From Escherichia phage PhaxI, in sequence record JN673056: DNA of 64,000 nucleotides, one strand, 5' to 3'. Positions 1-64,000 of the stretch are shown in pieces. Under the pieces are notes generated by a model, which worked only from the letters and a program-made list of their open reading frames with translations, did no database searches and had not been told where the DNA came from. How positions within the stretch are numbered: the first letter of the stretch is position 1; the number at the start of each line of letters is the position of its first letter. The translations under genes were made by a program, and so were the position numbers.

Positions 1-45
1 TTTGGATCTCAGACATCACTAATTTCCCCCAATATTATGGAGTAT

Positions 46-819
46 TTAGCGATCCGCCCAGATTCCTTTCTGTTCTTTATCCATTTTGTGATACAGGCGA
101 ACACGATCAAACATTTTAGAAATAACGTCTTTGCGATCGAATTCGATTATGGTGGGAACAAGGGCATTTTCGTTGGATATAATATTGATTAAACGCTCTA
201 TCTTAACATTAAACATCTGTTGAAACATGACTGAGTATAGGCACAATTGAATACTATAATCTTCTATCATGCTTCGAGTTTTCAGGGTGTTGGATGTTTT
301 GAAATCGATTATGCTAGGGATTCCCTCGTAAACGCCGATGAGGTCAACACGACCAGCAAGACCCAGGACTTCGCTATATAACGGAATCTCCTGTGCGTAT
401 ATCTTGCTCATTTTGTTCAGGTAGGGGAAGACCTGTTTAAACATAAACACGTATTCCCCTGCGGCTTCTAACACTTCCTTCATCGGCCTGTTTTTGAGAT
501 ACAACTCACAAGCCAAATGAAGTTTTTCCCCACGGTCTGCGCAACGATGTGTTTCTATATCAGCAGCTTCATGTCCCAACTTGTCCCGCCAGGCTTCTAA
601 CCATGTGTGGTCACCAGTACGCCCTAACATGGTCGTCACTGAAGTCAGTTTGACTCCAGTGGGAGAAACATAGTGACGACCATTTTCGGTAGTTACGCAA
701 GTCAGTTCCTTAAACGGCAAGGAATATTGCTGAAATGTATGATGACGATTTTCAAAGTCATTAAGTTTGCGCAAAGCCTGTAGAGAAACCATTACATCCC
801 ATCCAAATATTTTCGCCAA
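46..819 (-). CDS. PD-(D/E)xK nuclease-fold protein, possibly gp2-like DNA end protector
   Basis: 257-aa ORF; D...(I)DFK motif near C-terminus; overlaps the next gene as gp2/gp4 do in T4; position next to the head/tail module. Confidence 0.3.
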   Translation of the reverse strand: MAKIFGWDVMVSLQALRKLNDFENRHHTFQQYSLPFKELTCVTTENGRHYVSPTGVKLTSVTTMLGRTGDHTWLEAWRDKLGHEAADIETHRCADRGEKLHLACELYLKNRPMKEVLEAAGEYVFMFKQVFPYLNKMSKIYAQEIPLYSEVLGLAGRVDLIGVYEGIPSIIDFKTSNTLKTRSMIEDYSIQLCLYSVMFQQMFNVKIERLINIISNENALVPTIIEFDRKDVISKMFDRVRLYHKMDKEQKGIWADR

Positions 820-1247
820 TCAATAGCATTCTTCACTTCATATCCGAGTTTGTTCAAACGATCTAAGCAACTTTCGATAAACTTGACTTTGGCTTTCTGC
901 TCCTGAAGCATGCTAGACAATTCGATATAATCATTATCTGCCTTTACCCATACGTCTATATCAGATTTCAGGGGTTTAACTTTTAATGGGCGTTCAACAT
1001 AAACATTGGGCGGCAATTCCCCTGCATAAAATCGGCGTAAATAAAGATCTATTCGGCGGAATTTGCCAGTTAGATACTCAAGATATCTTCCTTCCCGAAT
1101 ATAATGGCGTTGCACAGTCATCCACGAACGACCAATTTTCAATGACATTTGGTCTAAGTTCATGTCTTCAGGATTTACCGAAATAAGAGGATCCAATTCT
1201 GCCATTATATCTTCGGTTTTCATCGTTTCAAGTTTTGTTTCGCTCAT
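792..1247 (-). CDS. hypothetical protein; size and position consistent with gp4-like head completion protein
   Basis: 151-aa ORF overlapping the upstream gene; T4 gp4 is about 150 aa; synteny only. Confidence 0.25.
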   Translation of the reverse strand: MSETKLETMKTEDIMAELDPLISVNPEDMNLDQMSLKIGRSWMTVQRHYIREGRYLEYLTGKFRRIDLYLRRFYAGELPPNVYVERPLKVKPLKSDIDVWVKADNDYIELSSMLQEQKAKVKFIESCLDRLNKLGYEVKNAIDWRKYLDGM

Positions 1248-1285
1248 GATTTATTCCCTGCTGTTTCAACTCTCTGTATTATAAC

Positions 1286-1783
1286 TTATTGTTTATCAAT
1301 TTCGCGGGTGACGCGAGTCGGAGTCAGTTTCAAATATTTGAACGTAACAGTCGTGACCAGTTGGGGAACCGCAGCATCCACATCCACCAATACGTTGTCC
1401 AAAGCTGTGGGACGGGCTTCTTCCAACAACAATTGTAGACCAATAGGTCGATTCATGTTATCAAGAAGGTCGATGGTGATGTCGCGGCTGACAGCTAAAT
1501 CAGATCCAGCATTGGACGCAATCCAATTGTAAATCTGTTCCCAGTTGTACCAACTCTCATCGATAACGAACGTAAATACGATGGGGTCATACGTGAGACG
1601 TTCTGAAGGTATAGAGTTTAGGACATCGCCAGGGGATGGGCCTTCGATACCTTCAGAATACACGCCAGGGATACTGAAGTCATGTATCGAACGGGTTAAC
1701 AGCACCAGGTCTCCGATAGTTAAGCGCCATTTATCGGAAGCCGCGAAATTAGGATTTTCGTTTTTGAATTGTACACCTGTCAT
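1286..1783 (-). CDS. hypothetical virion-associated protein
   Basis: 165-aa ORF in the minus-strand structural block. Confidence 0.35.
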   Translation of the reverse strand: MTGVQFKNENPNFAASDKWRLTIGDLVLLTRSIHDFSIPGVYSEGIEGPSPGDVLNSIPSERLTYDPIVFTFVIDESWYNWEQIYNWIASNAGSDLAVSRDITIDLLDNMNRPIGLQLLLEEARPTALDNVLVDVDAAVPQLVTTVTFKYLKLTPTRVTREIDKQ

Positions 1784-1846
1784 GTTAGCACCTTTGCTGT
1801 GGAGAACGTTTTAGTGTTCCTGATACGTGGATTCAGAAAATGGATC

Positions 1847-2467
1847 ATGACGATGATAATGGTTCTTGTACTTACAAGCTGCCGTATCTTTGTCACGTCC
1901 GTCATTTCTGTCACCGATCTTTGGGATCCTGAAATCAGAACTATACCAGTCAATATTTCTGCTGATGTCGACAAATGTAATAAAAAGTTACTGAATCAAG
2001 TTGTGGCAGACTTCCAGAATTTCCAAACCATACAAGTCGTCGGTTGTTTTTATGATAACAACCAGGCGTTGAGACCGTACTGGAAAACCACGATCCCTCT
2101 ATTGAGGAAAGGTGATGAGGGAAAAATCCCTTATCTGTCTGCCAGTATTTACTACTCACAAAACAACAGCATCATAGCCACATTCAATCCATCTTTCTTT
2201 GAAAAATTGAGGAGATATACAACAGCAAGAAATGTGGAATTGACAATGGATATCACGATATCTTTTCAGATAATTAACAACACAAAAACGCCTATTCGGA
2301 TTGCTACTCAAGGCGTTTTTGTGAATGGGTCTGCTGTTGGAAACGAGATGAACATCTATGAGATAAGGCCAGGGGGTAAGGTTTGGATTCGCCTGAGCGA
2401 TGTTGGAGTGGACTCCCTGATGATCGAAGGCATCGAACCAGTGGGAGTCCTCCCTGCTCGTCATTGA
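1847..2467 (+). CDS. hypothetical protein with N-terminal hydrophobic segment
   Basis: ORF track 1769-2467 starts at TTG; internal ATG at 1847 (residue 27) precedes a hydrophobic stretch MTMIMVLVLTSC; convergent with flanking minus genes. Confidence 0.4.
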   Translation: MTMIMVLVLTSCRIFVTSVISVTDLWDPEIRTIPVNISADVDKCNKKLLNQVVADFQNFQTIQVVGCFYDNNQALRPYWKTTIPLLRKGDEGKIPYLSASIYYSQNNSIIATFNPSFFEKLRRYTTARNVELTMDITISFQIINNTKTPIRIATQGVFVNGSAVGNEMNIYEIRPGGKVWIRLSDVGVDSLMIEGIEPVGVLPARH

Positions 2468-2468
2468 T

Positions 2469-3197
2469 TTATTTCAGGGATTCTTTTAATGCTGGAGTCC
2501 CTATTTTGTCAATAACACCTCCGGCGCACAGATCTTTAGCCCATTCCGCGAGCACGTTAGCAAAAGAGAAATTCAAGCACTCTTTGATCATACTTTCAAT
2601 ATGAGCAAGTTCTGCAGCTATCCCATCGGTGATATCGTTTATAACTCCATTGACGGCGGTTATTGCCTCATTGATATGTCCTGTTACTTCAGCAGCCAAT
2701 TGCTGTAGTTTTGCCATCCCTTCTGAGGCACCTTCCATAATCATGTCATACAATTCCGATATCTTGTTAGTCACAGTCTGGAGAGCGCCTTCCATAGCAT
2801 TCAGCCATTGGCGTCCTAAATCCTGAACAACACCAAAAGCCTTGTTGATCAGATCACAATTGTTTGGTTCCCGTGATATACTTTTCAAACCTGATTTATA
2901 TGAAACGGAAGTCCCAATTCTTGAATACGCTTCATTTACACTCTGGTCGCCATATGTGTTCAGTGTCGTTATCCCCGTGTTGGCAGAGCTATACATGTTT
3001 GTGGCTGCTGTAAGTTTATCTGGTGTTAATCCACCTGCTGACATAGCCACCTGCATCTCCGGAGTCGCGTTGGCAGTTATCAATGGTATATTGGTACTAC
3101 CACTGGTGATTAAATCCTGTGAGGGACCGGAGAGGGACGGAAGCGGGTTGCTAAATGCATTACCAGAGGAAAGGACATCGTAGATTTGTGCGTTCAT
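2469..3197 (-). CDS. hypothetical protein
   Basis: 242-aa ORF; ATG start; late-promoter-like palindrome immediately upstream (3198-3228). Confidence 0.5.
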   Translation of the reverse strand: MNAQIYDVLSSGNAFSNPLPSLSGPSQDLITSGSTNIPLITANATPEMQVAMSAGGLTPDKLTAATNMYSSANTGITTLNTYGDQSVNEAYSRIGTSVSYKSGLKSISREPNNCDLINKAFGVVQDLGRQWLNAMEGALQTVTNKISELYDMIMEGASEGMAKLQQLAAEVTGHINEAITAVNGVINDITDGIAAELAHIESMIKECLNFSFANVLAEWAKDLCAGGVIDKIGTPALKESLK

Positions 3198-3227
3198 AAA
3201 AATACCCCCAATTTTGGGGGTATTTAA

Positions 3228-3422
3228 TCATGGTAGATGATAAATAAAGTTTTCCGAGAACTTTTTGGCAAACTTCTTCAGAAAGATGAATTTGGGGTCA
3301 CGTGGGATACCCTTCATGTCATCTAAAGTAATAAAACAGATGCGCGCCATGAAGTACATGGTAAATGCGACACAAAGCACCAACAGTATTTGTAACATGG
3401 TATAACTCCTCATGGGTGGCAA
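3228..3422 (-). CDS. small hydrophobic protein
   Basis: 64-aa ORF with a predicted transmembrane stretch. Confidence 0.3.
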   Translation of the reverse strand: MPPMRSYTMLQILLVLCVAFTMYFMARICFITLDDMKGIPRDPKFIFLKKFAKKFSENFIYHLP

Positions 3423-3428
3423 ATTTAT

Positions 3429-3896
3429 TTATAACAATCGTTTGGTTTTGGGTTTGCCCATGAGAGTGATATTGACATTTATTCCCGCTTTCTTCATGCG
3501 CTTGATCATGTCTTGCGTCCCAGTAGACGAACCATCCCATAATGCAATTCCAAAGACCCTCAAGATCTTTTTGCTTTGCCACGATAGAGCATTGTCAGCA
3601 TATCTTGGGTTGCGTTGATTCCCTGCGCTTTCCCATAATAATGTATGGTAATTCTTAGGAATTGCCATCGGGGTGATATGGACATAATTGATTTCACACC
3701 AATCACGGGATATCAGGTCGACACCCACCGCTTCGCCTTCTATAAAAGTTTCGATCTCGTGCGGATCTAACAGTTCATCCAGTTTGGTGAATATTTTGTC
3801 CCGTTCGGTTATAGAACGGGAACCCGTTATAAGAACGATATACTTCTTCATAGAACTCACAGCGCCCCAAGATTGCTGATGACGTACAGGCTGCAT
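3429..3896 (-). CDS. Rossmann-like protein with DprA/SLOG-like motifs
   Basis: 155-aa ORF; motifs ITGSRS and WDGSSTGT resemble DprA/SLOG-family nucleotide-binding folds; assignment by motif only. Confidence 0.35.
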   Translation of the reverse strand: MQPVRHQQSWGAVSSMKKYIVLITGSRSITERDKIFTKLDELLDPHEIETFIEGEAVGVDLISRDWCEINYVHITPMAIPKNYHTLLWESAGNQRNPRYADNALSWQSKKILRVFGIALWDGSSTGTQDMIKRMKKAGINVNITLMGKPKTKRLL

Positions 3897-4216
3897 AGCG
3901 GGGTTCCTGACGAACGCGGTTCTATGTTCATCCCTGATAGGCGGATCAGTTCCAGCAAACCGTCGGTGGTCTGATACGCTCGAGTCGAACCGTTCGGACG
4001 ATATAGCTCCAACTCGGTTCGCCCTTCCTTTAATGCGTTGCGGATACGGGTAAAGACACTATGTTCTTGATATTTTTGGCGCAGAAGATCCAAGCGTGTG
4101 ATGACGTTGCGACTACGGGTGCGCCGCCGAGGTGAAGAAACAACCAATTTCATTTCCGGTGATTTACAAGCCATGTTGTAGTCCTCTATTTGTAGGGGAG
4201 GGTATGCGTTTAACAT
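3857..4216 (-). CDS. hypothetical protein
   Basis: 119-aa ORF; start uncertain. Confidence 0.3.
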   Translation of the reverse strand: MLNAYPPLQIEDYNMACKSPEMKLVVSSPRRRTRSRNVITRLDLLRQKYQEHSVFTRIRNALKEGRTELELYRPNGSTRAYQTTDGLLELIRLSGMNIEPRSSGTPLCSLYVISNLGAL

Positions 4217-4241
4217 ACCCCATTCAATGTTTTAGAACAAA

Positions 4242-4706
4242 TTACAGATCCTGACATTGATCACAATAATCGTCATATGTGAAAGTTTCATCACATAACC
4301 CGTCGCGGATCATATCCGCTTTGGCTTCACCAAACCTTTTTAACGTGATGACATTGCCGTCCAGATCGGTGCGCAGCGTCGTGGGCTTATTCTCAACGAA
4401 ATCAAATACAACGAAGAAACCGTCAGTAATATATTTCACGGTTTTATTGGCTAGTTTGCGCATTTGTCCGTTCTTTTTAAAGATTGAAATGCGTAAGTTT
4501 TCAAATTCAGAAATATTGTCATCATGGTTTTTCAGAGCGCTCAACATTTCGTCGAGTTCAACTTCAGGGCGAAACATCTTAACTTTGTCTTCACGGTCAT
4601 ATGAAATAGATGATTGTATATCAGAAATTCCAAATCCATTTTTAACGAATGCGTCGAATTTGCTGAAATTGTTGAATGCCCAGACGGAGATTTTTACGAT
4701 TGCCAT
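4242..4706 (-). CDS. hypothetical protein
   Basis: 154-aa ORF; preceded on minus strand by GTTTAC-N17-TATACT promoter-like element. Confidence 0.5.
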   Translation of the reverse strand: MAIVKISVWAFNNFSKFDAFVKNGFGISDIQSSISYDREDKVKMFRPEVELDEMLSALKNHDDNISEFENLRISIFKKNGQMRKLANKTVKYITDGFFVVFDFVENKPTTLRTDLDGNVITLKRFGEAKADMIRDGLCDETFTYDDYCDQCQDL

Positions 4707-4755
4707 GATGTATGTCCTTCATTTCAGAGTCAGTGTTGTGCTGCTTATGGAATGA

Positions 4756-4784
4756 AGTATACGGGGTTTATTGAAGAAGTAAAC
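4756..4784 (-). promoter_or_regulatory. sigma70/T4-early-like promoter GTTTAC-N17-TATACT
   Basis: On minus strand GTTTAC then 17 nt then TATACT, about 45 nt upstream of the ATG at 4706. Confidence 0.4.
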
Positions 4785-4820
4785 CCCGTTTATTGAAGAA
4801 GTAAACCCCGTTTATTGAAT
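4766..4820. repeat. tandem direct repeat, 22 bp x about 2.5 copies (GTTTATTGAAGAAGTAAACCCC)
   Basis: Two exact units at 4766-4787 and 4788-4809 plus a partial third; each unit is itself an imperfect palindrome and carries the GTTTAC -35-like hexamer on the minus strand. Confidence 0.7.
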
Positions 4821-4831
4821 AAATTTAAAAA

Positions 4832-5068
4832 TTATTTGAAGCGATCCGGAAGGGTGTCGTGAACCTCGGCGCTCAGCACCAGGAACTTGCCGTCTTTAGT
4901 AGGGAAGCAGTAATCTTTCTTGATATGAAGCATGTGTTCAGCTGTAGCTGCTACGCAGTCGTCAGTCACATCAGTCTTCTCACCGACCCACATGCTGGTC
5001 TTGGTGTTCAAAGTTCCCTGGAAGATTGTCCCCGTGAGGGGGCTTGCGCCGATCTTTTTGATCCTCAT
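4832..5068 (-). CDS. hypothetical small protein
   Basis: 78-aa ORF. Confidence 0.35.
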   Translation of the reverse strand: MRIKKIGASPLTGTIFQGTLNTKTSMWVGEKTDVTDDCVAATAEHMLHIKKDYCFPTKDGKFLVLSAEVHDTLPDRFK

Positions 5069-5076
5069 AATTGACC

Positions 5077-5517
5077 TCAGTTAATACGGAACAAATGTGG
5101 ATAGCCACCAGGATGACCCTGGCCAGTAACGAACACGTCGAATTTTGAACCCTTGATCAGGCCAGGCAGATTGCCGGAGTCCAGCAATTCACGGATCTGA
5201 TCCATCGCCAACATCCAGGTTTTGGCAGGTTCGGCTTCTGCTTCTCCTCGATTGAGTACGAGTTCACCTTCGGAATAGAACTTCCCGCTGTCCTTCATAT
5301 AGTACAACGTGATATGAATGTACTGAGGGGACGGAACTAAACGCCAACCGTCGTCGATCAGATCTTGGCGATCATTGTCCAGTGACTGATAATCAATATC
5401 ACCAGATGGCAAACCATAGCTGCGCATGTAGCGGAACTTCTCAACACGATCTTTCACGTCGGAGATGAAGAACTCCTTCGTAGCGGGGCTGATGAATATG
5501 TATTTTTCTTTTGACAT
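5077..5517 (-). CDS. hypothetical protein
   Basis: 146-aa ORF. Confidence 0.5.
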   Translation of the reverse strand: MSKEKYIFISPATKEFFISDVKDRVEKFRYMRSYGLPSGDIDYQSLDNDRQDLIDDGWRLVPSPQYIHITLYYMKDSGKFYSEGELVLNRGEAEAEPAKTWMLAMDQIRELLDSGNLPGLIKGSKFDVFVTGQGHPGGYPHLFRIN

Positions 5518-5577
5518 AATATAGATCTCTCAGTGATAGACAATATCATGATAGCACTGAGGGTAGATAAAGAAAAA

Positions 5578-5895
5578 CTACATGAAATCTTTTACCCATT
5601 CAGGGTCTTCCATAGGAACCCAATTTTCGTATTTGAACATTTTGTACATGTTATAGAACACTCGAATATTATTCCCGTCGTTCATCCGGTTACAAAATCG
5701 TTCATGCCCCCAACCTTCATTCTTCCATAATTGATAGAATTGGTCAGCCATAGCCCAAACGTGTTGTAATGGTTTGGCTCTATTCGTTTGCCAAATGCTC
5801 AGAGAAGAGTTTCTTACTTTATTGGTGGCTGATACCTTTTCCCCAAATCCAGCGGGCTTCTTACGTCCTCTCAGGGAATCTGAAATGGAAGCCAA
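5578..5895 (-). CDS. hypothetical protein; possible C-terminal part of a disrupted homing endonuclease
   Basis: 105-aa ORF; GRKKPAGFGEK segment resembles NUMOD-type DNA-binding motifs; different frame from the ORF at 6027-6425. Confidence 0.3.
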   Translation of the reverse strand: MASISDSLRGRKKPAGFGEKVSATNKVRNSSLSIWQTNRAKPLQHVWAMADQFYQLWKNEGWGHERFCNRMNDGNNIRVFYNMYKMFKYENWVPMEDPEWVKDFM

Positions 5896-6026
5896 CTCTT
5901 CGGGAGTTTTTGTTCTATTCTTATTGGTTGTATTGATTTTGTTTCTTAATTGTTGGTACGCTTCTGTTTGTTGGAAAGCCTTGACACCATCCCTTTGTGC
6001 TTCAGACCAAGTGGTTCCTGTTTTCC

Positions 6027-6425
6027 CTAATTTAATTCTTTCTCTTGTCTCCTTTGTCCTCTTTTTACCTTTGTTTGACGAAGAAATTTTCTGTCGTACC
6101 TTTTCAGAAGGAGTGCCGTATGTGCCCAGATGGACAGGCGTCCCATCTTTACGACAAAGGAAATTGATTCAAACAACCCAGGAAACTTATGAGTCTTTGA
6201 TATTAATAATCCTTCTACGCGTAGAGCATCTTCAGGAGTTTCACATACCATAACAATCTTGGTTTCAAAGAATTCTAACCCATTTTCTTCTATCAAAGAT
6301 TTAACTGGGAAGGAAGAAGTGAAATATGTTGCCCACAAATCATCAGGATGGCAATCTTTGGAATAACGACATCCGTAATAGAAATGTCCTTGTTTAGATT
6401 TTATTCTGTACACATATGGGGTCAT
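6027..6425 (-). CDS. hypothetical protein; possible degenerate GIY-YIG-like N-terminal domain
   Basis: 132-aa ORF; N-terminus YVYRIKSKQGHFYYG loosely resembles the GIY...YIG motif; SD AAAGGAGA upstream. Confidence 0.35.
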   Translation of the reverse strand: MTPYVYRIKSKQGHFYYGCRYSKDCHPDDLWATYFTSSFPVKSLIEENGLEFFETKIVMVCETPEDALRVEGLLISKTHKFPGLFESISFVVKMGRLSIWAHTALLLKRYDRKFLRQTKVKRGQRRQEKELN

Positions 6426-6460
6426 AATGATCTCCTTTCTGAGTAATATAACCCCATATC

Positions 6461-6490
6461 TTAGAAAAGAAAACCCCGCACATGGCGGGG
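6461..6490 (-). terminator. rho-independent terminator downstream of the capsid gene
   Basis: GC hairpin CCCCGC-ACATG-GCGGGG followed on the minus strand by TTTTCTTTTC. Confidence 0.6.
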
Positions 6491-6522
6491 TTTGATTATA
6501 GCGTAAGTCTTTGTTTTAGCTA

Positions 6523-7845
6523 TTAAAACAGCGACTTTATCAGCCCCTTCCTGAAATACGGGTTGCTGTCTTGAGCAATACCGTCAGCAGTCACGTAAAC
6601 CTGCGGGTCTTGGTTAGCCGGAATCTGAACGAACGGGTTAGCACAGATGCCGTAACGGGTTTTGAACGCCATACGCGGAGCGAAGGTGGTTTCACCCTGG
6701 GTGCGGTACATTTCCAGCGGCACATACGGCGCGAAGAAGATACCGGCATCCAGCGCAGTTGCGCCTTTGTATGCCAGAGTGATATATTCTGCTACAGCAT
6801 ACGGGTCAACATAGACGCACATACCGTTGGACAGAACACCAGCGAAGGTCTGGCCAGTCGGGTCAACAGCCAGTTTAGTGTTTTCCTGCAGAACCGGAGC
6901 ATAGTCCAGCATGCCAGACATCGCCAGAGCGGATGCCACGTTCGGAGAACACAGAACACGGTTGCCTTTACCACGACGGGTGTCAACACCGATACCGTTC
7001 GCTTCAACTTCCAGCATGAAAGTCAGGAACTTCCATTTTTCCAGCGCCCAACGACCAGAGATGTCCTGCGCGATATCAACAACACCGTTGGTGCCGAATT
7101 TTTTGAAGCGAACAGCACTGAAGTTCATGGTACGGATGAATTCACGGTTCATTTCCGCCTGAATTTCAGTTACCATCACGTCAGACAGGATATTGTCCAC
7201 GTCTTCGCCGTGAATTGCCATCATATCCTGACGCAGTTCATGGCTGTAATCAGCATACAGGCCGCGAGACTTGGCAGTAACGGTCGCTTTCTGAACGGTG
7301 ATACCAACACGCGCCCACGGATTGGTGGTAGTACCCAGCAGTTCCGCGTCGGTTGACGGCATACCTTTACCGATAGTGGTCACGACAGAGCCGGAACCTT
7401 CGATCTCAGCCTGACTGAAGCCTGACGGGTCGCCAGCCTGCACAGTGCCATCACCAGAGTAGCCGGAATCGGCTTCCTGCATGAACAGTTCTTTACGCGC
7501 CTGAGCGGTAGTAGAACCGTCGCCAACGCCTTGGCGAGCACGCAGTGCGAAGATCTGACCATCAGGACCAGACAGCGGCTGAACGCCGAAGAAGTCCATC
7601 GCGATGTTGATCGGCGCCAGACGTTTTGCCATGTCGATCAGGACTGGCTGCCATTTACCGACAGTGCTGTTTACAGAACCAGGAGCGTCGGATTCGCCCA
7701 GGTTTTTAGCGTTCCACTCGGCCTGGTTTTGCATCAGACGGATGGTTACGTTTTCGGCAGACAGAGGTTGGATGGCTTCAGATTCTTTTTGGAGAACTGG
7801 CAGCCACTGTTTGCGCATTTCTTCGGTTACAAGTTTCTTAGTCAT
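6523..7845 (-). CDS. gp23: major capsid protein, T4 gp23-like
   Basis: 440 aa; IAMDFFGVQPLSGPDGQIFALRARQG matches the conserved T4 gp23 segment IAFDICGVQPMNSPTGQVFALRAV; C-terminal NPYFRKGLIKSLF also gp23-like; strong SD; terminator downstream. Confidence 0.85.
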   Translation of the reverse strand: MTKKLVTEEMRKQWLPVLQKESEAIQPLSAENVTIRLMQNQAEWNAKNLGESDAPGSVNSTVGKWQPVLIDMAKRLAPINIAMDFFGVQPLSGPDGQIFALRARQGVGDGSTTAQARKELFMQEADSGYSGDGTVQAGDPSGFSQAEIEGSGSVVTTIGKGMPSTDAELLGTTTNPWARVGITVQKATVTAKSRGLYADYSHELRQDMMAIHGEDVDNILSDVMVTEIQAEMNREFIRTMNFSAVRFKKFGTNGVVDIAQDISGRWALEKWKFLTFMLEVEANGIGVDTRRGKGNRVLCSPNVASALAMSGMLDYAPVLQENTKLAVDPTGQTFAGVLSNGMCVYVDPYAVAEYITLAYKGATALDAGIFFAPYVPLEMYRTQGETTFAPRMAFKTRYGICANPFVQIPANQDPQVYVTADGIAQDSNPYFRKGLIKSLF

Positions 7846-7936
7846 GATGCTCGTTCCTTACATTGATATTCAGTTAAGTTGAAATTACTTAGTAGTTCAA
7901 AATCAAGCCCCCTTTCGAGGGCTGTGGCTGCTAAAA

Positions 7937-8776
7937 TTAGCCGTTCAGCAAGGCGCTGATCTGGCGACGGACGGCTTCGTTGACTTCTTTGCCAACTTCG
8001 TCTTTGTCGTCGTCGTCTTTGTCGTCGCCAACATCATCACCTTCTTTTTTCTGTTTCTTACCTTCTTTGATGTCTTTTTCAGCCTTGTCACCATCCGGCT
8101 TACCCTTTTCATTGTCTTTACCGACTTTGTCAGAGAAGTCATCTTTACCTTCTACCAGATTACGGAAGGTGCGAACACGCGATTCGAATTCAGACTCGGT
8201 CTGGAATTCAATACCTTCCAGCAGGTTGACAACAGTGTCTTTCTTGGTGTCAACCATGCCTTCACAAATGCGATCAATTACGTCGGTGCGCTGGCGTTTA
8301 GTCTCGCTTTCTTTGAGTTGGCTCAACTCTGTATTAGCCATATTGGCGCGTTGTTCTGCTTCAGCAAGGCGACTGGTGAGGGCGGCAATCTGACCGTCTG
8401 GGTCAGTAGCGAAACTCACACCTGCTTCTTTCAGCACGTTGGAGAAACCAGTGAGGAAGCGTTCAGCAGCTTCAGTTTTGATCTGAGCGTCAATAGCTGG
8501 GGCATTTTTGTTAGCCCATTCTTCAACCACCGCGTTGAGGAATGAGTCAACTTTCCCAGCCAATTGCAGAATGAAATTTTCTTTCAGGTCGGCGATTTCT
8601 TTCTGGTGAGATTCTACCAAATTCAGGCGCTCGACGTTGCCAGCTGCTTCGGTTTCTTGGATAGCTTTCAGACGAGCCGCTTCAACTTTCGATTCCAGCA
8701 AATTGGATACTTTATCCAGGAAATCTGGGCTGATGCCGTTAACGCCTTCAAACAGATTTTGCAATTCAGGTTTCAT
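7937..8776 (-). CDS. prohead scaffold protein (gp22-like)
   Basis: 279 aa; highly charged, helix-rich, lysine/aspartate-rich tail; lies between protease and capsid genes as in T4. Confidence 0.55.
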   Translation of the reverse strand: MKPELQNLFEGVNGISPDFLDKVSNLLESKVEAARLKAIQETEAAGNVERLNLVESHQKEIADLKENFILQLAGKVDSFLNAVVEEWANKNAPAIDAQIKTEAAERFLTGFSNVLKEAGVSFATDPDGQIAALTSRLAEAEQRANMANTELSQLKESETKRQRTDVIDRICEGMVDTKKDTVVNLLEGIEFQTESEFESRVRTFRNLVEGKDDFSDKVGKDNEKGKPDGDKAEKDIKEGKKQKKEGDDVGDDKDDDDKDEVGKEVNEAVRRQISALLNG

Positions 8777-8804
8777 GATAGTTTCCTTCTGAACGATTTT
8801 TCAG

Positions 8805-8811
8805 TATTTAG
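8805..8811 (-). promoter_or_regulatory. late-promoter-like motif CTAAATAC
   Basis: About 30 nt upstream of the scaffold gene ATG. Confidence 0.4.
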
Positions 8812-8822
8812 TGAGCTGAAAT

Positions 8823-9491
8823 TCAGCCCAGATGATTCAATGCTGCATCAAGGCGGCGCAGGAAATCGTCTTCAACCTGGATATTGGTTTTCACCAACTG
8901 GTCTACAACTTTCCCTTTAACATCACGAGGCATCCAAATACCCGAAGCCTCATCAAGCTGCCATTCAACAGATTCACTCACAGCCTTAACATAACAAACT
9001 TGTCCAGAAGGACGGTCGACTGCATCAACAGCGGTGAGCATAAAGCCAGGTTGAACGTCATCATAACCGTTTACTGACTTGGTCTCACCCAGGCCACGTG
9101 TAGACACGGCCAGATTGAAGTCTGCTTCGGCCAATGCACGTATGATTTGGCCTTTTGGTGTATTTAAAATTCGCGCCCGACCGATGGCATTAGTGCCTTC
9201 CCAGCGAAGGGATTCGGTTTTGAGTGCAGCTTCCACCAGATTAGGGAAAGGATAGTCAGGATGTGTGACTTCACCGATTGCGCGACGATCTTGGATATAC
9301 TCTTTGTCGTATGCTTCGACAGCAGGAATACCCACTTTCTGCAGATCATAGTTACGCCCGTTACGGTTGACTTGGTTACACATCACAAACGGACCTTCGA
9401 TGAACATGGCCTTCCCACCAGTTGAGGTTGTGGCCTCACCGATTTGAAGATCCTTCCCTATCGCTGTGATCTCACGCAACAGTTTCATCAT
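8823..9491 (-). CDS. prohead protease (gp21-like)
   Basis: 222 aa; position between portal and scaffold genes (T4 order 20-21-22-23); synteny-based. Confidence 0.5.
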   Translation of the reverse strand: MMKLLREITAIGKDLQIGEATTSTGGKAMFIEGPFVMCNQVNRNGRNYDLQKVGIPAVEAYDKEYIQDRRAIGEVTHPDYPFPNLVEAALKTESLRWEGTNAIGRARILNTPKGQIIRALAEADFNLAVSTRGLGETKSVNGYDDVQPGFMLTAVDAVDRPSGQVCYVKAVSESVEWQLDEASGIWMPRDVKGKVVDQLVKTNIQVEDDFLRRLDAALNHLG

Positions 9492-9498
9492 AAACTCC

Positions 9499-9816
9499 TT
9501 ACTTGTTCTTACTCAGTCCCATCATTTTGCGGAACTTCATAGCCTTTTTCTTGCGGCGCTCGATTTTACGTTGATAGCCCATTCCCATACGCTTTTTAGA
9601 GCGGAGGGCTTTGCGGTTGCCGATCTTGCGAACACGACGTTCGCTGGCGTCCATAACTTCACAACGTGAACCATCAGCCGACAATTTGAACCCAGGGGCA
9701 CATTTCAAGCGGCGGCGGCGTTTACCACGAGCGTTCACTTTATCGATGACTCGCTGCTCGTCCATACGAGAGGCCAGGAAATCAGCGAACGTGGCGATCT
9801 CTGTGATTTCCATCAT
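9499..9816 (-). CDS. small basic protein, prohead core/internal-protein-like
   Basis: 105 aa, very Arg/Lys-rich; SD AAGGAG upstream; position as T4 genes 67/68. Confidence 0.4.
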   Translation of the reverse strand: MMEITEIATFADFLASRMDEQRVIDKVNARGKRRRRLKCAPGFKLSADGSRCEVMDASERRVRKIGNRKALRSKKRMGMGYQRKIERRKKKAMKFRKMMGLSKNK

Positions 9817-9824
9817 GCATCTCC

Positions 9825-9995
9825 TTACTGGCCGTTGTTGTTTGAATTCATATCGGCTGCGATAGAATCCAGAACATATGCTGTGCCTTGGTTTAATAGT
9901 TCTTGACTACGTGCATCAAGTTCCATGTTGCATTCTGCAACAGCAGTTTCAGTGTCACCGTCAATTACTGCACGAACGATATCAATTGCGCTCAT
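9825..9995 (-). CDS. small acidic protein (56 aa), not in ORF track
   Basis: ATG at 9995 with SD GGAGAT; stop TAA at 9825-9827; late-promoter-like CTAAATAT about 28 nt upstream. Confidence 0.45.
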   Translation of the reverse strand: MSAIDIVRAVIDGDTETAVAECNMELDARSQELLNQGTAYVLDSIAADMNSNNNGQ

Positions 9996-10036
9996 GATTT
10001 TGATCTCCGAATTAATTTTCTATATTTAGTTGAACT

Positions 10037-11719
10037 TTAAATACTATCGTCTGTTGAACCGGAGAATGGGATAGTCTCAGGTTTAAACTTCAACGGACTA
10101 ACATCTGAACCGCTATAATTGCCAGTTTCATCTGCTTGAACCTTCGGATAGAGACCTTTCTTCTTCTCTTCCGCGATCTTAGCCTGTTGTTCTTTAACTT
10201 CTTCGTCTGACATACGCAGAACATTCCGCATGACATAATCGATGGAGAATATAGAACCAACAAAAGGCTCAACAGTGTTCAGAGAAGCCAGGCGATCATT
10301 TAATATGGCGTTTTCTTGTTGCTCACGAATATAGCTATCAGAAGTGAATTCAAACTTAATAAACGGCTTGATTTTTTCATTCCAATCTTTTTCGTCAGTC
10401 ACGCCTTTCAAAATTAATTGGCGACGTAAAAACTCCATAAAGAAATGGGAGTAACGACGACGTAACCCAGCACAGAACTTGCTGAAACGCAGCTCTTCCT
10501 GTGTAATCTCCGCGAGGTTGGAACCCCCAATGTTAATAGATCCTTCCTCTTGGAGGCGGCTCTTAGGGATCATTAGAGCATCATAGAGTTTTTCACGGAA
10601 ATAGTTCACGTGATCCATTTCGCCCAATTGATTCCCACCCCCAACAGTCGCAATCTCTGTAGCATTCTGACCTTCGCGGCGCGGCAACCAATAATCCTCT
10701 GCAATACCCATAAGATGGGCATTACCTGTTATCTTACCAGTGGTGCGGTCATATGCGTTGCGGTTTTTGAATTTACCCATCATCATGGTCATGTATTCTT
10801 CAGCAGATTTCTTACCGAGAGTACCGACGTCAAGATAGAATGCGCGTTTCTCAGGGGCGCGAGTGATGGCATAAATTACTGTTGCGTCTTCAGTCGTAAC
10901 CAAGTTGTTCAACGGGCGGATTGCAGGATTTAAAAGCCCTGGGACAATACCGTTAGCCAATGGTTCTTCACCACTATCGATATAAACGATACTTTCGTCA
11001 TCAAACACGAGTTCTTGTTGTGAAGGTTGGAAGTTTTGAGAAGTACCTGATTGACCAGTGAATTGGTTCCGATTATAATTCGGATTGTAATAGTATTTCA
11101 GCGTTACAGATTCGATCGCTTCTATACCACCTTCACGCATTGCCTTTTCAACGATGTACACAGGACGAATACAACGAGAATCCAGCATGACCAATTTCTT
11201 GATCCCGCCCTTCTTATTCGTTGGGTCAACAATCACATGATACGCTTGTCGACCATCTACATACCATTTCCGAATCTTTTGATACGCCGTATTTTCAAAA
11301 TCCATCAAATGAATCACTTCTTTGAAACATTCGGTGATAGATTCTTTGACTGATTCAGAAATACCATCAACTTTGTCAAGATTGACTGTCACCGGAGTTT
11401 CGTCTTCCTCACATGTGACAACGTCATTAACAATGATGTCCACAGCTTTGCGGATTTCTGGCTGCTGGGCCATGGACTGATATTCTTCCACAACTGTTTT
11501 AACGCTGAGAAGTTCACTCTCAACGCCAACATAGTTGTAGGTGTTTGCACCGCCCTGAAGGATTATAGAACCGTCTTGAGCATCGTCCAGAGCAACAACT
11601 GTCGCCTTGGTGAGCAACAATTCATCTTGTTTTTGGGCTAACTTATCGGTGTCGACTTTGGCATTGACTAAACCGCCGCCACCAAACAAACCGAAGAACC
11701 CCATGCCGTATCCAGCCAT
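10037..11719 (-). CDS. portal protein (gp20-like)
   Basis: 560 aa; glycine-rich N-terminus; position between the tail tube and prohead genes; SD GAGGA. Confidence 0.65.
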   Translation of the reverse strand: MAGYGMGFFGLFGGGGLVNAKVDTDKLAQKQDELLLTKATVVALDDAQDGSIILQGGANTYNYVGVESELLSVKTVVEEYQSMAQQPEIRKAVDIIVNDVVTCEEDETPVTVNLDKVDGISESVKESITECFKEVIHLMDFENTAYQKIRKWYVDGRQAYHVIVDPTNKKGGIKKLVMLDSRCIRPVYIVEKAMREGGIEAIESVTLKYYYNPNYNRNQFTGQSGTSQNFQPSQQELVFDDESIVYIDSGEEPLANGIVPGLLNPAIRPLNNLVTTEDATVIYAITRAPEKRAFYLDVGTLGKKSAEEYMTMMMGKFKNRNAYDRTTGKITGNAHLMGIAEDYWLPRREGQNATEIATVGGGNQLGEMDHVNYFREKLYDALMIPKSRLQEEGSINIGGSNLAEITQEELRFSKFCAGLRRRYSHFFMEFLRRQLILKGVTDEKDWNEKIKPFIKFEFTSDSYIREQQENAILNDRLASLNTVEPFVGSIFSIDYVMRNVLRMSDEEVKEQQAKIAEEKKKGLYPKVQADETGNYSGSDVSPLKFKPETIPFSGSTDDSI

Positions 11720-11786
11720 GATCTAAGTCCTCAACGTTTTCTTGTAATTAGTGAGGGGGAATAACATTCCCCCAGCACCGAGGACA

Positions 11787-12320
11787 TTACAAAGACTTGT
11801 CAGAAACGGCTTGGAAATAACGCAAGTCGACAGTGAACTGTGTGTAAGAGTCCATTGCCGACATATCGAGTTCCAGTTGGCCGAGGTTTTGAGGCCAGCC
11901 GCCCTGTAAAGTCCATGTCTTAGTCACGTTGTCATTCGCGTCCAGAAGTTCCATGATGATATCACGGAAATAATCATCTGGATTCGCGCTGGCGCGGTTG
12001 TTTTCACTACCGTTGATGAATTGCTGCCACACTTCAAAAGCATTGTATGGAGCGTTGTTCACCACGTTAATGAACGTCACAGGAAGCGCTTCGAAACGAC
12101 GATCCCCTGGGAACGGAAGTTCACGTCCACCCCAGGGCACCAGAATTTCGCCCAGCTGACCTGTTGGGGTGTTGGTGGTTACAGCCAGCAAGGACACGTC
12201 ACGAATTGTGTCGGAACCAGCAACAAAAGAAGGAAAGTTTACAGTCACACGCCAGCGGTGTTGGCGTTGTACGCCGCCCCCTCGTGACATGGCTGCGCGA
12301 AACTCATTGACTGTCGCCAT
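11787..12320 (-). CDS. tail tube protein (gp19-like)
   Basis: 177 aa; directly downstream of the sheath gene region as in T4; SD GGAGAT. Confidence 0.6.
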   Translation of the reverse strand: MATVNEFRAAMSRGGGVQRQHRWRVTVNFPSFVAGSDTIRDVSLLAVTTNTPTGQLGEILVPWGGRELPFPGDRRFEALPVTFINVVNNAPYNAFEVWQQFINGSENNRASANPDDYFRDIIMELLDANDNVTKTWTLQGGWPQNLGQLELDMSAMDSYTQFTVDLRYFQAVSDKSL

Positions 12321-12350
12321 TTTTATATCTCCAAATAAGAGTACACAATT

Positions 12351-12809
12351 CTAATTAGTCGTCAATCTTTTAATCTTCATGGAAGAAAAATCAAATCCGT
12401 GGTCAACATTGCTTAAAACGGGTTCTATTTCACACAATTCCCAACGGGGATCTATGAGAGAAACAAGACCAATGTGTTCACCTGTGGATGTCAATTTTGC
12501 TGCAGTTTTACCCAGCATATGACTTCCATCATTACCGCCTTTATTCATGTTGTAACCCATCTCATAAGAATTATATTGAGCGATGAGTTGCTTCTCTAAT
12601 TCCCATTTATGGACTTCATCGGTCTGAGCAATTACAACGAAAGTAAATCCAGATGTTCCATACTTACGCATGGCATCATACAATTCACTTTGGACTCCAT
12701 GATGAAAAGCATTCGCAAAATGCTGATCATATCTTCGTTGTGGGTTATTGGTTACACCGATGTAGACCTTTCCATTAGTTATCGTTTCAATTTTGTATGC
12801 GTATATCAT
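12351..12809 (-). CDS. GIY-YIG homing endonuclease
   Basis: 152 aa; N-terminus IYAYKIETITNGKVYIGVTNNPQRRYDQH is a clear GIY-YIG catalytic motif. Confidence 0.8.
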   Translation of the reverse strand: MIYAYKIETITNGKVYIGVTNNPQRRYDQHFANAFHHGVQSELYDAMRKYGTSGFTFVVIAQTDEVHKWELEKQLIAQYNSYEMGYNMNKGGNDGSHMLGKTAAKLTSTGEHIGLVSLIDPRWELCEIEPVLSNVDHGFDFSSMKIKRLTTN

Positions 12810-12876
12810 TTCAAATTCACCTCTATTTTATTTAGTGTTGAACAATTTCGGGGTATTATGCTCTTGGAGGTGTTAT

Positions 12877-13665
12877 ATGATCGGTCATATCTACATGTTA
12901 ACCGTCGGTAAAAAGAAGTATATCGGACAAACTAGAAACGGCGTTGAGTATCGAGTAAATGAACATTTGGGTGAAGCAAGAAGAGGGAATAAAACTATCC
13001 TCTACAACTATATCCGAAAGTATGGAATTACCAGCCAAGAAATATTGCTAGAATGCCATGTCGATGACCTAAACTCTAACGAAATTGAACTCATAAAATT
13101 GCATAAGACTCATATCTCTGAAGGTGGGCTGAATATCAGCCGTGGCGGTCAGATAGACATATCTGGTATGGCCGCAGCATATGATATAGAAAGCAGGGAA
13201 TTCATCGGAATGAAACCAGTTAATGATGCTGGTTGGAATGTTTTGTTTGTGGCAAAACAATACGGTTTAGTACATAAAGAAGAAAGTAAAACAAAAATGT
13301 CCCAATCCCAAGCGGTCGTGTGGACAGAAGAAAAGAAAGAATTGCAATCCCGGCGAATTACAAAGGCATACGAGAATCCAAAATGTAAAGAAAATCTTCG
13401 TATCGCTATGAACAAAGTGCGTATGAATCCTGAATTTCAAGAGAAAATAAATCGATCTCTCGGGAGATGGTTTACACTTCTTTCACCAGCTGGTGAAGAA
13501 TATGAAATCAAGAATCTAAACAAATTTTGTCAAGAACAATGTTTGTGTATAGAATCTTTCAACATGGCATTAGCTGGAAGGATGCAGAATCCCATCCCTA
13601 AACCTTACAGGAAATCTTCATTGAAGAGAACAAATACCACAGGATGGCATATCAGTAGGAAATAA
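12877..13665 (+). CDS. GIY-YIG homing endonuclease with NUMOD-like DNA-binding repeats
   Basis: ATG at 12877 with SD GGAGG (track start 12793 is further upstream); GHIYMLTVGKKKYIGQTRNGVEYRVNEH motif; C-terminal lysine-rich helix-turn-helix-like repeats. Confidence 0.8.
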   Translation: MIGHIYMLTVGKKKYIGQTRNGVEYRVNEHLGEARRGNKTILYNYIRKYGITSQEILLECHVDDLNSNEIELIKLHKTHISEGGLNISRGGQIDISGMAAAYDIESREFIGMKPVNDAGWNVLFVAKQYGLVHKEESKTKMSQSQAVVWTEEKKELQSRRITKAYENPKCKENLRIAMNKVRMNPEFQEKINRSLGRWFTLLSPAGEEYEIKNLNKFCQEQCLCIESFNMALAGRMQNPIPKPYRKSSLKRTNTTGWHISRK

Positions 13666-13690
13666 AAACCCCGCCGAAGCGGGGTTGTTG
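13661..13690. terminator. bidirectional hairpin terminator between convergent genes
   Basis: CCCCGC-CGAA-GCGGGG hairpin flanked by A-run and T-rich stretch. Confidence 0.5.
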
Positions 13691-13692
13691 TC

Positions 13693-15588
13693 TTAGGATG
13701 CAGCAACGATGCCGCCGCCTGATTCGATCTCGGAGAATTCCATATCTGGTCGAACTGCAGCAAAATCCAAATATACCCAATTAATGCTGTACTCAGGCTT
13801 CAACCAAATGCCTGCAACCATGGTGTTGGCTGCGATAACATCAGCAGTGTTGTTATCTTCGTCACACTTGACTTTACCATCGTAGATCGCACCCATATTT
13901 GCCAGTTGGCGAATATAAGGACGAACAGCGTTGCTGAACAGGCTGCGAGTGAACGCATCATTGTTCTCACCAAGGTAATATTTGGCGATTGCAGCGATGT
14001 TCTGTTCTGCCATAATGAACAAGCCACGAACATTGATACGATCGAAAGCAGACGGACGAGTCAGGCCAGTTTTGTCACCATACAACACGATACCTTCATT
14101 GGAGAAGGTTACGATGCTGTTAATCTGGTTGCGGTACAACACGGCACGTTCATCGGAAGACGCAGACCACGCCATTCGATTGTAGTTGTTGTATTTGCCA
14201 CGGTTGTGGAACGCAGGAGATTTGTAGATACCCGCGATTTCAATGCTTCGCGCCCAAACACCTGCGGTGCCACCACAAGCCGGAATCCAACGCATTTTGT
14301 CGTTGTACTTGTCGTACACATATGCCCAGTTATCATCCATGAAGAAATAAGAAGAGTCGCGAACAAGGCTTTCACGCCAAGCAACGACATCATCCATTTC
14401 ACGACCACGGTTGCCAACAACCGTATCACGGAGCGGGGATACGAAAGATACCGTATCTTTTCGCTCAGTAGATAAGTCGATCAATGCTTGTTGCTCAATC
14501 AGTTCTTCACAGTACGCAAATACTGGCTTCGCATCATATGCTTCAGCATTGTTCAAGACTTGGATAGCTGCCACGCGGTTGATGTTATAATCGTCTACGC
14601 CGCCTTCTAATTCAACAACACCTGCGGACAGAGCGGTAGCGAAGGTGTACACCCAATTTGATGTATCATTGATGACATCTTTGAAGTACGCATTCGCGCC
14701 ATCGGACTTTTTGGAACCCTGTGTGTTCTGCATGAGTTCGTATTTTTCGATAATAGAACCAGATGCGCCAACAGTGGTAATCACGGCGGTTGCAGTCAGC
14801 CCCTTATCATCTGGAACAATAGCAGTAACTGTCTGGGGACCAATAGCTTTATGGGTCACGATGACAGTGTTGGACTTCACGACAACAGAAGAATAAACAC
14901 TTGTCAGGGAAGTTAGTGCTGTACCGATTTTGGTTGCCAAATCGGCTGGAGTATCAGTATCCAGATATGCGATATCTTCACCTGCCACACTGATGGTGCC
15001 AGCAGCAGTAGCCGTACCAGAAACGGAGATACGGTCAACCTGACCGACCGCGCCAGCAGAGTCGGTAATGCGACCAACTTTGTCTACGACAACTACATGG
15101 AATTCACCAGACTGAGGTGCGTATGCAAAGTTATTACGGAATTCCCAAGTTGAGAATCCAGCAGCATCACAAACATTGATAGCAATATCATTACCCAGGG
15201 AACCTGGATAACGACCAGTCCAAGTGATGGACGCCGAAGGACTTGCTGTTTCAAAATCCAGTTTGTTTTTGATCGCAATCGCTGTCTGACCTTTGGTAAC
15301 AGAGTTCTTGGCCAGAGGACCAACAACACGGGTCACCCATGCCATAGAGCTGTAAGACAAAAAGTCCGCGATTACGAGAAAATCGGTCGCAGTACTGTCG
15401 TTGGGTTTGAAGAATTTCTTCACCAAACCTGTCTCACCACCAGTCACCAGCACTGGAAGTTCAACTTCACCCCATTGAAATTTGCCGACGGTCGCGCCCT
15501 GAACAACAACGGACGGGGACGTCTGAAGCGTGGCATCACGCTCAGTCCACTGAACGGACGGCGCAACGCTGAAGCTTTGAGTTGCCAT
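13693..15588 (-). CDS. tail sheath protein (gp18-like)
   Basis: about 631 aa from ATG at 15588 with SD AAGGAA (track start 15621 is TTG); size and position match T4 gp18; CTAAATAT motif about 45 nt upstream. Confidence 0.7.
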   Translation of the reverse strand: MATQSFSVAPSVQWTERDATLQTSPSVVVQGATVGKFQWGEVELPVLVTGGETGLVKKFFKPNDSTATDFLVIADFLSYSSMAWVTRVVGPLAKNSVTKGQTAIAIKNKLDFETASPSASITWTGRYPGSLGNDIAINVCDAAGFSTWEFRNNFAYAPQSGEFHVVVVDKVGRITDSAGAVGQVDRISVSGTATAAGTISVAGEDIAYLDTDTPADLATKIGTALTSLTSVYSSVVVKSNTVIVTHKAIGPQTVTAIVPDDKGLTATAVITTVGASGSIIEKYELMQNTQGSKKSDGANAYFKDVINDTSNWVYTFATALSAGVVELEGGVDDYNINRVAAIQVLNNAEAYDAKPVFAYCEELIEQQALIDLSTERKDTVSFVSPLRDTVVGNRGREMDDVVAWRESLVRDSSYFFMDDNWAYVYDKYNDKMRWIPACGGTAGVWARSIEIAGIYKSPAFHNRGKYNNYNRMAWSASSDERAVLYRNQINSIVTFSNEGIVLYGDKTGLTRPSAFDRINVRGLFIMAEQNIAAIAKYYLGENNDAFTRSLFSNAVRPYIRQLANMGAIYDGKVKCDEDNNTADVIAANTMVAGIWLKPEYSINWVYLDFAAVRPDMEFSEIESGGGIVAAS

Positions 15589-15630
15589 AATATCATTCCT
15601 TCTCGGTAGAGTTTCGCTCAATTTGAAAGA

Positions 15631-15637
15631 TATTTAG
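15631..15637 (-). promoter_or_regulatory. late-promoter-like motif CTAAATAT
   Basis: About 45 nt upstream of the tail sheath ATG. Confidence 0.4.
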
Positions 15638-15640
15638 TGA

Positions 15641-17851
15641 TCAATTCTTAAACCACTCATCCATGGTCATCCCTGACATTTCGTTGAAAACTTGAATACC
15701 CCCGAAACCAGGCAAATGCTCAGTTTCGGATGGGGTGTCTCCAACGACTAAACCGCCAAATGGGAATACCTGCTGGGATTCAGTTGAAGACATTCGGTTT
15801 CTCATGTCCTGAGAAATACTTGTAGATGTCAAGTCACTGAACCATTCTTGTTTTACCGCCCATGAATATAAGACCAACGGCATGACACAGTCATCGTGAC
15901 AACCGTCATCGGCTTCATACCGAGCGCCTTTGAACACAAATGTACTGAGTTCATCTATCGTGTCCTGGTCTTCTATCACCAACATTTCTTTCTCAATGAG
16001 CGCTTTCAGGTTAGCACAACCGATAGATCGGACTTTTCTGTTGGTATTGATACCAGGTTCCGGTTTACGTCCACCAATCCGTTTCCCCGTCCCTTTGTTA
16101 TCTGTTGATGTGAATATGATTTCTGGATATTCTATCTCTTGATAAAGAATTGTAATAACCTGACCGCCGACGTCGTTGTTTGTTTCAACAAGGACAGGAC
16201 ATTCCCCGTATTCGGTGCACATATCAGCTATCGTGTATGCATACATCATAGGAGGTATCGTATTATTCCTGTACTTGGCTGCTATGACATGCGGATATTC
16301 AGTTATATCCAGAATTGTTAAGACGGAATAATCTCCTTCCACCCCCTTCCCAGTGTCCGCAATCCCAAAGTAGAGACGTTGTGGGTCGTATTCCTTATAA
16401 ATCTTGGTGAATTCATTAGGTTCCCGATACAACTTGGACGTCATTTTATCTAAGCATTTGGCCGGAATCAATGAACCCACGGAACCACGGAACTTAATGC
16501 CAAATTCTTGATCGAAACGAGCATCCCCCAGACGGGCACGTTGTTTGGTTTCCCAATCTGGATCTTTGGTATATGCCGGAACCTTATACCATGGGACTTC
16601 AGTTAGGTGGAAGTCGTTGTATGGTGGATGGCGTGGATCTGCTTTGGTGACAATATCATAGAACAACCCTCGCTGGCCTTTCGGAGTACTTGTCAAAATA
16701 CAGCGTGATGTATCGGCAGATGCAATGGCTGGGAAAGTTGATTCCCAAAATTCAAAGTCGTTTTCGATAAACGCGACTTCGTCAACATACAGGAGCGATC
16801 GACGACCACGGATGGAGTTCCGAAGACTCGTGGCATAAGCGTATATCTTAGAACCATTCTCAAACTCTATCAGGGTAGAACCAAACTTCTCACAACCCTG
16901 CTGAAGGAAGAATGGAAGGTCTTGGTATGCCTTTCTGATACGGTCAAGAATTTCTATCGCTTGTTTCTCTTTGTTTGCCAGTACTGCGATTTCCTTATCA
17001 GAATGGAACATCGCGTACCAAAGAAGAAACGCCGCCACCACGGTCGTGTTATGACTGAGAAAGCCATTCGTGTAATAACGTTGATCACTAGATTTGACCT
17101 GCAGATCGTACATATGGTGATATTCACCAGTCTGCCAAATCTCACGGATTTCTTCTGGACCTTCGGTCGTCATGATGTATGACCCAGCATTCAGGTCTTT
17201 GGCAAATATCTCCTTCATGTCCGGAGTGAAGAACATATGTTCATCGGCCACGTTAATTCGCCTTCCGGTAACGGTGACAATAACGAATTCCGCATATTTC
17301 TTCGTCTTATGCGCTGCGATAACCGGAACCCAGCCACTATCGGATTGTACAAAGTAACGTTTGCCGAAGCGGCTGTCCACGAACTTGTCATGGTTGCCAA
17401 TGGTATTCAGCGGCACAGCGTGGTTGACGTCCTCGAAGCGGCTGTGAAGCTCCCCTATAGTCAGGAGCAACTCCTCTTGGCTGAGAGTATCGTAAACTGT
17501 GACAAGCGTGTCGCCTTTTACACATTTTCCGGACTGACGAGCCTGGACGACCGCATTAAATCGATAGTCCTGAAAGTCGTGGAACAACTGCTTCTGATAA
17601 TCATGCATATCGAAAAGGATAAAGCCCTTATCGATCGTGGTTATCTTGTAATAGTTGGCGGCGAAGTAGTGTGCATCCATAGAACATTCAACGAATTCGT
17701 CTTCTTGTTCATCTGTCAGCATTAACTCGACTCGAGGAGCACGCACAGAAAGTTTGCGCATGAACGTTTGGTCCATACGCAATTTTACATCGTCTATTTT
17801 GAACCCCGTTTTAATTGGGGCATATTCTATATCACGCTTCTGATACGCCAT
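15641..17851 (-). CDS. gp17: terminase large subunit (gp17-like) containing a mini-intein
   Basis: 736 aa; Walker A QARQSGK is interrupted and resumes with TTVVAAF; overlaps the small terminase gene at its 5' end; SD GAAGGAAG. Confidence 0.85.
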   Translation of the reverse strand: MAYQKRDIEYAPIKTGFKIDDVKLRMDQTFMRKLSVRAPRVELMLTDEQEDEFVECSMDAHYFAANYYKITTIDKGFILFDMHDYQKQLFHDFQDYRFNAVVQARQSGKCVKGDTLVTVYDTLSQEELLLTIGELHSRFEDVNHAVPLNTIGNHDKFVDSRFGKRYFVQSDSGWVPVIAAHKTKKYAEFVIVTVTGRRINVADEHMFFTPDMKEIFAKDLNAGSYIMTTEGPEEIREIWQTGEYHHMYDLQVKSSDQRYYTNGFLSHNTTVVAAFLLWYAMFHSDKEIAVLANKEKQAIEILDRIRKAYQDLPFFLQQGCEKFGSTLIEFENGSKIYAYATSLRNSIRGRRSLLYVDEVAFIENDFEFWESTFPAIASADTSRCILTSTPKGQRGLFYDIVTKADPRHPPYNDFHLTEVPWYKVPAYTKDPDWETKQRARLGDARFDQEFGIKFRGSVGSLIPAKCLDKMTSKLYREPNEFTKIYKEYDPQRLYFGIADTGKGVEGDYSVLTILDITEYPHVIAAKYRNNTIPPMMYAYTIADMCTEYGECPVLVETNNDVGGQVITILYQEIEYPEIIFTSTDNKGTGKRIGGRKPEPGINTNRKVRSIGCANLKALIEKEMLVIEDQDTIDELSTFVFKGARYEADDGCHDDCVMPLVLYSWAVKQEWFSDLTSTSISQDMRNRMSSTESQQVFPFGGLVVGDTPSETEHLPGFGGIQVFNEMSGMTMDEWFKN
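17048..17524 (-). mobile_element. mini-intein (159 aa) inserted in the terminase P-loop
   Basis: Begins CVKGDTLV (intein block A) directly after GK of the Walker A motif; ends YDLQVKSSDQRYYTNGFLSHN followed by extein T; excision would restore QARQSGKTT. Confidence 0.75.
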
Positions 17852-18512
17852 CGTCTTCTTCCTTCACATCAACTGTTTCACCATCAATGATTTCATCTTC
17901 TGGTTGTTGTGCGGCCTTTGCTTGTGCTCTTTCTTCAGCGCGACGGCGGGCATCTTCAATCGTCTTCAATAAATCGCGAGAAGATCGCGCCTTTTTCCCA
18001 ACCGATACTGTTGTTGTTCCGTCTGGTGAAGTTGTAACATCCACTGTCGTGTCATCAACAGGTGGTTCTTTATCACCTGTTACTGCCTTGATGGTTTTCT
18101 GGTTTTCCATCAAGTCTTTATTCAGACCGCGCATGAGTTCACCCAATTCACGGAAAACAGAAAATGCTCGCGGAGCTTCTGTGGATGCAGCCAATTTAGC
18201 GGCTTGTCCCATCATGAACATTGTGGCTTCTTGCATAGCATATGTTGTGTCGCGTATCCGTTTGTAATCCGTTGTAGCATCAGTGTCCGCAAACTCAGGT
18301 ACTTTGGATTCCTTGGAAGCAATATCCTCCAATGAAGGCGGTTCAGGAATCGGCTGATACCCTTCCGGACGTTCACCAAACCATTCACCTGTATTTTCAT
18401 CGAAGTCAATACCTGGACGAGGGGCGACAGCCTCCATCGCCTCCTTCCCGACTTCGTCTCGGGCAGTCACTGCATCAAGCGTGGCGAGTAACCTTTCTGA
18501 CATATTGCTCAT
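17832..18512 (-). CDS. terminase small subunit (gp16-like)
   Basis: 226 aa from ATG at 18512 with SD GGAGGA; acidic; immediately upstream of and overlapping the large terminase gene. Confidence 0.5.
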   Translation of the reverse strand: MSNMSERLLATLDAVTARDEVGKEAMEAVAPRPGIDFDENTGEWFGERPEGYQPIPEPPSLEDIASKESKVPEFADTDATTDYKRIRDTTYAMQEATMFMMGQAAKLAASTEAPRAFSVFRELGELMRGLNKDLMENQKTIKAVTGDKEPPVDDTTVDVTTSPDGTTTVSVGKKARSSRDLLKTIEDARRRAEERAQAKAAQQPEDEIIDGETVDVKEEDDGVSEA

Positions 18513-18514
18513 GA

Positions 18515-19213
18515 TCAATCCTCCGGATGATGTATGCCGTCTTTATCAACTCGGAACCACTCAGGAAGTTCCGACCATGGCATGTTCAAATCATTAGACA
18601 TTTCAATAATTATCTCTTTGATGACGTTTGGGTCCCCACCGCCCGAACCATCATCAACCCAATAATCTTCTCCATAGATGTGACCATGTAATTGAAAATT
18701 GAATGAACAATCTATGTGTGGTGATTCTGTTGCGTCTCCTTCCCAGTTGTCAGAAATCGTGTGATTTACCAACATTATCTTCACGTTCTGATCTTGAGAT
18801 AGCGTATCCGTGTCTTTTATCTGACAATCAATAGAAGGAGTGAACACAGAATAAATTTGTTCTAATACTTGCAACATTTCGACCAATTTTTTAGTTCTGA
18901 TATTGTATTCAAAATCTATAATGATCGGAATGCGTTGTTTGGACCGTGCCGTAGCGGTCGATATTTGGTTGTGGTATGACTTCGTCACCTGTTTATTGAT
19001 TTCGAACTGACCAAAGGACATTGTTGCAAATGGCAGCATATTGGCTGGCACGTTCCTGTTGAGGTCATTACGGCGGCCAATGGCCATATGCAGCGGGATT
19101 TCCATCAAGCCACGTTCGGTTTTGACTTTTAAATCTGACATGATAGCGTTGAACACATGTATGTATTTCAACAATGATTCATGATAGAAATATTTTTCAA
19201 ATGGTCTGGCCAT
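18515..19213 (-). CDS. tail completion/sheath stabilizer (gp15-like)
   Basis: 232 aa; position in the T4 13-14-15-16-17-18 order; synteny-based. Confidence 0.45.
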   Translation of the reverse strand: MARPFEKYFYHESLLKYIHVFNAIMSDLKVKTERGLMEIPLHMAIGRRNDLNRNVPANMLPFATMSFGQFEINKQVTKSYHNQISTATARSKQRIPIIIDFEYNIRTKKLVEMLQVLEQIYSVFTPSIDCQIKDTDTLSQDQNVKIMLVNHTISDNWEGDATESPHIDCSFNFQLHGHIYGEDYWVDDGSGGGDPNVIKEIIIEMSNDLNMPWSELPEWFRVDKDGIHHPED

Positions 19214-19215
19214 GA

Positions 19216-19857
19216 TTATTCCCCGAAGTCTATCTTCATTTTATTGGGCGAAAGATCTTTCTCTATTTCGTCCGCAAATTGGTTATCCGTTTGCAGGCTG
19301 GCGTCTTTGTACACACCGTCTCCTTCCAGATCCTGCAATCGTTTATCGATATCGTCTATTTCAGATACACCTGTATCGAAATCTTCGTTACCGTATTGGA
19401 ACAACGTACATGGTAGGGAATATGTGTACCATTTCCCAAATTGCATGAATTCTTCATCGTTATTCGGGTTATTCACTTTAAATATTTTGTTAGCCATAGG
19501 CAGATATATCAAATCACCTTCTTGAGGCATTTGTTCAAGGCCTGGACCATTACCAATAACTTCTGAAAAACGACGACGAGCAATAGTGAATGTCACTTCA
19601 TCTTGTAATTGGATACCGCCGAACTTTTCCCACATCTGTGTGTTGAAGCCTTGATAATCCTGCATATAAACTTCGATGTCAAACGCTTGGTCGAATTTGT
19701 GTTCGGCCTCGTTTAAAATTGGGTATTTTTCAACAATAGAACGTGGGATATACTTGACGTCAATCCCACGCAATTGTATCATCTCGACCACCAAGTCATC
19801 AATTAATTTTTGAGTACCTTGGTGTGAAGTGTAATTAAAGTATCGAGAAGTAGCCAT
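19216..19857 (-). CDS. neck protein (gp14-like)
   Basis: 213 aa; synteny; SD GAGGAAAA; CTAAATAT motif about 26 nt upstream. Confidence 0.45.
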   Translation of the reverse strand: MATSRYFNYTSHQGTQKLIDDLVVEMIQLRGIDVKYIPRSIVEKYPILNEAEHKFDQAFDIEVYMQDYQGFNTQMWEKFGGIQLQDEVTFTIARRRFSEVIGNGPGLEQMPQEGDLIYLPMANKIFKVNNPNNDEEFMQFGKWYTYSLPCTLFQYGNEDFDTGVSEIDDIDKRLQDLEGDGVYKDASLQTDNQFADEIEKDLSPNKMKIDFGE

Positions 19858-19915
19858 AATATTTTCCTCAAGATTTAAATATATTTAGTTGAATTTGTTT
19901 TTAAGGTGAATCAAT

Positions 19916-20626
19916 ATGATCGTCCTGACAGAAGGAATTGCTTCTAAAAGAATCAAATCATATGCTTCTTCTAGAGGTGGAATATTTCACGGATTTGTCG
20001 GTGGTAAATTTGTCACCAACCAAACTAAGTGCATTTTGTCTTGCGAATTTGGTCATGAATGGAACTCAGCAACTTATGCGAATTTGATAAATAAAGGAAG
20101 TTGGTGTCCTTCGTGTCGTGGAAACAAGAAGATCTCAAATGAAGAAGCTAAAATCAGGATATCGGAGTACGCCGTAAGCAACGGTGGTAAATTCATAAAT
20201 TTCATTGGCGGGAAGTACAAAGACAACGTGACAATTTGTGTCATGGAATGTTCTGAAACGCACAGGTGGGAATCCAGGTACGGTAATTTAGTCAACAGCC
20301 GAAGTTGGTGTCCGTATTGCGCAGAATCGGGTTACAATTATTCTAAGGAAGGTTTCTTATATATTCTAGTCAACGACGAAGGTTGTATGAAAGTGGGAAT
20401 AACCAACTCGCCTAAGAAACGTATAAATTGTTTGAGAAGCACCACCCCGTTTTACTTCAACGTTCTAGAAATATTTAATTCAACTGACGGATTATTTGTT
20501 TCCAGGTTGGAAAGAATTGCCCATAGAATGTGTAAGAGCGCGGGGTATAAGGATTTTGACGGTGCTACCGAATGGTTTGTATACGATGGATCAGTCGTAG
20601 ATTTTATCAGAAATATTTTGAAGTAG
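19916..20626 (+). CDS. T5orf172-type (GIY-YIG superfamily) endonuclease-like protein with tandem zinc-ribbon repeats
   Basis: 236 aa; two repeats of C..C.(FGH/ETH).W......WCP.C; C-terminal GFLYILVNDEGCMKVGITNSPKKR ... EWF matches the T5orf172 pattern; opposite strand to the flanking neck genes. Confidence 0.6.
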   Translation: MIVLTEGIASKRIKSYASSRGGIFHGFVGGKFVTNQTKCILSCEFGHEWNSATYANLINKGSWCPSCRGNKKISNEEAKIRISEYAVSNGGKFINFIGGKYKDNVTICVMECSETHRWESRYGNLVNSRSWCPYCAESGYNYSKEGFLYILVNDEGCMKVGITNSPKKRINCLRSTTPFYFNVLEIFNSTDGLFVSRLERIAHRMCKSAGYKDFDGATEWFVYDGSVVDFIRNILK

Positions 20627-20688
20627 CCATGACTTTACCTCAATTTTGAAGGTATTTAGTCAATCATTAATTCTTTTGAGAATGATAA

Positions 20689-20901
20689 ATGATGGTGGAA
20701 GATATTAAAGAAACTCGTGACGGAAGGCGTGTGAGAATTATCTGTGTAGACGCTAAATCCGCCGATGGTTCATATAACATTGTGGGTCTTATCAAAGACG
20801 AAAAGGGAAATGATTTTATTGAATGGTGGGATGAAAAGAACTTGGTTGATGGTTATATTCTAGCAAATTCAAATCCTTCCGACCGCGACATCAAGTTATA
20901 A
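20689..20901 (+). CDS. hypothetical small protein
   Basis: 70-aa ORF downstream of the endonuclease-like gene; ends at a bidirectional terminator. Confidence 0.4.
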   Translation: MMVEDIKETRDGRRVRIICVDAKSADGSYNIVGLIKDEKGNDFIEWWDEKNLVDGYILANSNPSDRDIKL

Positions 20902-20903
20902 AA

Positions 20904-20927
20904 GAAAGGCGGGATAACCCGCCTTTC
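20904..20927. terminator. bidirectional hairpin terminator
   Basis: AAAGGCGGG-ATAA-CCCGCCTTT perfect 9-bp hairpin between convergent genes. Confidence 0.6.
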
Positions 20928-20929
20928 TC

Positions 20930-21682
20930 TTATCCCATCATAAAATCGATAGGGTATTGCTGGCCAGTACGCAATTCTTCCTCCAACCGCTCTATCTCGG
21001 TCTCGGCCTCACTGAACATACTATCACCATCCAGTTCGATACCACCAGGGAGACGGATGCCTCTTGCCTTCTTAAGCACCTCTGCCCAACGGCGCTTGAC
21101 CAATGCAGTCGCATACGCTTTCAACCACATATCATTCCATGCTTCAGCGTTTTCTTCCGATTCGGGGTCGATATTTTGATAACAACGAAAAGCCAGGGTT
21201 TCATCAACAATGGCAGCAAACTGCGGGTAAAGGCGTCGCTGGAACTTCTTGTACACAAAATTACGGCGAACATTTAAGACGCTTGTGATATCCGACAGGC
21301 GTTGTTGCATGGAAACATAATCAATGAGACGAATAGAAACCAGCGCTGCTTTGGGGACAAGCATTGCTTGAGCCATTTGCCATTGAGGAGTTGCCCAGTT
21401 TCCGATTGACTCAATAGGAGGTCCAGGGATAACTTCAATCACATCGTCAATATCATCGGGAAATTCTATATATCCCTTGTCGATATCTTCTTGTTTAACT
21501 TGGTACAGGAAGAACGCATCTTGGCTACCATCACGATGATATTCCCAAAATTTCTGCAGAGCATCATCGACTGCATCTTCGACTTGTGAACTGTCAAGGT
21601 TAATTTGGATCACAGGAGCGCCCAATTTACGCAAGACATAATTCATAAAAGATTTTTTGTCTCGAATCTTATTGACGGCCAT
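20930..21682 (-). CDS. neck protein (gp13-like)
   Basis: 250 aa from ATG at 21682 with SD AAAGGGGA (track start 21739 is further upstream); synteny. Confidence 0.45.
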   Translation of the reverse strand: MAVNKIRDKKSFMNYVLRKLGAPVIQINLDSSQVEDAVDDALQKFWEYHRDGSQDAFFLYQVKQEDIDKGYIEFPDDIDDVIEVIPGPPIESIGNWATPQWQMAQAMLVPKAALVSIRLIDYVSMQQRLSDITSVLNVRRNFVYKKFQRRLYPQFAAIVDETLAFRCYQNIDPESEENAEAWNDMWLKAYATALVKRRWAEVLKKARGIRLPGGIELDGDSMFSEAETEIERLEEELRTGQQYPIDFMMG

Positions 21683-22010
21683 TGTTATTCCCCTTTTGCT
21701 GCAAATCAGATACAGTAATCCGCAGTGTGCGAACATCATCTGAAAGACTGCTGCTATTGAGTTTTAACTCAGCCATGTTTTGTTTGACATATGCGAGGTC
21801 AGTATTCATGATCGCCATACGTTCACTCATGTCATTCACTTTCTGAAGAACTTGATCCATCTTGTTGGAATCTCGTTCCAATACATTCACGCGCGTTTCC
21901 ATCCCGCCCATGAACCAAAGGAACGATGCTGCCGAGACCAATGCAGAAGCCACGACGGCAGTTAAGATACCACGGATGTCAAGCCCCGTTCTTTCAGCTT
22001 GCGTCGCCAT
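21669..22010 (-). CDS. membrane-anchored coiled-coil protein
   Basis: 113 aa; N-terminal hydrophobic helix then heptad-like region. Confidence 0.4.
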   Translation of the reverse strand: MATQAERTGLDIRGILTAVVASALVSAASFLWFMGGMETRVNVLERDSNKMDQVLQKVNDMSERMAIMNTDLAYVKQNMAELKLNSSSLSDDVRTLRITVSDLQQKGNNNGRQ

Positions 22011-22281
22011 TCTGACCTCCTTCGGGGATTTCGATCCCCAACTTTTCGGCCATCATTTTGATTGTCGCCTCCAGATTAGATATCTGGTTTGATTGTTCAA
22101 CAATGGTGGCTTCACGAGTTTCATTGCGTTGACGGGCTTGCAATGCAGCCATGCCAGCAGCGTGATCGGTGCAAATAATCGCGCCAGGGCAAGAACTGCT
22201 TCTCAACATGGATGCGTGCCCCTGTACTTTCATTCCACGCATATTTTTATCCTCTATTGGTTTGGTGGGCGTAAAGCCCAC
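21994..22281 (-). CDS. hypothetical small protein
   Basis: 95-aa ORF; start uncertain. Confidence 0.3.
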   Translation of the reverse strand: MGFTPTKPIEDKNMRGMKVQGHASMLRSSSCPGAIICTDHAAGMAALQARQRNETREATIVEQSNQISNLEATIKMMAEKLGIEIPEGGQNGDAS

Positions 22282-22295
22282 CTTTCAACATTATT

Positions 22296-25200
22296 TCATG
22301 CCAGAGCAATAAGACGGAAGTCTTTGAATGAAGGAGGAGCAACTCGGTTCCCCCTTACAAGTGCTCTGACTTTCAGTCCAACGAACGGATTGTTGCTTGC
22401 CACAGTCTTATCATACTCATATTCAAAGAATGTAGAACCGTCGTTAACCAGAGGCGAAGTTGGAGTAACGTCTTCCCAATCCACGCTATCCATCTCTTGA
22501 CCTGCTCGGAGCAGTTTTACCTGCACCTTCATGGAGGATTGAGAAGGCAGCATCGCCCCGAAGAACAACTTCACAGTAGAACACGGATTATCAAATCCGA
22601 TGTCCTTTGTCACGTATTTGAAGACATCTTCAAATGGATCCACACCGTATGAGTTGAAGATTACGCTCAGGTCATCGCCATCAATCATTGGAGCAGTGTA
22701 CACGTTGTTTTCACTACGCGTCATGGTGGCTCGGATTTGGAAATCCCCGACCTGACGATAGATACCTTCAGTCGGCAATGCCACGTCAGTGTCAGTTTCA
22801 AACTCAGCCCAATCAGACATAGAATTTGAAGTGGCATCGCGATAACGGTATTCCAATTTCAGAATTGAACCTTCCAGAGCCGAATTGGTAACGCTGGCAT
22901 AGAACATATCAACCAGATAATTGCCCAAGAAAGAAGCATTATCTCCACCGATTTGTCCATTGCTGTCTGCTGCCGTACCGACGTCAATCTTGAATGAAGT
23001 ATAGCTCGCATCTGTCACAGTAAACGTTTTGTTAAGTTGTTCAGGAGTAAAGCCACAACCGCCTGTCAATTCAGAAAGAGTGACATTGTTCCCAGCAACC
23101 AAACCATGACCAGGTGCAAACACAGTCACAACAGAAGACCCGCTTACGCAGTTCAGAGTATTCAATCCCAACGGACGTTGTTTTGGCCCGAGCTTCGGAT
23201 CAAATGTTACAACGTTCTGCCCCGCAGCGAAGTTACAACGATATATGCGGAATTTCATATCAGCCATTTGGTTTGGAGACCATGTAGAACCGTTTGAAGA
23301 AGTGAAGAACACCCCTGTATACGGTTGTTTGGCGATATATTCGTTGGACAGAAGGTTTTTCTTGCCCATTTCCGCGATATACGCGTTGTAATCCTGAGTA
23401 TTCGCCAACAAAACGATAGCAAACTCAGTCGATGCTTGCAGATACACCGGATAATCAAAGGTGAACTTCGTACCGCCGGAAGAGTCTGTAGAGATCGTCA
23501 CTTCAGACGGGTTCAAAGTTTTACGAGTAATGACTGTATGAGAAGGTAAGCCATTCTCCATCTCGCGAATTTCCAGAGTGATCGGAACATCACGTGACTT
23601 GGTAGAGAAGAATACTTCCACGCCTTCAATATACTCGCCGCCATTCTTAGTCGCTACCATAAACGATTGGGCAATCGGATCACGCCATTGGTCGACCACA
23701 ACTTCAGAAGTGCTGGTTTCGGTGCGAGTACTAGCAGTGTAACCCAGGACACGAGTGTTGACAAAGGTCTTTTGAATACCTTGTTTCTTACCGAAAGATT
23801 TATGAACAATTTCTGCATTGGTCAGTGTATCATCCGCAGATTTACTGTCAACAGGGCTATCCGTTAAGCGGAACACGTTGTCGCCTGTGTTGAACTTGAT
23901 TGTATCGTTCTGTGGAACGCGGAATATACCTTTAACAGCACCATTGGCATCAGTGGTGATTGGGTCACCGAAATTACCACCATTCGGTTTGCAATACAGA
24001 TTGACGTCACGACCAGAGAAGAACGCATACATACGAGTGAAAGGTCGCAGCCCAGATGCGTCGAAAGAAATATCGATCTCGCGCATGTATGGGATAACTT
24101 GCGTCTCCACAATCTGTTCACCAGTCATGGTCGTGGTTGTTTTGTCCGTGTATGTATATGCGGTGACATCACGGGCAGAAACAGTCGTGCGGTAAGGATA
24201 TCCCCCCCACACACCACCAGCGCCATGCGGTTCCCAAACACGATCAGAAACAGAAACAGTATGCCATGTTCCGTACACTGAACCTTCTTGTACAGTACCA
24301 CGGGTGTTGATCGTTTCATTGATAATACGCGGCGCAACATAATAGTTTTCGAACCAGTAGTCTGTGGTCGGGTTAATCTTCAAGAAACCTTCCCAATTGA
24401 ATACTGCATACGGGTTAACGTTGATCGTCGTCGTCGCATATTCTTGGTTCACTGAGATTTCAGGCGTGTAATTACAAACCACCATCCCATCCATCACTTT
24501 GTTCCAGCCAACAGGAGTCATGTCAACAACGTTCTGTTGTACAAACGGGCGTAGACGTCCGTTTTCGGTATCGATAGAACCCATCCAATCTTCAGACAAG
24601 TCATCAATCAACCGGAAGTCTTTGAACGGATCAGCTGCAATACCATTTTTGAAACGGGGATTGCCCGTGATGGGGTCGAACACTTGCTGTGTCATCGCTG
24701 AAGATTCCAACTGTGACAGAGAGGTATAGTATTCAACATTGGAAATACGGGTTTCCAGTTTACCGATATCGCGCATTGTATACCGACGATTATCAATAGT
24801 TCGAATTTGGATATCATCAATATTCGGCGTATACGGCGGGATCAACAGTTCATACAAACGCATGGCGTTCGCTGGGATTGCTGGAGAAGCCAGGTTGTTA
24901 GAACTGATGCCACGAGCCACTCCGAACACGCCGTTGTCTGCCAGATAAATCGCGTCGATGCGCGGCAGATAATATTCTGTGTCCAGAATAACTGCAGTGT
25001 TTGGACGAACCATATCTGTGTCAGAAGTTCCGTTGGTGATTTTCGGACGGAAATCCAAACTATCTGCCAGGCCGTACACCGCGCCTGATGTAGAAGATGT
25101 ATAATTCGGGATATCTTTATAATCCATCGAAGTATACGAATCAGCAGAGAAGAAATCACCGGAACTGTGGGCGAAGTATTGATACACCACTGTATACGTC

Positions 25201-27134
25201 CCTGAGATTGCTCCAGCGCTGGATAACAAGTTAGACTTGTAATACCCTGCATCACGCTGTCCGCCGTCTAGGACGAAGCTGGAGGTCACGTCTGCGCCAG
25301 TATCGTTTTTTACCGACACCAATTTCCAACCATCGTGATTCGCCAAAGGACGGCTAGTCTGCGAGGTGAACGTCACTGTTTCAGTTGTTTCAGTGATGGT
25401 CTTCGTTTTGATTGTGGCCGTGGTACGAATCATCAGCGCCAGCAAATTGATTGACTGGTTAGCATTACCACTGCCTAGAGAAATCTGCAGCGCCGAACCG
25501 ACCGGAGAACCAGTCAAAGACAAAGAACCAGAGATATCGAACTGCGCTTCAGAACCATCAGATTTCGCTGCAGAGTACAACGAAAATTCTGGGGAAAAAC
25601 TATATCCCAATGGAGCAGAAATAGAACCCGCGCCGCTGTTGTCCAACGTCACTTTATACGTTCTGAGAACAGTGTAGTTGATATCCACGGAGCCAGTTGG
25701 TGCTAAAGTCTTGACACCGAATACCGGAAGAGAGAAGATCAGATCTATCATAGAACTCTGGTTAAACTGATTGGATTCCAGTTCAGCAGAGAACATGGTG
25801 ATACCGCTTTCTTCGTAAGACACTTTGGTGATAGTGGACGCGTCCCCAGTCACAACTAAATCACGCATGTACAGGCGGAATTCAGTTGAATTGCGTTCAG
25901 CGGATATACACAACGCCGTGGCTTGAGTAGCGCCGGATGCATTCAATAACTTGTATCGCACAGTGCGAGATATTACTGGAACACCTTTGGAGTTCTTGGT
26001 GACCAGATAATTCCCTGTAGCAACTGCGACAGGCGTGTTATTCAGGACATCGGTATCCCGTGCCTTGTCAACGATCACCAACTCTTCCCCGACGTTTTCG
26101 ATACGACGACCGCGAACATAGGAAATACCTGGTTTCATTACAGACACGAATTTACTTTCGTCGCCGCCATCAGCAGCATTGAATACACCACCATTGTTAT
26201 TGACTTTCAGGTGTTCGCGGATGTCGATCTGGTGCGTTGAAACGTTGTAATCGCCGTTGGTTTCATACGTCCGTTGGGCCAACGTGTCTTCCAGAATATT
26301 ATAGGTGGACTGAGTCACCATAGACTGGATTTTACCATCACGAACTTTGGCCAGTTCAACAAAGTCTTCAACCACAGCATCATAATCAAATCGAGATAAG
26401 ACCAGATCTATTCGAAGACGATGAGCGCCTGGGGCTTTGGAGTTAATCGTTCCCTGAGCATTTGAATAAAGGGATTCGTCTTCAGATTCAGTCACGATGG
26501 TTTCAGTGACTTTAAATCCGACGCGGTGGGAAGACGTGTTCGAAGTTTTATCAACGATAAGAGTTGCGTCATCAACGTCTAGGAACATCCCACGAATGAA
26601 GTAAACGCCTTTCGTCATACGAGCAACGATAGAACCAGTCACAGCAGCCGCGATACCATAACCAATACGAATGAAATTATCATTCACGTCGTAAGTCTGG
26701 AAATACAGATTATCGTTAACATGGAATCCGTCAGCATTACCCGCTTCAGTCATCTCAAGGATAGCCAGCATTGTATCAGGAGCAGACAGATCACGTTCAA
26801 GAGACAACACACGCGCTTTGGCGTTATTGTCTTTCCCCAAAACGTAGAGTTCAGAAATACCTTCCAGATCAGTGAATTCAGTACCACCAGCCAAAGTGAA
26901 TTTCAAAGAGACTGCGGCATTGGTAATCGTCAGACCACCAGGGATAACCATAGAACCATCTTTGAACAAATGGTTGCCCAGTTTTTCAATTTGATCCTGA
27001 AGAATAGTCTGCATCTGGTTCAGTTCGCGAGTCTGAACCTTGATAGGCATCGGACGAAAAAGAATCCGTGAAAAACGTTTCCCAGGATTCCAGTCATCCC
27101 AATACGGGCGACGGTTTAAATTTGTAGATTGCAT
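22296..27134 (-). CDS. very large virion structural protein (1612 aa), putative tail fiber/baseplate-associated
   Basis: Single uninterrupted ORF; Thr/Ser/Asn/Gly-rich beta-type composition; CTAAATAT motif about 34 nt upstream; terminator upstream at 27201-27226. Confidence 0.6.
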   Translation of the reverse strand: MQSTNLNRRPYWDDWNPGKRFSRILFRPMPIKVQTRELNQMQTILQDQIEKLGNHLFKDGSMVIPGGLTITNAAVSLKFTLAGGTEFTDLEGISELYVLGKDNNAKARVLSLERDLSAPDTMLAILEMTEAGNADGFHVNDNLYFQTYDVNDNFIRIGYGIAAAVTGSIVARMTKGVYFIRGMFLDVDDATLIVDKTSNTSSHRVGFKVTETIVTESEDESLYSNAQGTINSKAPGAHRLRIDLVLSRFDYDAVVEDFVELAKVRDGKIQSMVTQSTYNILEDTLAQRTYETNGDYNVSTHQIDIREHLKVNNNGGVFNAADGGDESKFVSVMKPGISYVRGRRIENVGEELVIVDKARDTDVLNNTPVAVATGNYLVTKNSKGVPVISRTVRYKLLNASGATQATALCISAERNSTEFRLYMRDLVVTGDASTITKVSYEESGITMFSAELESNQFNQSSMIDLIFSLPVFGVKTLAPTGSVDINYTVLRTYKVTLDNSGAGSISAPLGYSFSPEFSLYSAAKSDGSEAQFDISGSLSLTGSPVGSALQISLGSGNANQSINLLALMIRTTATIKTKTITETTETVTFTSQTSRPLANHDGWKLVSVKNDTGADVTSSFVLDGGQRDAGYYKSNLLSSAGAISGTYTVVYQYFAHSSGDFFSADSYTSMDYKDIPNYTSSTSGAVYGLADSLDFRPKITNGTSDTDMVRPNTAVILDTEYYLPRIDAIYLADNGVFGVARGISSNNLASPAIPANAMRLYELLIPPYTPNIDDIQIRTIDNRRYTMRDIGKLETRISNVEYYTSLSQLESSAMTQQVFDPITGNPRFKNGIAADPFKDFRLIDDLSEDWMGSIDTENGRLRPFVQQNVVDMTPVGWNKVMDGMVVCNYTPEISVNQEYATTTINVNPYAVFNWEGFLKINPTTDYWFENYYVAPRIINETINTRGTVQEGSVYGTWHTVSVSDRVWEPHGAGGVWGGYPYRTTVSARDVTAYTYTDKTTTTMTGEQIVETQVIPYMREIDISFDASGLRPFTRMYAFFSGRDVNLYCKPNGGNFGDPITTDANGAVKGIFRVPQNDTIKFNTGDNVFRLTDSPVDSKSADDTLTNAEIVHKSFGKKQGIQKTFVNTRVLGYTASTRTETSTSEVVVDQWRDPIAQSFMVATKNGGEYIEGVEVFFSTKSRDVPITLEIREMENGLPSHTVITRKTLNPSEVTISTDSSGGTKFTFDYPVYLQASTEFAIVLLANTQDYNAYIAEMGKKNLLSNEYIAKQPYTGVFFTSSNGSTWSPNQMADMKFRIYRCNFAAGQNVVTFDPKLGPKQRPLGLNTLNCVSGSSVVTVFAPGHGLVAGNNVTLSELTGGCGFTPEQLNKTFTVTDASYTSFKIDVGTAADSNGQIGGDNASFLGNYLVDMFYASVTNSALEGSILKLEYRYRDATSNSMSDWAEFETDTDVALPTEGIYRQVGDFQIRATMTRSENNVYTAPMIDGDDLSVIFNSYGVDPFEDVFKYVTKDIGFDNPCSTVKLFFGAMLPSQSSMKVQVKLLRAGQEMDSVDWEDVTPTSPLVNDGSTFFEYEYDKTVASNNPFVGLKVRALVRGNRVAPPSFKDFRLIALA

Positions 27135-27167
27135 TTTGATGCTCCATCGATTGCCATTTTATAGAGA

Positions 27168-27174
27168 TATTTAG
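27168..27174 (-). promoter_or_regulatory. late-promoter-like motif CTAAATAT
   Basis: About 34 nt upstream of the 1612-aa gene, downstream of a terminator hairpin. Confidence 0.4.
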
Positions 27175-27200
27175 TATACAGCCAATAAACAGATAGAAAT

Positions 27201-27226
27201 AAAAACCCCGCCTAAGCGGGGGTTTT
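27201..27226. terminator. hairpin terminator
   Basis: CCCCGC-CTAA-GCGGGG hairpin flanked by A-run and TTTTG. Confidence 0.55.
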
Positions 27227-27291
27227 GTTAAACAGTTACGTTATAATGTTTACTACATCATTAAAATATTGATTAATTTACTACTATGCTG

Positions 27292-29535
27292 TTAATCAGT
27301 ATACGCCATCAAGAACATAATAAGCTCATCATAGCGTACTCCGTACCTTACTCCTGCTGGTTTAACTATTACAACTTCTTCTAACGTTTCTGGATTAATG
27401 ATTATTTCAGAAGACGCTTCCCATTCGTCCTTGCACCAGAATGCGTAATCCTCTGGTTTAAGTCCGTGCTTTGTCAGGATAGAACCAACAGTTTGCGCAC
27501 CAACGCCGAAGTGGACTCGTGCAGACTCTTCTCCCTTAATTTCTATAGCGTCAGTAAACTTATAGCGAATAATATTATTGCGAATTTCATTAGCCGCTTC
27601 CCTTTCCGCACTCTCGTTTGTTGCTGGGGTTTTTACCTTCAGTGTTTCATCGGAGGTGCTTATTGTTCCCGTTGCAGCATAGACAACAGACCATCTATGT
27701 GATGTATATCCTAATACGGTCGTATTGTCTGTATCAGGCATAAATCCATTGTATCCACCAATCTTAAGGTCGCCATTTGGGTTTCCGGATGACGTTTTAC
27801 CATCATAACTTCTCAGAGTTACTCCTTTCGTTCCGGCAGTGGTATCTACCAAGATACCAGCGTTGGTAGAACCTAGAAGCTGAATTCCACTATTATCATT
27901 ACGCAAATCCTGCACAGGTGCTTCAAGTACAGTTGCTGTAAATTTCCATTTTGTATCGGAATAAAATTCAGCAGGTGAAGTATCATCACTTTGTATGATT
28001 ACCGCTTGTTTGCCAGATTCTCTTCTACGACACCAGCAATATTTTTCTGGGTTGGATCCCAGTTACTAGAGACAAGCACCCCATCAAATTCTACTAATGA
28101 TTCAAAAGGTTTACCTACTGCACGCGTTGGGGTTTGGGACAAAAATACCCCAGTTCCAATCAAAGAAATTGTTATACGTACCAACATTATCATCTATCTG
28201 ATACCCACGAGTGCATAATTCGCCAAAATAACCATAGAATCGCAAGTTACCAGCAACTTGGGTGTCACTGCTCACCCTTTTAACAACACGTACCGCACAA
28301 GGTACATCAGCAGGCCAAGTGCCTTGTGTGATGTTCTCTGAATGTCCACCGAATACGCGAAGGCTATCTGTACTTTCAATCCAGAAGCTACAGTTACCGG
28401 TTGCATGGTGCGGGTCGTATATATGAATGCGGGTATTATTATTATCGCCACTCTCTGATCGTTCGAAGAAGAAACCACAGTCAACACGTTCGAAGTTAGG
28501 ATTCATAATGGAATGGTAATAAGCACCACTATTGCTACCACCTACAGTTGGGCCAGGTTTGAACTTGATACCAATCTTAACACCACGTGCTCGTGGGTTC
28601 TCCATTACACAGAACTGCTGAGATACACGCACTGTTGTTTGAGTTTCATTTTCTGGTGCAATAGCATAGGCGATAACGTCAGTGTGGTTACTTGGGTTAA
28701 TTACTGTTGGATTTATAACGTGGCAGAAATCATGACTCATGCGAATACAGGTAATGTTATTGGCACCTGCCACAATCACTGTCCCAGTGAAATCCAGATA
28801 GCGAGTTGACATTACATCCTGGGTATATGAACCGTCAAATTTCATTACGAGGCTATTCGTAATGAGATACTTAGCCCCAGGTCTGCCAACCAACTTACCG
28901 AAAGGTATCCCCTCTAGCCACACTAATGCTTCCAACATTGAGGCAGTGTCATTAGTAACCCCATCTCCAATCGCACCAAACTCTTCAAATGATTTTATTG
29001 TAGTAACCCGATGGGCAATTTGGTCAATTGTTGGACCATACTTTGTTAGGTCAGTTATAAGAGACGTAGCCCCAACACTAACCCAAGCACCCACGCCAAT
29101 CCCGCCAGATTCTTCTGGTGTTGAACTGGCAGGTACACTTTTAGGCAATGCCCCATCCCAACGGTATCTACCATCTGTAAAAGTAACCAATTCATTCTTG
29201 GTATTAACAGTTACACCAGTAGAGAATGAACCAGGTAGAGTTACATACTCTTCACGAGTAACAGCTAATGCACCAAGGTCTACATTACCTCCAGAATGAA
29301 CCAATACACCAGCAGTATTAAGACTGACGGCAGTAGTACCAGCACCAAGGTCAGTAGGTAAGGAATAAGCTCTCTGTGTTACTTTATCATAGATGACTTT
29401 ATAGCCACTTAATACAGCACCGATAGAGAAGTAAACAACCTCAGATTGCTTAACTCCAAAGTGACGAGCTACTGCTTGCTTGTTGGTTAAGATTCCAGTT
29501 GAACCTTTTCCACCTTGTGAGAACAGTTCGTTCAT
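27292..29535 (-). pseudogene. tailspike/tail fiber gene with C-terminal intramolecular chaperone-like domain, apparently interrupted by two frameshifts
   Basis: Three ORF pieces: frame A 28111-29535, frame B 27999-28193, frame A again open from 28062 to 27292 with no ATG (track start is GTG at 27915); C-terminal piece has SDETLK and YGVRYDELIMFL, typical of autocleaving chaperone domains. Confidence 0.5.
28111..29535 (-). CDS. tailspike N-terminal/central portion (474-aa ORF)
   Basis: N-terminal domain VYFSIGAVLSGYKVIYDKVTQRAYSLP...YRWDG shared with the 1036-aa tailspike; beta-helix-like repeats. Confidence 0.6.
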   Translation of the reverse strand: MNELFSQGGKGSTGILTNKQAVARHFGVKQSEVVYFSIGAVLSGYKVIYDKVTQRAYSLPTDLGAGTTAVSLNTAGVLVHSGGNVDLGALAVTREEYVTLPGSFSTGVTVNTKNELVTFTDGRYRWDGALPKSVPASSTPEESGGIGVGAWVSVGATSLITDLTKYGPTIDQIAHRVTTIKSFEEFGAIGDGVTNDTASMLEALVWLEGIPFGKLVGRPGAKYLITNSLVMKFDGSYTQDVMSTRYLDFTGTVIVAGANNITCIRMSHDFCHVINPTVINPSNHTDVIAYAIAPENETQTTVRVSQQFCVMENPRARGVKIGIKFKPGPTVGGSNSGAYYHSIMNPNFERVDCGFFFERSESGDNNNTRIHIYDPHHATGNCSFWIESTDSLRVFGGHSENITQGTWPADVPCAVRVVKRVSSDTQVAGNLRFYGYFGELCTRGYQIDDNVGTYNNFFDWNWGIFVPNPNACSR

Positions 29536-29585
29536 ACATACCTCTTTGTTTTTCTAGTGATATCCCTCCGAAGAGGGGTATATTT

Positions 29586-32369
29586 TTAAATAGAAGAATC
29601 CAATATACGGTAACTAATTAACTTAGTAGGGTCTACAGGATTAATCAGGTTGTAGTACCGTGAAGATACATAATCATTCTCAGAAGAGAACATACCAACA
29701 TACACTTTAGCACCTACACCAGAACAGGCATCCCCACCAGCATTGCTATCCGAGAAGAATGTTAATGAGGAAGTTAATCCGAATATAGAATTAAATGGTA
29801 CGGCTAAATAAGCGCCTCGGAATGACCGTCTGATTCTCTTACCCGTCTGAATATTAAGAATACTCCACCAGAAATATCCAGGTTTAGCACCAATAGCTAT
29901 ATGATATGGTACACCACTTTGTAGTTTAAGGTCGTTAGGTAAATCCCCAGATAAAATTTGGGTTGTACCATCGCCCCCCAATAGCAAAGCAATTGTTTGT
30001 TTTCCAGAAGCGTCTATAACTAATTGAAGATGAAGACTGTTGGATGTATCACTAAACCCTGAACCAATGGCCATGAAGTTAAATACTTCAGCTCCAGATA
30101 TGGTAGGTACTACAACAGCAGCCATGGTAATACCTTCTGGACCTGCTGTTCTTGAATACAGTAATTTATCTTTGTTGGCTTGTGATAGTCTCAGACCATT
30201 TACTTGCCCTACAGAAGATGGGACACTTACATAAACAGGTGTAGTGCTAACACCATCAAATGTAGGGGTCTCGTTCATGGTTTGCAAACCAGTCTTGGAA
30301 TAATTAACCAATCCGTTAATGCTCAGGTCGGAATTGGTGGGGTTGATAATATTGTTATCACCAATAAAGTTAATGCCCATATAACCAGTCTCAACCACAC
30401 CATTAATGGTGACACTACAATCATTAGACAGGAACTGAAAATTGCCTGCACTAGAGTTAGCACCTGAACCACTATTCGCGGCATAATTGAGTCCTACGAA
30501 TCCGTTGATAACTGCATCGCTTTTGTTAAATACGATGTTGTAGAAAGTGTTGTTAGCATTGATGCCGTTACGATTGGTGTTCAATCCGTTCATGGAAATT
30601 GAATATGAATCGCTAATCTCAATGCCATTCCCGCCACAATCTTGTACCTCAATACCATTAATAACCATATTCTGGCTGTTATTAATAGTAATGCCTGGGA
30701 ACTGTCCTACTGTACCATAAGGTTGCCAGTTAGCCCAAATGAATTTACCGCCCAATAAATACGAACCATTACCACAACCATCAAGAACCAGACATTGTTT
30801 ACCGCAGGTATTAACCTGGATATTTGTCCAAGTCCAATCAGTAGTAGCACAACGGACACCCACCTGATTGATGTGGTTGACTAAAAGAGAATCTGTAGTA
30901 ACACTAAAGTTACCACTATCAATATTTAACCCATATTCATCAAAACCTGCTATATGGACCTTAGAAATACACAAGTCGCGTCTTGGGTCTGCGGTAGTGT
31001 GGAACGGATAATCGGCTGAGAGACCTGAAGGAGTTTCTACATAGATACCTGTTGTGCCCGCAGTAAATGGCATGCCTTGTTGTGCACCTGTGCCATATAC
31101 CCCAAAGGCGTCTAATACAATAAGGGAGCATGTATCTTTTATGGTAATACAATTCCCAGTAGCAGAAGGCAACTGATGCAACCTTGAGTAATGTAATCCA
31201 GACCCATAAATAGACGACGTATTATATTTTAACTGGATATTGCTAACGTAATGTGCATCAGTTAATTGTGTGGCCTTACCACTATCCACACAAGATTGTA
31301 CTGGAATAGTATCATCATTAGAACCACCCAAAGCACCAAACATGAATGGGTTAACTCTATCAGCATTAACACGTAACCATGCCGCGCCGCCAACAGTTTT
31401 GATCACAGTACCGTTATTATCAGTCTTTCCTGTACCATCAATTAACGCACGGAATACCCCTCCACCAAGAAGAGTACCCGCAGTGTGTTGCTTAAGAATA
31501 ATGCGTTGTCCATCCATAGTGGGTTCAGTATTCCTGAGATCAGCAACAGAATGGCATTCTCCAATATACTTGGCACCATCATTGCGCCCCAGAGTGTTTA
31601 TCACATTAATAAATGAATCCTCTAAAGGCAACAAATCAACCTGCACATCACCTGGGTTGTAATTCAATTTCCCAGCAGATACAGAAGAAATGACAGAACC
31701 ATCAGGAATGGTTGGTAAACCATAACTGGTTTGCGTCGCTATATCATAAACAACTTTCTTCCCATCCAACAAAGATATGGTGTCCGTACTAACGATGACT
31801 TCAGAGTCTTTTACATTAGCAGAACGGGCGATTTCTTGAATACTTCGGTCAAACGCCGGACTGATATTCGGTTGTTTAACAGACATTTCAGCGACTACCC
31901 AAACGCCTGCAGTCAGTGCAGTTTGCAAAGACACTTTCCCTGTCGTGCTGTTATAGGAATATTCAATTTCGGGTGTTTTGTACTCGCCACCGATATAAAG
32001 AGATTGGACACCATAGGATGTGAAATCAGGAGTGAACTCGGTTTCACCTCCCACGGCCTGAAATTTGTATATGCGGATACCTTTGGCTGTATCTTCTGGC
32101 GAAAGAATTTTATCGAATAAGCAATACACAACATCGCCTTTGGACAATGCGCGCCCGAGATTCAACGTATTTCCTTCGATTTCAAAGTTGTCTAACGGAA
32201 CTTGCATACCACCGTTGATTGTGACTACGCCAGTGACAGGATAGAACGGCAAGGAAAGGAAAGTTTCTCCACCAACATTTGATTTATACGTGAAAGGAAT
32301 CTGGTGGGGAGCTGTGATTACGCCGCCGAATAATTCTTCTACATTTCTGGTCATTTGAAAATACCCCAT
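29586..32369 (-). CDS. tailspike protein with right-handed beta-helix-like domain (927 aa)
   Basis: Asn/Gly/Ser-rich repeats such as NGIEISDSYSISMNGLNTNRNGINANN; related anchor segment near residue 170; CTAAATACCCC motif upstream. Confidence 0.65.
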   Translation of the reverse strand: MGYFQMTRNVEELFGGVITAPHQIPFTYKSNVGGETFLSLPFYPVTGVVTINGGMQVPLDNFEIEGNTLNLGRALSKGDVVYCLFDKILSPEDTAKGIRIYKFQAVGGETEFTPDFTSYGVQSLYIGGEYKTPEIEYSYNSTTGKVSLQTALTAGVWVVAEMSVKQPNISPAFDRSIQEIARSANVKDSEVIVSTDTISLLDGKKVVYDIATQTSYGLPTIPDGSVISSVSAGKLNYNPGDVQVDLLPLEDSFINVINTLGRNDGAKYIGECHSVADLRNTEPTMDGQRIILKQHTAGTLLGGGVFRALIDGTGKTDNNGTVIKTVGGAAWLRVNADRVNPFMFGALGGSNDDTIPVQSCVDSGKATQLTDAHYVSNIQLKYNTSSIYGSGLHYSRLHQLPSATGNCITIKDTCSLIVLDAFGVYGTGAQQGMPFTAGTTGIYVETPSGLSADYPFHTTADPRRDLCISKVHIAGFDEYGLNIDSGNFSVTTDSLLVNHINQVGVRCATTDWTWTNIQVNTCGKQCLVLDGCGNGSYLLGGKFIWANWQPYGTVGQFPGITINNSQNMVINGIEVQDCGGNGIEISDSYSISMNGLNTNRNGINANNTFYNIVFNKSDAVINGFVGLNYAANSGSGANSSAGNFQFLSNDCSVTINGVVETGYMGINFIGDNNIINPTNSDLSINGLVNYSKTGLQTMNETPTFDGVSTTPVYVSVPSSVGQVNGLRLSQANKDKLLYSRTAGPEGITMAAVVVPTISGAEVFNFMAIGSGFSDTSNSLHLQLVIDASGKQTIALLLGGDGTTQILSGDLPNDLKLQSGVPYHIAIGAKPGYFWWSILNIQTGKRIRRSFRGAYLAVPFNSIFGLTSSLTFFSDSNAGGDACSGVGAKVYVGMFSSENDYVSSRYYNLINPVDPTKLISYRILDSSI

Positions 32370-32386
32370 AAAGGATTTGCCAATAT

Positions 32387-32397
32387 GGGGTATTTAG
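32387..32397 (-). promoter_or_regulatory. late-promoter-like motif CTAAATACCCC
   Basis: Minus-strand CTAAATACCCC upstream of the 927-aa tailspike gene; embedded in inverted repeat AAATACCCCAT...ATGGGGTATTT. Confidence 0.45.
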
Positions 32398-32459
32398 GCT
32401 GAACTAATAAAATTTATAATAAGATCCCCCCGCTTTTGGCGAGGAGGGATGGTTGTTAA

Positions 32460-35400
32460 TCATATCAATCCGTAAATGACATTGTGTATTGCAATACCAC
32501 CAACAATAGAGGAAACATTGAAATTAATTTCAGCTTTGTAAGCTCCTGGCGGAACGCAATCCACCAAAGCATAAAAGTTGAACGTGTTTCCTACTGGGAT
32601 GTTATATCCTATGGAATCCGCGACAGCATTTCCTTGCTGGTCCAGGAATCTAATTGATGCCAGGGTGGTTGTTGTATTTTTAGCCCAAAAACCAAGTTGA
32701 AAATAACGCCCAGGCTCACAGTCAATGATTGTCTGGGTGAAATTAGCCGCTGCACCCACTGATGGTACGGATAAGACAAAAGAAGTTGAAAACATTAAAT
32801 CATTAGGGACATCATTTCCTACAGTAGCGGTGACAACGCCGGATCCAGTTTGTGACAGCGCCCAGTTAGATATATTATTAAACTGTCCTGAACCGTTACT
32901 AATACTGTTTATATGAGGGCTTACAATGCATCCTAAATCCCAGTTACTTGTGATAAATCCTGCGCGTGGATAGCAACCTCTAGACATTACTTTTTTACTT
33001 AATCCGCCTATCAACTGCCTTGTGGCAAATCCAGTAGCAATCGTTGTATTCCCATAGAGTGGTAGCGAACAATTATTTAGAATAACAACCCCATCCCCGT
33101 TGTTTACAATAGGTACTGTAGAATAATCATTTGGCAACAGTATCGTCGAATCACTGATGCTTAATCGTGAACTACCATCCACAGTAAACCCAACGAAACT
33201 CTGACCTGGTTGATACTCAATGTTACCGTTTGTGAAAACCATAGTTGCGTTATCAGATAACGCGACAACAGGGTCAAAATATCGTGATTTTTTTACTGCT
33301 GGCAGAGAGCAGCTATCGAATATAAATTGACCATTAACAAACGTGAAAGGTCCACCGTTGTCAACCATCCAACAATGATTAAATTTTATAACCTCACCGG
33401 AATTCGCTGGTGAATTGAAAATAACAGAATTTGTAAAACTTCTGGACAACGTACATTTATCAAAAAGAATACGATATGCATTATCAAGAAACTCAATTCC
33501 GGCAGTTGAGATAAACCCGCAATTAGATATTCTTAACTCTGAGACTTCTCCACTGGTAGAACCACCGATCGCCAATTTCCTGGTCCCTTTTCCAACAAAT
33601 GACACTCCAGTCATTAACGCAGTTGCGTTAATTACATCTCTATTGGTGTAATCCGTGTCTGTATTAACAATGGTTAGATAGTAGCCGCCCGTTGCAGATG
33701 CAGATTCTATTAGAGTACATTTATTTTTTCCAATAAGTGCACCTTTTGCTATATCAAAAATAATCGGTGTTGTTATCTCACCAGAAACAGGGACTACACA
33801 GTCAAATCCGACGGCATTTATTTTATTGATGAATATAGCCAAATCTCCGGTTCCTGTATAACCAGCTTCGTACACATCCACCACACCGTTGAATAATTTC
33901 CTTTTCCAAACGACACCATTGCCTTGGAAAGTAACGATATTATCTACCACAGTATCTGAGTTAACAGCCACCATAACACCGCCACCAAGATTAAACCCGT
34001 CAACATACGAATCAAGAATTATAGAATCACCAATTAATCCTGCTATTGATGATAATTCAGAAACTGATGATACGGTTCCTATATAAGATAAGCCATTCGG
34101 TTTATTTAAATTACTTTTCAGAGATGCAACACCAACACTCAACCATGCACCTAAACCAACGCCACCAGATGTTTCAGGTGTTGAGCCAGCATCGACAGTT
34201 TTAGGAAGTGAACCATCCCAGCGATACTTACCGTTCGTATGGGTGAGTAATTCATTTTTAGTATTGATGACAGCACCAGAATCAAATGTCCCAGACAAGG
34301 TAACATACTCTTCACGAGATACAGCTAATGCGCCCAGATCAACACTACCAGCAGAATGCACAAGCACAGCCGAAGAACTAAGGCTGACCGCCGTGGTTCC
34401 AGTCGGTAGCTCTGGAATAAAATATGATCTCTGTGTTACTTTATCATAGATAACTTTATACCCGCTTAACACTGCACCAACACTAAAATAAACAACCTCT
34501 GTATCTTTAACATTGGTTACACGAGCCACTTCCCGCAAAGTATAATCAATTTGATTATAGATGTTTGGCGTTCCATTGATAATTACAACAACTTCATCCT
34601 CTGCATCCAGTTCTTGCGCAAGAGTGATTTTACTGGTTAATGGATCGAATGTGAACCCCAGGTTTTTATACTGGCGACTTCCGTTTATATCAATGGCTGG
34701 AACATCATCGACAACGATGTCTAACGTGATTTCGGTTTCACCACCAATCGCAGAACCACCATTATAGACCCAGGTAATCGTAGAAGAACTAGAACCACCG
34801 CCATTACCCAATTGAATAGGAGTATATTCTATTACCTGCAATTCAGTGCTGGCTGGCAAAGAAGGACTGAAAGTGATTACATTCCCATCTAATGAATATT
34901 TGGATTCCGCAAGACGTTTTCCGTCAGCATACACGTCCACAATTGTTGGTGGAGTATTGAGAGTGACAGCACTTGTTTCAGACGCCAAAATTTGTGTAAA
35001 GATTTCACGACTGTAGACACGGCCTTGACCAAGACCGACGCCGGATGTGATAACCCAACCTTGTTCATGTCCAGACCAAGTGAACGTTGCTGAAACATTA
35101 TCAGTTGTTATAGCCATGTCTTCAGTGGAACCATACAAATTATTTCCAGAAGGAGACACGGTCAATGGGTAAGTGGCAAATTTCCCATAAGCATCACAAA
35201 TAGTAACGGAATCCCCAATACGCGTAGGGGAAGGGAGAACCACTGTAGATGTCCCTGTGGTATTATTAATGAGATATCCACGACCTTCTAACAAATTGCT
35301 AGAGGGAGCGTGAGGGAGCGTTTCCCAGCGTATTCCACCACCCCCCAAAGACAACCAACCACCGTTTTCGTAATAACCTTCAAATTCATCACTATCAGGA

Positions 35401-35570
35401 TTGTAACGCACAGAAGATGGAAGACCTGTAACTTCAGTATCTTCAGGAAATGTCATTACGGCACCAGGGGAATGCTCAATAGTGCCGGAGTTGTTGAAGC
35501 CTTTTATGTTCGAAGACTCAGAAGTTTCTAAACCCAAAGGGAAAAGAGGCTGTGTTGGTTTGTTGGCCAT
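32460..35570 (-). CDS. tailspike protein (1036 aa)
   Basis: Internal domain VYFSVGAVLSGYKVIYDKVTQRSYFIP...YRWDG nearly identical to the N-terminus of the 474-aa ORF; beta-helix-like repeats; CTAAATACCCC motif upstream. Confidence 0.65.
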   Translation of the reverse strand: MANKPTQPLFPLGLETSESSNIKGFNNSGTIEHSPGAVMTFPEDTEVTGLPSSVRYNPDSDEFEGYYENGGWLSLGGGGIRWETLPHAPSSNLLEGRGYLINNTTGTSTVVLPSPTRIGDSVTICDAYGKFATYPLTVSPSGNNLYGSTEDMAITTDNVSATFTWSGHEQGWVITSGVGLGQGRVYSREIFTQILASETSAVTLNTPPTIVDVYADGKRLAESKYSLDGNVITFSPSLPASTELQVIEYTPIQLGNGGGSSSSTITWVYNGGSAIGGETEITLDIVVDDVPAIDINGSRQYKNLGFTFDPLTSKITLAQELDAEDEVVVIINGTPNIYNQIDYTLREVARVTNVKDTEVVYFSVGAVLSGYKVIYDKVTQRSYFIPELPTGTTAVSLSSSAVLVHSAGSVDLGALAVSREEYVTLSGTFDSGAVINTKNELLTHTNGKYRWDGSLPKTVDAGSTPETSGGVGLGAWLSVGVASLKSNLNKPNGLSYIGTVSSVSELSSIAGLIGDSIILDSYVDGFNLGGGVMVAVNSDTVVDNIVTFQGNGVVWKRKLFNGVVDVYEAGYTGTGDLAIFINKINAVGFDCVVPVSGEITTPIIFDIAKGALIGKNKCTLIESASATGGYYLTIVNTDTDYTNRDVINATALMTGVSFVGKGTRKLAIGGSTSGEVSELRISNCGFISTAGIEFLDNAYRILFDKCTLSRSFTNSVIFNSPANSGEVIKFNHCWMVDNGGPFTFVNGQFIFDSCSLPAVKKSRYFDPVVALSDNATMVFTNGNIEYQPGQSFVGFTVDGSSRLSISDSTILLPNDYSTVPIVNNGDGVVILNNCSLPLYGNTTIATGFATRQLIGGLSKKVMSRGCYPRAGFITSNWDLGCIVSPHINSISNGSGQFNNISNWALSQTGSGVVTATVGNDVPNDLMFSTSFVLSVPSVGAAANFTQTIIDCEPGRYFQLGFWAKNTTTTLASIRFLDQQGNAVADSIGYNIPVGNTFNFYALVDCVPPGAYKAEINFNVSSIVGGIAIHNVIYGLI

Positions 35571-35603
35571 TTGTAATACCCCTAAATGTATTCATGTCAT
35601 CTA

Positions 35604-35614
35604 GGGGTATTTAG
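35604..35614 (-). promoter_or_regulatory. late-promoter-like motif CTAAATACCCC
   Basis: Minus-strand CTAAATACCCC upstream of the 1036-aa tailspike gene; inverted repeat with TAATACCCCTA at 35574-35584. Confidence 0.45.
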
Positions 35615-35616
35615 TT

Positions 35617-36807
35617 TTAGAAAGAAGCTGCAATAGAATAGTCGACAGAACAAGCAGTTGTCGTGTTTGCATTAACAACGGAAATTCTCAATTTACCACC
35701 CACCACAGCCCCTGTGAACGTCACTGTACCGCTCGTACTTTTCTGAACCAACAACTCTGTTTTGATCGTTCCGTCACGAGTTATGGTTACTCGATATGTG
35801 TCAACAACGTTACCTGTCCCCCATTGCGCAGTTACCAGTATTTGACAAAGGTTCACCAAATCAAAATCTGGAAGAGCCGTCGTTCCAGAAGCCGAAACCG
35901 TGTATGACGACAAATTCGTTTTGGTACGATAAACGGCGTTCCCCAAACTATTGTCGATAGAGGTCATCTTGGCATTATACGTTGATACACTAACTTTATC
36001 ACTGGAAAGAGAACTGATGCTGTTATCCAGAGATGTCATCTTCGTGTTGTACGTGCTAACCTCGACTTTATTACCCAGAGACGTATTGATATTGGAGATA
36101 CTCAAATCCAATGACGCCATCTTAGTGTTGTAAGTCGAGGTGTTGACTTTCCCGTTCAACGACGTGTTGATGTTATTAATCTGGGACTCTAAACTCAGCA
36201 TATCTGCATCATACGCTGTCGTTGTCACATATCCATTAAATCGGTTATCTGCAAACAACGCATCAAAAAATGCAGTCATTGTCCAATAATGCGCTCCAGA
36301 ATCTGTTTGTACTGGAACTGAAGTCGGCAACGTTGGTCCGGTATACGCAGACAATCTGGTGAAATCCAAATTGAATTTGTAATATCCGGATGTCAACAAC
36401 TCCCCAGCCAAACCAGAACCAGGCGGGGTAGTGTCTTCACTGACGCCATGCTTTCTCAACATGCTCAGGTTAACACCATCTGTTGAGTTCGTTGGTTCAT
36501 CTGTTATTGAAACAGATTTTCCGGCGGGAACTTGTATGCCCCCATTGGTCACCAACAACGCATTGAAAGTCTTTTTACCATTGATCGTTTGCTCGCCACT
36601 ATCTGTCCGAATAACTTTGTTAGCCAGAGTATCGTTGATTGTGTCAACAGATCTTTTCAACTCATAAGTCAGACGAGCAGAAGGCGGAAACAATGGGTCA
36701 CTAACTTCAAAATCATCAATGACGTCGTTTTTACTTACTTTGTCGTCAACAGAACCCAATATCTGATCTATCTGCTGACCTGTATATTGACTCAGAAATC
36801 GGGCCAT
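35617..36807 (-). CDS. tail fiber-like protein with tandem coiled-coil repeats (396 aa)
   Basis: Four repeats of about 24 aa of the form VxxSTYNTKMxSLDxSISN; SD AAGGAG. Confidence 0.55.
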   Translation of the reverse strand: MARFLSQYTGQQIDQILGSVDDKVSKNDVIDDFEVSDPLFPPSARLTYELKRSVDTINDTLANKVIRTDSGEQTINGKKTFNALLVTNGGIQVPAGKSVSITDEPTNSTDGVNLSMLRKHGVSEDTTPPGSGLAGELLTSGYYKFNLDFTRLSAYTGPTLPTSVPVQTDSGAHYWTMTAFFDALFADNRFNGYVTTTAYDADMLSLESQINNINTSLNGKVNTSTYNTKMASLDLSISNINTSLGNKVEVSTYNTKMTSLDNSISSLSSDKVSVSTYNAKMTSIDNSLGNAVYRTKTNLSSYTVSASGTTALPDFDLVNLCQILVTAQWGTGNVVDTYRVTITRDGTIKTELLVQKSTSGTVTFTGAVVGGKLRISVVNANTTTACSVDYSIAASF

Positions 36808-36810
36808 TTT

Positions 36811-37638
36811 TTAGCTCCTTGTGCTTTCTAGGAATACAGTAAATCCAGCGGGATGAAAATGCTGACGGAAGACGCGCTCAAACACACCTTCAAAATCAGA
36901 TACGTCGCCTGGGACTCCTATAACATAAGTGTATTCATCATAATAGTAATCATCACGCATCCCTGTCGTGCCGTCACATTCAAAATTTCCGTCCAGACCG
37001 CCTATGTCTTCTTTCGTAAAATAGACGCTGACTGGACAACCAAAATATATCCAAAAGAACAATTCAATCGCTTTCTTTGTTCCACGTATTTTATAGATGT
37101 GTTTCAACAATTTCAACCAACGCGGATGATCCAGAGTTCTCCGTTTCGTTCCTTCGATATAAACAGAGAACGTATCGCCCGTGGCCGTCAATAAAGAATC
37201 CGAACCGACTGGGATAAAATGTCCAAATTCTTGAAATGATTTATCAACAGTTCGTTGGAAACCAAAATCATTATACCAGTCATCTATCTGTTTGTTCTTA
37301 TCTTCTATTGACAGTAGCGGCCTTCCGTCGGAATCTAAAAGTTCTTCGGCATCCAGAGCCATCATGTTCTCAAAGGTACGAACCAAGAATTTATCAGACA
37401 AATAATCCTTGGCCTCTGAGCCTGGCTGCTTAACTGGAGAATCTTCACTCTCAGGATTCATCCAACTAGACGTATCTGCCAGATATGCCAAGATCTCTTC
37501 TTGAGTGAACCCCTGCTGTCTATACAACCAATTGAAGAACGTGTCCATAAATTCTATGAACAGAGGGAAATCATTCTGGTAGAACAACGGAGTTTCATAC
37601 TTAACCCCGTTGTGTCCATTATTAAGATCTTTGGACAT
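36811..37638 (-). CDS. baseplate wedge-associated protein (start uncertain)
   Basis: Directly downstream of and overlapping gp6-like gene; ATG at 37638 with SD AGAGGTG chosen over track start 37671 (TTG). Confidence 0.4.
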   Translation of the reverse strand: MSKDLNNGHNGVKYETPLFYQNDFPLFIEFMDTFFNWLYRQQGFTQEEILAYLADTSSWMNPESEDSPVKQPGSEAKDYLSDKFLVRTFENMMALDAEELLDSDGRPLLSIEDKNKQIDDWYNDFGFQRTVDKSFQEFGHFIPVGSDSLLTATGDTFSVYIEGTKRRTLDHPRWLKLLKHIYKIRGTKKAIELFFWIYFGCPVSVYFTKEDIGGLDGNFECDGTTGMRDDYYYDEYTYVIGVPGDVSDFEGVFERVFRQHFHPAGFTVFLESTRS

Positions 37639-39403
37639 AGCGCACCTCTGGCGTAACAACCACATCACCAATCTTGAATACTTGGTTTTGTGTAGCCTGT
37701 ATGTTCTGGTTCAGTCCATCCGGTAACACGACTATGGTCACCCCTTCAGGGTTATAGTTAGAGACCGTGATCTGCTGAAGGTCTACAACCCCATTTGCAT
37801 AATCCACAACCCCTGTTTTTTGAACTAAAAACTCTTTTGTCGTGTCATTGTTATTCACTTTATACATGTTCAGATCGCCATTATCGTCGCGCATGTAGTA
37901 AGTGAAATCCACCTCGGCAGGAAGCGGTTTGAACCCCGTTATTTTCACAGAACCAGGTTTGATACTTCGTCCATAACTGAATGTGAAACTGTCTAAGGCT
38001 CCATAATCAGGTTTGAAATGGCGTTTATAACCAACTGAAGTAATATTCGAGTTGATAGAACGTTCCATTTTTGTAATTGCTTCCTGCAATATTTCTTTGT
38101 CAAACAATTGGTCAAATCCGCCGAGATTATTTTCACCCCATTTAACGATACTGTTTCCAACAACAACTTTCATCTGTTCTTCAACGTAGACTGTAGAAGT
38201 AGGATCCCAAAATATAGTCGTTGAGACTTGGATATATGTGATCTCGGAATCTACCACTTTGGGGGTGATAGATCCCACATTATACTTGTCCAGAGCAGCA
38301 ACGATATCGGCCTTCTCAGCGTCCGAAAGTGTCTCACCAACAGAAGGTATAACAGCGATGTAAACATAGCCAGAATCAGGAGGAGACAGCGTGTCACCAC
38401 CATATGATTTAGCTCGGGAGACGTTGGAGAATAACCTTTCAGTCAATACACCATAATCTGTTTCTGTAACCGCAGCACCATCAGCCTGATAAGCTAAAGG
38501 AGCCAACCGTTTAGTGTCCTCAATAGATTCCGGATCGTCCCCACCTGCGCTACGTTCGGAAACCAATTCTACATCGACCTGGTTAAACCCGCCTATGGAT
38601 GACGCTGATGACAGGCTTGTGATATCATTCCCATCAGCACCAGAAGTTTCTAAGTATTGAAGGAATATGACGTTCCCATCTTCTACTCGACGCGAAAGAT
38701 AACCATCTCCAAATTCAAACACATACAGACCGTCAATACCCAATTCTACGAAATACAGGTAGGCATATTGGCTCAGATCAAATGGAATGTTGTAACGTTG
38801 ATATGTCGTCGAAACGTCGGAAGACTCTGATTCTTGTACTTGCACGACCATATGATTGATATCGACATTCCCAGAAGGAATCGTGTATGTTGAAATCGCG
38901 CTTCCTTCAACATCATATGTCTTGTACAACCAATTCCCCTGTATCAACTTTACATTATTGAACATGTAATAACCGTCTGCGGTCAACGTTGCCGACACTG
39001 GTTTCTCAACAGTAAAGTTGTAGGAACTGCCGTCTTTTGCCCCAACGAACATCACACGCCGATCCATGATGATCTCATTGGGGGCTGTGCTGGCGTCATA
39101 AGGCGTAACTTTGATGTTGACATACATGTATGCTGCCCGATAGTTGTCAGGCGTGTAGGAAAGAAATGCAGCAGATAAACCGACGTTTGAACGTTGATTT
39201 GCTGTCTTCAAATGGCCTTCACCATTAAGCATGTTTTGCATAAAGGCTATGGCGTTCGCGTCAGATGCCAACAAACGAATAATCGCACTAAGACCAGAAC
39301 CTTCAAAGTCATAATCTTTAAAGGTGGGATCAGCTTTCATTCGCTGTTTAATAATGTATTCAAATGCTCTGACGTCGAGTGAAGGAACTGTTTGCGTGGC
39401 CAT
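37622..39403 (-). CDS. gp6: baseplate wedge protein, T4 gp6-like
   Basis: FKDYDFEGSGLSAIIRLLA matches T4 gp6 FLDYDFEGSRLNVLCDLLA; GGDDPESIEDTKRLAP matches GGGDPEDIERIRELGT; ATG at 39403 with SD GGAG (track start 39454 is TTG). Confidence 0.8.
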   Translation of the reverse strand: MATQTVPSLDVRAFEYIIKQRMKADPTFKDYDFEGSGLSAIIRLLASDANAIAFMQNMLNGEGHLKTANQRSNVGLSAAFLSYTPDNYRAAYMYVNIKVTPYDASTAPNEIIMDRRVMFVGAKDGSSYNFTVEKPVSATLTADGYYMFNNVKLIQGNWLYKTYDVEGSAISTYTIPSGNVDINHMVVQVQESESSDVSTTYQRYNIPFDLSQYAYLYFVELGIDGLYVFEFGDGYLSRRVEDGNVIFLQYLETSGADGNDITSLSSASSIGGFNQVDVELVSERSAGGDDPESIEDTKRLAPLAYQADGAAVTETDYGVLTERLFSNVSRAKSYGGDTLSPPDSGYVYIAVIPSVGETLSDAEKADIVAALDKYNVGSITPKVVDSEITYIQVSTTIFWDPTSTVYVEEQMKVVVGNSIVKWGENNLGGFDQLFDKEILQEAITKMERSINSNITSVGYKRHFKPDYGALDSFTFSYGRSIKPGSVKITGFKPLPAEVDFTYYMRDDNGDLNMYKVNNNDTTKEFLVQKTGVVDYANGVVDLQQITVSNYNPEGVTIVVLPDGLNQNIQATQNQVFKIGDVVVTPEVRYVQRS

Positions 39404-39443
39404 GATAATCTCCATCACCTGAGTTTGAATATGGTGTTGAAGA

Positions 39444-39450
39444 TATTTAG
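39444..39450 (-). promoter_or_regulatory. late-promoter-like motif CTAAATAT
   Basis: About 41 nt upstream of the gp6-like ATG at 39403. Confidence 0.4.
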
Positions 39451-39766
39451 CCAACGGGAATCAAAACGCTCGCGCGCGTTTAATTTATTCGAATATACTC
39501 GCGAGGGGGCTGACGCCCTCGCTCGTAACACCGCCTTGACAGGCAGTCCCATTCCGCAGCCATGGAGGCTGCTTCTCGTTGTTCGTTAACACTCACAACT
39601 CGAAGGGCACCGCGTTAAGATACAGTTTCTTGATGTTGTAGAAAAGTAGTTTTTACCTATTAATAATCACTGTCATTATTTTATTGGCCATTCCTGCGTT
39701 TATATTCAATAAACGTATCCCCAATATAATAATGGAGACATTTAATCAATTCGGTGAGGCTCCGGA

Positions 39767-40336
39767 ATGCACATTAACACAGCAATCATGAAACACATTA
39801 TTCCTTTATTGGCAAAATACGAAGGGGAACGTGCCACGAAAATCCCTTTTGGAACAATCACAGATGAAGTGAAACGCCTGACGGGTAAAAGTATCAATTT
39901 CCGTCGCGTTGTTGAATCTGCGTTAGAGTTGGCCCGTTCTGATTTACAAAATCCAACATTTTCATTTAATATTGACGTAACTTCTTCACTTCGACAAGAA
40001 TTGGAAGAATCATCACAAGCGCGGCGCGATCGTTTCCGTCATTTATATGTTCGTAACGAATTTTCCGAAGGTCGTGTTGGTATGAAACTGGAGTCTATTC
40101 GTTCTGATATTTGCTTCACTGTCAACTATGTTTTAGAGCCAGAGAGCCAGCGCATTTATTTTGGCGCGATTATCGGTTTCTATGGGAACTATATTAATGG
40201 TTGGGCAGAACGTGTTGGAATAAAAGAAACCCAGAACAATCATTCCACACCTTCTACCCATTATATGACGCATGAAGCTGCTGGCGAATATGTTTACCTT
40301 CTGCGTCGTGTTGTGAAGTTAGAAGTGTTAAAATAA
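39767..40336 (+). CDS. hypothetical protein
   Basis: 189-aa ORF diverging from the structural block. Confidence 0.5.
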   Translation: MHINTAIMKHIIPLLAKYEGERATKIPFGTITDEVKRLTGKSINFRRVVESALELARSDLQNPTFSFNIDVTSSLRQELEESSQARRDRFRHLYVRNEFSEGRVGMKLESIRSDICFTVNYVLEPESQRIYFGAIIGFYGNYINGWAERVGIKETQNNHSTPSTHYMTHEAAGEYVYLLRRVVKLEVLK

Positions 40337-40393
40337 CGCTTTATTCAATAAATAATTGTAGTAAAGTTAGTTGCATGGAAGGGAGGGAACACT

Positions 40394-40540
40394 ATGTTTT
40401 ACATGATGTTACTCCTCATCCTCCTGATCGGGATTACCTGCTCTCTCCTGGGTCTACCCGATCAGTCCGGTAAACAGTTGCCCACTTCGGCGCATCCGGT
40501 TTTGAGTGAAGGTTCGTCCGCACTGCTGTGGGCAGTGTAG
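40394..40540 (+). CDS. small hydrophobic peptide (48 aa), not in ORF track
   Basis: ATG at 40394 preceded by strong SD GGAGGG; MFYMMLLLILLIGITCSLLG signal-like N-terminus; sits at the start of the RNA island. Confidence 0.3.
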   Translation: MFYMMLLLILLIGITCSLLGLPDQSGKQLPTSAHPVLSEGSSALLWAV

Positions 40541-42811
40541 CTCAAAGGGGAGAGGACTTTTCAAATTAGCTGGGCTGCGGTAAAGTATTAAACACGAGGG
40601 AAATAACACAGTGGGAGTCGGGTTTGCAGCCCAAAACCAGTTAACCCTATTCTCAGGGCTGTTGATAGAGCGTAATAGCACCCTCGCTGGTGTCAGTGGA
40701 CGCACTGACGTCGAGACGAAACTCCTGTGTAGCGTGATAGCTCAGAAAACGAGAGCACCCGTGCAGTCGACACACATATAAGGGAGTCGGGGCGCTAATC
40801 TCCATCACGCGACAACATTATGAATCTCATAGAGGGTTCATAATGTTGCGTCAAAGGGCAACAAGAGGATTCCTGTTGGTTGAATTAACTTGATTCATAG
40901 TTCTGCTGATCTTCCCGGATTCAGAAGAACACCGACAGGACGAGGCCGGATGCGTAAGTTCCGGCAAATCGATGGTGAGGTGGTGCATTGATGACACGGG
41001 GTAGCGCTCAGAAGTGTGGTTCGATTCCGCACCCTCGCCAACAAAAATAAAAGGTTTTATCAATAACGGGTTACAAAGTATAGTTAACTCACTGAACGGC
41101 AAGCTGTTTGAGTCCTGGCCACTCATAGCGATGTGAGACCAAGACAGGTAGGTTTAGGACTCAAACAGGTTTTCGTTCTCGTTGCTTGCGACTTTGCGGG
41201 TTTTTAGAAACTGACCAAGCAAATAACTGCTAATGATTCCGAAGTTCTGATGGCGGCGTAATAGCCTATAAGTCAGTGAGGTCTTCCGATTCCTCATAAC
41301 AAAATTCGGCGCACTAAAATAGGCGGGAGGGTGTGATTAATAAGCTCCCGCCGAACAATGAGCGGAGCGTGTACTTAATAGGTCGATGGGAGCAGACTAC
41401 TTCTGAGAAATCAGGAGCGTACATGAGAAGGTTCGAGTCCTTCCTCCAATCCCAAAGCCGTTATATCTGACTGTCCAAAGGGGATAAGCTCCTGAGTAAG
41501 CAGAGGTGGGTTGCCTAAGTCAGATGGGATGTAAGGTCAGCGCTGGCTAAGCATTTGGGTTCGACTCCCTAAAGCGGCTCCACATCTTTGAGGGCATTCC
41601 GCGTCAGACGCGAGACTGTATGGAGTTTCAGGAGAAAGGCAACTTAAATCCGAGGCAGTAATGCCCTATGAAATATCGGAGCCTGTTGTACACTGAGTGC
41701 CCTCAAAGATGTGTCTCACAGCGCATCAGTTTGCAGTTATGCAAGCTTCAATAAGTTAAAACGCGCCTCGGGCGTTATGGGATAAAGCCTTAAACAGTGG
41801 AATCCCCAGGGCTAGCAATCCCTGTCAAAGAAGTAGCCGTGTGGGGGTTTGCCCCCACAACGCAAATCGAAGTTCTTTGGGTATATCTTTTAACCCTCAA
41901 GGTCTGTACACAGAAGTGGCCGTCCCATGAGTAAGTTAGGCGATATACAACATGTTGGGTCGAACCTGTTAAGCCCAGAGAACTTCGATTTGCGTACTTG
42001 AGAGAGCGTTGTATGAAATAGGGCAATGCCTTGCAGACCTCGACGCCTACACATTCTAGACACTGGTGGGCGCTGGCGAAGATCTCAATATAAGCTGGTC
42101 ATCAAGGGTAGCTCCCTGACCGGACGAACAATGAGAGGCCGAACTAAGGGGAAACCCGAGACAGGCGCAGTATTTTCAAGTTCGCAAAATGAAGAGCATT
42201 AAAGAACTCGCAAAGGACCTGAAAATTGGTATCCCTGGCTTGTACCACTGAGTGTTCTTCATCTTTGGGTGATTCTATGTTGTCGGGCTATCAACCCATG
42301 CTTGCTGGAGCAACCAGCGGCTCTGAATCAACCAGCCAGCCTCGTTTGGTCCGAGCGTTAGAGGACAAGTTGCTTCTGTATGGAAGCTGCGAGTTGTAAC
42401 ATTTGGTTGCAACTTTGATGGCTCTGGATTTTATAAACCATGTCTATGGGTGACGCGGGATCTTTAGTACCAGAGCCATCAAAGTTGTGTCCAACCCGAT
42501 CTTGCAAGCCCGTATCCCTGTATGGTCAAGACTTGCAAGTGGAAAGCCCTGGAAAAATAAACGCCTGTGGTGAGGCTACGGTGCAAGCCAAAGACCCACA
42601 GAAGCGCGTTGCCGTGAGGCGCACAAACAGGCATGCATGAACTGATCATGCACAAACGGGATAAATGGTTGAGAGACCTTGGTTGGTCACACAATAAATT
42701 ATGGGGCGATAGTTTAAGGGACAGCTGTCCGGACAGCGAGTCCCCAGAGAGAACAGGCTGGCGGCCAAACCAGCAAGGAGAGGTGAAAATCCTCAGACCC
42801 CGCCAAATTTT
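40541..42811 (+). ncRNA. ORF-poor structured region with tRNA 3'-half-like modules and long hairpins; candidate large structured RNA(s) or degenerate tRNA-like genes
   Basis: No credible ORF on either strand for about 2.3 kb; T-arm+acceptor+CCA modules near 41015-41040, 41427-41454, 41555-41582, 42779-42805; GAAA-capped 7-bp helix at 41400-41417; 12-18 bp perfect inverted repeats. Confidence 0.35.
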
Positions 42812-42837
42812 GGCCCCGTAGCTCAGTGGTTAGAGCA
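42812..42837 (+). other. tRNA 5' fragment (acceptor strand plus D-arm) without a matching 3' half
   Basis: GGCCCCG-TA-GCTC-AGTGGTTA-GAGC is a canonical acceptor/D-arm, but no anticodon arm or complementary 3' acceptor strand follows; abuts the endonuclease gene. Confidence 0.5.
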
Positions 42838-42874
42838 GACTAAGTAATACCATGTGTGTTGATTGGTATTACTT

Positions 42875-43516
42875 ATGAAAACTTGTGAATTTTGCTCAAG
42901 GGATTTTGGGACCGTACAAGCATTTTGTTCTCATGTGCGACAGTGTAAACAAAATCCAGACAGAATAATAAGAAACAGGTCTGGGGTTAATAATCCCATG
43001 TATGGTAGGAAGGGTAGTAATCAATTCACCAAAGCTATAAAGTTGGGTTTGGAACCACCTAAAGTTAGGGAAGAAACTTCCCGCGCTATATCCGAAAAAT
43101 TAAAAGGAAAGGCGTGGACACAGGAAAGAAGAGAATCCTTTTCTATGAGGATGAAGGAAATCGTAAAAGAAAATCCTGATTCCTATAGTAGCCACAATGT
43201 GTGTGGTAGGTCAAAAAAGTTTGTGATAGACGGGGTTTTATTTCATTCTTCTTGGGAAGTGGTCTTTGCCAATTATTTGAATAAAAGGTCTTTGGCCTGG
43301 GTGAGAGAAGTAGAATCGATACCTTATATTTGGAAAGGTAAACAGCATTTATACTTTCCTGATTTTTACATACCGGAGTTGGATATGTATGTAGAAGTCA
43401 AGGGGTATGAAACGGAAAGAGATCATGCTAAATGGAGTTGCATTGATAATTTGATAATAATCAGGGAAACTGAGATAAATAAAATTATCTCTGGTGAAAT
43501 TATTTCGGGTCTGTAG
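42875..43516 (+). CDS. homing endonuclease-like protein (zinc finger, NUMOD-like motifs, PD-(D/E)xK-like C-terminus)
   Basis: ATG at 42875; CEFCSRDFG...CSHVRQC finger; NPMYGRKGSNQ and ETSRAISEKLKGK motifs; C-terminal FPDF...ELDMYVEVKG nuclease-like motif; stop overlaps the 5' end of tRNA-Met. Confidence 0.55.
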   Translation: MKTCEFCSRDFGTVQAFCSHVRQCKQNPDRIIRNRSGVNNPMYGRKGSNQFTKAIKLGLEPPKVREETSRAISEKLKGKAWTQERRESFSMRMKEIVKENPDSYSSHNVCGRSKKFVIDGVLFHSSWEVVFANYLNKRSLAWVREVESIPYIWKGKQHLYFPDFYIPELDMYVEVKGYETERDHAKWSCIDNLIIIRETEINKIISGEIISGL

Positions 43517-43583
43517 TTTAATAGGTTAGAACAACGGACTCATAATCCGTCAGGTCTCAGTTCAAATCTGGGTGGACCCACCA
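43507..43583 (+). tRNA. tRNA-Met (anticodon CAT); could equally be initiator or lysidine-modified Ile type
   Basis: Hand-folded cloverleaf: acceptor GGGTCTG/TGGACCC, D-stem GTTT/GAAC, anticodon stem ACGGA/TCCGT with loop CTCATAA, T-arm CTCAG-TTCAAAT-CTGGG, discriminator A, encoded CCA. Confidence 0.85.
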
Positions 43584-43689
43584 AACACAATGAGAGAAAC
43601 TGAAGTGAGAAAGCTCGGTTAAACGAGGGAGTAATTCAGGAGTATCTCACCACTAAATAAACCAGTTGTTCAATAAACAATTGGTGAGT

Positions 43690-43890
43690 ATGATGAAAAC
43701 GTTCGGTGATTTTCTTACTGAGTGGGATGGTCTCGCTACCGACAACAAAGAGATTGTTGAGTTTGTTGAAAAGCGAGGCGATAAGTGGGTTGTCCTTGAC
43801 CACACCAAGACTAAAGTTCTTGGGACACATGACACCAAAGCTGACGCGGACGCCCAATTAAGGGCGATCGAAGCGAATAAACATAGTTGA
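43690..43890 (+). CDS. hypothetical small protein (66 aa)
   Basis: ATG at 43690 with SD GGTGAG; CTAAATA motif about 35 nt upstream; sits inside the RNA island. Confidence 0.4.
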   Translation: MMKTFGDFLTEWDGLATDNKEIVEFVEKRGDKWVVLDHTKTKVLGTHDTKADADAQLRAIEANKHS

Positions 43891-44064
43891 AGGGTTCTAT
43901 ATTATGAAGAATATTTGGGCGGTGATTTCCAACAGAATTCGCGCTAGTTGGGAAGGTCGGATGGTGAGCATCAAGAACGGGTCTCATCCAAAAACTTACG
44001 ATCGTTATGATCCTGCCCTGGATCTTCATGCAGAATAAAGAGTGTTTACGAAAGTAAGAATAGA

Positions 44065-44140
44065 GACGATGTAGTTCAGTCGGTAGAACGGTGGACTGTT
44101 AATCCATATGTCGCAGGTTCAAGTCCTGCCATCGTCGCCA
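44065..44140 (+). tRNA. tRNA-Asn (anticodon GTT)
   Basis: Perfect 7-bp acceptor GACGATG/CATCGTC; D-arm GTTC-AGTCGGTA-GAAC; anticodon loop CTGTTAA; T-arm GCAGG-TTCAAGT-CCTGC; discriminator G; encoded CCA. Confidence 0.9.
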
Positions 44141-44824
44141 AATTGAAGTAGAGTATCTCGAAGCGCCTTCGGAAGTGCGAATCGCGCGATAGCTGCCAAT
44201 GTAAGGCTGCAGGATACAGATACCCAGGGGAGTGAGACCTACTTCATACAATTTCAGAAGTGTAGAGGCTACAGTAGTGCGCACCTCACGGAAAGCTACA
44301 CCGGACACTCTGATACAAATCTACCACCGCGTGGATTAGCTGAGGAAGGATGGCCGATGTCCTCAAGCGTGGCCCAGCACGTGGTGGTAGACCAAACACA
44401 GTAAGCGTTGCAGCCAGCTGTGTATAAAATGGGGTGACTCCACATCGGAAACGATGCCCCAACTTCCAGAAATGGTCGGGCGCGAAGCCTGTAAAGTTCC
44501 AGGAGATCTAACCAGAAGGCACTGGTGCCAGTTAACCAATCGGCGCTGATAAGCGCGGGGAGTTGGGCTACGGCAGATCAAATGCACAATCGGGTGTGAA
44601 GCCCGTCCAAATTACGCTCGGTCAAGCAGTCTGTTTGTAGACGGTCGGTGCGGGTTTTGCAAGACCCAAATTGACCATCAAATAGATGAGGCGCGACTCT
44701 CTGGGTTGATCACCAGGGTGCTGAGGTTCAACCCCTCTAACGGACACCAATAAGTCGTTTCGGTCAGGTCAAGAACCCAGATTTAGGTCATGGCTTGGAA
44801 ATTCTTGACCGAAGCGCAGTATAC

Positions 44825-44913
44825 GGAAGGTTGCCCGAGAGGTTTAAGGGACTCGACTGCTAATCGAGTGGGGCTTTTAGCCCCCGAAGGTTCGAATCCT
44901 TCACCTTCCGCCA
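44825..44913 (+). tRNA. tRNA-Ser (anticodon GCT), type II with long variable arm
   Basis: Perfect acceptor GGAAGGT/ACCTTCC; anticodon stem CTCGA/TCGAG with loop CTGCTAA; long variable arm GGGGCTTTTAGCCCCC; T-arm GAAGG-TTCGAAT-CCTTC; discriminator G; CCA. Confidence 0.9.
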
Positions 44914-44916
44914 AAT

Positions 44917-45002
44917 TGCTTCATAGCTCGAGTGGTAGAGCGCAGGAAAGTTTCGAGAGAACAAGGTGCCTGAGGTCACTGGTTCGAATCCAGTTGAAGC
45001 AA
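44917..45002 (+). ncRNA. tRNA-like RNA lacking a foldable anticodon arm (possible Y RNA-like/tRNA-mimic or tRNA pseudogene)
   Basis: Perfect 7-bp acceptor TGCTTCA/TGAAGCA, canonical D-arm GCTC-GAGTGGTA-GAGC and T-arm ACTGG-TTCGAAT-CCAGT, but 35 nt between them contain no 5-bp stem/7-nt loop; no encoded CCA. Confidence 0.5.
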
Positions 45003-45230
45003 TCAGAATAATGAGTGTGACTTCCTGAAGATGAAGAAGGTGTGCATGCCGACTTCATAACAATCTGGGGTTAAAGGAAGTTAAGAAAGCCGGAGGATAT
45101 GCAAAGGTGAAATGCAATAGCTTTTCATTGTCCTGACGGTTTCGGGTTCGATTCCCGACGCACTCTCCCAAACGCCCATTATCAGAAATTGCTGTGAGTA
45201 GTCTTTCCATCCCCACGATGGTTTAACATA

Positions 45231-45258
45231 GCCCGATCAGAAGATCGGGCTTCTTTTG
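45231..45258 (+). terminator. rho-independent terminator closing the RNA island
   Basis: 8-bp hairpin GCCCGATC-AGAA-GATCGGGC followed by TTCTTTTGT. Confidence 0.65.
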
Positions 45259-45297
45259 TCTATAATAAATAGATCTGACTTGTAAAGGAGGTCTATT

Positions 45298-45531
45298 ATG
45301 GCAACTGCTAAGATCACACCAAACGCAAGTACATGGACGCAAGTCTCAGACGGCACATCTTTGAAAACTCTTCAAGTGACTCACGGTTCTGTGTATCTGT
45401 GTGATAGCCCCAGCGCTCCAACGGGTAACAACGCGCATATCATATATCAAGGAAATATGGTCGTTTTAACCCCGCCGACGGTGGGATGGGTTAAGGCAAT
45501 TAATTCTGATGCGACGGTTATCGTTTCTTAA
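45298..45531 (+). CDS. hypothetical small beta-rich protein
   Basis: 77 aa; SD AAAGGAGG; TATAAT-like element upstream. Confidence 0.5.
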   Translation: MATAKITPNASTWTQVSDGTSLKTLQVTHGSVYLCDSPSAPTGNNAHIIYQGNMVVLTPPTVGWVKAINSDATVIVS

Positions 45532-45540
45532 GGAGGGAGT

Positions 45541-46059
45541 ATGGCCATTTTGACATCTCCCTATTTGGGGAATATGCTTCAGACCCATCGCATCAAAACA
45601 GAAGTCAGATTTTCCGGTTTGTCACAACTTCTAACTTCTGGGGCAACTGGAATAGATTTGTTAACTGTGTTGGATGGGAAGACTCCGAACCCTTCTTCTC
45701 CTACTGGTTTGGCTCCGTTCTTTAAATTATCAGATCACAAATTTCACGCGTTTCCTTATGATTCTATTCTTCCGGTGAAGGTCAATATCGTCGGTTCATG
45801 GTCTGGATCCACTTCAAACAGAACCATGATTGTTGACTTTGTTGGCTCTGTTGGGAACCAGTTATCAAGAAGTCGTGATGCTAGCGTACCGCCGCCGGAC
45901 ACCCTGTCTTTCATTACGTTCTTCAGTGTTGACAAGGATGGGAATCTGGCGACAAACGGGGCGCAAATCAAACTGTACTCTTATGGCGGTGACTTCACTA
46001 TTACTGAGGTCGTGTTGATTGCCGAGCAGGTTGTCCCACTCTATATGACCAGTATTTGA
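45541..46059 (+). CDS. hypothetical protein
   Basis: 172-aa ORF. Confidence 0.55.
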   Translation: MAILTSPYLGNMLQTHRIKTEVRFSGLSQLLTSGATGIDLLTVLDGKTPNPSSPTGLAPFFKLSDHKFHAFPYDSILPVKVNIVGSWSGSTSNRTMIVDFVGSVGNQLSRSRDASVPPPDTLSFITFFSVDKDGNLATNGAQIKLYSYGGDFTITEVVLIAEQVVPLYMTSI

Positions 46060-46130
46060 TTTGTTCAATGACAATAAGGGGTTTAAAATTTAACCGTTTA
46101 TAAACCCCTTCATTGATTTGAGGAAACACC

Positions 46131-46814
46131 ATGCGCAATGTAACAATCTGGGATTACAATGATGTTGTTTGTGATCTGCCTCCATTTGCTCGTCTGTACA
46201 CATATAAAGGCAACAAGCGCACTCTGAATGAGTTCTTGTATCCGGCTTACATTTACAGAGACGGGCACCTCGCACCGCGTTCCCTAGATGATACGGGCGT
46301 CTGCACCCCATTTGATCTGAACAAGAAAGGCCAAGCGGTGTTCATCGGTTATTCCAGCGAAGACGATATGGTCAACGGGCGGCGCGGCCTGTATATGGTA
46401 TTCAATTCATTTGAGCAAGCAGTGAATTGGATGTTCAAAAATGGATATGACTTTTATGGTGAAGAGAGTTCTACTGCTCGCCGCCGTAAAGTTAAGAACG
46501 TCGATTTCTACGCTGAGCGCAAGAAATATCTAGATATCGCTCATCAGTATGAGCAGTCCAAGAAATCTGTTTTAATCAAGCCGTGTGTTTCTGTGGCTGA
46601 AGAAGCGAGTGTTGTGGACAATTCCGATCTGAATCAGGCGATCAAATCTTTGAAGCCGACTCCACCGACTCCGCCAGCCAGTCGTGTTCTGAACGATCAG
46701 GGAGCGCCTGTTGGTGTGGATCCTGAACTTCCACCCATCCTTCAGTATCCTCCGAAGGTGAGCGACTCACGCAAATCGTTTTTCCGCCGCCTGATGGATT
46801 TTCTGACCAAGTAA
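46131..46814 (+). CDS. hypothetical protein
   Basis: 227-aa ORF with Pro-rich C-terminal region. Confidence 0.55.
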   Translation: MRNVTIWDYNDVVCDLPPFARLYTYKGNKRTLNEFLYPAYIYRDGHLAPRSLDDTGVCTPFDLNKKGQAVFIGYSSEDDMVNGRRGLYMVFNSFEQAVNWMFKNGYDFYGEESSTARRRKVKNVDFYAERKKYLDIAHQYEQSKKSVLIKPCVSVAEEASVVDNSDLNQAIKSLKPTPPTPPASRVLNDQGAPVGVDPELPPILQYPPKVSDSRKSFFRRLMDFLTK

Positions 46815-46883
46815 CCCGAGATTCTCCTTTTCTATACTCCTGTAGATACGCTATGATAAGCCAATGTCTACAGGAGAAATAGA

Positions 46884-48179
46884 ATGAACGAGAAAGCTCA
46901 GAAACTCTTAGAACACACCAAGCAGATGATAGAAGAAAATGCATCGCCTATCATCTTTGCCCCATACGTCCCTGTTGTCCTTATGGGTGATCGGAAAACA
47001 ATCTTCAATGCTCTCTCACTTGATAGAAATATCATCCATTGGGAAGACTATCTCTACAAACACACCCCGTGCGAACTCGTTGCCAACCCTGAAACTAATC
47101 AGCAGGTCTGGTTCAAACGTGAAGATTACTTCGCGCCGCTGTCTTGTTATATGAATGGTAAGCAGGGGATCAATGGTAGTAAATTGCGTCAGGCCATCTG
47201 GCTGATGGTTGAGCATTTAAAAGCCGGAGGCTCCCCAGACCTTATCCATGGTACAGTTGTTGGTAGTCCGCAGTCCCCTATGGCGACGGCAGTCTCTCGG
47301 CATTTCGGCGGCAAGACAACTACAGTCCTGGGCGCGACCAAACCAACCACCTGTATGAACCACGATATGGTTAAGATGAGCGCCTGGTTCGGCAGCGAAT
47401 TCAACTTTGTCGGTTCGGGTTACAACAGCACTATCCAGCCGCGCTGCAAGAAATTGATTGAGCATCAGAATCCAAAAGCATATTATCTAGAGTATGGGAT
47501 CACTCTGGATCATACGTTGCATTCTCCGGAGAGGATTGCAGGATTTCATATGCTGGGCGGCGAGCAGGTTGCTAACATTCCGGACCATATCACAGATCTG
47601 ATCATTCCTGCTGGTTCATGTAATTCTTGTACCAGCATTTTGACAGGTCTGGCAATGCACCCGAAACCGAATCTGAAAAATGTATATCTGATCGGGATTG
47701 GTCCCAACCGTCTGGACTTTATTGAAAGCCGTTTGCGTATTATTGAAACAGCTAATCTTCCGCACATAACGGATTTCACTCGTTGCTATCACGACACCCA
47801 TTATTATGTGTATGGTAAGAAGGATCTTCAGCATGCCTCTAAGAGCGTTTCGCTGGCTGGCCTCCTGATGGGTATCCGCGAGAAGGGAGAGCCGGAGATA
47901 ACGCTCCCACGCTTTGCAGTACACCATTGGGATTTGCATACAACGAATTGGGTTCGCTATAATGACCTGATGGATTACCAGTGGGGCGATATTGAGTTGC
48001 ATCCTCGCTATGAAGGCAAGGTCATGACCTGGATCCAACAGCATAAGCCAGAACTGCTCAACGAAAACGCTCTGTTCTGGATTGTTGGTAGCAAGCCGTA
48101 TATTGAGCCAATGAAGGCAGCATGCCCCGAATTGTCTATGCCGGAACAAGTTCCCGTGAACGAGTTTACCCCTGATTGA
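46884..48179 (+). CDS. PLP-dependent enzyme-like protein (tryptophan synthase beta-like fold), candidate DNA-modification enzyme
   Basis: 431 aa; GINGSKLRQA resembles the PLP-lysine motif of fold-type II enzymes; SD AGGAGAAA; function inferred. Confidence 0.45.
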   Translation: MNEKAQKLLEHTKQMIEENASPIIFAPYVPVVLMGDRKTIFNALSLDRNIIHWEDYLYKHTPCELVANPETNQQVWFKREDYFAPLSCYMNGKQGINGSKLRQAIWLMVEHLKAGGSPDLIHGTVVGSPQSPMATAVSRHFGGKTTTVLGATKPTTCMNHDMVKMSAWFGSEFNFVGSGYNSTIQPRCKKLIEHQNPKAYYLEYGITLDHTLHSPERIAGFHMLGGEQVANIPDHITDLIIPAGSCNSCTSILTGLAMHPKPNLKNVYLIGIGPNRLDFIESRLRIIETANLPHITDFTRCYHDTHYYVYGKKDLQHASKSVSLAGLLMGIREKGEPEITLPRFAVHHWDLHTTNWVRYNDLMDYQWGDIELHPRYEGKVMTWIQQHKPELLNENALFWIVGSKPYIEPMKAACPELSMPEQVPVNEFTPD

Positions 48180-48185
48180 TCCCTC

Positions 48186-48196
48186 CTAAATACCCC
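48186..48196 (+). promoter_or_regulatory. late-promoter-like motif CTAAATACCCC
   Basis: Exact CTAAATACCCC about 23 nt upstream of the ATG at 48219; part of inverted repeat ATACCCCA...TGGGGTAT. Confidence 0.45.
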
Positions 48197-48218
48197 ATAC
48201 GACCAGTGTGGGGTATCT

Positions 48219-48668
48219 ATGAAAACCTTTCTAGAATTTTATCGCGAATCAACGTTACCTGATTTTACGAATATCGTTTTGTATCATGGGTCTAATGTTG
48301 AATTCGATATATTTGATTTTGAAAAATTTGGCCAGACTGACTCTGGTACGATGGGTGCTGGATTTTACCTGACAGGGGATCCAGAAAAGGCACAGATCTA
48401 CGCAGAAAATGCCGTGCGCTATCGTCAATCTGGTGAACCTGTTGTCATGGCATTTCGTGTTAAGGCCAAGAAGACTCTTGTAATAGATTCCAACAATGTT
48501 TCGGTGTGGGAAAATAAAATGCGAGAGTTGGGGATAAAGCCTGGTAAGATACATGATAATGTGAAAGAACTTGTCAACAAAGGGTTCGATTCTATAGCCT
48601 CTATGAGTGCCAATAACGTTGAGGAAATGGTGGTGTTTAAGCCAGGGCTGGCGACCAGAGAAGCCTAA
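48219..48668 (+). CDS. hypothetical protein with ADP-ribosyltransferase-like motif arrangement (speculative)
   Basis: 149 aa; LYHGS ... GAGFYLT ... VEEMVVF spacing resembles H-Y-E class ADP-ribosyltransferases; CTAAATACCCC motif upstream. Confidence 0.35.
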   Translation: MKTFLEFYRESTLPDFTNIVLYHGSNVEFDIFDFEKFGQTDSGTMGAGFYLTGDPEKAQIYAENAVRYRQSGEPVVMAFRVKAKKTLVIDSNNVSVWENKMRELGIKPGKIHDNVKELVNKGFDSIASMSANNVEEMVVFKPGLATREA

Positions 48669-48703
48669 ATAGTCCAAAGCGGTTTATTCAAGAGGACATT
48701 ACC

Positions 48704-49162
48704 ATGCCAATTTCGAAATTATTTGAAGCGGATTCCCCAGCAGATATGCCTATCTGGACTGGTGTTCAAGACGGGACAACGATTGAATTCTTTGAGCGCG
48801 GGGAAACAGGCGCTGAAGAGATTTATGCTTCCGTACAAGGGACAGACGTCGTCCGCGCCGCCGTAGCTCTTGCTACATTTTTAGAGGACGCCCCGATTGA
48901 CGGTATCCCGTTTGAAGCCCATGTGGACCCAGAAGACCCGACGTCTATCATCATTACAGTCCAGGGTTCTGAATATACATCTTACAGTATTGAGCACGAT
49001 GAAGAAACAGGAGCGCTGTTTATAGCCACGGATCTTCAATTGGAAGATGACGAAATTGAATATCTGAAACAGAATGGTCGTCTTCCAGAGTACTCTGACG
49101 AAGAATTGGATTCAGCGTTTGACAACGTAGACGATGAAGACGACTTTTGGGATGGGAAATAA
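48704..49162 (+). CDS. highly acidic hypothetical protein
   Basis: 152 aa with Asp/Glu-rich C-terminus; SD AGAGGA. Confidence 0.5.
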   Translation: MPISKLFEADSPADMPIWTGVQDGTTIEFFERGETGAEEIYASVQGTDVVRAAVALATFLEDAPIDGIPFEAHVDPEDPTSIIITVQGSEYTSYSIEHDEETGALFIATDLQLEDDEIEYLKQNGRLPEYSDEELDSAFDNVDDEDDFWDGK

Positions 49163-49190
49163 ACAAAGGGGCATTAAGCCCCTTTGTTTT
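49161..49190. terminator. bidirectional hairpin terminator between convergent genes
   Basis: AAAGGGGC-ATTAA-GCCCCTTT hairpin followed by GTTTT. Confidence 0.55.
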
Positions 49191-49563
49191 AGATATCGTT
49201 TGTGTGTACTGTGAATCTCATTGTTACGACATCTGTTCTTTCATCCTTGTGTAATTCGAACTTCAAACCTTCCTTCAGAAGACTCGCCGCCAACAATGTT
49301 TTGAACTTTTCGACTTGCTTGTCTGTTGGGTATTTTTGAGACTTATATGCCTGTTGAAATGCTGTTAATATTTCGTCAAACCTGTTGCCACCAACAGCGT
49401 ACACCATGTCATCAATTTCAACTCCGCGATTTGCTTGGGAAACGAGTTGCTTCTTCATTTTGCAAACAAAGATATCAACGGCTTTTTCAACTATCCCCAT
49501 GGCTTCCCAAATCTGAGCCTGGTCAATCGTAGTCTGTAATTCTTGTGCGAAGTTTTTCATCAT
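49189..49563 (-). CDS. hypothetical protein
   Basis: 124-aa ORF. Confidence 0.5.
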   Translation of the reverse strand: MMKNFAQELQTTIDQAQIWEAMGIVEKAVDIFVCKMKKQLVSQANRGVEIDDMVYAVGGNRFDEILTAFQQAYKSQKYPTDKQVEKFKTLLAASLLKEGLKFELHKDERTDVVTMRFTVHTNDI

Positions 49564-50102
49564 TTCACCTTCCTCGTTGGATATTGGTTAAAGAGTTTGC
49601 CCAGCTTGGACACATTGATAATCGTCTGAGTCTTCCAGCGCTCGATCCCCTCTGGTGTAGTCACGGTTAGGATTGAATAACCCCATATATGGGAACCATT
49701 CAGCACAGCCGCGCTGTGCCCACCAATTTTGTCTTCTAGTTTACAAATGAAAGACTCATATTGCATCGCAGCGTTTCGACGTGCTTCTTTGACAAACAGA
49801 GCATGGCGCTCAGGATCAGCTTTGACAATATCCGGCTTCCCAGGTATGTAAGAAGGATTCACTGCCTGGGTCAAAGAACGGTAGAGCGCATGTTTTGATT
49901 TCATTCTTTGGTAATCTGGATCACCAAACTTGACACCAACCGAAGATGGCCACGGAGCGCACTTCTCGACGTCCCAGCCGTTGGATGCCAGATCGTCCAT
50001 TATGTTCTTGATGACTTTGTTCGCGTACTGCTCAGCAGCATTCTCAGCATCAACCAGCAGAGGCTCAACTGCGATACGGACAGGAGTTTTTGGCATATTC
50101 AT
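49560..50102 (-). CDS. hypothetical protein
   Basis: 180-aa ORF overlapping downstream gene by 4 nt. Confidence 0.5.
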   Translation of the reverse strand: MNMPKTPVRIAVEPLLVDAENAAEQYANKVIKNIMDDLASNGWDVEKCAPWPSSVGVKFGDPDYQRMKSKHALYRSLTQAVNPSYIPGKPDIVKADPERHALFVKEARRNAAMQYESFICKLEDKIGGHSAAVLNGSHIWGYSILTVTTPEGIERWKTQTIINVSKLGKLFNQYPTRKVK

Positions 50103-50150
50103 GATATAGTCCTTCAGTTCAAAGTAAGCCCCCGAAGGGGCTTTGTCATA

Positions 50151-50708
50151 TTAGAGGCGGGAATCCAACCATGCGTTCTTTTCATTCTGCCATTCCCAAG
50201 CGGCCTGACCACCAGCCATAATCACTTCCAGAGAAGGAGTATTGTCATCCTCGCCGCCGTGAAGATCTGGATCAAATCCATCATCTTCCGGATCATCTTC
50301 ACATTCGTTCTGATATGCGGAATATTCAATATAATGCGCTTCGGCTTCGCAATCCATGTCTCCCAGAGCAGTCTCAAGAGTCATTTTACCTTCGGCAATC
50401 AGCTCAGCCGTTGCGTCGTCCAGACCTGCGTCTTTCGCTTCAACAAAGAGTTCATGACGTTTCTGGAAGAGAAAGAATTGCATGGCGGCAGAACGTGAAT
50501 CAAAGAATTCTTGACGAGGAGCGGTGATATCACGCCCATCAATTTTACTTACCATCACGACACGAGAACCGTACTCAACCAGGAAGCGACCGCCTTTTAC
50601 GGGGTTGCTGCCGTCAACTGTGCCCAAAGTGGTGATTACACGGCCTTCTTCGGTGCCGAACAATACAGTTTTGCCGGATTTAGATTGAGCGATAATTTCG
50701 ATTGCCAT
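50151..50708 (-). CDS. hypothetical acidic protein
   Basis: 185 aa from ATG at 50708 with SD AAGGAAAT; GTTTAC-N17-TATACT element upstream. Confidence 0.5.
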   Translation of the reverse strand: MAIEIIAQSKSGKTVLFGTEEGRVITTLGTVDGSNPVKGGRFLVEYGSRVVMVSKIDGRDITAPRQEFFDSRSAAMQFFLFQKRHELFVEAKDAGLDDATAELIAEGKMTLETALGDMDCEAEAHYIEYSAYQNECEDDPEDDGFDPDLHGGEDDNTPSLEVIMAGGQAAWEWQNEKNAWLDSRL

Positions 50709-50756
50709 GATGTATTTCCTTCTCTTCAAATTGTTGTTTGTTCGTACTACAATTAG

Positions 50757-50785
50757 AAGTATACGCCAGTTATTGAAGAAGTAAA
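50757..50785 (-). promoter_or_regulatory. sigma70/T4-early-like promoter GTTTAC-N17-TATACT
   Basis: Same architecture and same TTCTTCAATAA spacer core as 4756-4784; upstream of the ATG at 50708. Confidence 0.4.
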
Positions 50786-50803
50786 CTTTATTCAATAAAT
50801 ATT

Positions 50804-51016
50804 TTAATAAATTTTGAACTCTGCTCCTTTGTACACTGCTGTCCCTCGTTCTATGAGGCCGTCGGGGACAACCACCTTTGTGGGCCATCCACCGTCCGGT
50901 GCCTTGACAGTCAGGCGTGTCTTATGATCACCCAGCTGAATCTGTTCGTAAATCCTTCCTCTTACTATCGTCGCCCCGCCTTGGGTGACGAGCAATCTCT
51001 TGTTTACCACTTTCAT
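50804..51016 (-). CDS. hypothetical small protein
   Basis: 70-aa ORF with ATG start. Confidence 0.3.
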   Translation of the reverse strand: MKVVNKRLLVTQGGATIVRGRIYEQIQLGDHKTRLTVKAPDGGWPTKVVVPDGLIERGTAVYKGAEFKIY

Positions 51017-51057
51017 TCCTTAACACCAAAAGAAAGGGGAGTTTCCTCCCCTCTAAC

Positions 51058-51690
51058 TTATTTCTTCAGATCAGGCCACGCACCAGAGGTCGCAGTAGAC
51101 CCAGCTGGGGGAGCAGACTCAAGATCGGGAGAACCCGACTGAGTAACAACAGTGGGATCTTTGTTAACCACTTTGACCCCAAACTGCTTGAGAGCATCCA
51201 CAGCTTGCGCCTTCCGGCTGTTGCTTTTGTAATGGTTATAACCCTTGATACCGAATGATGCACTAATTGCTGTCAATAACGAATAGGTATACCATTCAGG
51301 TGCGGTATCGAGCGCCTGGAGGCCGCCGATTACTGCTTTGATGAAATCCCCTTTATGATACTCATCAGGGAACAGAATTAGTTCCACAACCGGAGCAGTC
51401 ATGACGAGGATAGCGGGTACGGCCAACACGATAGTCCAGAATTCGTCTTTCCAAGACCCGCCGACTTCGGTGATCTTAGACAGCTCCCAATCTGAGGAGG
51501 ACTTGATAGCCTCTAGCTTGACATCGTGTTTGGCCTGAACAACTTCCCGCTTGTATTGGATCAAATCAGTCCCGAGGTTCCAGAGTTGCTTGAGCGCCCC
51601 TGGGATCATACTCACAAAGGGGATTGCCATAATAAACTCCTTGGTCATTGAACGTTCCTCGGCTAAATTACGGGGACGTGCTAACGGCAC
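51058..51690 (-). CDS. membrane protein (start uncertain)
   Basis: 210-aa ORF with hydrophobic segments. Confidence 0.45.
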   Translation of the reverse strand: MPLARPRNLAEERSMTKEFIMAIPFVSMIPGALKQLWNLGTDLIQYKREVVQAKHDVKLEAIKSSSDWELSKITEVGGSWKDEFWTIVLAVPAILVMTAPVVELILFPDEYHKGDFIKAVIGGLQALDTAPEWYTYSLLTAISASFGIKGYNHYKSNSRKAQAVDALKQFGVKVVNKDPTVVTQSGSPDLESAPPAGSTATSGAWPDLKK

Positions 51691-51709
51691 GGTTAACCGG
51701 AGACAAACA

Positions 51710-54706
51710 ATGACTGTTTTCTATACGAACGTTGCCCGACAGGGTAACGACCTTCTGATTCGTATTGCAGACGACAACGGCAATCGCCGTATGTTGCGTA
51801 AGAAATTCGAACCCACCTTGTATTTACCCACAGCCGATTATTCCAAAGTTGAAAAGATTGGCCTCCTCAATGAACCGTTGGTGTCTAAAAAATTTGCGTC
51901 AATGCGTGACGCCGACAACTATCTGGAGGAATATAAGGAGGTCGAAGGCGCTGCCGTTTACGGACAAACGGATTATGCATATCAATTCATAGCGCATAGT
52001 TTTCCTGGGATGATTACCCCCGATTACTCAAATATTCACATCGCCAACGTGGATATCGAAGTTTTCTCGGCTGGGTGGCGCGATGGAGAAATGACTAAAG
52101 GCCCATTTCCTCACGCGACGATTGAATCCCACACGTTTAAGGGGAGTGAGGCGCGTGTTCGCCGATTCCATAAGCAAGTGTTGGCCAACCATGATTTCGT
52201 TCGAGAGCATTTCCCAGGTTCCTTTATTTCCAACAACGTGACTGACCAGTTCCCTATCATTGATAGTAATGGTAAGATCACACAGAACATGAATGCCGCC
52301 TTCCCTATTACGCTCATCCAGCTTCAAGACATGAACACCAACAAGTTCTATGTCTGGGGTATGCCGTGTTCTAAGGATCGCCATAAATTCAAATATGATC
52401 CAAATGATGAAGAGATAGGTGGTCTTGAGGTTGAATACAAAGAATACACGACTGAACAAGAACTTCTTCGCGCCTTCTTAGATTATTGGTCTGAACGTCA
52501 ATTTGATGGTTGGACTGGCTGGAACATCGAAACGTTTGATAGCCCGTACTTGGTTGAACGTATTACGCAGGTTCTCGGCGAAACCCAGGCAGAGCGCCTC
52601 AGTCCTTGGGGCAAACTCAAGAAACGTTTCATCAAAGACCGTAAAGGCGACGTGACTTCTTATCAATTCGTGGGTTGTCCTATGATGGACTACATGCAAG
52701 TTTACAAGAAACACACGTACACAACCCGCGAAAAATACTCACTGGATTGGATCGCTTATTGTGAACTCGGTGAGAAGAAGTTGGATTATAGTGAAAGCAA
52801 GTCATTGTATGATCTATATTTTAATGATTATTGCAAACACACCCGATATGGTATCAAAGACGTCAAACTCGTGTGGCGTTTAGAACAAAAGCTGCGTTTG
52901 ATACAGCTGATGTTCGTATTGGCGTATCGCACCAAATCTAACTATGAAGACGGTCTTGGGACTGTAGCACCATGGCTGGCGATGTGTTACTATCGTCTTT
53001 ATGAAAAGGGGATTGTCCCTAAAATACAGCGTGTGTATGATGGTCCAACGGACTTTGAAGGCGCATATGTCATGGAGGTTGCACCAGGGATATATTTCTG
53101 GGTATTCTCTGAGGACTTAAACTCCCTGTATCCCCACATCATACAGCAATACAACCTTGGTCCTGAGACTATCGTATCTGACAAGCACACACGTCGCGAT
53201 ATCATTGAGTCCATGTGTGAGGAATTAACCAAAGCGATGAATGATATGACAACGCCTATGAACAAGCGCCGTCATCTCAAAAATCTTCACGACAAGCTGC
53301 AGCGTGCTATTGATGAACGCATACAAGTTGTTGATGAATTGGTCGCGCTGGGTGAATTCCATTTTGAAACATTACGTCGATATAACGTTTCGTTTACCCC
53401 GAACGTTCAGTTCTTCAGTAATGAGAAGATGTCTTTCCTTTCCGAAATTATGCGAGGCATATACGCTGACCGTAAAGGAGAGAAAGCAACTGGCCTGAAG
53501 TATGAGCAATGGGCTGGTTGGTGTAAGGAAATGTCTAAAGGTGATTTCCACCTTGAATCTGCCATGAAGTCTCGTTTCTACGATCCTGAATGGTATGAAG
53601 AACACAAGCATATCGACCTTGATCACCTGACTGAAGTCATGCACAAGTGGGAAGATTTGGGAGTTGCCCAAGATACGTTACAACAAGGTCTGAAGATCTT
53701 GATGAACGCAGGATATGGTGCAATTTCTAACGTCTGGTTTAAAGAATACTTCAACATCAACATCGCTGAAGCAATTACCACTTCCGGCCAGCTGATCAAT
53801 AAATGGAACAAACGCCACACTGATGATTATCTGAACAAACTTTGTGGTACTACTGGTCAGGATTTTGTTATCGCAGGTGATACAGACTCCAACTACATTT
53901 GCATTGAACGCCTGGTCAAGCAATTGTGGCCTGAAGAAAAGGACCATCACAAACTCGTTGATAACATTGACCAATGGATCAAAGAGAATTACCAGCCAAA
54001 AACCAGTGAATGGGCGCAGTTGTTGTGTAATACCATGAACGGGTTTGAGCAGCGCATGGTCTGGGAACGTGAGGTCATCGCATCGTCTGCTGTATGGCGA
54101 GCCAAGAAGATGTATTGCATGGCAGTATACGATAGCGAAGGCATCAAGTATGAGAAACCAAAGATCAAATTCAAAGGTCTGGAAGCGCGTAAATCTACAA
54201 CGCCGGAATGGTGTCGTGAGCGTCTTGTCAAATGTTATGAGAAAGTCCTGCTCGGTACTGAGGCGGAGGTTCAGGAATTAATCGCTGGATACAAAAAGGA
54301 ATATATGGAACTCACCGTGGATGATATCGCTCAGGCATCTGGTGTGAGCGATATTGAGAAGTGGTTAGACGCGAACGGGAATTACATCAGCGGTACGCAC
54401 TTTGCTGCCAAGGCTTGTATTATGTACAACAAGCTGATCGATAAGCACGAAGATCTCGGTCTTCCGCCTATCGAATCCGGTGATAAGGTTAAAATCATCA
54501 ACCTGAAACCTGGCAATCCTGTGGGGAATGATCGCATAGCCTTCCCTGACTTCCTTCCTCCAGAATTGGGATTGGATAAATGGGTGGATTACCACACCAC
54601 GTTTGAAAAGACCTTTATAGAGCCAATTCAGTCTATCTTGGATGTGGTTGGTTGGTCTCATAAACGTCGAGTTAATCTGTTGTCCATGATGGGCAAGAAA
54701 GGTTGA
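51710..54706 (+). CDS. gp43: DNA polymerase, family B, T4 gp43-like
   Basis: 998 aa from ATG at 51710 with SD GGAG; N-terminus MTVFYTNVARQGNDLLIRIADDNGNRRM...KKFASMRDADNYL parallels T4 gp43 MKEFYISIETVGNNIVERYIDENGKER...QKFPSMKDARDWM. Confidence 0.9.
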   Translation: MTVFYTNVARQGNDLLIRIADDNGNRRMLRKKFEPTLYLPTADYSKVEKIGLLNEPLVSKKFASMRDADNYLEEYKEVEGAAVYGQTDYAYQFIAHSFPGMITPDYSNIHIANVDIEVFSAGWRDGEMTKGPFPHATIESHTFKGSEARVRRFHKQVLANHDFVREHFPGSFISNNVTDQFPIIDSNGKITQNMNAAFPITLIQLQDMNTNKFYVWGMPCSKDRHKFKYDPNDEEIGGLEVEYKEYTTEQELLRAFLDYWSERQFDGWTGWNIETFDSPYLVERITQVLGETQAERLSPWGKLKKRFIKDRKGDVTSYQFVGCPMMDYMQVYKKHTYTTREKYSLDWIAYCELGEKKLDYSESKSLYDLYFNDYCKHTRYGIKDVKLVWRLEQKLRLIQLMFVLAYRTKSNYEDGLGTVAPWLAMCYYRLYEKGIVPKIQRVYDGPTDFEGAYVMEVAPGIYFWVFSEDLNSLYPHIIQQYNLGPETIVSDKHTRRDIIESMCEELTKAMNDMTTPMNKRRHLKNLHDKLQRAIDERIQVVDELVALGEFHFETLRRYNVSFTPNVQFFSNEKMSFLSEIMRGIYADRKGEKATGLKYEQWAGWCKEMSKGDFHLESAMKSRFYDPEWYEEHKHIDLDHLTEVMHKWEDLGVAQDTLQQGLKILMNAGYGAISNVWFKEYFNINIAEAITTSGQLINKWNKRHTDDYLNKLCGTTGQDFVIAGDTDSNYICIERLVKQLWPEEKDHHKLVDNIDQWIKENYQPKTSEWAQLLCNTMNGFEQRMVWEREVIASSAVWRAKKMYCMAVYDSEGIKYEKPKIKFKGLEARKSTTPEWCRERLVKCYEKVLLGTEAEVQELIAGYKKEYMELTVDDIAQASGVSDIEKWLDANGNYISGTHFAAKACIMYNKLIDKHEDLGLPPIESGDKVKIINLKPGNPVGNDRIAFPDFLPPELGLDKWVDYHTTFEKTFIEPIQSILDVVGWSHKRRVNLLSMMGKKG

Positions 54707-54766
54707 TTCAATAAACCAAAGGGGGATATAATTCCCCCTGTTATCCCTTTGACAACAGGTATTGTT

Positions 54767-55108
54767 ATGAAACTCAATAAGATTCTTCTGGTGTGTGCTC
54801 TGGCTTTCTCTACCACTGCATGCTCTACCCTTCTGGACGTTGCGTCTACTGTTGACCTCGATGCGCCGACGTTCACCAATCAGCAAGCGGTGAATAAGAT
54901 GGAAGACACCATCAAAGCACATGCAGCTTTGGACAACACCACTCCTGGTCCGTTGCAAACTGTTTGCAATTATGATGATTCCATCCAGGAAGATGAAACC
55001 TATCACTGCACCACTTACGTGAAGGAATCTTCTGTGGTTCTGTATGCAGATTGCACAGAGAGCATGCACGCAACTGGTTATGATCAAGTGGAGAAGTCTG
55101 ATGAATAA
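54767..55108 (+). CDS. putative secreted/lipoprotein
   Basis: MKLNKILLVCALAFSTTACS signal-like N-terminus from ATG at 54767. Confidence 0.45.
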   Translation: MKLNKILLVCALAFSTTACSTLLDVASTVDLDAPTFTNQQAVNKMEDTIKAHAALDNTTPGPLQTVCNYDDSIQEDETYHCTTYVKESSVVLYADCTESMHATGYDQVEKSDE

Positions 55109-55883
55109 TCATGTTGGTCTGTATGATGCCAATTCTAAAATCGGTGGAATGTATCGTATCCTGGTAGACGTAGACTTGACTTTGGTTGATAGCCTCTCCC
55201 CTTGGGTGGATTGGTTTAATATTTCCAATTCAAAAGCTGCTGCGGAAAACATGGGTTGTCACGACTACCCATCTGAATTTCAACCAATCACCAAAGAGTG
55301 CTATATGTCACACGCTGGTGATCTGGCGATCCTCATGCGGGAACGCGCTCACCCAGCATGGTTGACACGCCGTGTGTTTGTTGCTGGTCAATGGATGGAT
55401 TCACCTACAGGACGTGATCCTATGGATTGGTGGCGCATGCCGGACCTGTATGCCAAGATGAACCCGCTTCCAGGCGCTTACGAGTTCCTGGTGAATCTGA
55501 AGAAGATCCTACTCGAAGACTTTGAAAATGTTGAATTGATCGCAGTATCTAAGTGTGAGCCAGAACACGAGCGCAGCAAGCGCCAGTTTGTCTATGACAA
55601 GTTCCCTGGCATCTTCAACGGGTTTGTCAGCACCGACGAAAAGCATCTTTTGGCAGGTGATGTTTTAATTGATGATAACCCGAAATACGTTGAACCCTGT
55701 GCGATGAACAATATTTTTGTCATCTTTGTTCCTCAGGGAAATTATGAAAAACTGGATCTTTCGAACTCGGAAGATATGCTTTATATTAAACCAGTAGAAG
55801 GCCAGAACCACTTCGACTTCCTGAACCGCAATATTGTCGAAGTGGTGAATCGCCTGATTGGCCATTATCAATACGTCCGTTGA
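55101..55883 (+). CDS. HAD-superfamily phosphatase-like protein
   Basis: ATG at 55101 overlapping upstream stop; YRILVDVDLTLVD contains the HAD DxDxT motif. Confidence 0.5.
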   Translation: MNNHVGLYDANSKIGGMYRILVDVDLTLVDSLSPWVDWFNISNSKAAAENMGCHDYPSEFQPITKECYMSHAGDLAILMRERAHPAWLTRRVFVAGQWMDSPTGRDPMDWWRMPDLYAKMNPLPGAYEFLVNLKKILLEDFENVELIAVSKCEPEHERSKRQFVYDKFPGIFNGFVSTDEKHLLAGDVLIDDNPKYVEPCAMNNIFVIFVPQGNYEKLDLSNSEDMLYIKPVEGQNHFDFLNRNIVEVVNRLIGHYQYVR

Positions 55884-56196
55884 GGAGGACATCGTGCAAG
55901 AACAATCCAAGTTTGGGAACCCAGACAAGCGTTCAGGTGATAGCGATATGGATGGCGTTATTATCCATGTGAACAACTTCATTCGTAAACAAACCACACC
56001 CACTTCCGTTGGTGCGGCGCTGGAGTTAAAGCGTGTTCTGATAGAGAACGGTATGGCACCAGATGACGATGAAATTTTCTATAACTTTGAAGACCAGTAT
56101 AAAGTGAAGTTTGTAGAAAACGAACGTCCACAGGTTGCTGTTTTCTGGTCTCCCTGGTTGGGCGGTGTGAGCTGGCGTATTGAGGAAGATGCATAA
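55858..56196 (+). CDS. hypothetical protein
   Basis: 112-aa ORF; start uncertain. Confidence 0.35.
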   Translation: MAIINTSVEEDIVQEQSKFGNPDKRSGDSDMDGVIIHVNNFIRKQTTPTSVGAALELKRVLIENGMAPDDDEIFYNFEDQYKVKFVENERPQVAVFWSPWLGGVSWRIEEDA

Positions 56197-57101
56197 TGGC
56201 TAAAATAATTGTAGTGAAAGGAACATCTGGCACGGGTAAAGGCACCCGTGTTGTTCAGTTCATCGAATGGCTCCGCACTAAGCTGGAGCCTACTGAACTC
56301 ACCTACACCATTGGTGACAAGACGCGCCCATTCGGCCTGAAATTCGAAGAGCTGAAGTTAATCTTCGTTGGCCAGTATACTGTGTCCAACAAATCCGGTC
56401 TGGCTTCCTGGACTTCCATGGATGCTATTCATGCTGCCACAGGCTCGGGTGATATCGCCCGTGATCTGGTCAAAGGCTGGCTGGCTCAGGGTTACACTTT
56501 GGTGTGCGAGGGTGAACCCCTCATGCTATCGGATAAATGGCGTCCTGAATGGATGTTCAAGAACTATCCGATTGAATCTCTGGCGTTGCTTTATTTTGCA
56601 TACCCAGACCGCTATCAGTATGATGCACGCATCCGTGGTCGCTCTGGTAAGGAAGCAGGGGACTCCGGCTGGTCACGCAACGAATCTTACTCCAAGGAGT
56701 TTGAGAAGTCGAAGACTGAAATGCTGGTGCTGGGTTGGGAAGTGGTGGTCAATGACTACAGCGGGCAAGACGTGTTGTATCGTCAATCGCCTACAAACAC
56801 TCAAGAATTCAAAACAGGAAATGATAGCGAATTAGCCATGATGCCGTTTGATGCACCTTTGTGGGTGATTGGCAACGCTATTCATCATCAAATGCGTGGT
56901 GAGTTTCACGCCATGGGTCTGGACATCAAAGATTTCTACGGATTCTGTGAAACTGACCCAATGACGCGTGAAGTCGGTGGGGATGATCCTCTAGCGCATC
57001 GAGTCCCTGAGAAGGCGACCAAATCTAAAACCAAGGCGAGCGCCAAGGGAGAGGTAACAAAGTCCTCTGTATCCCTTCTCGGCCTGTTGAGTAAGGGTTA
57101 G
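56196..57101 (+). CDS. P-loop kinase-like protein, candidate DNA/nucleotide kinase
   Basis: 301 aa; N-terminal Walker A VVKGTSGTGKGT; SD GAGGAAGA. Confidence 0.5.
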   Translation: MAKIIVVKGTSGTGKGTRVVQFIEWLRTKLEPTELTYTIGDKTRPFGLKFEELKLIFVGQYTVSNKSGLASWTSMDAIHAATGSGDIARDLVKGWLAQGYTLVCEGEPLMLSDKWRPEWMFKNYPIESLALLYFAYPDRYQYDARIRGRSGKEAGDSGWSRNESYSKEFEKSKTEMLVLGWEVVVNDYSGQDVLYRQSPTNTQEFKTGNDSELAMMPFDAPLWVIGNAIHHQMRGEFHAMGLDIKDFYGFCETDPMTREVGGDDPLAHRVPEKATKSKTKASAKGEVTKSSVSLLGLLSKG

Positions 57102-57103
57102 AA

Positions 57104-57307
57104 ATGAAACAGATGTCTAAATATTTTGTGTTCGTCGGATTGGTGATGTGTATCACAGCTGTGCTTGTCGGTGTCATGAAATATTTGGGCATCGTTGAGT
57201 TGGATTCAACCGAAATATTGAACGTTTACGCGTTATATTATTTGGGGGGTGCTATCTTATTAACGCCTTTCGTCTATAACATAATTCAGAGTTTCAAAAG
57301 GAATTAA
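57104..57307 (+). CDS. small membrane protein
   Basis: 67 aa, two hydrophobic helices. Confidence 0.4.
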   Translation: MKQMSKYFVFVGLVMCITAVLVGVMKYLGIVELDSTEILNVYALYYLGGAILLTPFVYNIIQSFKRN

Positions 57308-57308
57308 A

Positions 57309-57695
57309 ATGAAAATCCTCATTCCACGCAACGTTGTCGCTGTTGCTATTGATTACCGTGGTGATGCGAAGATGATTAACGCTGTCCGTTATTATCCGGA
57401 ACAGAATAAAATCGTCCCACAATTTCAACTGAATACCAATCCTTCTTCTAAGGATTTCGGTTCTTGGCGTCAAGTGGGTTTGGCTCGTACTCAGGTCAAT
57501 GCCCAGCATTTTATTTCCGAAAAGACGAAAACCGCCAAGCAAATTTGGTGGGTGACGAATGATCGTCGTTTCCTGCCTATCTGGTCTCTGGGACAGCCCG
57601 TAGTAAGCCCCGAAGAAATTCAGCTGGCTCCCGAAGCTGAGCCTGAAGTTGTTTCTCCTGTAGAGGAAGTGAAAGATGAAAATCAAGCATGTTGA
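57309..57695 (+). CDS. hypothetical protein
   Basis: 128-aa ORF. Confidence 0.45.
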   Translation: MKILIPRNVVAVAIDYRGDAKMINAVRYYPEQNKIVPQFQLNTNPSSKDFGSWRQVGLARTQVNAQHFISEKTKTAKQIWWVTNDRRFLPIWSLGQPVVSPEEIQLAPEAEPEVVSPVEEVKDENQAC

Positions 57696-57861
57696 TTTTA
57701 TCTTCATGATGCTGATGTTCGTTATCTTTACGGTTTCGCTGGTCGGCGTCATGGTCACAGAAGGGGTGCAACAGCGCCCATTCTTGGTGATCTGTCCAGT
57801 ATCGATCGCCACTTTCTTCTATCTGGCGTTCCGTGTTGAACTCGGGAGTAAAATCGGATGA
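57676..57861 (+). CDS. small membrane protein
   Basis: 61 aa, hydrophobic. Confidence 0.35.
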   Translation: MKIKHVDFIFMMLMFVIFTVSLVGVMVTEGVQQRPFLVICPVSIATFFYLAFRVELGSKIG

Positions 57862-59093
57862 TACACATTTCTAAAATGCCGCAGGGGTATAAAGCCCCTG
57901 AAAAATGGAAATACCCGATTGATCTGGCAGTAGATTATCGTAAGCCAGAAAATCGCATGTACCTGCTCAAGGCATGGGTGGAGGCGCTATCCTACACTGA
58001 AGAGCATAACCAGCAAGTCCGTCTGATGGATTATGCCATCGAGGTTACAGAAGGCATCACACAGCTCGAGAAGATCGAGCGCAAGATTTGGATGGCCTTT
58101 TTGTGGGGTTGTTGCTATAATGGGATTGGACCATGGACAATTTACAGTGAATTTCCTGTACCCCCACAATCTCCGAAAGAGTTTCAGCGATTTTCTGATT
58201 GGTATAACCTGAACTTTGATCGTATGCGCTTCGATACAGATTGTCGTTATCGTAAGTCGAAGATGATTCCGTGCGTTCAGTCCTATATCGATTGGTTGGG
58301 TGGTAAAACCCAAATGGATTCTTTTCGTTGGATGTTGGAATGCACTACCAAGGAAGACCAGTTCACCGAACTGTGGAATACGGCGATGTCATGGAAATAC
58401 TTTGGCCGCCTGAGCGCATGGAACTTCCTGGAAGCCCTGAACATGGTCTTCGGTAACATATGGGATATAGACGTCCCTGGCTTCATGTTGCGTGACCGCG
58501 ATGGCAGCGAGTCCAACCGCAACGGCGCGGCATTCTTGTCAAACCGTGACGACTGGGTGACCAAGCACGGGAAGAAAAAGATCAACGGTTGTCCTATTAC
58601 AGACGAAGAATGTGATATACTCGAAACCGACCTTGAGAAAGCATTTCAGGAATGCGTTGAAGAGTTCGGCCACATCACGTTTATCAATCGTCTGAACTTT
58701 GAGACCTCCGGTGCTTGTTGGCTGAAGAAATTCTTCCGACTGAAGAATACCCGTTACATCGGGTGGGACGCCGAGCGTACATGGGACGAGATCGATTATA
58801 TGGAGCGTATTTGGCCTGAATACTCCTGTGCGCCTCTCTGGGAAGCCCGTTCCCTCTGGCTACCAGATACCCTGTTGTGCGAAAAAGCTCCTACAGGGCA
58901 CGTTCCTGGCGTCCAGAAGTGGAAGATGCCTGTGTTCTTTGAGACGGGTGTTCCTCTACATATATGGCACCTGCAGCAGGGTACGCGTTGGGAACCATCT
59001 GAGGTTTACACTAATCTGAAAATGCCCGTCCGAAAGATAGAGGACAATCCGAAGTCGACCAGTGTAAACCTCATGTCTTTGTTGAAGCGCTGA
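57858..59093 (+). CDS. hypothetical protein (411 aa), candidate DNA base-modification transferase
   Basis: Large Trp/Cys-rich ORF in the same block as the kinase and PLP enzyme; SD GGGAG; function is inference only. Confidence 0.5.
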   Translation: MIHISKMPQGYKAPEKWKYPIDLAVDYRKPENRMYLLKAWVEALSYTEEHNQQVRLMDYAIEVTEGITQLEKIERKIWMAFLWGCCYNGIGPWTIYSEFPVPPQSPKEFQRFSDWYNLNFDRMRFDTDCRYRKSKMIPCVQSYIDWLGGKTQMDSFRWMLECTTKEDQFTELWNTAMSWKYFGRLSAWNFLEALNMVFGNIWDIDVPGFMLRDRDGSESNRNGAAFLSNRDDWVTKHGKKKINGCPITDEECDILETDLEKAFQECVEEFGHITFINRLNFETSGACWLKKFFRLKNTRYIGWDAERTWDEIDYMERIWPEYSCAPLWEARSLWLPDTLLCEKAPTGHVPGVQKWKMPVFFETGVPLHIWHLQQGTRWEPSEVYTNLKMPVRKIEDNPKSTSVNLMSLLKR

Positions 59094-59129
59094 TATAAAT
59101 ATCCTCACCTATAAAGTGAGGATATTATC

Positions 59130-59297
59130 ATGTTACAAGATCTGTTGGTGTACGCGCTTCCTGGCGTTGTTGTCGGCTTCGTAGCTGGCGCTCTGGTCTT
59201 CCGTAAACACGCGCAAGACGGTGAAGTGATTGTTCAGAAGGGTAAAGACATCCTGGAACAAATCGAAGCCAAACTGGACGAGCTGAAGAAAAAGTAA
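59130..59297 (+). CDS. small membrane protein (55 aa), not in ORF track
   Basis: ATG at 59130 with SD GAGGA; LVYALPGVVVGFVAGALVF hydrophobic helix; terminator downstream. Confidence 0.4.
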   Translation: MLQDLLVYALPGVVVGFVAGALVFRKHAQDGEVIVQKGKDILEQIEAKLDELKKK

Positions 59298-59322
59298 TCT
59301 GATTGCGATTGCGTTCTTCAAT

Positions 59323-59365
59323 AAAGGGGAATGGGTTATTATTAGCCCGTTCCCCTTTCTTTTTG
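59323..59365 (+). terminator. rho-independent terminator
   Basis: AAAGGGGAATGGG...CCCGTTCCCCTTT hairpin followed by CTTTCTTTTT. Confidence 0.55.
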
Positions 59366-59378
59366 CAAGGATTGATTT

Positions 59379-59570
59379 ATGACACCTCAATACAAAATAT
59401 TGGTCACCAGCCGTTGTTATGCTTATGGACAGGGTGAAGCAATATCAGTACACACAGTTGTAGTTGATTTTGAAAACAAAGAACAAGCAGATTTGGCATT
59501 CTATAATATGCAGCAGAGCACAGCTCCTGCCGATATTGGCGTTAAACAAGTTTATACGAAATTATACTGA
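59379..59570 (+). CDS. hypothetical small protein
   Basis: 63-aa ORF. Confidence 0.4.
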   Translation: MTPQYKILVTSRCYAYGQGEAISVHTVVVDFENKEQADLAFYNMQQSTAPADIGVKQVYTKLY

Positions 59571-59581
59571 GGTCCTATATC

Positions 59582-59794
59582 ATGGCAATGCAACGAATTG
59601 AAGACATGTCTGTGCTCGATATGGAAGCGACATTTGGCGACTATTTTGAATCTACCCCGAAACAAAAAGACTCTCGAGTTGGCCGTCTGGTAGTTTCTGA
59701 AGCGTTCACACAGAAGGTTCGCGAAGGTCTTCCACCCGAATATGGATGCTTCCGTAATGGCGCTTCCGTTATCGTCATGGGAGAATCTAAATGA
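59582..59794 (+). CDS. hypothetical small protein
   Basis: 70-aa ORF. Confidence 0.4.
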   Translation: MAMQRIEDMSVLDMEATFGDYFESTPKQKDSRVGRLVVSEAFTQKVREGLPPEYGCFRNGASVIVMGESK

Positions 59795-60177
59795 CGCAGT
59801 CAGGATACAAACAATATTTGTACGATCTGTTCATGAAAGAAACAGACGGCGCATTACATCCTAAGAAAGCGACTATTGTTAAATTGCATTCTGAAGGTGA
59901 TTTGTCTATAGCATATATCCGAAAAGAACTCGATTTGATGGGAATCGAATACGAAGACCACATCACGGATACACGTGCTTTAAAAAGAGCAACAGCAATC
60001 GTTCTTCACACCGTTGCAACAATTATGCATCGCCACCATGTTTCTTTTGACGATGCAATAACTCCACAGTATCATGAAGAACGCTGGGAATTGCTCAAAT
60101 TGAACGGGGCGCACAGTTCTCACAAAAATCAACTCCTTGGTATGACGAAGGAACAACTCGTGGATGGTGTGTTATGA
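59791..60177 (+). CDS. hypothetical protein
   Basis: 128-aa ORF overlapping neighbours by 4 nt. Confidence 0.45.
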   Translation: MTQSGYKQYLYDLFMKETDGALHPKKATIVKLHSEGDLSIAYIRKELDLMGIEYEDHITDTRALKRATAIVLHTVATIMHRHHVSFDDAITPQYHEERWELLKLNGAHSSHKNQLLGMTKEQLVDGVL

Positions 60178-61283
60178 TTTACCTTCTGTTTGTGGTTCCT
60201 GTAATTTTGGCCATCTTGTTTGTGATATATCACCGCAAGACTCATGAGCCAAAGGAGACTTTGATCGCCACGGCCATTGTTATCGTATTGTCTTGCCTTA
60301 TCCAGTCGGGATTATATGCTGCTTTCTCCCTTGGTAGTTCTGGGGACGTGGAAATTTTGAATGGATATGTAACTGATAAGCAACGGAATAAGGTGGGTTG
60401 TGAACATTCTTATGAATGTATGTGCTATTACACAACATCTTGCTCTGGTTCAGGAAATAACCGATCTTGTACACAAACGCGTCATTGCAGCACATGCTAT
60501 GAGCACTCTTATGACGTTGATTGGGACGTATTAACAACCGTCGGTGATCTGAGCATTGACCGTATTGATCGTCAGGGTACTACAGAGCCTCCGCGTTGGG
60601 CACAAGTTAAAATCGGGGAACCTGCGGCACGTGAACATTCATATATGAATTATGTGCTGGGCAACAAAGATTCATTATTCTCTAAATCTGACCAGCAATT
60701 CGCTGAGAATTTCAAAGAGCATATCCCTTCATATCCAAGGGTGTATGATTATTACCGAGTAACCCGTGTTCTGAATATGTCAGGGATGGACATTCCTGTT
60801 GATTACTGGAATGATTATCTGAACGACACTCTGAAAACATTAGGTGCTTCACGTCAGGTTAATATCGTTTGGGTTGTGACTTCTGGCCAGCCTGTTGAAT
60901 ATTTTCAGGGACTTCTATATGCATGGTCCGGCGGTAAAAAGAACGATGTTATTGTAGTCACCGATATTTCAAAGGATATGAAAATTAATTGGGGTAAGTC
61001 TACGTCATTTGCCGACGGCATGAACAACATGGAACTCCATTCTCGTAACGGACTTTCATTGACTGGGAAACCAATGGGTATATCCGTGTTCCAAGAAGTT
61101 GCGGTCAATATCAGTAAGGGATACAACCGAGTTGAGATGAAGGAAATGGAATATCTGAAATGGCGAGATCTTAAAACTTGGGAAGTGATTATCGTCGTGC
61201 TGTTTGGATGTATCCCTTTTACCGCAGTTTTCATATTAGGCCGCATGCAGTACAATGGTCGAACTTATAAACGTTTGTTTTAA
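60174..61283 (+). CDS. membrane protein with Cys-rich extracytoplasmic region
   Basis: 369 aa; N- and C-terminal transmembrane helices; cluster CEHSYECMCYYTTSCSGSGNNRSCTQTRHCSTC. Confidence 0.5.
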   Translation: MIYLLFVVPVILAILFVIYHRKTHEPKETLIATAIVIVLSCLIQSGLYAAFSLGSSGDVEILNGYVTDKQRNKVGCEHSYECMCYYTTSCSGSGNNRSCTQTRHCSTCYEHSYDVDWDVLTTVGDLSIDRIDRQGTTEPPRWAQVKIGEPAAREHSYMNYVLGNKDSLFSKSDQQFAENFKEHIPSYPRVYDYYRVTRVLNMSGMDIPVDYWNDYLNDTLKTLGASRQVNIVWVVTSGQPVEYFQGLLYAWSGGKKNDVIVVTDISKDMKINWGKSTSFADGMNNMELHSRNGLSLTGKPMGISVFQEVAVNISKGYNRVEMKEMEYLKWRDLKTWEVIIVVLFGCIPFTAVFILGRMQYNGRTYKRLF

Positions 61284-61298
61284 CAAGAGGAAGTAAAG

Positions 61299-61868
61299 AT
61301 GTCACAACGTAAAGGTATTTCAATTGGTTGGATTGTTGGGTTGGCGATTCTAGCATTTGCTGTAATTGGGATTGGCAGTGTGGTTAGCTATTTCAATGAC
61401 TTCAACCGCATTGAACAACAGGTCAAAAAGTTCAACAAAGATTCTGAAAACCACCTGAGCAACTACACGCTCAAAGTTCAGGAGACGGCGCAGATTCCTG
61501 ACATGTACAAAAACGGTTTGAAGGAAGTGATCAAAGATACTTTCCAAGGCCGTTATGGCGCGGACGGTTCCAAAGCAGTAATGCAATGGATTCAGGAACA
61601 GAATATTCAGTTTGATTCATCTTTGTACAAAGAGATTCAGGTTGTTATCAGCTCAGGTCGGGATGAATTCCGCATTAGCCAAACTAAAAAATTGGACGCA
61701 TGTGCGATCTATGAAACTAAACTTGGCCAGTTCCCTGGTTCTCTGATAGCAGGAATCTTTGGATATCCGCGTATCGATCTTGACAAGACATGTCAGGTGG
61801 TGAGTGACACCCGCACCCAGGCCGCATTTGACTCCGGTGTCCAGACTCCGATTAACTTCAAAGGCTGA
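61299..61868 (+). CDS. LemA-like membrane-anchored protein
   Basis: 189 aa; N-terminal transmembrane helix then helical domain, size and layout typical of LemA-family proteins; motif-level only. Confidence 0.4.
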   Translation: MSQRKGISIGWIVGLAILAFAVIGIGSVVSYFNDFNRIEQQVKKFNKDSENHLSNYTLKVQETAQIPDMYKNGLKEVIKDTFQGRYGADGSKAVMQWIQEQNIQFDSSLYKEIQVVISSGRDEFRISQTKKLDACAIYETKLGQFPGSLIAGIFGYPRIDLDKTCQVVSDTRTQAAFDSGVQTPINFKG

Positions 61869-61872
61869 TCTT

Positions 61873-62295
61873 ATGAGCGTGAAACTAACCGAATCTCTGA
61901 CGCTGGAACAGCAACAGGCGTTACTGGATGAAGTGGTAATCTCTGCCATCAAGCAGGGCATTATCAAAGACGACACGTTGTTGACGCGCCCCGAAATGAT
62001 CCATCATCTGGTGGTGTGCCTGGGTGAAGCCAATAATCCTCGCAAAAAGATTGTAATGTTCAAAGAAGGCATTATTTATCCCAATGGAAGATTCGCTTGG
62101 TTAACCCTATCGGGAAGTCATCCGGATTTGAAGGATGAACAGAAAGAAATCAAAACTTCTGTTCCGGTAACGCCATACACCGAAGGAGTTGATTTATTGT
62201 CTTGGTTTGAGACTATCAATACCATCTATGTCATGGCACCTGATGGTAAGCCAGCACAGGATCTGCGTGGTGGGGTTGTAGGTTCGGAAGACTAA
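61873..62295 (+). CDS. hypothetical protein
   Basis: 140 aa from ATG at 61873 (track start 61804 overlaps previous gene). Confidence 0.45.
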   Translation: MSVKLTESLTLEQQQALLDEVVISAIKQGIIKDDTLLTRPEMIHHLVVCLGEANNPRKKIVMFKEGIIYPNGRFAWLTLSGSHPDLKDEQKEIKTSVPVTPYTEGVDLLSWFETINTIYVMAPDGKPAQDLRGGVVGSED

Positions 62296-62311
62296 TAGTT
62301 CTTCAATAAAT

Positions 62312-62345
62312 GGGGATAGGGTATTATTGCTCTATCCCCTTTTCA
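62312..62345 (+). terminator. rho-independent terminator
   Basis: GGGGATAG...CTATCCCC hairpin followed by TTTTCA. Confidence 0.5.
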
Positions 62346-62356
62346 TGGGCAAGAAC

Positions 62357-62728
62357 ATGACAGACAAGCCAAGAAAGATAGCGATTATTGGAGGAGGAAT
62401 CGGCGCTCGGACTATGGCCATTATCCTTCAAGAAAAGTTGAAAGGTGTTGAAGTAGAATGTATCAGTGTAGACGATATTCCTAAACGTCGTTGTGAACCA
62501 GGTGAACGCATGATAATTTGTGATGATCTGGTAGAAAGCGAACGCAAAACCTTGGTATCTCAAGCGGTGGCTCAGTTACGGAAGTCAGATATTTCGTATT
62601 GTGAAGCAGAAGCCGATGACAGAGACATAATTGCGTCACAACGTTATCAAAAGCCGCCGCGCCTATATGGAGCCGCCCAACATAAACGTCAGGCTAAGAA
62701 ATATAAAAATCGGAGTAAACGAAAATGA
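62357..62728 (+). CDS. hypothetical protein with glycine-rich Rossmann-like motif
   Basis: ATG at 62357; IAIIGGGIGARTMAIIL motif; basic C-terminus. Confidence 0.4.
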   Translation: MTDKPRKIAIIGGGIGARTMAIILQEKLKGVEVECISVDDIPKRRCEPGERMIICDDLVESERKTLVSQAVAQLRKSDISYCEAEADDRDIIASQRYQKPPRLYGAAQHKRQAKKYKNRSKRK

Positions 62729-63171
62729 CTACTCAAAAACCAACTTATGAGGAATTGGCCACTGCATTGATCCACATGGATGATGCCTTCCAAGATCTCT
62801 TTGGCCAAGTATGCTCTAATCCAGTGATGAATGCTTGGGGCAAGCCCGTTAACTTTGCTGTTATGAACAAACACCGCGAACAGGCAAGTTCAACTATTAG
62901 CAATTTGCGTCAAACGATGGATGTAAAACAACCAAGCATCCAACGGTATCTTGAAAACTTCGATGAGTATTCTTTCAAAGACCTTCTGTTCAAAGATCTA
63001 GTCGAGCAAGAGCAACGCAGACAGAGTAAGAACTGCTCTGAAGTACAATCTTCTGATGAAATTCGTCAGAACATAGAACAAGAATTCGACAATGCATACG
63101 ATCCTATCGGTTTGGCTGTTATGATCGTAAAAGCTCTGTCGTATGCAGCAAAAGGTGAAACAAATGTCTAA
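62725..63171 (+). CDS. hypothetical protein
   Basis: 148-aa ORF. Confidence 0.45.
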   Translation: MTTQKPTYEELATALIHMDDAFQDLFGQVCSNPVMNAWGKPVNFAVMNKHREQASSTISNLRQTMDVKQPSIQRYLENFDEYSFKDLLFKDLVEQEQRRQSKNCSEVQSSDEIRQNIEQEFDNAYDPIGLAVMIVKALSYAAKGETNV

Positions 63172-63370
63172 ACCATTATCTGCTGTGGCTGTAGCAACCC
63201 TTGCTTTGTCCGCCATGGCTGAAGATATGACGCATAATGGTCGTCTCTGGGATGATCATCGTTATGCACAAGGGTGTACCCCTGGGGAACCTGGGCATGC
63301 TCGTCCTTCCGTCAGTCGTCCTAAAAAGGCCAAGACCCATGGAAAGAACAAAAAGAAACGCCGTAAATGA
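63143..63370 (+). CDS. small secreted basic protein
   Basis: 75 aa; signal-peptide-like LSAVAVATLALSAMA; Lys/Arg-rich C-terminus. Confidence 0.4.
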   Translation: MQQKVKQMSKPLSAVAVATLALSAMAEDMTHNGRLWDDHRYAQGCTPGEPGHARPSVSRPKKAKTHGKNKKKRRK

Positions 63371-63539
63371 CGTCATCCCCGAATATCGCCTTCACGCATT
63401 ATCGGAAGGTGAACCCAGATCATCACGATGTCATGTTATGTTTCAAGAAGGTAAAATGATGGCCGATGAAATCCTCTTCCTTCGAGCAGAGGTGATCCGT
63501 TTAAGTAACAATAAACCCCCAAAGAAATGAGGATATGTC

Positions 63540-63893
63540 ATGAGTTCTATTGAACAGCTGATCACACCACAATATGTTTACAGCAATATTGTAGAGCACC
63601 TCCGCTCTCAATTGAATGTGAAGCAGTTGAACACTTCTGAATTGAGTGGTTTAGAAATCACAGAAGTTGAAGTTGCGGCCTTCGGTAGTCGTTATCATTT
63701 TGTTGTCAATCACACTCAGGTTGAACAAGTCACTTCGAGCATTATTGACCTCGGCGCAACGAAGCCTTCCCGCGCAGAGCCGAAATCTGTGACACGCAAT
63801 ATTGTGGGTTATCTGGAAGAGACGTTAGAGCCAGGTGCCACCCACCCGATATTCAATTTCAACGCCACCGTTGTAAACGTTCAGGGAAGTTAA
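63540..63893 (+). CDS. hypothetical protein
   Basis: 117-aa ORF. Confidence 0.45.
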   Translation: MSSIEQLITPQYVYSNIVEHLRSQLNVKQLNTSELSGLEITEVEVAAFGSRYHFVVNHTQVEQVTSSIIDLGATKPSRAEPKSVTRNIVGYLEETLEPGATHPIFNFNATVVNVQGS

Positions 63894-64000
63894 TCCTGAT
63901 TAAAGCCTCCGATCGGAGGCTTTTCTATTGAACCACCCGCCAGTATCATAACCTTACCCAATAATGTGTTCTTCTTTGATCTGAACAGGAATTCTATACT

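Follow-up and report, generated by a model that had tools for sequence, protein, structure and literature searches.

A predicted T4-early-type promoter inside a PeSL-like intergenic cassette of Ackermannviridae carries a private 22-bp duplication in phage PhaxI

An intergenic region on the minus strand of Escherichia phage PhaxI (sequence record JN673056) combines promoter-like hexamers, an inverted repeat and 22-bp direct repeats just upstream of a small gene, which raises the question of what such an element does: start transcription, end it, or bind a factor of the phage. We analyzed it within a stretch of 64,000 nucleotides, referred to here as the window. The window is Kuttervirus-like and belongs with the Ackermannviridae (ViI-like phages). 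In the 24 kb compared, its identity to the Salmonella phages BRM 13313 and Se_EM1 and to the E. coli phage CBA120 is about 96-97%; it is collinear with CBA120 from about 92.7 to 157.3 kb.

A preliminary description of this DNA had noted that GTTTAC, a 17-nt spacer and TATACT precede the minus-strand gene at 4242-4706, and had read them as an early-promoter-like element. This arrangement is present in the sequence at 4784-4756 (Table 1). The element is intergenic, lying between the stop codon at 4832 and the ATG at 4706, is co-oriented with the downstream gene and is followed by a Shine-Dalgarno (SD) sequence and an ATG. Read on the minus strand, from the stop of the 78-aa gene to the ATG of the 154-aa gene, the order is TTTTTAAATTTA-TTCAATAAACGGGGTTTACTTC-TTCAATAAACGGGGTTTACTTC-TTCAATAAACCCCGTATACTTC-ATTCCATAAGCAG...GAAGGACATACATCATG. 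GTTTAC occurs twice in this array, and the proximal copy is the one with the correct spacing to TATACT. The A/T-rich stretch TTTTTAAATTTA is possibly UP-like. The upstream 78-aa protein is DUF7446, and the neighbouring proteins all fall in PHROGs of unknown function.

Table 1. Positions of the element, of its surroundings and of related sites in the window
Feature	Position	Strand	Remarks
-10 hexamer TATACT	4761-4756	-	unchanged in 9/9 aligned relatives; minus_10_signal in LIMEstone1 ortholog
17-nt spacer TTCTTCAATAAACCCCG	4778-4762	-	invariant in four genera; contains proximal TTCAATAA box (4775-4768) and hairpin 3' arm
Proximal -35 hexamer GTTTAC, T4 early type	4784-4779	-	minus_35_signal in LIMEstone1 ortholog
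Perfect 10-bp hairpin, ACGGGGTTTA / loop CTTCTTCAA / TAAACCCCGT	4761-4789	-	inverted-repeat search (I2), folding
Two identical 22-bp units TTCAATAAACGGGGTTTACTTC	4819-4798 and 4797-4776	-	one is the private extra copy
A/T-rich stretch TTTTTAAATTTA	4831-4820	-	between stop of upstream 78-aa gene and 22-bp repeat
Stop codon TAA of upstream 78-aa gene	4834-4832	-	
Conserved leader, CA-rich, unstructured 5'UTR	4707-4755	-	alignment; SD GAAGGA 4720-4715; ATG 4706-4704
Downstream gene, 154 aa, phrog_6516, function unknown	4242-4706	-	fills variable slot
Second conserved intergenic cassette, far slot border	4174-4241	-	hairpin GGGTATG-TTAAAC-GCATACCC (4220-4200), SD, next ATG
Paralogous site B	50758-50798	-	inverted box TTTATTGAATAAA, GTTTAC 50786-50781, TTCTTCAATAACTGGCG, TATACT 50763-50758
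TTCAATAA-N12-(TATAAT, TATGAT or TATTAT)	39705-39730, 43669-43694, 54707-54732, 59317-59342, 62302-62327	+	without recognisable -35
CTAAATA(C/T)C	48186	+	
CTAAATA(C/T)C	39450, 35614, 32397, 27174, 20659, 15637	-	

The motif is far more frequent than expected in the window: GTTTAC-N16-18-TATAMT was observed 3 times against 0.03 expected, and GTTTACTTCTTCAATAA, with up to three mismatches allowed, 5 times against 0.34. On these shuffle statistics a chance origin of the motif matches was rejected. One strict match, GTTTAC-N16-TATACT at 22998-23025 (minus strand), lies inside a 1612-aa structural ORF (22296-27134) and is identical in CBA120; this match is probably due to chance, the alternative being an internal promoter.

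Host sigma-70 RNA polymerase would read the -35 GTTTAC, the 17-nt spacer, the -10 TATACT and the upstream A-rich stretch. The transcription start is predicted near 4749/4748, about 7 nt downstream of TATACT, and transcripts starting there would lack the hairpin and run through the conserved unstructured leader and the SD into the small gene. A structured or riboswitch-like 5'UTR was considered and rejected, as the predicted fold of the leader (z = +0.48) is no better than that of shuffled sequences. Part of a 17-nt inverted repeat (I1) falls upstream of the predicted start, and the repeat is no more than 76% complementary; a search of 4200-5200 against RNA families gave no match at gathering score.

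The same signals have been recognized before in a relative. In the GenBank entry of Dickeya phage LIMEstone1 (HE600015), the ortholog upstream of ORF133 is annotated as a "putative early promoter" with GTTTAC and TATACT (Adriaenssens et al. 2012, PMC3296691); the promoter calls of these authors are predictions derived from T4 consensus sequences (PMC3296691). Paralogous sites are given as early promoters in phage AG3 (Anany et al.). In T4, GTTTAC is the consensus of the early -35, and T4-like early promoters have an A-rich upstream region (PMC1524935); AATAAA occupies the place of that region in the window.

How far does conservation bear on the question? A 45-bp core, TTCAATAAACGGGGTTTACTTCTTCAATAAACCCCGTATACTTCA, is invariant in 9 relatives from four genera (Kuttervirus, Taipeivirus, Limestonevirus and Agtrevirus), while the flanking coding sequence diverges. 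All IMG/VR contigs that contain the exact motif are 150-160 kb long, and no genome has it more than twice. Since everything is invariant at this site, the site itself is uninformative as a phylogenetic footprint, and its invariance could reflect gene conversion among cassettes instead of selection on transcription. A single metagenomic variant, L169, keeps GTTTAC-TTCTTCAATAAA-N5-TATACT and has lost both arms of the hairpin.

The sister sites proved more informative. The preliminary description had reported a near-identical element before another minus-strand gene, and this was confirmed at 50786-50758 (site B), one base away from where it had first been placed. It had also called for a genome-wide motif search, which returned two intergenic sites in the window (A, the present element, and B). 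A scan of the whole CBA120 genome gave about nine intergenic minus-strand (G/C)TTTAC-N17/18-TAnnnT sites (A to I), each co-oriented with the downstream gene. Site B lies upstream of a 185-aa gene (50151-50708, minus strand), and the leaders of sites A, B and C (the last in CBA120) are paralogous. Eight of the approximately nine CBA120 sites have orthologs in LIMEstone1, in which the -35 positions are identical (48/48), the -10 stays TAnnnT and the spacing stays at 17/18 nt. Spacer identity between the two phages falls to 7/18 at site G and 6/18 at site H. Hexamers and spacing are thus kept while several spacers diverge, a pattern expected of real promoters. Together with the LIMEstone1 annotation and the T4 -35 consensus, this footprint supports the early-promoter-like reading insofar as DNA letters can speak to it.

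Several points weigh against a promoter, or against an early one. TATACT differs from TATAAT at position 5, and a generic sigma-70 scan scored the element at 9/12, no better than many background matches. The major capsid gene lies upstream of the site on the same strand, and such surroundings are not obviously early. Phage thymidines are hypermodified (PMC5889632), which may affect how host polymerase recognises the DNA. Kutter et al. (2011) could not identify early promoters or early/middle control signals of CBA120 by informatics (PMC3184105), and in the literature searched we found no 5'-end mapping, reporter or expression data for Ackermannviridae promoters.

The hairpin offers a different view of the same DNA. 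Its arms, ACGGGGTTTA (4789-4780) and TAAACCCCGT (4770-4761), pair perfectly around a 9-nt loop that holds the end of the -35, so that the structure shares sequence with the -35 and the spacer, and its last base is the first of the -10. Folding predicts -13.7 kcal/mol for the gene strand (z = -4.9) and -19.6 kcal/mol for the opposite strand. One could suppose that the element is solely an intrinsic, possibly bidirectional terminator or RNA-stabilising hairpin that ends the 78-aa gene, and that its promoter likeness is incidental. The stability of the 10-bp hairpin is in keeping with this, as are its annotation as a terminator in the KWBSE43-6 record (ARNOLD, -11.3) and the still lower fold energy of the opposite strand, where the stem is followed by GUUUAUUGAAUAAAUUU, a better tail than that of the gene strand. 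However, the L169 variant has neither arm, yet -35, box and -10 are all present in it; at site B the promoter signals are the same and there is no G/C hairpin; and hexamers and spacing are kept at about nine sites at which hairpins are absent or differently placed. Moreover, the gene-strand tail, UAUACUUCAUU, is a poor U-tract and falls short of the U run that follows the stem of a Rho-independent terminator, and a terminator scan of the window did not call the hairpin. We consider it very unlikely that termination is the whole function of the element.

We favour a promoter that also carries a putative attenuating hairpin. Transcripts arriving from the upstream gene contain the whole hairpin and would probably be attenuated or terminated; because of the poor U-tract and the lack of a scan call, termination on the gene strand may be weak. 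At three sister sites (C, F and H) CTTTAC immediately follows a canonical terminator stem, so that the U-tract doubles as the -35, and in L169, which has lost the overlapping hairpin, a separate canonical terminator lies just upstream of the promoter signals. Total invariance of the core leaves no covariation with which to test the hairpin, the sole variant, L169, having lost both arms together.

The number of 22-bp units sets the PhaxI element apart from its orthologs. The preliminary description had the -35 portion and spacer duplicated twice in tandem as 22-bp units. The repeats are indeed perfect: Tandem Repeats Finder reports period 22, 2.5 copies and 100% matches at 4766-4819, and a separate repeat search found three copies spaced 22 bp. 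The number of duplications was overstated, the array being composed of 1.5 ancestral units and one private unit. We aligned the intergenic region with that of CBA120, SJ3, BRM 13314, Marshall and Det7 (Kuttervirus), May and KWBSE43-6 (Taipeivirus), PP35 (Limestonevirus) and Gloob (Agtrevirus). All of these relatives (9/9) are shorter by exactly one 22-bp unit; they carry 1.5 units, with TTCAATAAAC present twice, 22 bp apart. Because all relatives already have this pair, the window has gained one extra unit and not two.

The extra unit was not seen in a 101-bp BLAST against 262 Ackermannviridae records; among the matches listed, 99 query bases corresponded to 76-78 record bases, and any record with the extra unit would rank first among the 262. 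The two-unit junction had no exact match in IMG/VR or the JGI metagenomes, and BRM 13314 has the exact leader of the window without the extra unit. Given its absence from the relatives and from the database matches, we conclude that the duplication is private to this phage and probably of recent date. Most likely the 22-bp unit was added by slippage or unequal exchange involving the two ancestral TTCAATAAAC direct repeats, the simplest origin for the extra copy.

Could the extra unit have arisen during assembly or sequencing instead? The two units are 100% identical and their junction was seen in no other sequence searched, as would be expected of an artefact. Yet the repeat array, at 66 bp, is shorter than ordinary reads, and assemblers seldom miscount such an array for that reason; slippage between existing 10-bp direct repeats 22 bp apart is an expected mutation; and a comparable two-copy 16-bp tandem, CTTTACTTCAATAAAA, is fixed at another promoter of the family across Kuttervirus. 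An artefact is very improbable in our judgment. The CTTTACTTCAATAAAA tandem lies outside the window, at CBA120 30490-30540 (locus L042), directly after a terminator hairpin; it is found at site F, 3' of a gene annotated as a transcriptional regulator, is not polymorphic and is entered as a repeat_region in some records.

With the extra unit come another GTTTAC (4806-4801), another 5' hairpin arm (4811-4802) and one further TTCAATAA box. The unit gives no second promoter, since the hexamer 17 nt after the distal GTTTAC is TTTACT, in which position 2 is not the A that a -10 requires; a second promoter made by the duplication was rejected on this ground. The spare 5' arm forms a further pair (I3), and the minimum-energy fold still takes the proximal arm. 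The duplication would thus add one more TTCAATAA box and a spare hairpin arm, and would shift the upstream A/T block by about two helical turns.

What, then, is the TTCAATAA box, which the preliminary description took as a hint of a phage-specific activator box? Copies lie in the spacer, 22 bp upstream of it and, in this phage only, 44 bp upstream. The box itself is real: it is intergenic family-wide, and at many sites with no -35 a -10-like hexamer follows it at a distance of 12 nt. In the present element it is part of the spacer, 6 nt away from the -10, and this is not the position of an activator. An overlapping promoter of the box-dependent class that uses the spacer box was also rejected, as the hexamer 12 nt after the proximal box is TCATTC.

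An alternative view of the element follows from these copies, namely that the TTCAATAA boxes (in oligonucleotide form, TTCAATAAA) are its functional core and candidate sites for a phage factor analogous to MotA, and that the promoter is regulated and not constitutive early. Such a factor would switch the promoter off or retime it, and the three boxes at 22-bp spacing would form an enlarged operator array. The evidence for a meaningful box is considerable. In the window TTCAATAA was observed 20 times against 4.4 expected, and it is the top intergenic 8-mer in CBA120, LIMEstone1 and the window. In CBA120 there are 21 intergenic and 23 coding copies, intergenic DNA making up 6.9% of the genome. 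The box lies exactly 12 nt upstream of a -10-like hexamer in 10/44 cases in CBA120 (p = 2e-11) and 5/20 in the window (p = 2e-6), none of them with a recognisable -35, and the spacing of MotA box and -10 in T4 is 12 +/- 1 bp (PMC2988021). Most sites of the GTTTAC/CTTTAC type have another box, direct or inverted, on the upstream side of the -35, and three paralogs were named "middle promoters" by the LIMEstone1 annotators.

Against this view, the box of the element stands 6 nt and not 12 nt from the -10; at sites E, G and H the genera agree in the -35 and the -10 but not in the spacer box; homologues of MotA and AsiA are absent from ViI-like phages (Kutter 2011, PMC3184105); the upstream AATAAA could simply be a UP-like A-tract; and we found no candidate binding protein in this analysis. 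We regard box-centred regulation as a rather doubtful account of the element. A protein bound at the spacer box would overlap with RNA polymerase, a placement more fitting for a repressor than for an activator; if a protein does bind TTCAATAA here, repression or retiming is more likely than activation.

The five TTCAATAA-N12 sites of the window (Table 1) are all intergenic and upstream of plus-strand genes, and several are conserved in LIMEstone1, where 3/27 boxes have this arrangement. The hexamers at their -35 position read nnnTTC, unlike TTGACA. A search of IMG/VR with TTTACTTCTTCAATA yielded mostly chance matches in coding sequence, and 2/119 loci among the matches listed were from Ackermannviridae. 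Tentatively, TTCAATAA(A) might be a factor site of the Ackermannviridae in a MotA role, replacing the -35 in the N12 arrangement (a middle class) and acting as an operator in or near early promoters; taken as a whole, we hold this to be unlikely. If it were true, the middle class would number at least 10 CBA120 sites and 5 window sites, and the 22-bp duplication would be a natural variant in operator copy number. The 2012 "Viunalikevirus" paper reportedly mentions conserved regulatory sequences in its abstract, and the TTCAATAA motif may already have been described there.

Further intergenic signals were noted in the course of this analysis. At 54715-54745, 59325-59360 and 62310-62345 (plus strand), hairpins hold the -10 in their loop, for example GGGGGA-TATAAT-TCCCCC; those at 59.3 and 62.3 kb resemble terminators, as their loop contains TATTAT and a T-run follows. 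Transcription from upstream would end at such interleaved hairpins, and new transcripts would begin within the 3' arm. CTAAATA(C/T)C precedes the start codons of structural genes (tail spikes, baseplate and the sheath/terminase region) by 25-50 nt, is often followed by a leader hairpin such as AAATACCCCATA...TATGGGGTATTT, and is probably the late promoter of the Ackermannviridae; ACTAAATA ranks second among the enriched intergenic 8-mers.

The surroundings of the element point to a second role, as a border between exchangeable genes. The intergenic cassette of about 100 bp, a predicted promoter with a hairpin, is conserved throughout the Ackermannviridae. Homology between the phages stops about 6 nt past the ATG, and the first gene after the cassette comes from one of five protein families among which BLASTP finds no similarity (154 aa, 15 loci; 98 aa, 7 loci; 93 aa, 5 loci; 102 aa, 1 locus; 88 aa, 1 locus). 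Past the stop codon of the slot gene a second cassette resumes homology with TTTGTTCTAAACCTTTGAACGGGGTATGTTAAnnGCATACCC...ACAAATAGAGGACTTTAnCATG. This second cassette reads TTTGTTCTAAA..., the hairpin, ...ACAAATAGAGGACT and the ATG, and the gene that follows it also varies between phages. Since a recurring cassette flanks a slot in which unrelated small genes have been exchanged, it would also serve as a homology patch for modular gene shuffling.

A deletion at one of the sister sites is in keeping with this. In the IMG/VR contig L035 the gene downstream of site B has been deleted, with the junction in the SD/ATG region. At 50101-50135 (minus strand), a terminator-like hairpin, GCCCC-TTCG-GGGGC, runs into CTTAC and the leader of the next gene, TTTGAACTGAAGGACTATATCATG. 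This leader agrees with the leaders of sites A and B at their 3' end, and seems to have been the partner in the crossover that gave the L035 deletion. Local plasticity has a second source in the region 6027-6425 (minus strand), where a 132-aa ORF beginning MTPYVYRIKSKQGHFYYG lies between the major capsid gene and the small-gene cluster; a GIY-YIG homing endonuclease is annotated there in relatives, and coverage of the region varies between phages.

Collectively, our results make it probable that the element is a sigma-70 promoter of the T4 early type with an attenuating hairpin, within a cassette that borders a gene slot and that in this phage has gained one private unit by slippage. The finding, a conserved predicted T4-early-type promoter inside a PeSL-like cassette, is genuine and largely ordinary. 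By itself the element adds little, because its ortholog is already annotated and only the small private duplication is new; the TTCAATAA-N12-(-10) class and the cassette-bordered gene slot are more worthwhile. The motifs (G/C)TTTAC-N17/18-TAnnnT and TTCAATAA-N12-TAnnnT are testable candidates for the signals that Kutter et al. (2011) could not identify in CBA120. PeSL-like cassettes bordering swappable small genes in ViI-like phages would extend this mechanism of modular evolution beyond the T4-like phages. These phages are widely used in biocontrol (Salmonella, E. coli O157, Klebsiella, Dickeya), and a map of their transcription units is therefore of practical value.

Comparison with known systems places the element among early-type signals. 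The LIMEstone1 ortholog has the same GTTTAC, 17-nt spacer, TATACT, hairpin and leader; it differs in being a single unit without the extra 22-bp copy and in having a gene of the 93-aa family downstream. T4 early promoters share the -35 GTTTAC, whereas the element lacks a TGn extended -10, has TATACT as its -10 and carries in its spacer a conserved TTCTTCAATAA that is outside the T4 consensus. With T4 middle promoters the likeness is found in the sister TTCAATAA-N12 class, where a box of 8-9 bp stands in place of the -35, 12 nt from a good -10; the box is TTCAATAA and not TGCTT, and homologues of MotA/AsiA are missing from ViI-like phages. The element itself, with no TGCTT and with its TTCAATAA box 6 nt from the -10, does not resemble a MotA-dependent promoter.

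The closest parallel is with the PeSL (promoter-early stem-loop) cassettes of the T4-like phages RB49/phi1, PST/T4 and nt-1/KVP40 (Arbiol 2010, PMC2839356; Comeau 2014, PMC4122927). In PST/T4 the PeSL promoter reads TTTACW-N17-TAYWAT; for PeSLs in general, crossovers fall between the -10 and the ATG, and slipped extra -35/-10 copies occasionally occur (PMC2839356, PMC4122927). Promoter activity, terminator activity and mini-circle formation have been shown for the PeSLs of RB49 (PMC2839356). The present cassette differs in belonging to Ackermannviridae and not to T4-like phages. Its stem-loop overlaps the -35 and spacer, whereas that of a PeSL lies just upstream of the promoter, and its hairpin is followed by a poor U-tract. 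In both systems, an A/T-rich region, a G/C stem-loop, a promoter of the sigma-70/T4-early type (here a predicted one), an SD and an ATG are joined in one unit, which is repeated at many intergenic sites (here two in the window and about nine in CBA120) and adjoins gene insertions, deletions and replacements between relatives.

Follow-up and report, generated by a model that had tools for sequence, protein, structure and literature searches.

Two free-standing GIY-YIG homing endonuclease genes (HEGs) lie between the tail tube and tail sheath genes of the window (i.e., the whole 64,000-nucleotide stretch of DNA analyzed), and they very probably differ in age (probability of about 0.8): HEG2 appears to be mobile, and HEG1 appears to be an older copy derived by deletion. 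The window DNA comes from a member of Kuttervirus (Ackermannviridae) and is 97 to 99% identical to Salmonella phage Det7. Both genes are already named GIY-YIG homing endonucleases in the Det7 GenBank record and in related records.

Organization of the tube-sheath junction

A preliminary description had placed a back-to-back GIY-YIG pair between the tail tube and tail sheath genes, and open reading frames (ORFs) and profile matches confirmed this arrangement to the base, including the shared intergenic region of exactly 67 bp. The locus comprises the following features.

11787-12320, minus strand: tail tube gene gp19 (T4 gp19-like; downstream core gene), identified by phrog_45 (E = 6e-57) and Pfam Phage_T4_gp19
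12342-12359, minus strand: ACTAATTAGAATTGTGTA, 3'-end relic ("QLIRIV*") of a full-length Menlow-type HEG
12351-12809, minus strand: HEG1 (GIY-YIG; 152 aa; ATG start), from the ORF table and sequence
12810-12876: divergent HEG1/HEG2 spacer, holding CTAAATA and both Shine-Dalgarno (SD) sequences
12877-13665, plus strand: HEG2 (GIY-YIG; 262 aa; ATG at 12877), from the ORF table and sequence
13667-13686: GC-rich hairpin AACCCCGCCGAAGCGGGGTT, sheath terminator (T-run on the minus strand), immediately 3' of HEG2
13693-15588, minus strand: tail sheath gene gp18 (T4 gp18-like; upstream core gene), identified by phrog_23 (E = 3e-113) and Pfam sheath domains
13693-14215, minus strand: sheath 3' end brought with HEG2 (putative co-conversion tract), from the mismatch pattern against Cba120 and SJ2
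13792-13840, minus strand: hypothetical sheath-gene region for HEG2 recognition and immunity, from the tract end and a codon pair

The gp19 orthologue is labelled tail tube in the Det7, Cba120, and Vi01 records, and a sheath coding sequence of 1,896 nt is annotated in Det7 and others. The sheath ATG lies at 15588, with CTAAATA upstream at 15631-15637. HEG2 is transcribed opposite to the surrounding tail genes. A terminator scan of both strands picked out the hairpin AACCCCGCCGAAGCGGGGTT, which is kept in Cba120, Mansal, CRW-SP2, Mutine, and LIMEstone1 and is the common cassette boundary for the sheath gene and HEG2.

The two genes had been called unrelated, a statement that did not hold: HEG1 and HEG2 are 28% identical over 113 aa in BLASTP (E = 3e-9), can be aligned across the catalytic domain and linker, and have one domain plan in common. 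TIGR01453 is the top NCBIfam match of both genes, at 49 and 31 bits against a cutoff of 56. A search for further GIY-YIG paralogues within the 64-kb window found none. An intron-encoded (group I) origin was rejected, as the tube and sheath genes on either side of the two ORFs are complete; an Rfam scan of 11000-18500 gave no family at threshold and no intron family even at an E value of ≤1. Structured RNA around the genes was likewise discarded as a candidate, the only Rfam matches being subthreshold and caused by the terminator hairpin.

Expression signals in the spacer

HEG2 is preceded by the SD sequence GGAGGTG (12866-12872, plus strand) and HEG1 by GAGGTG (12820-12825, minus strand). The CTAAATA motif reported upstream of one gene was seen at 12829-12835 (minus strand), 19 nt before the HEG1 ATG. 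The window contains 17 copies of this motif where 7.6 would be expected, a count reached in none of 100 shuffles, and 14 of the 17 lie about 20 to 90 nt upstream of a same-strand ATG ORF of at least 45 aa (12 of them within 19 to 37 nt). Its position and enrichment suggest that CTAAATA is a late-promoter-like element. TAAATA hexamers are annotated as putative late promoters in the LIMEstone1 record; a literature search on the string CTAAATA returned nothing relevant, and the late consensus of ViI-like phages is stated as unidentified in the CBA120 paper (PMC3184105). The sequence ACTAAATA faces the tube gene or HEG1 in every reverse-oriented cassette examined (HEG2 types and Hef-like). In Cba120, which is without HEG2, HEG1 is preceded by a different 28-bp sequence with no CTAAATA and a weak SD.

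For HEG2 itself, a consensus scan of the spacer found no sigma-70 promoter. A TTTAGT-N17/18-TAnnnT arrangement appears by eye to be conserved in the window, Mansal, and CRW-SP2, a weak pattern from which we claim nothing. A hairpin occluding the ribosome-binding site (as in T4 I-TevI/mobE) was considered and rejected, the fold energies being ordinary (z of -0.7 to -1.4). The two SD sequences form a 6-nt inverted repeat, which is trivial because any two divergent genes with strong SDs will be complementary in this way.

Polymorphism of the junction among relatives

We compared 45 junction loci (44 plus the window); 273 related records were found, and about 330 Ackermannviridae genomes are public. 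The comparison revealed presence/absence polymorphism and near-empty sites, rather than both genes at every junction, with at least seven allelic states and at least four nuclease lineages.

HEG1 only: Cba120, Vi01, KN2-1
HEG2 and HEG1: window, Det7, SJ2, bering, cp18
HEG2-like only (divergent): Mansal, Se-J, CRW-SP2, metagenomic locus L021
HEG3 (a third GIY-YIG gene) and HEG1: ECML-4, S118, phiMAM1
HEG3 or Menlow type only: barely, SKML-39, XF4, Menlow
Hef-like nuclease: Mutine, LIMEstone1
Remnants: LIMEstone1 38-aa ORF, L034
Near-empty junctions (10 to 80 nt): VAP7, L035, L042

Most Kuttervirus genomes carry HEG1 only, and most relatives lack HEG2. Among 83 tblastn matches, HEG2 was present at ≥58% amino acid identity in roughly 25 records (9 at ≥99%, 1 at 90 to 95%, 7 at 80 to 90%, 3 at 60 to 80%, and about 5 at 58%); the remaining 58 or so, at about 26 to 31%, were HEG3-type genes or unrelated GIY-YIG genes. 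All of the HEG2 homologues found, including those on metagenomic contigs, sit at the tube-sheath junction in the same orientation. The proposal of repeated invasion of one site is thus well supported by the varied occupants, together with the decoupled HEG2 genealogy and the bounded sheath tract described below, and it is well supported, from sequence comparison, that the occupants have been replaced.

HEG2 as a complete modular enzyme

HEG2 matches phrog_314 (E = 4.7e-29). By itself it falls under the Pfam GIY-YIG threshold (17.2 versus 22.6 bits); all nine members of its family match PF01541 (best E = 2.8e-12), and a profile built from the family recovers the I-TevI catalytic domain (1MK0; E = 1.3e-6). 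The latter match needed the profile, since a PDB sequence search with HEG2 alone gave none. The GIY-YIG profile is therefore matched by HEG1 directly and by HEG2 through its family. Residues Y6, Y15, R26, H30, E69, and N86 are invariant across the family in two alignments (reference I-TevI catalytic residues: Y6, Y17, R27, H31, E75, and N90).

The protein is laid out as a catalytic domain, a linker, NUMOD3-like helices (Pfam NUMOD3 was detected in four of nine family members), and a C-terminal DNA-binding module. An AlphaFold2 (AF2) model built from database homologues is of moderate confidence given the small family of nine clusters (pLDDT of about 51 to 86 for residues 1 to 80 and only 61 for the whole model); the best matches of its N terminus are 1LN0 (TM score, 0.66; root mean square deviation, 2.6 Å; probability, 1.0) and UvrC N-terminal domains, with weak E values of 0.06 to 0.3 (all >0.001). 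The C-terminal module is confidently modelled (pLDDT of 79 to 92), resembles the DNA-binding part of I-HmuI, and aligns to the C termini of HEG3 and Menlow-type HEGs. Alignment, NUMOD3, and the AF2 module thus all point to a separate DNA-binding region. The dN/dS of HEG2 is 0.09 to 0.24. The gene appears to encode a complete I-TevI-style GIY-YIG homing endonuclease and to have been mobile recently.

Decoupled genealogy and a one-sided sheath tract

The history of HEG2 differs from that of its flanks. Between the window and Mansal, HEG2 has 59% identity and a saturated dS, versus a dS of 0.07 for the tube and 0.25 for the sheath gene. The window and SJ2 encode an identical HEG2 protein, with one nucleotide difference (13050), at a backbone sheath dS of 0.36. 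Against Klebsiella phage cp18, HEG2 has a dS of 0.63 and the flanks have 1.26 to 1.56, making transfer between genera evident from these sequences (0.63 versus 1.3 to 1.6).

The transfers appear to have brought a sheath 3' tract along. Relative to Cba120, the window has 1 mismatch over 15588-14216 and then 60 over 14215-13696; relative to SJ2 the pattern is opposite, with 1 mismatch over 12785-13941 and dense mismatches past 14245. Identity over positions 13666-13950 (285 nt) reaches ≥99% only where the HEG2 allele is identical (9 records), is 93% in 7 records with an 84% HEG2 allele, and is 90% or less elsewhere. The HEG2-linked tract is about 150 to 520 nt long. Three near-isogenic pairs (SJ2/ECML-4, Mansal/Cba120, and cp18/KN2-1) place its minimal end about 148 nt ahead of the sheath stop; in the first of these, the cassette and the final 148 nt of the sheath coding sequence account for almost every difference between SJ2 (HEG2) and ECML-4 (HEG3). 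On the other side, the tract ends at the HEG1 start codon in the window, and in Det7 an SJ2-type tract with HEG2 also covers the entire HEG1. HEG2 thus shows both a decoupled genealogy and flanking co-conversion, evidence for mobility that is wholly comparative and comes from genomes that are not independent samples.

The same patchiness might be read as loss and shuffling of a passive accessory gene, HEG2 being no longer (or never having been) an active homing enzyme. When SJ2/ECML-4-type and Cba120-type backbones are compared, mosaic blocks appear over the whole sheath gene; because mosaicism pervades Kuttervirus genomes, ordinary recombination could carry HEG2 passively, a reading also favored by the subthreshold individual Pfam score and by the negative promoter scan of the spacer. 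We consider it unlikely. The six catalytic positions are invariant, the dN/dS is low, every homologue found occupies one junction in one orientation, and transfer has crossed genera; moreover, in four or more independent backbone pairs the one-sided tracts end alike, about 148 to 200 nt into the sheath gene.

Candidate target and immunity site

If HEG2 is mobile, as we favor, the tract may contain its target. The window encodes N-T-M-V in the sheath gene at 13817-13828, the counterpart in HEG2-free genomes being N-Q-M-V. All seven distinct HEG2 alleles adjoin TM or QL and never QM, and QM occurs in 23 of the 29 HEG2-free loci at which the codon pair could be read, an association that has exceptions and is confounded by tight linkage. 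The six HEG2-free loci without QM (among them L007, L024, L029, L019, and L025) lie in the contexts of Hef-like cassettes, XF4, and S118, and no single nucleotide column splits all genomes with HEG2 from all those without it. From these patterns we infer a target position around this codon pair and candidate immunity substitutions within it.

HEG1 as a truncated long-term resident

HEG1 matches PF01541 (E = 1.9e-11; 44.5 bits; cutoff, 22.6), phrog_5123 (E = 2e-93), and TIGR01453 (E = 7e-13). Its Y5, Y16, R26, H30, and N87 align with catalytic positions of I-TevI (1MK0/1LN0). E71 completes the conserved set and sits in the conserved Glu column by family alignment only, I-TevI E75 standing opposite L70, one column off, in the 1LN0 alignment. 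HEG1 consists of the catalytic domain and a linker motif; the C-terminal DNA-binding (HTH-type) module is deleted, and there is accordingly no separate DNA-binding region. Over the first 132 aa of the 230-aa Menlow HEG, identity to HEG1 is 57%. The identical 18-nt string ACTAATTAGAATTGTGTA closes the Menlow gene and also the remnant ORF of LIMEstone1, and it persists in the HEG-less junction of L035; in the window it is read in a different frame, in which TAG (12351-12353) terminates HEG1. HEG1 therefore appears to derive from an HEG of about 230 aa by losing an internal segment that encoded the DNA-binding module.

Against the Taipeivirus orthologue, HEG1 has a dN/dS of 0.08 (0.055 for the tail alone) and a dS of 1.49, equal to that of the flanks, so it shows neither the decoupled genealogy nor the co-conversion seen for HEG2. 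It is intact with 95 to 100% amino acid identity across all Kuttervirus loci examined, 81 to 82% identical in Taipeivirus, and 60% identical in Miltonvirus. At ≥80% identity, tblastn found it in 196 records, and no disrupted copy occurs among the full-coverage matches listed at that level, all of which are single ungapped pieces. These data argue that HEG1 has been inherited vertically since before the split of Kuttervirus, Taipeivirus, and Miltonvirus and is probably not a second recent invader but an old copy, truncated and long in residence.

HEG1 is under purifying selection and therefore has some retained function. This makes it very unlikely that the gene is an inert, decaying relic hitchhiking beside the tube gene. 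Such a relic would account for the missing DNA-binding module, for last codons frameshifted relative to the ancestor, for the Cba120 copy with its weak SD and no upstream CTAAATA, and for the smaller remnants in LIMEstone1 and L035, but not for a protein that is 81% identical at a saturating dS of about 1.5, with selection acting in domain and tail alike and no disruption among the listed matches.

A tentative possibility, less probable than not but of some weight, is domestication, in which the catalytic domain and linker were kept for a phage function. HEG1 may nick or degrade foreign or unmodified DNA, exclude coinfecting relatives, or guard the junction. T4 endonuclease II is a GIY-YIG-only enzyme acting on foreign or unmodified DNA. 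Domestication fits the low dN/dS at a dS like that of the tube and sheath genes, the intact gene in three genera, and the conservation of catalytic residues after loss of the HTH-type module; precedents for HEG domestication are on record (PMC8096241). However, the gene is dispensable, as it is missing from Mansal, Se-J, barely, Mutine, and Menlow, and its place among late structural genes is ill suited to early breakdown of host DNA. A working HEG of low specificity, or one mobilized in trans by its neighbor, would also look equally conserved.

Proposed mechanism and significance

On our preferred reading of a mobile HEG2 beside an older, deletion-derived HEG1, HEG2 would cut the HEG2-free allele in a mixed infection, most likely in the last 100 to 150 nt or so of the sheath gene. 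Ackermannviridae DNA contains modified thymidine analogues in its native state. Repair from the HEG2 genome would copy the 855-bp cassette (spacer and HEG2), the terminator, and a variable sheath 3' stretch, and substitutions in the copied stretch would shield the carrier genome. The outward CTAAATA and strong ribosome-binding site of the cassette would restore late expression of HEG1 and the tube gene. Cleavage, promoter function, and any HEG1 activity are predicted.

A broader reading, rather doubtful when its parts are taken jointly, would make the junction an ancient Ackermannviridae arena for at least four allelic nuclease lineages. Each lineage would bring its own last 90 to 150 nt or so of the sheath gene as a built-in immunity tract, a portable late promoter would come with the reverse-oriented cassettes, and a domesticated HEG1 would be beneficial to the phage (through competitor exclusion or site protection) rather than selfish.

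The element class itself is textbook, free-standing HEGs being found between conserved genes of T4-like phages. The comparison adds a natural experiment, as near-isogenic pairs distinguished by nothing but the cassette and some 150 nt of flank let the HEG2 cut site (around N-Q-M-V, 13792-13840) and the immunity substitutions be predicted. HEG1 adds a truncated GIY-YIG protein long preserved by selection without a DNA-binding domain. Kuttervirus phages are used in cocktails for the biocontrol of Salmonella and Escherichia coli O157; if these HEGs are active, the surviving alleles in mixed preparations would be biased, linked tail sheath sequence included.

Comparison with known systems

The likeness to I-TevI lies in residues 1 to 90 of the catalytic domain, which align with conserved Tyr, Tyr, Arg, His, Glu, and Asn, and in the order of catalytic domain, flexible linker, and C-terminal DNA-binding module. 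Unlike I-TevI, HEG2 is not intron borne and has no zinc finger, its C-terminal module being closer to the DNA-binding region of I-HmuI. I-HmuI and I-HmuII of SPO1 and SP82 are competing intron endonucleases (Goodrich-Blair and Shub 1996, as cited in PMC3296691). There, as at this junction, alternative endonuclease genes share a site in close relatives with distinct flanking alleles; here the genes are free-standing rather than intron borne, and the allele distribution suggests competition.

In T4, the defunct I-TevIII is mobilized in trans by the neighboring mobE (PMC2790892). The truncated HEG1 likewise adjoins an intact free-standing HEG2, and the HEG2 tract of Det7 spans HEG1, so HEG1 alleles can be dragged along. 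Unlike in the T4 pair, the HEG2 tract of the window halts at the HEG1 start codon, and unlike I-TevIII, HEG1 has an intact catalytic domain under purifying selection.

The Seg proteins (SegA to SegG) are the free-standing GIY-YIG homing endonucleases of T-even phages (PMC2988022), and orf195 of Cba120 has been called a segD homologue (PMC3184105). The likeness lies in a GIY-YIG catalytic domain followed by DNA-binding modules, an intergenic position between conserved genes with patchy occurrence among close relatives, probable spread with flanking-marker co-conversion (judged here from sequence), and a target expected in the neighboring conserved gene, away from the insertion point. Orthology is absent, however, the top matches in the library being PHROG families of Ackermannviridae-type HEGs; HEG2 also runs against the surrounding late operon, and Kuttervirus-type phages, unlike the hosts of Seg genes, are without MotA/AsiA-type middle control.

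Finally, F-LimVIII is a Hef-like free-standing HEG of Dickeya phage LIMEstone1 (PMC3296691), with a homologue in Mutine. It belongs to another nuclease superfamily than HEG2 (DUF7487 plus DUF559/Vsr-like; about 590 aa), yet it shares with HEG2 the position between the tube and sheath genes, the reverse orientation, the sheath-side hairpin, and the outward CTAAATA towards the tube gene.

Locus organization and identity of the two genes

The window is a genome segment of a Kuttervirus (Ackermannviridae, ViI-like), to which Salmonella phage Det7 is 97.1% identical over the 5-kb stretch around the locus and 99.1% identical over the tube-to-sheath part. The ORF table and the sequence reproduced exactly the coordinates, orientation, and 67-bp spacer length of the preliminary description, and its placement of both genes between tube and sheath stands, with gp19 and gp18 flanking the pair:

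11787-12320, minus strand: tail tube gene (gp19), followed by the portal gene (gp20) in minus-strand order
12351-12809, minus strand: 152-aa GIY-YIG ORF (HEG1)
12810-12876: 67-bp spacer between HEG1 and HEG2
12877-13665, plus strand: 262-aa GIY-YIG ORF (HEG2)
13667-13686: GC-rich hairpin, terminator-like on both strands (terminator scan)
13693-15588, minus strand: tail sheath gene (gp18)
15641-17851, minus strand: large terminase gene (gp17)

The end of HEG1 lies 30 bp from the tube start codon. Both ORFs are annotated as "GIY-YIG homing endonuclease" in the Det7 GenBank record, and the CBA120 and PhiSH19 papers (PMC3184105, PMC3220722) refer to HEG1 as a segD homologue or a GIY-YIG endonuclease. 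An Rfam scan detected no intron or other Rfam family around the genes, which are therefore free-standing.

Both genes do belong to the GIY-YIG family, as first described: HEG1 by a Pfam match (E = 1.9e-11; also phrog_5123, E = 2e-93 over the full length, and TIGR01453) and HEG2, of which the single sequence is under the Pfam GIY-YIG threshold, by its family profile against I-TevI 1MK0 (residues 1-90, E = 1.3e-6). The catalytic Tyr, Tyr, Arg, His, and Asn of the I-TevI domain are matched in HEG1 by pairwise alignment, in which the Glu (E71) is one column off and was assigned from the family alignment; Y6, Y15, R26, H30, E69, and N86 are invariant in HEG2 family alignments. The two genes had been regarded as unrelated; they are instead homologous (28% identity over 113 residues, E = 3e-9) and of different age and status. 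When they are aligned jointly with relatives from other phages, the catalytic domain and a linker motif (G-x-x-A-A...T-G-E-x-I-G...D-P-R-W) prove common to every sequence, and full-length forms additionally carry NUMOD3-like helices and a C-terminal module (L-x-S-P-x-G-E...N-L-x-x-F-C...N-T-T-G-W). The AlphaFold model of HEG2 (pLDDT 61 overall, 79-92 in the C-terminal module) resembles the I-TevI and UvrC GIY-YIG domains at its N terminus and the DNA-binding region of I-HmuI in the remainder, with high probabilities and weak E-values.

Occupancy of the tube-sheath junction

We compared the window with 44 fetched loci; of these 45, the 44 with both flanking genes could be classified into the following states:

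HEG1 alone
HEG2 plus HEG1
HEG2-like gene alone
HEG3 (a third GIY-YIG type, e.g., in ECML-4) plus HEG1, with an ATGA overlap
HEG3 or Menlow-type (230-aa) HEG alone
Hef-like nuclease (DUF7487 plus DUF559/Vsr-like), reverse orientation, with or without a 120-aa ORF; that of LIMEstone1 is F-LimVIII (PMC3296691)
Decayed remnant in LIMEstone1 (L008, 823-1112): 38-aa ORF MITNSH...TTGWQLIRIV*, the fused N and C termini of a Menlow-type HEG
Decayed remnant in L034: Hef fragments of 75 and 16 aa
77-78 nt (L035 and L042, just upstream of 5001), retaining the hairpin and a 19-nt HEG 3' relic
10 nt (Vibrio phage VAP7)

Presence/absence polymorphism, which the preliminary description had proposed to look for at this junction, was thus seen, near-empty junctions of 77-78 and 10 nt included, and even within one species LIMEstone1 and XF4 have different occupants. 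The tube-sheath junction is a hot spot whose states span an entire HEG life cycle. The variety of occupants among the 44 classified loci supports the earlier proposal of repeated invasion of one junction by free-standing HEGs; we assign a probability of roughly 80% to the main reading as a whole, with two free-standing HEGs of different age at this site.

In VAP7, a 484-aa annotated homing endonuclease occupies the next junction, on the portal side of the tube, in reverse orientation (L010, 718-2172). The hairpin terminator at this site (13667-13686 in the window, with counterparts in L001-L020) comes in two types that change along with the cassette. Among the junctions read, AACCCCGCTTCGGCGGGGTT accompanies HEG1-only, HEG2, and Hef-like cassettes, and CATGCCCTCTTCGGAGGGCATT accompanies cassettes of HEG3 type and the relic junction of L035. 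The terminator thus behaves as part of the exchanged unit.

HEG2 is mobile and HEG1 is an old, truncated resident

Of the two genes, HEG2 is the mobile one. HEG2 proteins of at least 58% identity are confined to about 25 records and form 9 clusters in a 5.8-billion-protein database, and homologues, including those on metagenomic contigs, lie invariably at the tube-sheath junction in one orientation. The history of HEG2 is at odds with that of its flanks in both directions. Between the window and Mansal, HEG2 identity is 59% and its dS is saturated, against a dS of 0.07 for tube and 0.25 for sheath; toward Klebsiella phage cp18, it is 90% identical with a dS of 0.63, against 1.26-1.56 for the flanks; and toward SJ2, the HEG2 proteins are identical, against a backbone sheath dS of 0.36. 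A dN/dS of 0.09-0.24 indicates that the protein is maintained.

HEG1 terminates where the DNA-binding module of its relatives starts, shares 57% identity with the first 132 residues of the 230-aa HEG of Klebsiella phage Menlow, which has the same position and orientation, and has around its stop codon 18 nt (ACTAATTAGAATTGTGTA, 12342-12359) corresponding, in another frame, to the 3' end of the full-length Menlow-type gene ("QLIRIV*"). HEG1 is therefore an internal-deletion derivative of a full-length HEG, and it is not decaying. Relative to its Taipeivirus orthologue, its dS (1.49) is the same as those of tube (1.44) and sheath (1.42), with a dN/dS of 0.08 (tail only, 0.055). Copies of HEG1 with 80% identity or more are found in 196 records, and Serratia Miltonvirus has a 60% identical orthologue. 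The gene can be dispensed with, since Mansal, Se-J, barely, Mutine, and Menlow are without it.

Sheath 3' tracts and a candidate target

Compared with Cba120 (HEG1 only), the window sheath has 1 mismatch in the first 1373 nt and 60 in the last 520 nt (14215-13696); compared with SJ2, the pattern is reversed, with one mismatch across 12785-13941 and dense mismatches beyond 14245 and in the tube. The window thus combines a Cba120-type backbone with an SJ2-type insert of ~1.4 kb (~12785/12810 to ~14215-14244), of which the cassette makes up 855 bp; the same insert spans HEG1 too in Det7. The 285 nt adjoining HEG2 reach 99% identity or more only in the 9 records with the identical HEG2 allele; they are 93% identical in the 7 records with the 84% allele and at most 90% identical in all others. 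Tract boundaries in near-isogenic pairs are sharp and one-sided:

Sheath mismatches falling in the 3'-terminal tract
SJ2 (HEG2) vs ECML-4 (HEG3): 31/42 in the last 148 nt
Mansal vs Cba120: 38/77 in the last 163 nt
cp18 vs KN2-1: 34/73 in the last 200 nt
Vi01 vs ECML-4: 21/32 in the last 91 nt

Each cassette type is thus accompanied by a distinct form of the sheath 3' end (~150 nt for HEG2, ~90 nt for HEG3), which would mark a putative, obligatorily co-converted interval from insertion to cleavage site. Within the HEG2-linked tract, HEG2-free genomes encode N-Q-M-V (AAC-CAR-ATG-GT), and the seven distinct HEG2 haplotypes all have N-T-M-V or N-Q-L-V, through several different codons in an otherwise invariant segment. 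We hypothesize that N-Q-M-V is a candidate HEG2 target and the other two are candidate immunity alleles, a proposal rather than a result, because a few genomes that lack HEG2 (S118, XF4, and Hef-bearing phages) likewise have non-QM alleles.

Compared with L001, L002, and L012, the sheath gene (13693-15588) is a patchwork drawn from two haplotype families, the Cba120 type and the SJ2/ECML-4 type, with block boundaries near gene positions 160, 790, 950, and 1420; recombination among Kuttervirus is thus frequent and reaches past the HEG-linked tract.

Since this kind of element is well known and the ORFs were already annotated, novelty is low. The modest, testable additions at the locus level are probable allelic competition, sharply bounded candidate immunity tracts, and a predicted target, together with a conserved catalytic-domain-only GIY-YIG protein (HEG1).

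Terminase intein

The large terminase (15641-17851) contains a 159-aa mini-intein (17048-17524, minus strand; Cys110 to Asn268, then Thr) inserted in Walker A (ARQSGK / intein / TTV), with a sub-threshold Pfam Intein_splicing match (29.6 bits). The gene measures 2202-2271 nt in all relatives examined (2211 nt in Kuttervirus records), and on this basis of length the intein is probably general among them; one was already noted in Klebsiella phage Magnus (PMC6763660).

Expression signals

The CTAAATA-type motif reported upstream of one gene is indeed present, between the sheath terminator and HEG1; the corresponding interval of Cba120 has none. The window holds 17 copies against 7.6 expected (e.g., at 8805, 10023, 15631, 19882, 27168, 32391, 35608, 39444, 48186, and 48665), 14 of which lie ~20-90 nt (12 at 19-37 nt) upstream of a same-strand, ATG-initiated ORF of at least 45 aa, the sheath gene among them, and (t/c)C(c/t)C frequently follows. 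The motif resembles T4's TATAAATA, and the LIMEstone1 record labels the same hexamers putative late promoters. CTAAATA looks like the late-promoter element of this phage group, listed as unidentified in the 2011 CBA120 paper (PMC3184105).

Every reverse-oriented cassette examined (HEG2 types and Hef-like) has ACTAAATA and a Shine-Dalgarno sequence facing the downstream gene; with this signal, a cassette that runs counter to the operon would re-establish late transcription of the tube and, in the window, also of HEG1. A consensus scan of the spacer identified no promoter for HEG2. About 30 nt before the tube start, same-orientation HEGs have CTAAATA in their last codons in XF4 (L019, ~3680-3696) and 2050H1 (L018, ~3455-3471), and Kuttervirus HEG1 (window 12351-12359) and Menlow have the one-off CTAATTA there, so the tube late promoter may be embedded in HEG coding sequence.

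Together, the Shine-Dalgarno sequences of the two HEGs make up a 6-nt inverted repeat (CACCTC / GAGGTG; 12818-12823 and 12867-12872), around which fold energies do not reach significance (z -0.7 to -1.4). As in T4 I-TevI, this repeat could hide either ribosome-binding site in read-through transcripts.

What the first reader, a model, noticed from the sequence alone, without database searches (positions are those of the whole stretch)
17048..17524. Mini-intein splitting the Walker A P-loop of the terminase large subunit
The terminase ATPase motif reads QARQSGK then CVKGDTLVTV... for 159 residues ending ...YTNGFLSHN then TTVVAAF. The insert starts with Cys and a block-A-like motif and ends with His-Asn followed by Thr, the classic intein boundaries. 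Removing it restores a canonical GKT P-loop. At 159 aa it has no room for a homing-endonuclease domain, so it is a mini-intein whose splicing is required for packaging.
Basis: partly seen in the sequence, partly recalled or inferred. Interest (0 to 1): 0.6.

Follow-up and report, generated by a model that had tools for sequence, protein, structure and literature searches.

The report
Known mini-intein in phage terminase P-loop
The large terminase gene of this Vi01/CBA120-like (Kuttervirus) phage carries a 159-residue self-splicing mini-intein exactly between the Lys and Thr of its ATP-binding loop; it is real, but it was already published and annotated for sister phages, so it is ordinary.

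Summary
ORF 15641-17851(-) is a T4 gp17-type large terminase (TerL) of 736 aa. Window 17048-17524(-) encodes 159 aa, CVKGDTLVTV...FLSHN, inserted in ARQSGK|TTVVAAF.

Evidence that it is a class 1 mini-intein:
- Removing it gives a 577-aa protein that aligns without a gap to T4 gp17 (SRQLGKTT).
- A relative in the same family, Erwinia phage phiEa2809, reads QARQSGKTTVVAAFL with the 159 aa precisely absent.
- Scanned alone, the insert passes Pfam Intein_splicing.
- Its AlphaFold model (pLDDT 94.8) matches only solved inteins at the top of the list.
- Across 22 homologues of 31-79% identity the invariant residues include Cys1, the block B His, the block F Asp and the terminal Ser-His-Asn. Thr or Ser always follows.
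- It has no endonuclease domain.

It is not new. The same intein was reported in 2013 for Salmonella phages Maynard and Marshall. Klebsiella phage Magnus carries a mat_peptide "intein" annotation with identical boundaries. The Lys|Thr P-loop site is called the "classic" intein site.

Two extras came up. A 373-nt intein segment is 97% identical between this Kuttervirus lineage and Agtrevirus AV101, although the flanks are 73-85% identical, which indicates horizontal exchange. Published virion proteomics of a Vi01-like phage found TerL peptides only inside the intein. Splicing of this allele is untested.

The parts
15641..17851 (-). TerL precursor gene (736 aa, 84.7 kDa; T4 gp17-type large terminase), including the stop codon
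   Evidence: It is 100% identical to TerL of Escherichia phage PhaxI (P0003).
17525..17851 (-). N-extein, residues 1-109, ending ...VVQARQSGK (first half of Walker A)
17525..17542 (-). Walker A N-terminal part, ARQSGK; Lys109 is the -1 residue
   Evidence: It aligns to T4 gp17 SRQLGK.
17048..17524 (-). Mini-intein, 159 aa (18.3 kDa), a single HINT domain with no endonuclease domain
   Evidence: The boundaries are the same as the mat_peptide 'intein' of Klebsiella phage Magnus.
17495..17524 (-). Block A, CVKGDTLVTV; Cys1 is the N-terminal nucleophile
   Evidence: Cys1 is invariant in 22 homologues. Coordinates.
17231..17254 (-). Block B, NVADEHMF; His96 is the conserved block B His, and Ala93 takes the place of the usual Thr
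   Evidence: A93, D94 and H96 are invariant in 22 homologues. Coordinates.
17096..17113 (-). Block F, MYDLQV, with invariant Asp140
17048..17071 (-). Block G, TNGFLSHN; penultimate His158 and terminal Asn159
   Evidence: L156, S157, H158 and N159 are invariant. Coordinates.
15641..17047 (-). C-extein, residues 269-736 plus the stop codon, beginning TTVVAAF. Thr269 is the +1 nucleophile and the Walker A Thr.
17152..17524 (-). The 5' 373 nt of the intein form a horizontally exchanged patch. It is 97% nt identical to Agtrevirus AV101 and the related contig L006, but only 70% identical to same-genus Vi01.
   Evidence: Sliding windows place the high-identity run at about 17110-17534.
17832..18518 (-). 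Small terminase subunit gene (gp16-like), overlapping the TerL start by 20 nt. There is no endonuclease gene between TerS and TerL in this phage.
   Evidence: By contrast, Dickeya phage phiDP23.1 has a NUMOD3 gene at this position.

Best explanation
This is a canonical class 1 mini-intein. It is an endonuclease-free HINT domain, translated in frame inside the large terminase, and it sits between the invariant Lys and the Thr of the Walker A P-loop.

Inferred mechanism (the standard four steps):
1. Cys1 attacks the Lys109 carbonyl (N-S acyl shift).
2. The Thr269 (+1) hydroxyl takes over the N-extein by trans-esterification.
3. Asn159 cyclises, helped by His158, and releases the 18.3-kDa intein.
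4. An O-N shift gives a normal peptide bond. The product is a 66.4-kDa TerL with an intact ARQSGKTT P-loop.

Until splicing occurs the ATPase site is split, so the packaging motor should be inactive.

Shown here: the anatomy, homology, fold and motif conservation, the existence of a precise intein-free allele, and purifying selection. Inferred, not shown: that this allele splices, and that splicing is obligatory for packaging.
For: The host protein is TerL.

Removing the insert restores a protein colinear with T4 gp17 across the junction.

Erwinia phage phiEa2809 (Ackermannviridae; 84% identical to the window protein over the first 244 residues of the spliced TerL) and five metagenomic TerLs (P0015-P0019) read ARQSGKTTVVAAFLLWYA with nothing inserted.

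Profile and fold evidence:
- Pfam PF14890 Intein_splicing scores 36.3 bits against a cut-off of 35.8 when the insert is scanned alone, and 20 of 22 homologues hit it.
- Sequence hits in the PDB are inteins: Cat 6dsl E 0.003, VidaL 6vgv E 0.005.
- The AlphaFold model built on a 22-sequence alignment has pLDDT 94.8 and is all-beta.
- 49 of the 50 Foldseek PDB hits listed are inteins or BIL/HINT domains, led by VidaL at E 2.4e-12 and TM 0.76/0.83.

Among 22 inteins at this site that are 31-79% identical, the invariant columns include C1, A93-D94-x-H96, D140 and L156-S157-H158-N159. All 30 full inserts recovered at this site end in HN followed by T or S, and 29 of the 30 start with Cys.

Non-synonymous change per site is well below synonymous change in the intein (pN 0.145 against pS 0.77, window versus Vi01).

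There is no Rfam hit, so it is not an intron.

Literature:
- The same intein was reported in phages Maynard and Marshall (PMC3868846, PMC3853055) and Mooltan (PMC6486243).
- The Lys|Thr site is described as the 'classic' P-loop insertion, and five representative mycobacteriophage terminase inteins spliced in a reporter assay, though the Lys|Thr (TerL1-a) type was not among those tested (PMC5050341).
- In CsCl-purified Vi01-like phage Sajous1, all 4 spectra assigned to TerL fall inside the intein (PMC10892097 Table S3). The chance of that is about 0.004-0.01 if the peptides came from the precursor.
Against: - There is no experimental splicing data for this allele or for any Ackermannviridae TerL.
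- The block B Thr is replaced by Ala. This holds across the whole family, so it is evidently tolerated.
- Thr+1 is a weaker nucleophile than Cys or Ser.
- The Pfam score is only just above the cut-off when the insert is scanned alone, and below it (29.6 bits) in the full-length context.
- The proteomic hint rests on 4 spectra from a phage whose intein is about 79% identical to this one. It would also fit cleavage without ligation, or chance.
Confidence: 0.92

Rival explanations
1. It is a degenerate HINT-derived insertion that no longer splices and stays in the mature terminase as an extra domain looping out of the P-loop.
For: The insert is present in about 280 related phage genomes. It has no endonuclease that would explain spread by homing. 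The canonical block B Thr is Ala. The Pfam score is marginal.
Against: The positions that stay invariant over 31-79% divergence include all the splicing residues (C1, H96, D140, H158, N159, and Thr/Ser at +1), while most of the rest of the domain varies. A 159-aa domain between the Lys and Thr of GKT is hard to reconcile with nucleotide binding. Precise intein-free alleles function in relatives. The published TerL peptides come only from the intein.
Confidence: 0.04
2. It is a HINT domain that only cleaves, in the manner of a bacterial intein-like (BIL) domain. This would give separate N- and C-fragments of TerL that work non-covalently.
For: BIL/HINT domains appear among the structural neighbours (6y75). 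Intein-only peptides in the proteomics are also compatible with cleavage.
Against: The +1 nucleophile (Thr or Ser), which is needed only for ligation, is conserved in all 30 inserts at this site. The insert sits in a conserved catalytic motif of a conserved protein, which is not typical of BIL domains. Cleavage would leave the P-loop broken between Lys and Thr.
Confidence: 0.02
3. It is a self-splicing intron, or an assembly or annotation artefact, and not a translated element.
For: T4-like phages do carry group I introns.
Against: The segment is in frame with no stop codon. It is under protein-level purifying selection. It has no Rfam match. It is identical or near-identical in about 90 independently sequenced genomes. 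Its peptides were detected by MS in a relative.
Confidence: 0.01

Closest known systems
TerL intein of Vi01-like Salmonella phages Maynard and Marshall (Genome Announc 2013; RefSeq 'intein' YP_008772116.1) and Mooltan
   Same: It occupies the same host gene and the same Lys|Thr site, has the same length of 159 aa and the same boundaries, and comes from the same genus (Kuttervirus). It is 79% identical.
   Different: The window carries the CBA120/PhaxI-type allele, whose 5' 373 nt are only 70% identical at the DNA level to the Vi01 type although the exteins are 97-99% identical at the protein level. In the three CBA120-type records whose feature names I examined (CBA120, PhaxI, BPS7), the gene is named only terminase or hypothetical protein, with no mention of an intein.
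Klebsiella phage Magnus (Taipeivirus) TerL, annotated with mat_peptide 'intein'
   Same: The annotated intein covers the homologous 477 nt, with identical boundaries. It is 76% identical.
   Different: It belongs to a different genus, and its exteins are 86-88% identical to those of the window.
'Classic' P-loop (Lys|Thr) inteins, e.g. mycobacteriophage TerL1-a (Kelley et al. 2016, PMC5050341)
   Same: The insertion point is the same, between the invariant Walker A Lys and the nucleophilic Thr. That paper likewise concludes that splicing is needed to build the active site.
   Different: Those inteins sit in a different terminase family (terminase_1, whereas this TerL is the T4 gp17 / Terminase_6 type). 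I found no close sequence relationship between the inteins. That paper found endonuclease domains in TerL inteins at other sites (TerL1-b and TerL1-c).
Naturally and atypically split TerL inteins and their engineered derivatives (AceL-TerL, GOS-TerL, Cat, VidaL)
   Same: These are the closest solved structures by sequence and by fold (6dsl E 0.003; 6vgv Foldseek E 2.4e-12). Many metagenomic TerL C-fragments begin at the position equivalent to intein residue ~46 and continue ...YYTNGILSHN|T(T/S)..., that is, at the same site.
   Different: The window's intein is contiguous (cis-splicing). According to the review PMC11766414, AceL-TerL and Cat have Cys+1 and GOS-TerL has Ser1/Cys+1; this one has Cys1/Thr+1.

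Membership tests
Class 1 intein (HINT superfamily) | N-terminal Cys/Ser nucleophile (block A) | tested here: met
   Cys1 is present. It is invariant in 22 homologues, and 29 of the 30 inserts at this site start with Cys.
Class 1 intein (HINT superfamily) | Block B TxxH motif | tested here: inconclusive
   His96 is present and invariant, but the Thr position is Ala (ADEH) in the whole family. Whether an intein without this Thr splices normally I know only from memory; it was not checked here.
Class 1 intein (HINT superfamily) | Block F Asp and block G ending in His-Asn | tested here: met
   D140, H158 and N159 are invariant.
Class 1 intein (HINT superfamily) | Cys, Ser or Thr as the first C-extein residue | tested here: met
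   Thr269 is the +1 residue. Thr or Ser occupies +1 in all 30 inserts.
Class 1 intein (HINT superfamily) | HINT fold | tested here: met
   The AlphaFold model has pLDDT 94.8. The top Foldseek PDB hits are all inteins, with E down to 2.4e-12 and TM up to 0.83.
Class 1 intein (HINT superfamily) | Curated profile match (Pfam PF14890 Intein_splicing) | tested here: met
   The insert alone scores 36.3 bits against a cut-off of 35.8. In the full-length protein it scores 29.6 bits, below the cut-off.
Class 1 intein (HINT superfamily) | In-frame insertion in a conserved host protein, with homologues that lack it precisely | tested here: met
   phiEa2809, P0015-P0019 and T4 gp17 all lack it precisely.
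Class 1 intein (HINT superfamily) | Autocatalytic excision with ligation of the exteins | not testable with these tools
   The only support is indirect: intein-only TerL peptides in purified Sajous1 phage.
Mini-intein | No homing-endonuclease domain between the splicing blocks | tested here: met
   The insert is 159 aa and models as a single HINT domain. Pfam finds only Intein_splicing. Larger relatives at the same site reach 334-443 aa, and one of them (P0121) carries LAGLIDADG.
Class 3 intein | No N-terminal nucleophile; block F Cys as branch nucleophile (WCT triplet) | tested here: not met
   The insert starts with Cys1, and the block F motif is M-Y-D-L with Asp and no Cys.
Split intein (atypical, AceL-TerL type) | The intein is encoded as two separately translated fragments | tested here: not met
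   A single uninterrupted ORF runs through the intein.
Bacterial intein-like (BIL) domain | HINT domain in variable regions of non-conserved proteins, often without a +1 nucleophile | tested here: not met
   The insert lies in the Walker A motif of a conserved enzyme, and the +1 Thr/Ser is conserved.

The most novel reading that the evidence does not exclude
The endonuclease-free mini-intein may be an actively exchanged cassette and not a frozen relic. A roughly 370-420-nt intein segment moved recently between a Kuttervirus (Cvivirinae) lineage and an Agtrevirus (Aglimvirinae) lineage that share hosts. The move was by gene conversion between two intein-bearing alleles, possibly promoted by the free-standing nucleases that are common in these genomes. 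After splicing, the 18-kDa intein may persist as a stable protein that co-purifies with virions. The exchange itself is well supported. The nuclease-assisted mechanism and any role for the free intein are speculation.
Probability: 0.35. Interest if true: 0.4.

Novelty: already known. Interest (0 to 1): 0.2.

Why it matters
The intein is a post-translational checkpoint on the DNA-packaging motor of a phage group that is widely used for Salmonella and E. coli O157 biocontrol. Annotators often miss it: many records call the gene just 'terminase' or 'hypothetical protein'. This distorts TerL phylogenies and the inference of packaging strategy from TerL.

The intein belongs to the same sequence family as the atypically split TerL inteins used in protein engineering. 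The contiguous Cys1/Thr+1 Ackermannviridae alleles could therefore be a source of new splicing tools.

None of this changes current understanding. The element and its insertion site were already described.

Tried and rejected
- Single-sequence AlphaFold gave pLDDT 31 and was useless. It was redone with a 22-sequence alignment.
- The search for homologous proteins with the intein alone returned only 2 hits. The homologues came from searching with the full TerL and from the representative library.
- PHROGs has no family for the intein alone.
- Rfam at relaxed threshold over 15400-18600 found nothing, so an intron was rejected.
- I looked for an endonuclease that could drive mobility. There is none inside the intein and none between TerS and TerL in the window. 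A NUMOD3 gene sits there in Dickeya phage phiDP23.1, and a T5orf172-type gene lies 2.4 kb upstream in the window. Neither co-occurs with the shared intein allele, since AV101 and L006 lack both. No link could be made.
- A profile built from the family found no second intein of this family in the 64-kb window. Other intein families were not screened.
- Searches for 'intein' together with Ackermannviridae, Kuttervirus, CBA120, Viunalikevirus or Limestonevirus found one paper holding both (PMC7409376, on spounavirus reclassification, with 2 mentions of intein), which I did not open. Only genome announcements mention this intein.
- I did not determine the direction or the donor of the intein exchange. 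Neither Vi01 (70%) nor Ag3 (73%) resembles the shared patch.
Full report
**What is there**

The finding's coordinates are exact, but the gene is on the minus strand. ORF 15641..17851(-) encodes a 736-aa protein. Translating 17048-17524 on the minus strand gives the 159 residues quoted, CVKGDTLVTV...YYTNGFLSHN. The plus strand gives a frame with a stop.

The protein is a T4 gp17-type large terminase (TerL): Pfam Terminase_6N E 4.8e-14, PHROG phrog_2 E 8e-53. The insert is residues 110-268, flanked by ...VVQARQSGK and TTVVAAFLLWY.... Upstream lies the small terminase gene (17832-18518, overlapping by 20 nt) and downstream the tail sheath gene.

The window is a Kuttervirus (Ackermannviridae). The TerL gene is 99% identical at the DNA level to CBA120, BPS7, S118 and others. 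The protein is 100% identical to that of Escherichia phage PhaxI.

**Is it an intein?**

Five independent lines of evidence agree.

1. Colinearity. The 577-aa sequence without the insert aligns to T4 gp17 (3ezk, E 1.2e-71) with no gap at the junction: ARQSGKTTVVAAF against SRQLGKTTVVAIF, the Walker A loop.

2. A precise empty site. Erwinia phage phiEa2809, of the same family, is 84% identical to the window protein over the first 244 residues of the spliced TerL and matches in a single tblastn piece. It reads QARQSGKTTVVAAFL with exactly these 159 residues missing. Five metagenomic TerLs (P0015-P0019, 575-581 aa) do the same.

3. Profiles. Scanned alone, the insert passes Pfam Intein_splicing (36.3 bits against a cut-off of 35.8), and 20 of 22 homologues hit that model. 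In the full-length context the score was 29.6 bits, below the cut-off. The only meaningful PDB sequence hits are inteins: Cat 6dsl E 0.003, VidaL 6vgv E 0.005, PabCDC21-1 and gp41-1.

4. Fold. A single-sequence AlphaFold run failed with pLDDT 31. With a 22-sequence alignment the model has pLDDT 94.8 and pTM 0.87 and is nearly all-beta. 49 of the 50 Foldseek PDB hits listed are inteins or BIL/HINT domains, led by VidaL at E 2.4e-12 and TM 0.76/0.83.

5. Conservation. I extracted the insert at this site from 30 TerLs, with lengths of 157-443 aa.
   - 29 of the 30 start with Cys; one starts with Ala.
   - All end in HN followed by Thr or Ser.
   - In an alignment of 22 mini-versions that are 31-79% identical to the window's, the invariant columns are C1, K47, G64, T74, A93-D94-x-H96 (block B), M138, D140 (block F), T152 and L156-S157-H158-N159 (block G).
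   - This set includes every residue that the class 1 splicing mechanism needs.
   - The one departure from the textbook motif is Ala in place of the block B Thr, and it holds across the whole family.

Non-synonymous change per site is far below synonymous change in the intein (pN 0.145, pS 0.77, window versus Vi01). There is no Rfam match. The element is therefore translated and under protein-level selection, and it is not an intron.

At 159 aa with one HINT domain and no other Pfam domain, it is a mini-intein. Larger relatives at the same site carry extra sequence, and one of them (P0121) has a LAGLIDADG domain.

**How it most likely works**

The standard class 1 pathway is inferred:
- Cys1 undergoes an N-S acyl shift at Lys109.
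- Thr269 attacks by trans-esterification.
- Asn159 cyclises, assisted by His158.
- An O-N shift completes the peptide bond.

This yields a 66.4-kDa TerL with an intact ARQSGKTT P-loop and a free 18.3-kDa intein (masses). Because the Walker A loop is split between its Lys and Thr, the precursor should be unable to bind or hydrolyse ATP, so splicing should gate packaging. That is inference. It matches what Kelley et al. concluded for mycobacteriophage TerL inteins. In that study five representative terminase inteins spliced efficiently in a reporter, although the Lys|Thr (TerL1-a) type was not among those tested (PMC5050341).

One piece of indirect in vivo evidence turned up. In the published LC-MS/MS of CsCl-purified Vi01-like phage Sajous1, the four spectra assigned to TerL are:
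- (K)RFEGPNHAVPLNTIGNHNK
- (R)FEGPNHAVPLNTIGNHNK
- (R)YFVESDTGWVPVIAAHK
- (K)EYAEYVVR

All four lie inside the intein (intein positions 29/30-47, 57-73 and 76-83). None lies in the 577 extein residues (PMC10892097 Table S3). If peptides were drawn from the unspliced precursor, three distinct peptides all falling in the intein has a chance of about 0.004-0.01. This fits a free, stable excised intein. It rests on few spectra, from a phage whose intein is about 79% identical to this one, and the authors did not comment on it.

**Comparison with what is known**

The intein is already known.
- The genome announcements of Salmonella phages Maynard and Marshall (2013) state that the large terminase is interrupted by an intein. 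RefSeq holds the 159-aa 'intein' product, which is 79% identical to the window's.
- Mooltan's announcement repeats the observation.
- Klebsiella phage Magnus carries a mat_peptide 'intein' on exactly the homologous 477 nt.
- Dickeya phage phiDP23.1 calls the whole protein a 'pretoxin HINT domain protein'.
- The Lys|Thr position is described as the 'classic' P-loop intein insertion.

About 280 phage records carry a homologue covering at least 80% of the intein. Within Ackermannviridae I confirmed it in Kuttervirus, Agtrevirus, Taipeivirus, the Dickeya-infecting Aglimvirinae, and (in a divergent form) Vapseptimavirus.

The wider family has 701 representatives at E<=0.001. It includes many TerL C-fragments that begin at intein position ~46 and continue ...SHN|T(T/S). 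These are naturally and atypically split inteins at the same site, and they are relatives of AceL-TerL, Cat and VidaL. The family also includes a copy in the GK|T P-loop of a DnaB-like helicase (P0136).

**What may be new, modestly**

The intein and the exteins have different histories.

| Comparison | Protein identity, exteins | Protein identity, intein |
|---|---|---|
| Window vs Vi01 (same genus) | 97-99% | 79% |
| Window vs P0005 (Agtrevirus-type TerL) | 87% | 97% |

At the DNA level the pattern is sharper.
- Gene nt 328-700 (window 17152-17524) are 97% identical between the window and Agtrevirus AV101 or contig L006.
- The same segment is only 70% identical between the window and Vi01, and 73% between AV101 and Ag3.
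- The last 104 nt of the intein and both exteins follow the phage phylogeny: window-Vi01 81-91%, AV101-Ag3 88-97%, and 73-85% across subfamilies.

In a 15.5-kb alignment of the window against L006, the longest run of 100-nt windows at or above 93% identity is 17110-17534, which falls almost entirely within the intein (intein 17048-17524). Two shorter runs occur, one at the TerL 3' end and tail-sheath gene start and one within the tail sheath gene.

This is best read as a recent gene-conversion patch between two intein-bearing alleles of phages that share E. coli and Salmonella hosts. It is not homing into an empty site. No endonuclease could be tied to it.

**Verdict**

The element is a textbook class 1 mini-intein at the classic P-loop site, and it is already published and annotated in sister phages. 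Interest is low. The residual interest lies in the cross-subfamily allele exchange of an endonuclease-free intein and in the proteomic hint of a free intein. Both are cheap to test.

Noticed in passing
window 19916-20626 (+): A 236-aa ORF lies antisense between the gp14 and gp13 neck genes. It has CapR, MUG113 and T5orf172 domains, which I recall as GIY-YIG-like (not checked here). Vi01, Ag3 and AV101 have only a 70-aa ORF at this position. Only 39 of 190 related records cover the whole region, and these include a Dickeya phage from the other subfamily at 89% identity. It looks like a sporadically distributed free-standing endonuclease-type mobile gene, 2.4 kb upstream of the intein.
   Followed up: partly
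window 16778-16834 (-), TerL residues 340-358: Just before Walker B (LLYVDE) the window reads ATSLRNSIRGRR-SLLYVDE, where Vi01, Magnus, phiDP23.1 and phiEa2809 read ATS-SDSIRGRSVSLLYVDE. At the DNA level this looks like small compensating indels: TCTTCGGAC is read in another frame after a +2/+1 insertion, and 3 nt are lost later. The functional consequence is unknown.
   Followed up: partly
L002 1309-2187 (Dickeya phage phiDP23.1): A gene annotated as 'NUMOD3 motif family protein', which looks like a free-standing homing endonuclease, sits between the small and large terminase genes, directly upstream of the intein-containing TerL. It is absent at this position in the window, Vi01, Magnus, AV101 and Ag3.
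   Followed up: no
P0061 (Vibrio phage VP-1 TerL), P0059, P0052, P0094: These TerL-annotated proteins have the ATPase domain followed by a GIY-YIG nuclease domain (residues ~500-590), with no hit to the terminase nuclease domain. Three of the four also carry the P-loop intein. The TerL gene in these phages seems to be interrupted by, or fused to, an endonuclease gene.
   Followed up: no
P0140 and P0123 (metagenomic TerL C-fragments): These proteins begin with the C-terminal ~113 residues of a P-loop intein, so they are naturally split there. They also contain a second complete intein further on, ending ...SHN|C just before the Walker B motif.
   Followed up: no
P0136 (metagenomic protein, 632 aa): An intein of the same sequence family (CVSGDT...YYTNGILSHN|T) sits in the GTGVGK|T P-loop of a DnaB-like helicase. 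The family therefore occupies the same P-loop position in different ATPases.
   Followed up: no
GenBank MN871475.1 and OR844942.1 (hits H16, H27): Records named 'Pseudomonas phage Pa-sanjiao' and 'Enterococcus phage Efm 3-10' have a TerL gene 99% identical to this Salmonella/E. coli Kuttervirus. The host labels are probably wrong, or the samples were contaminated.
   Followed up: no
window 43507-44913 (+): There is a cluster of three tRNA genes: Met-CAT, Asn-GTT and Ser-GCT.
   Followed up: no
PMC10892097 Table S3 (phage Sajous1): All four MS spectra assigned to the large terminase of a CsCl-purified Vi01-like phage map inside the intein and none map to the exteins. The authors did not remark on it. 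The free intein may co-purify with, or be carried in, virions.
   Followed up: partly
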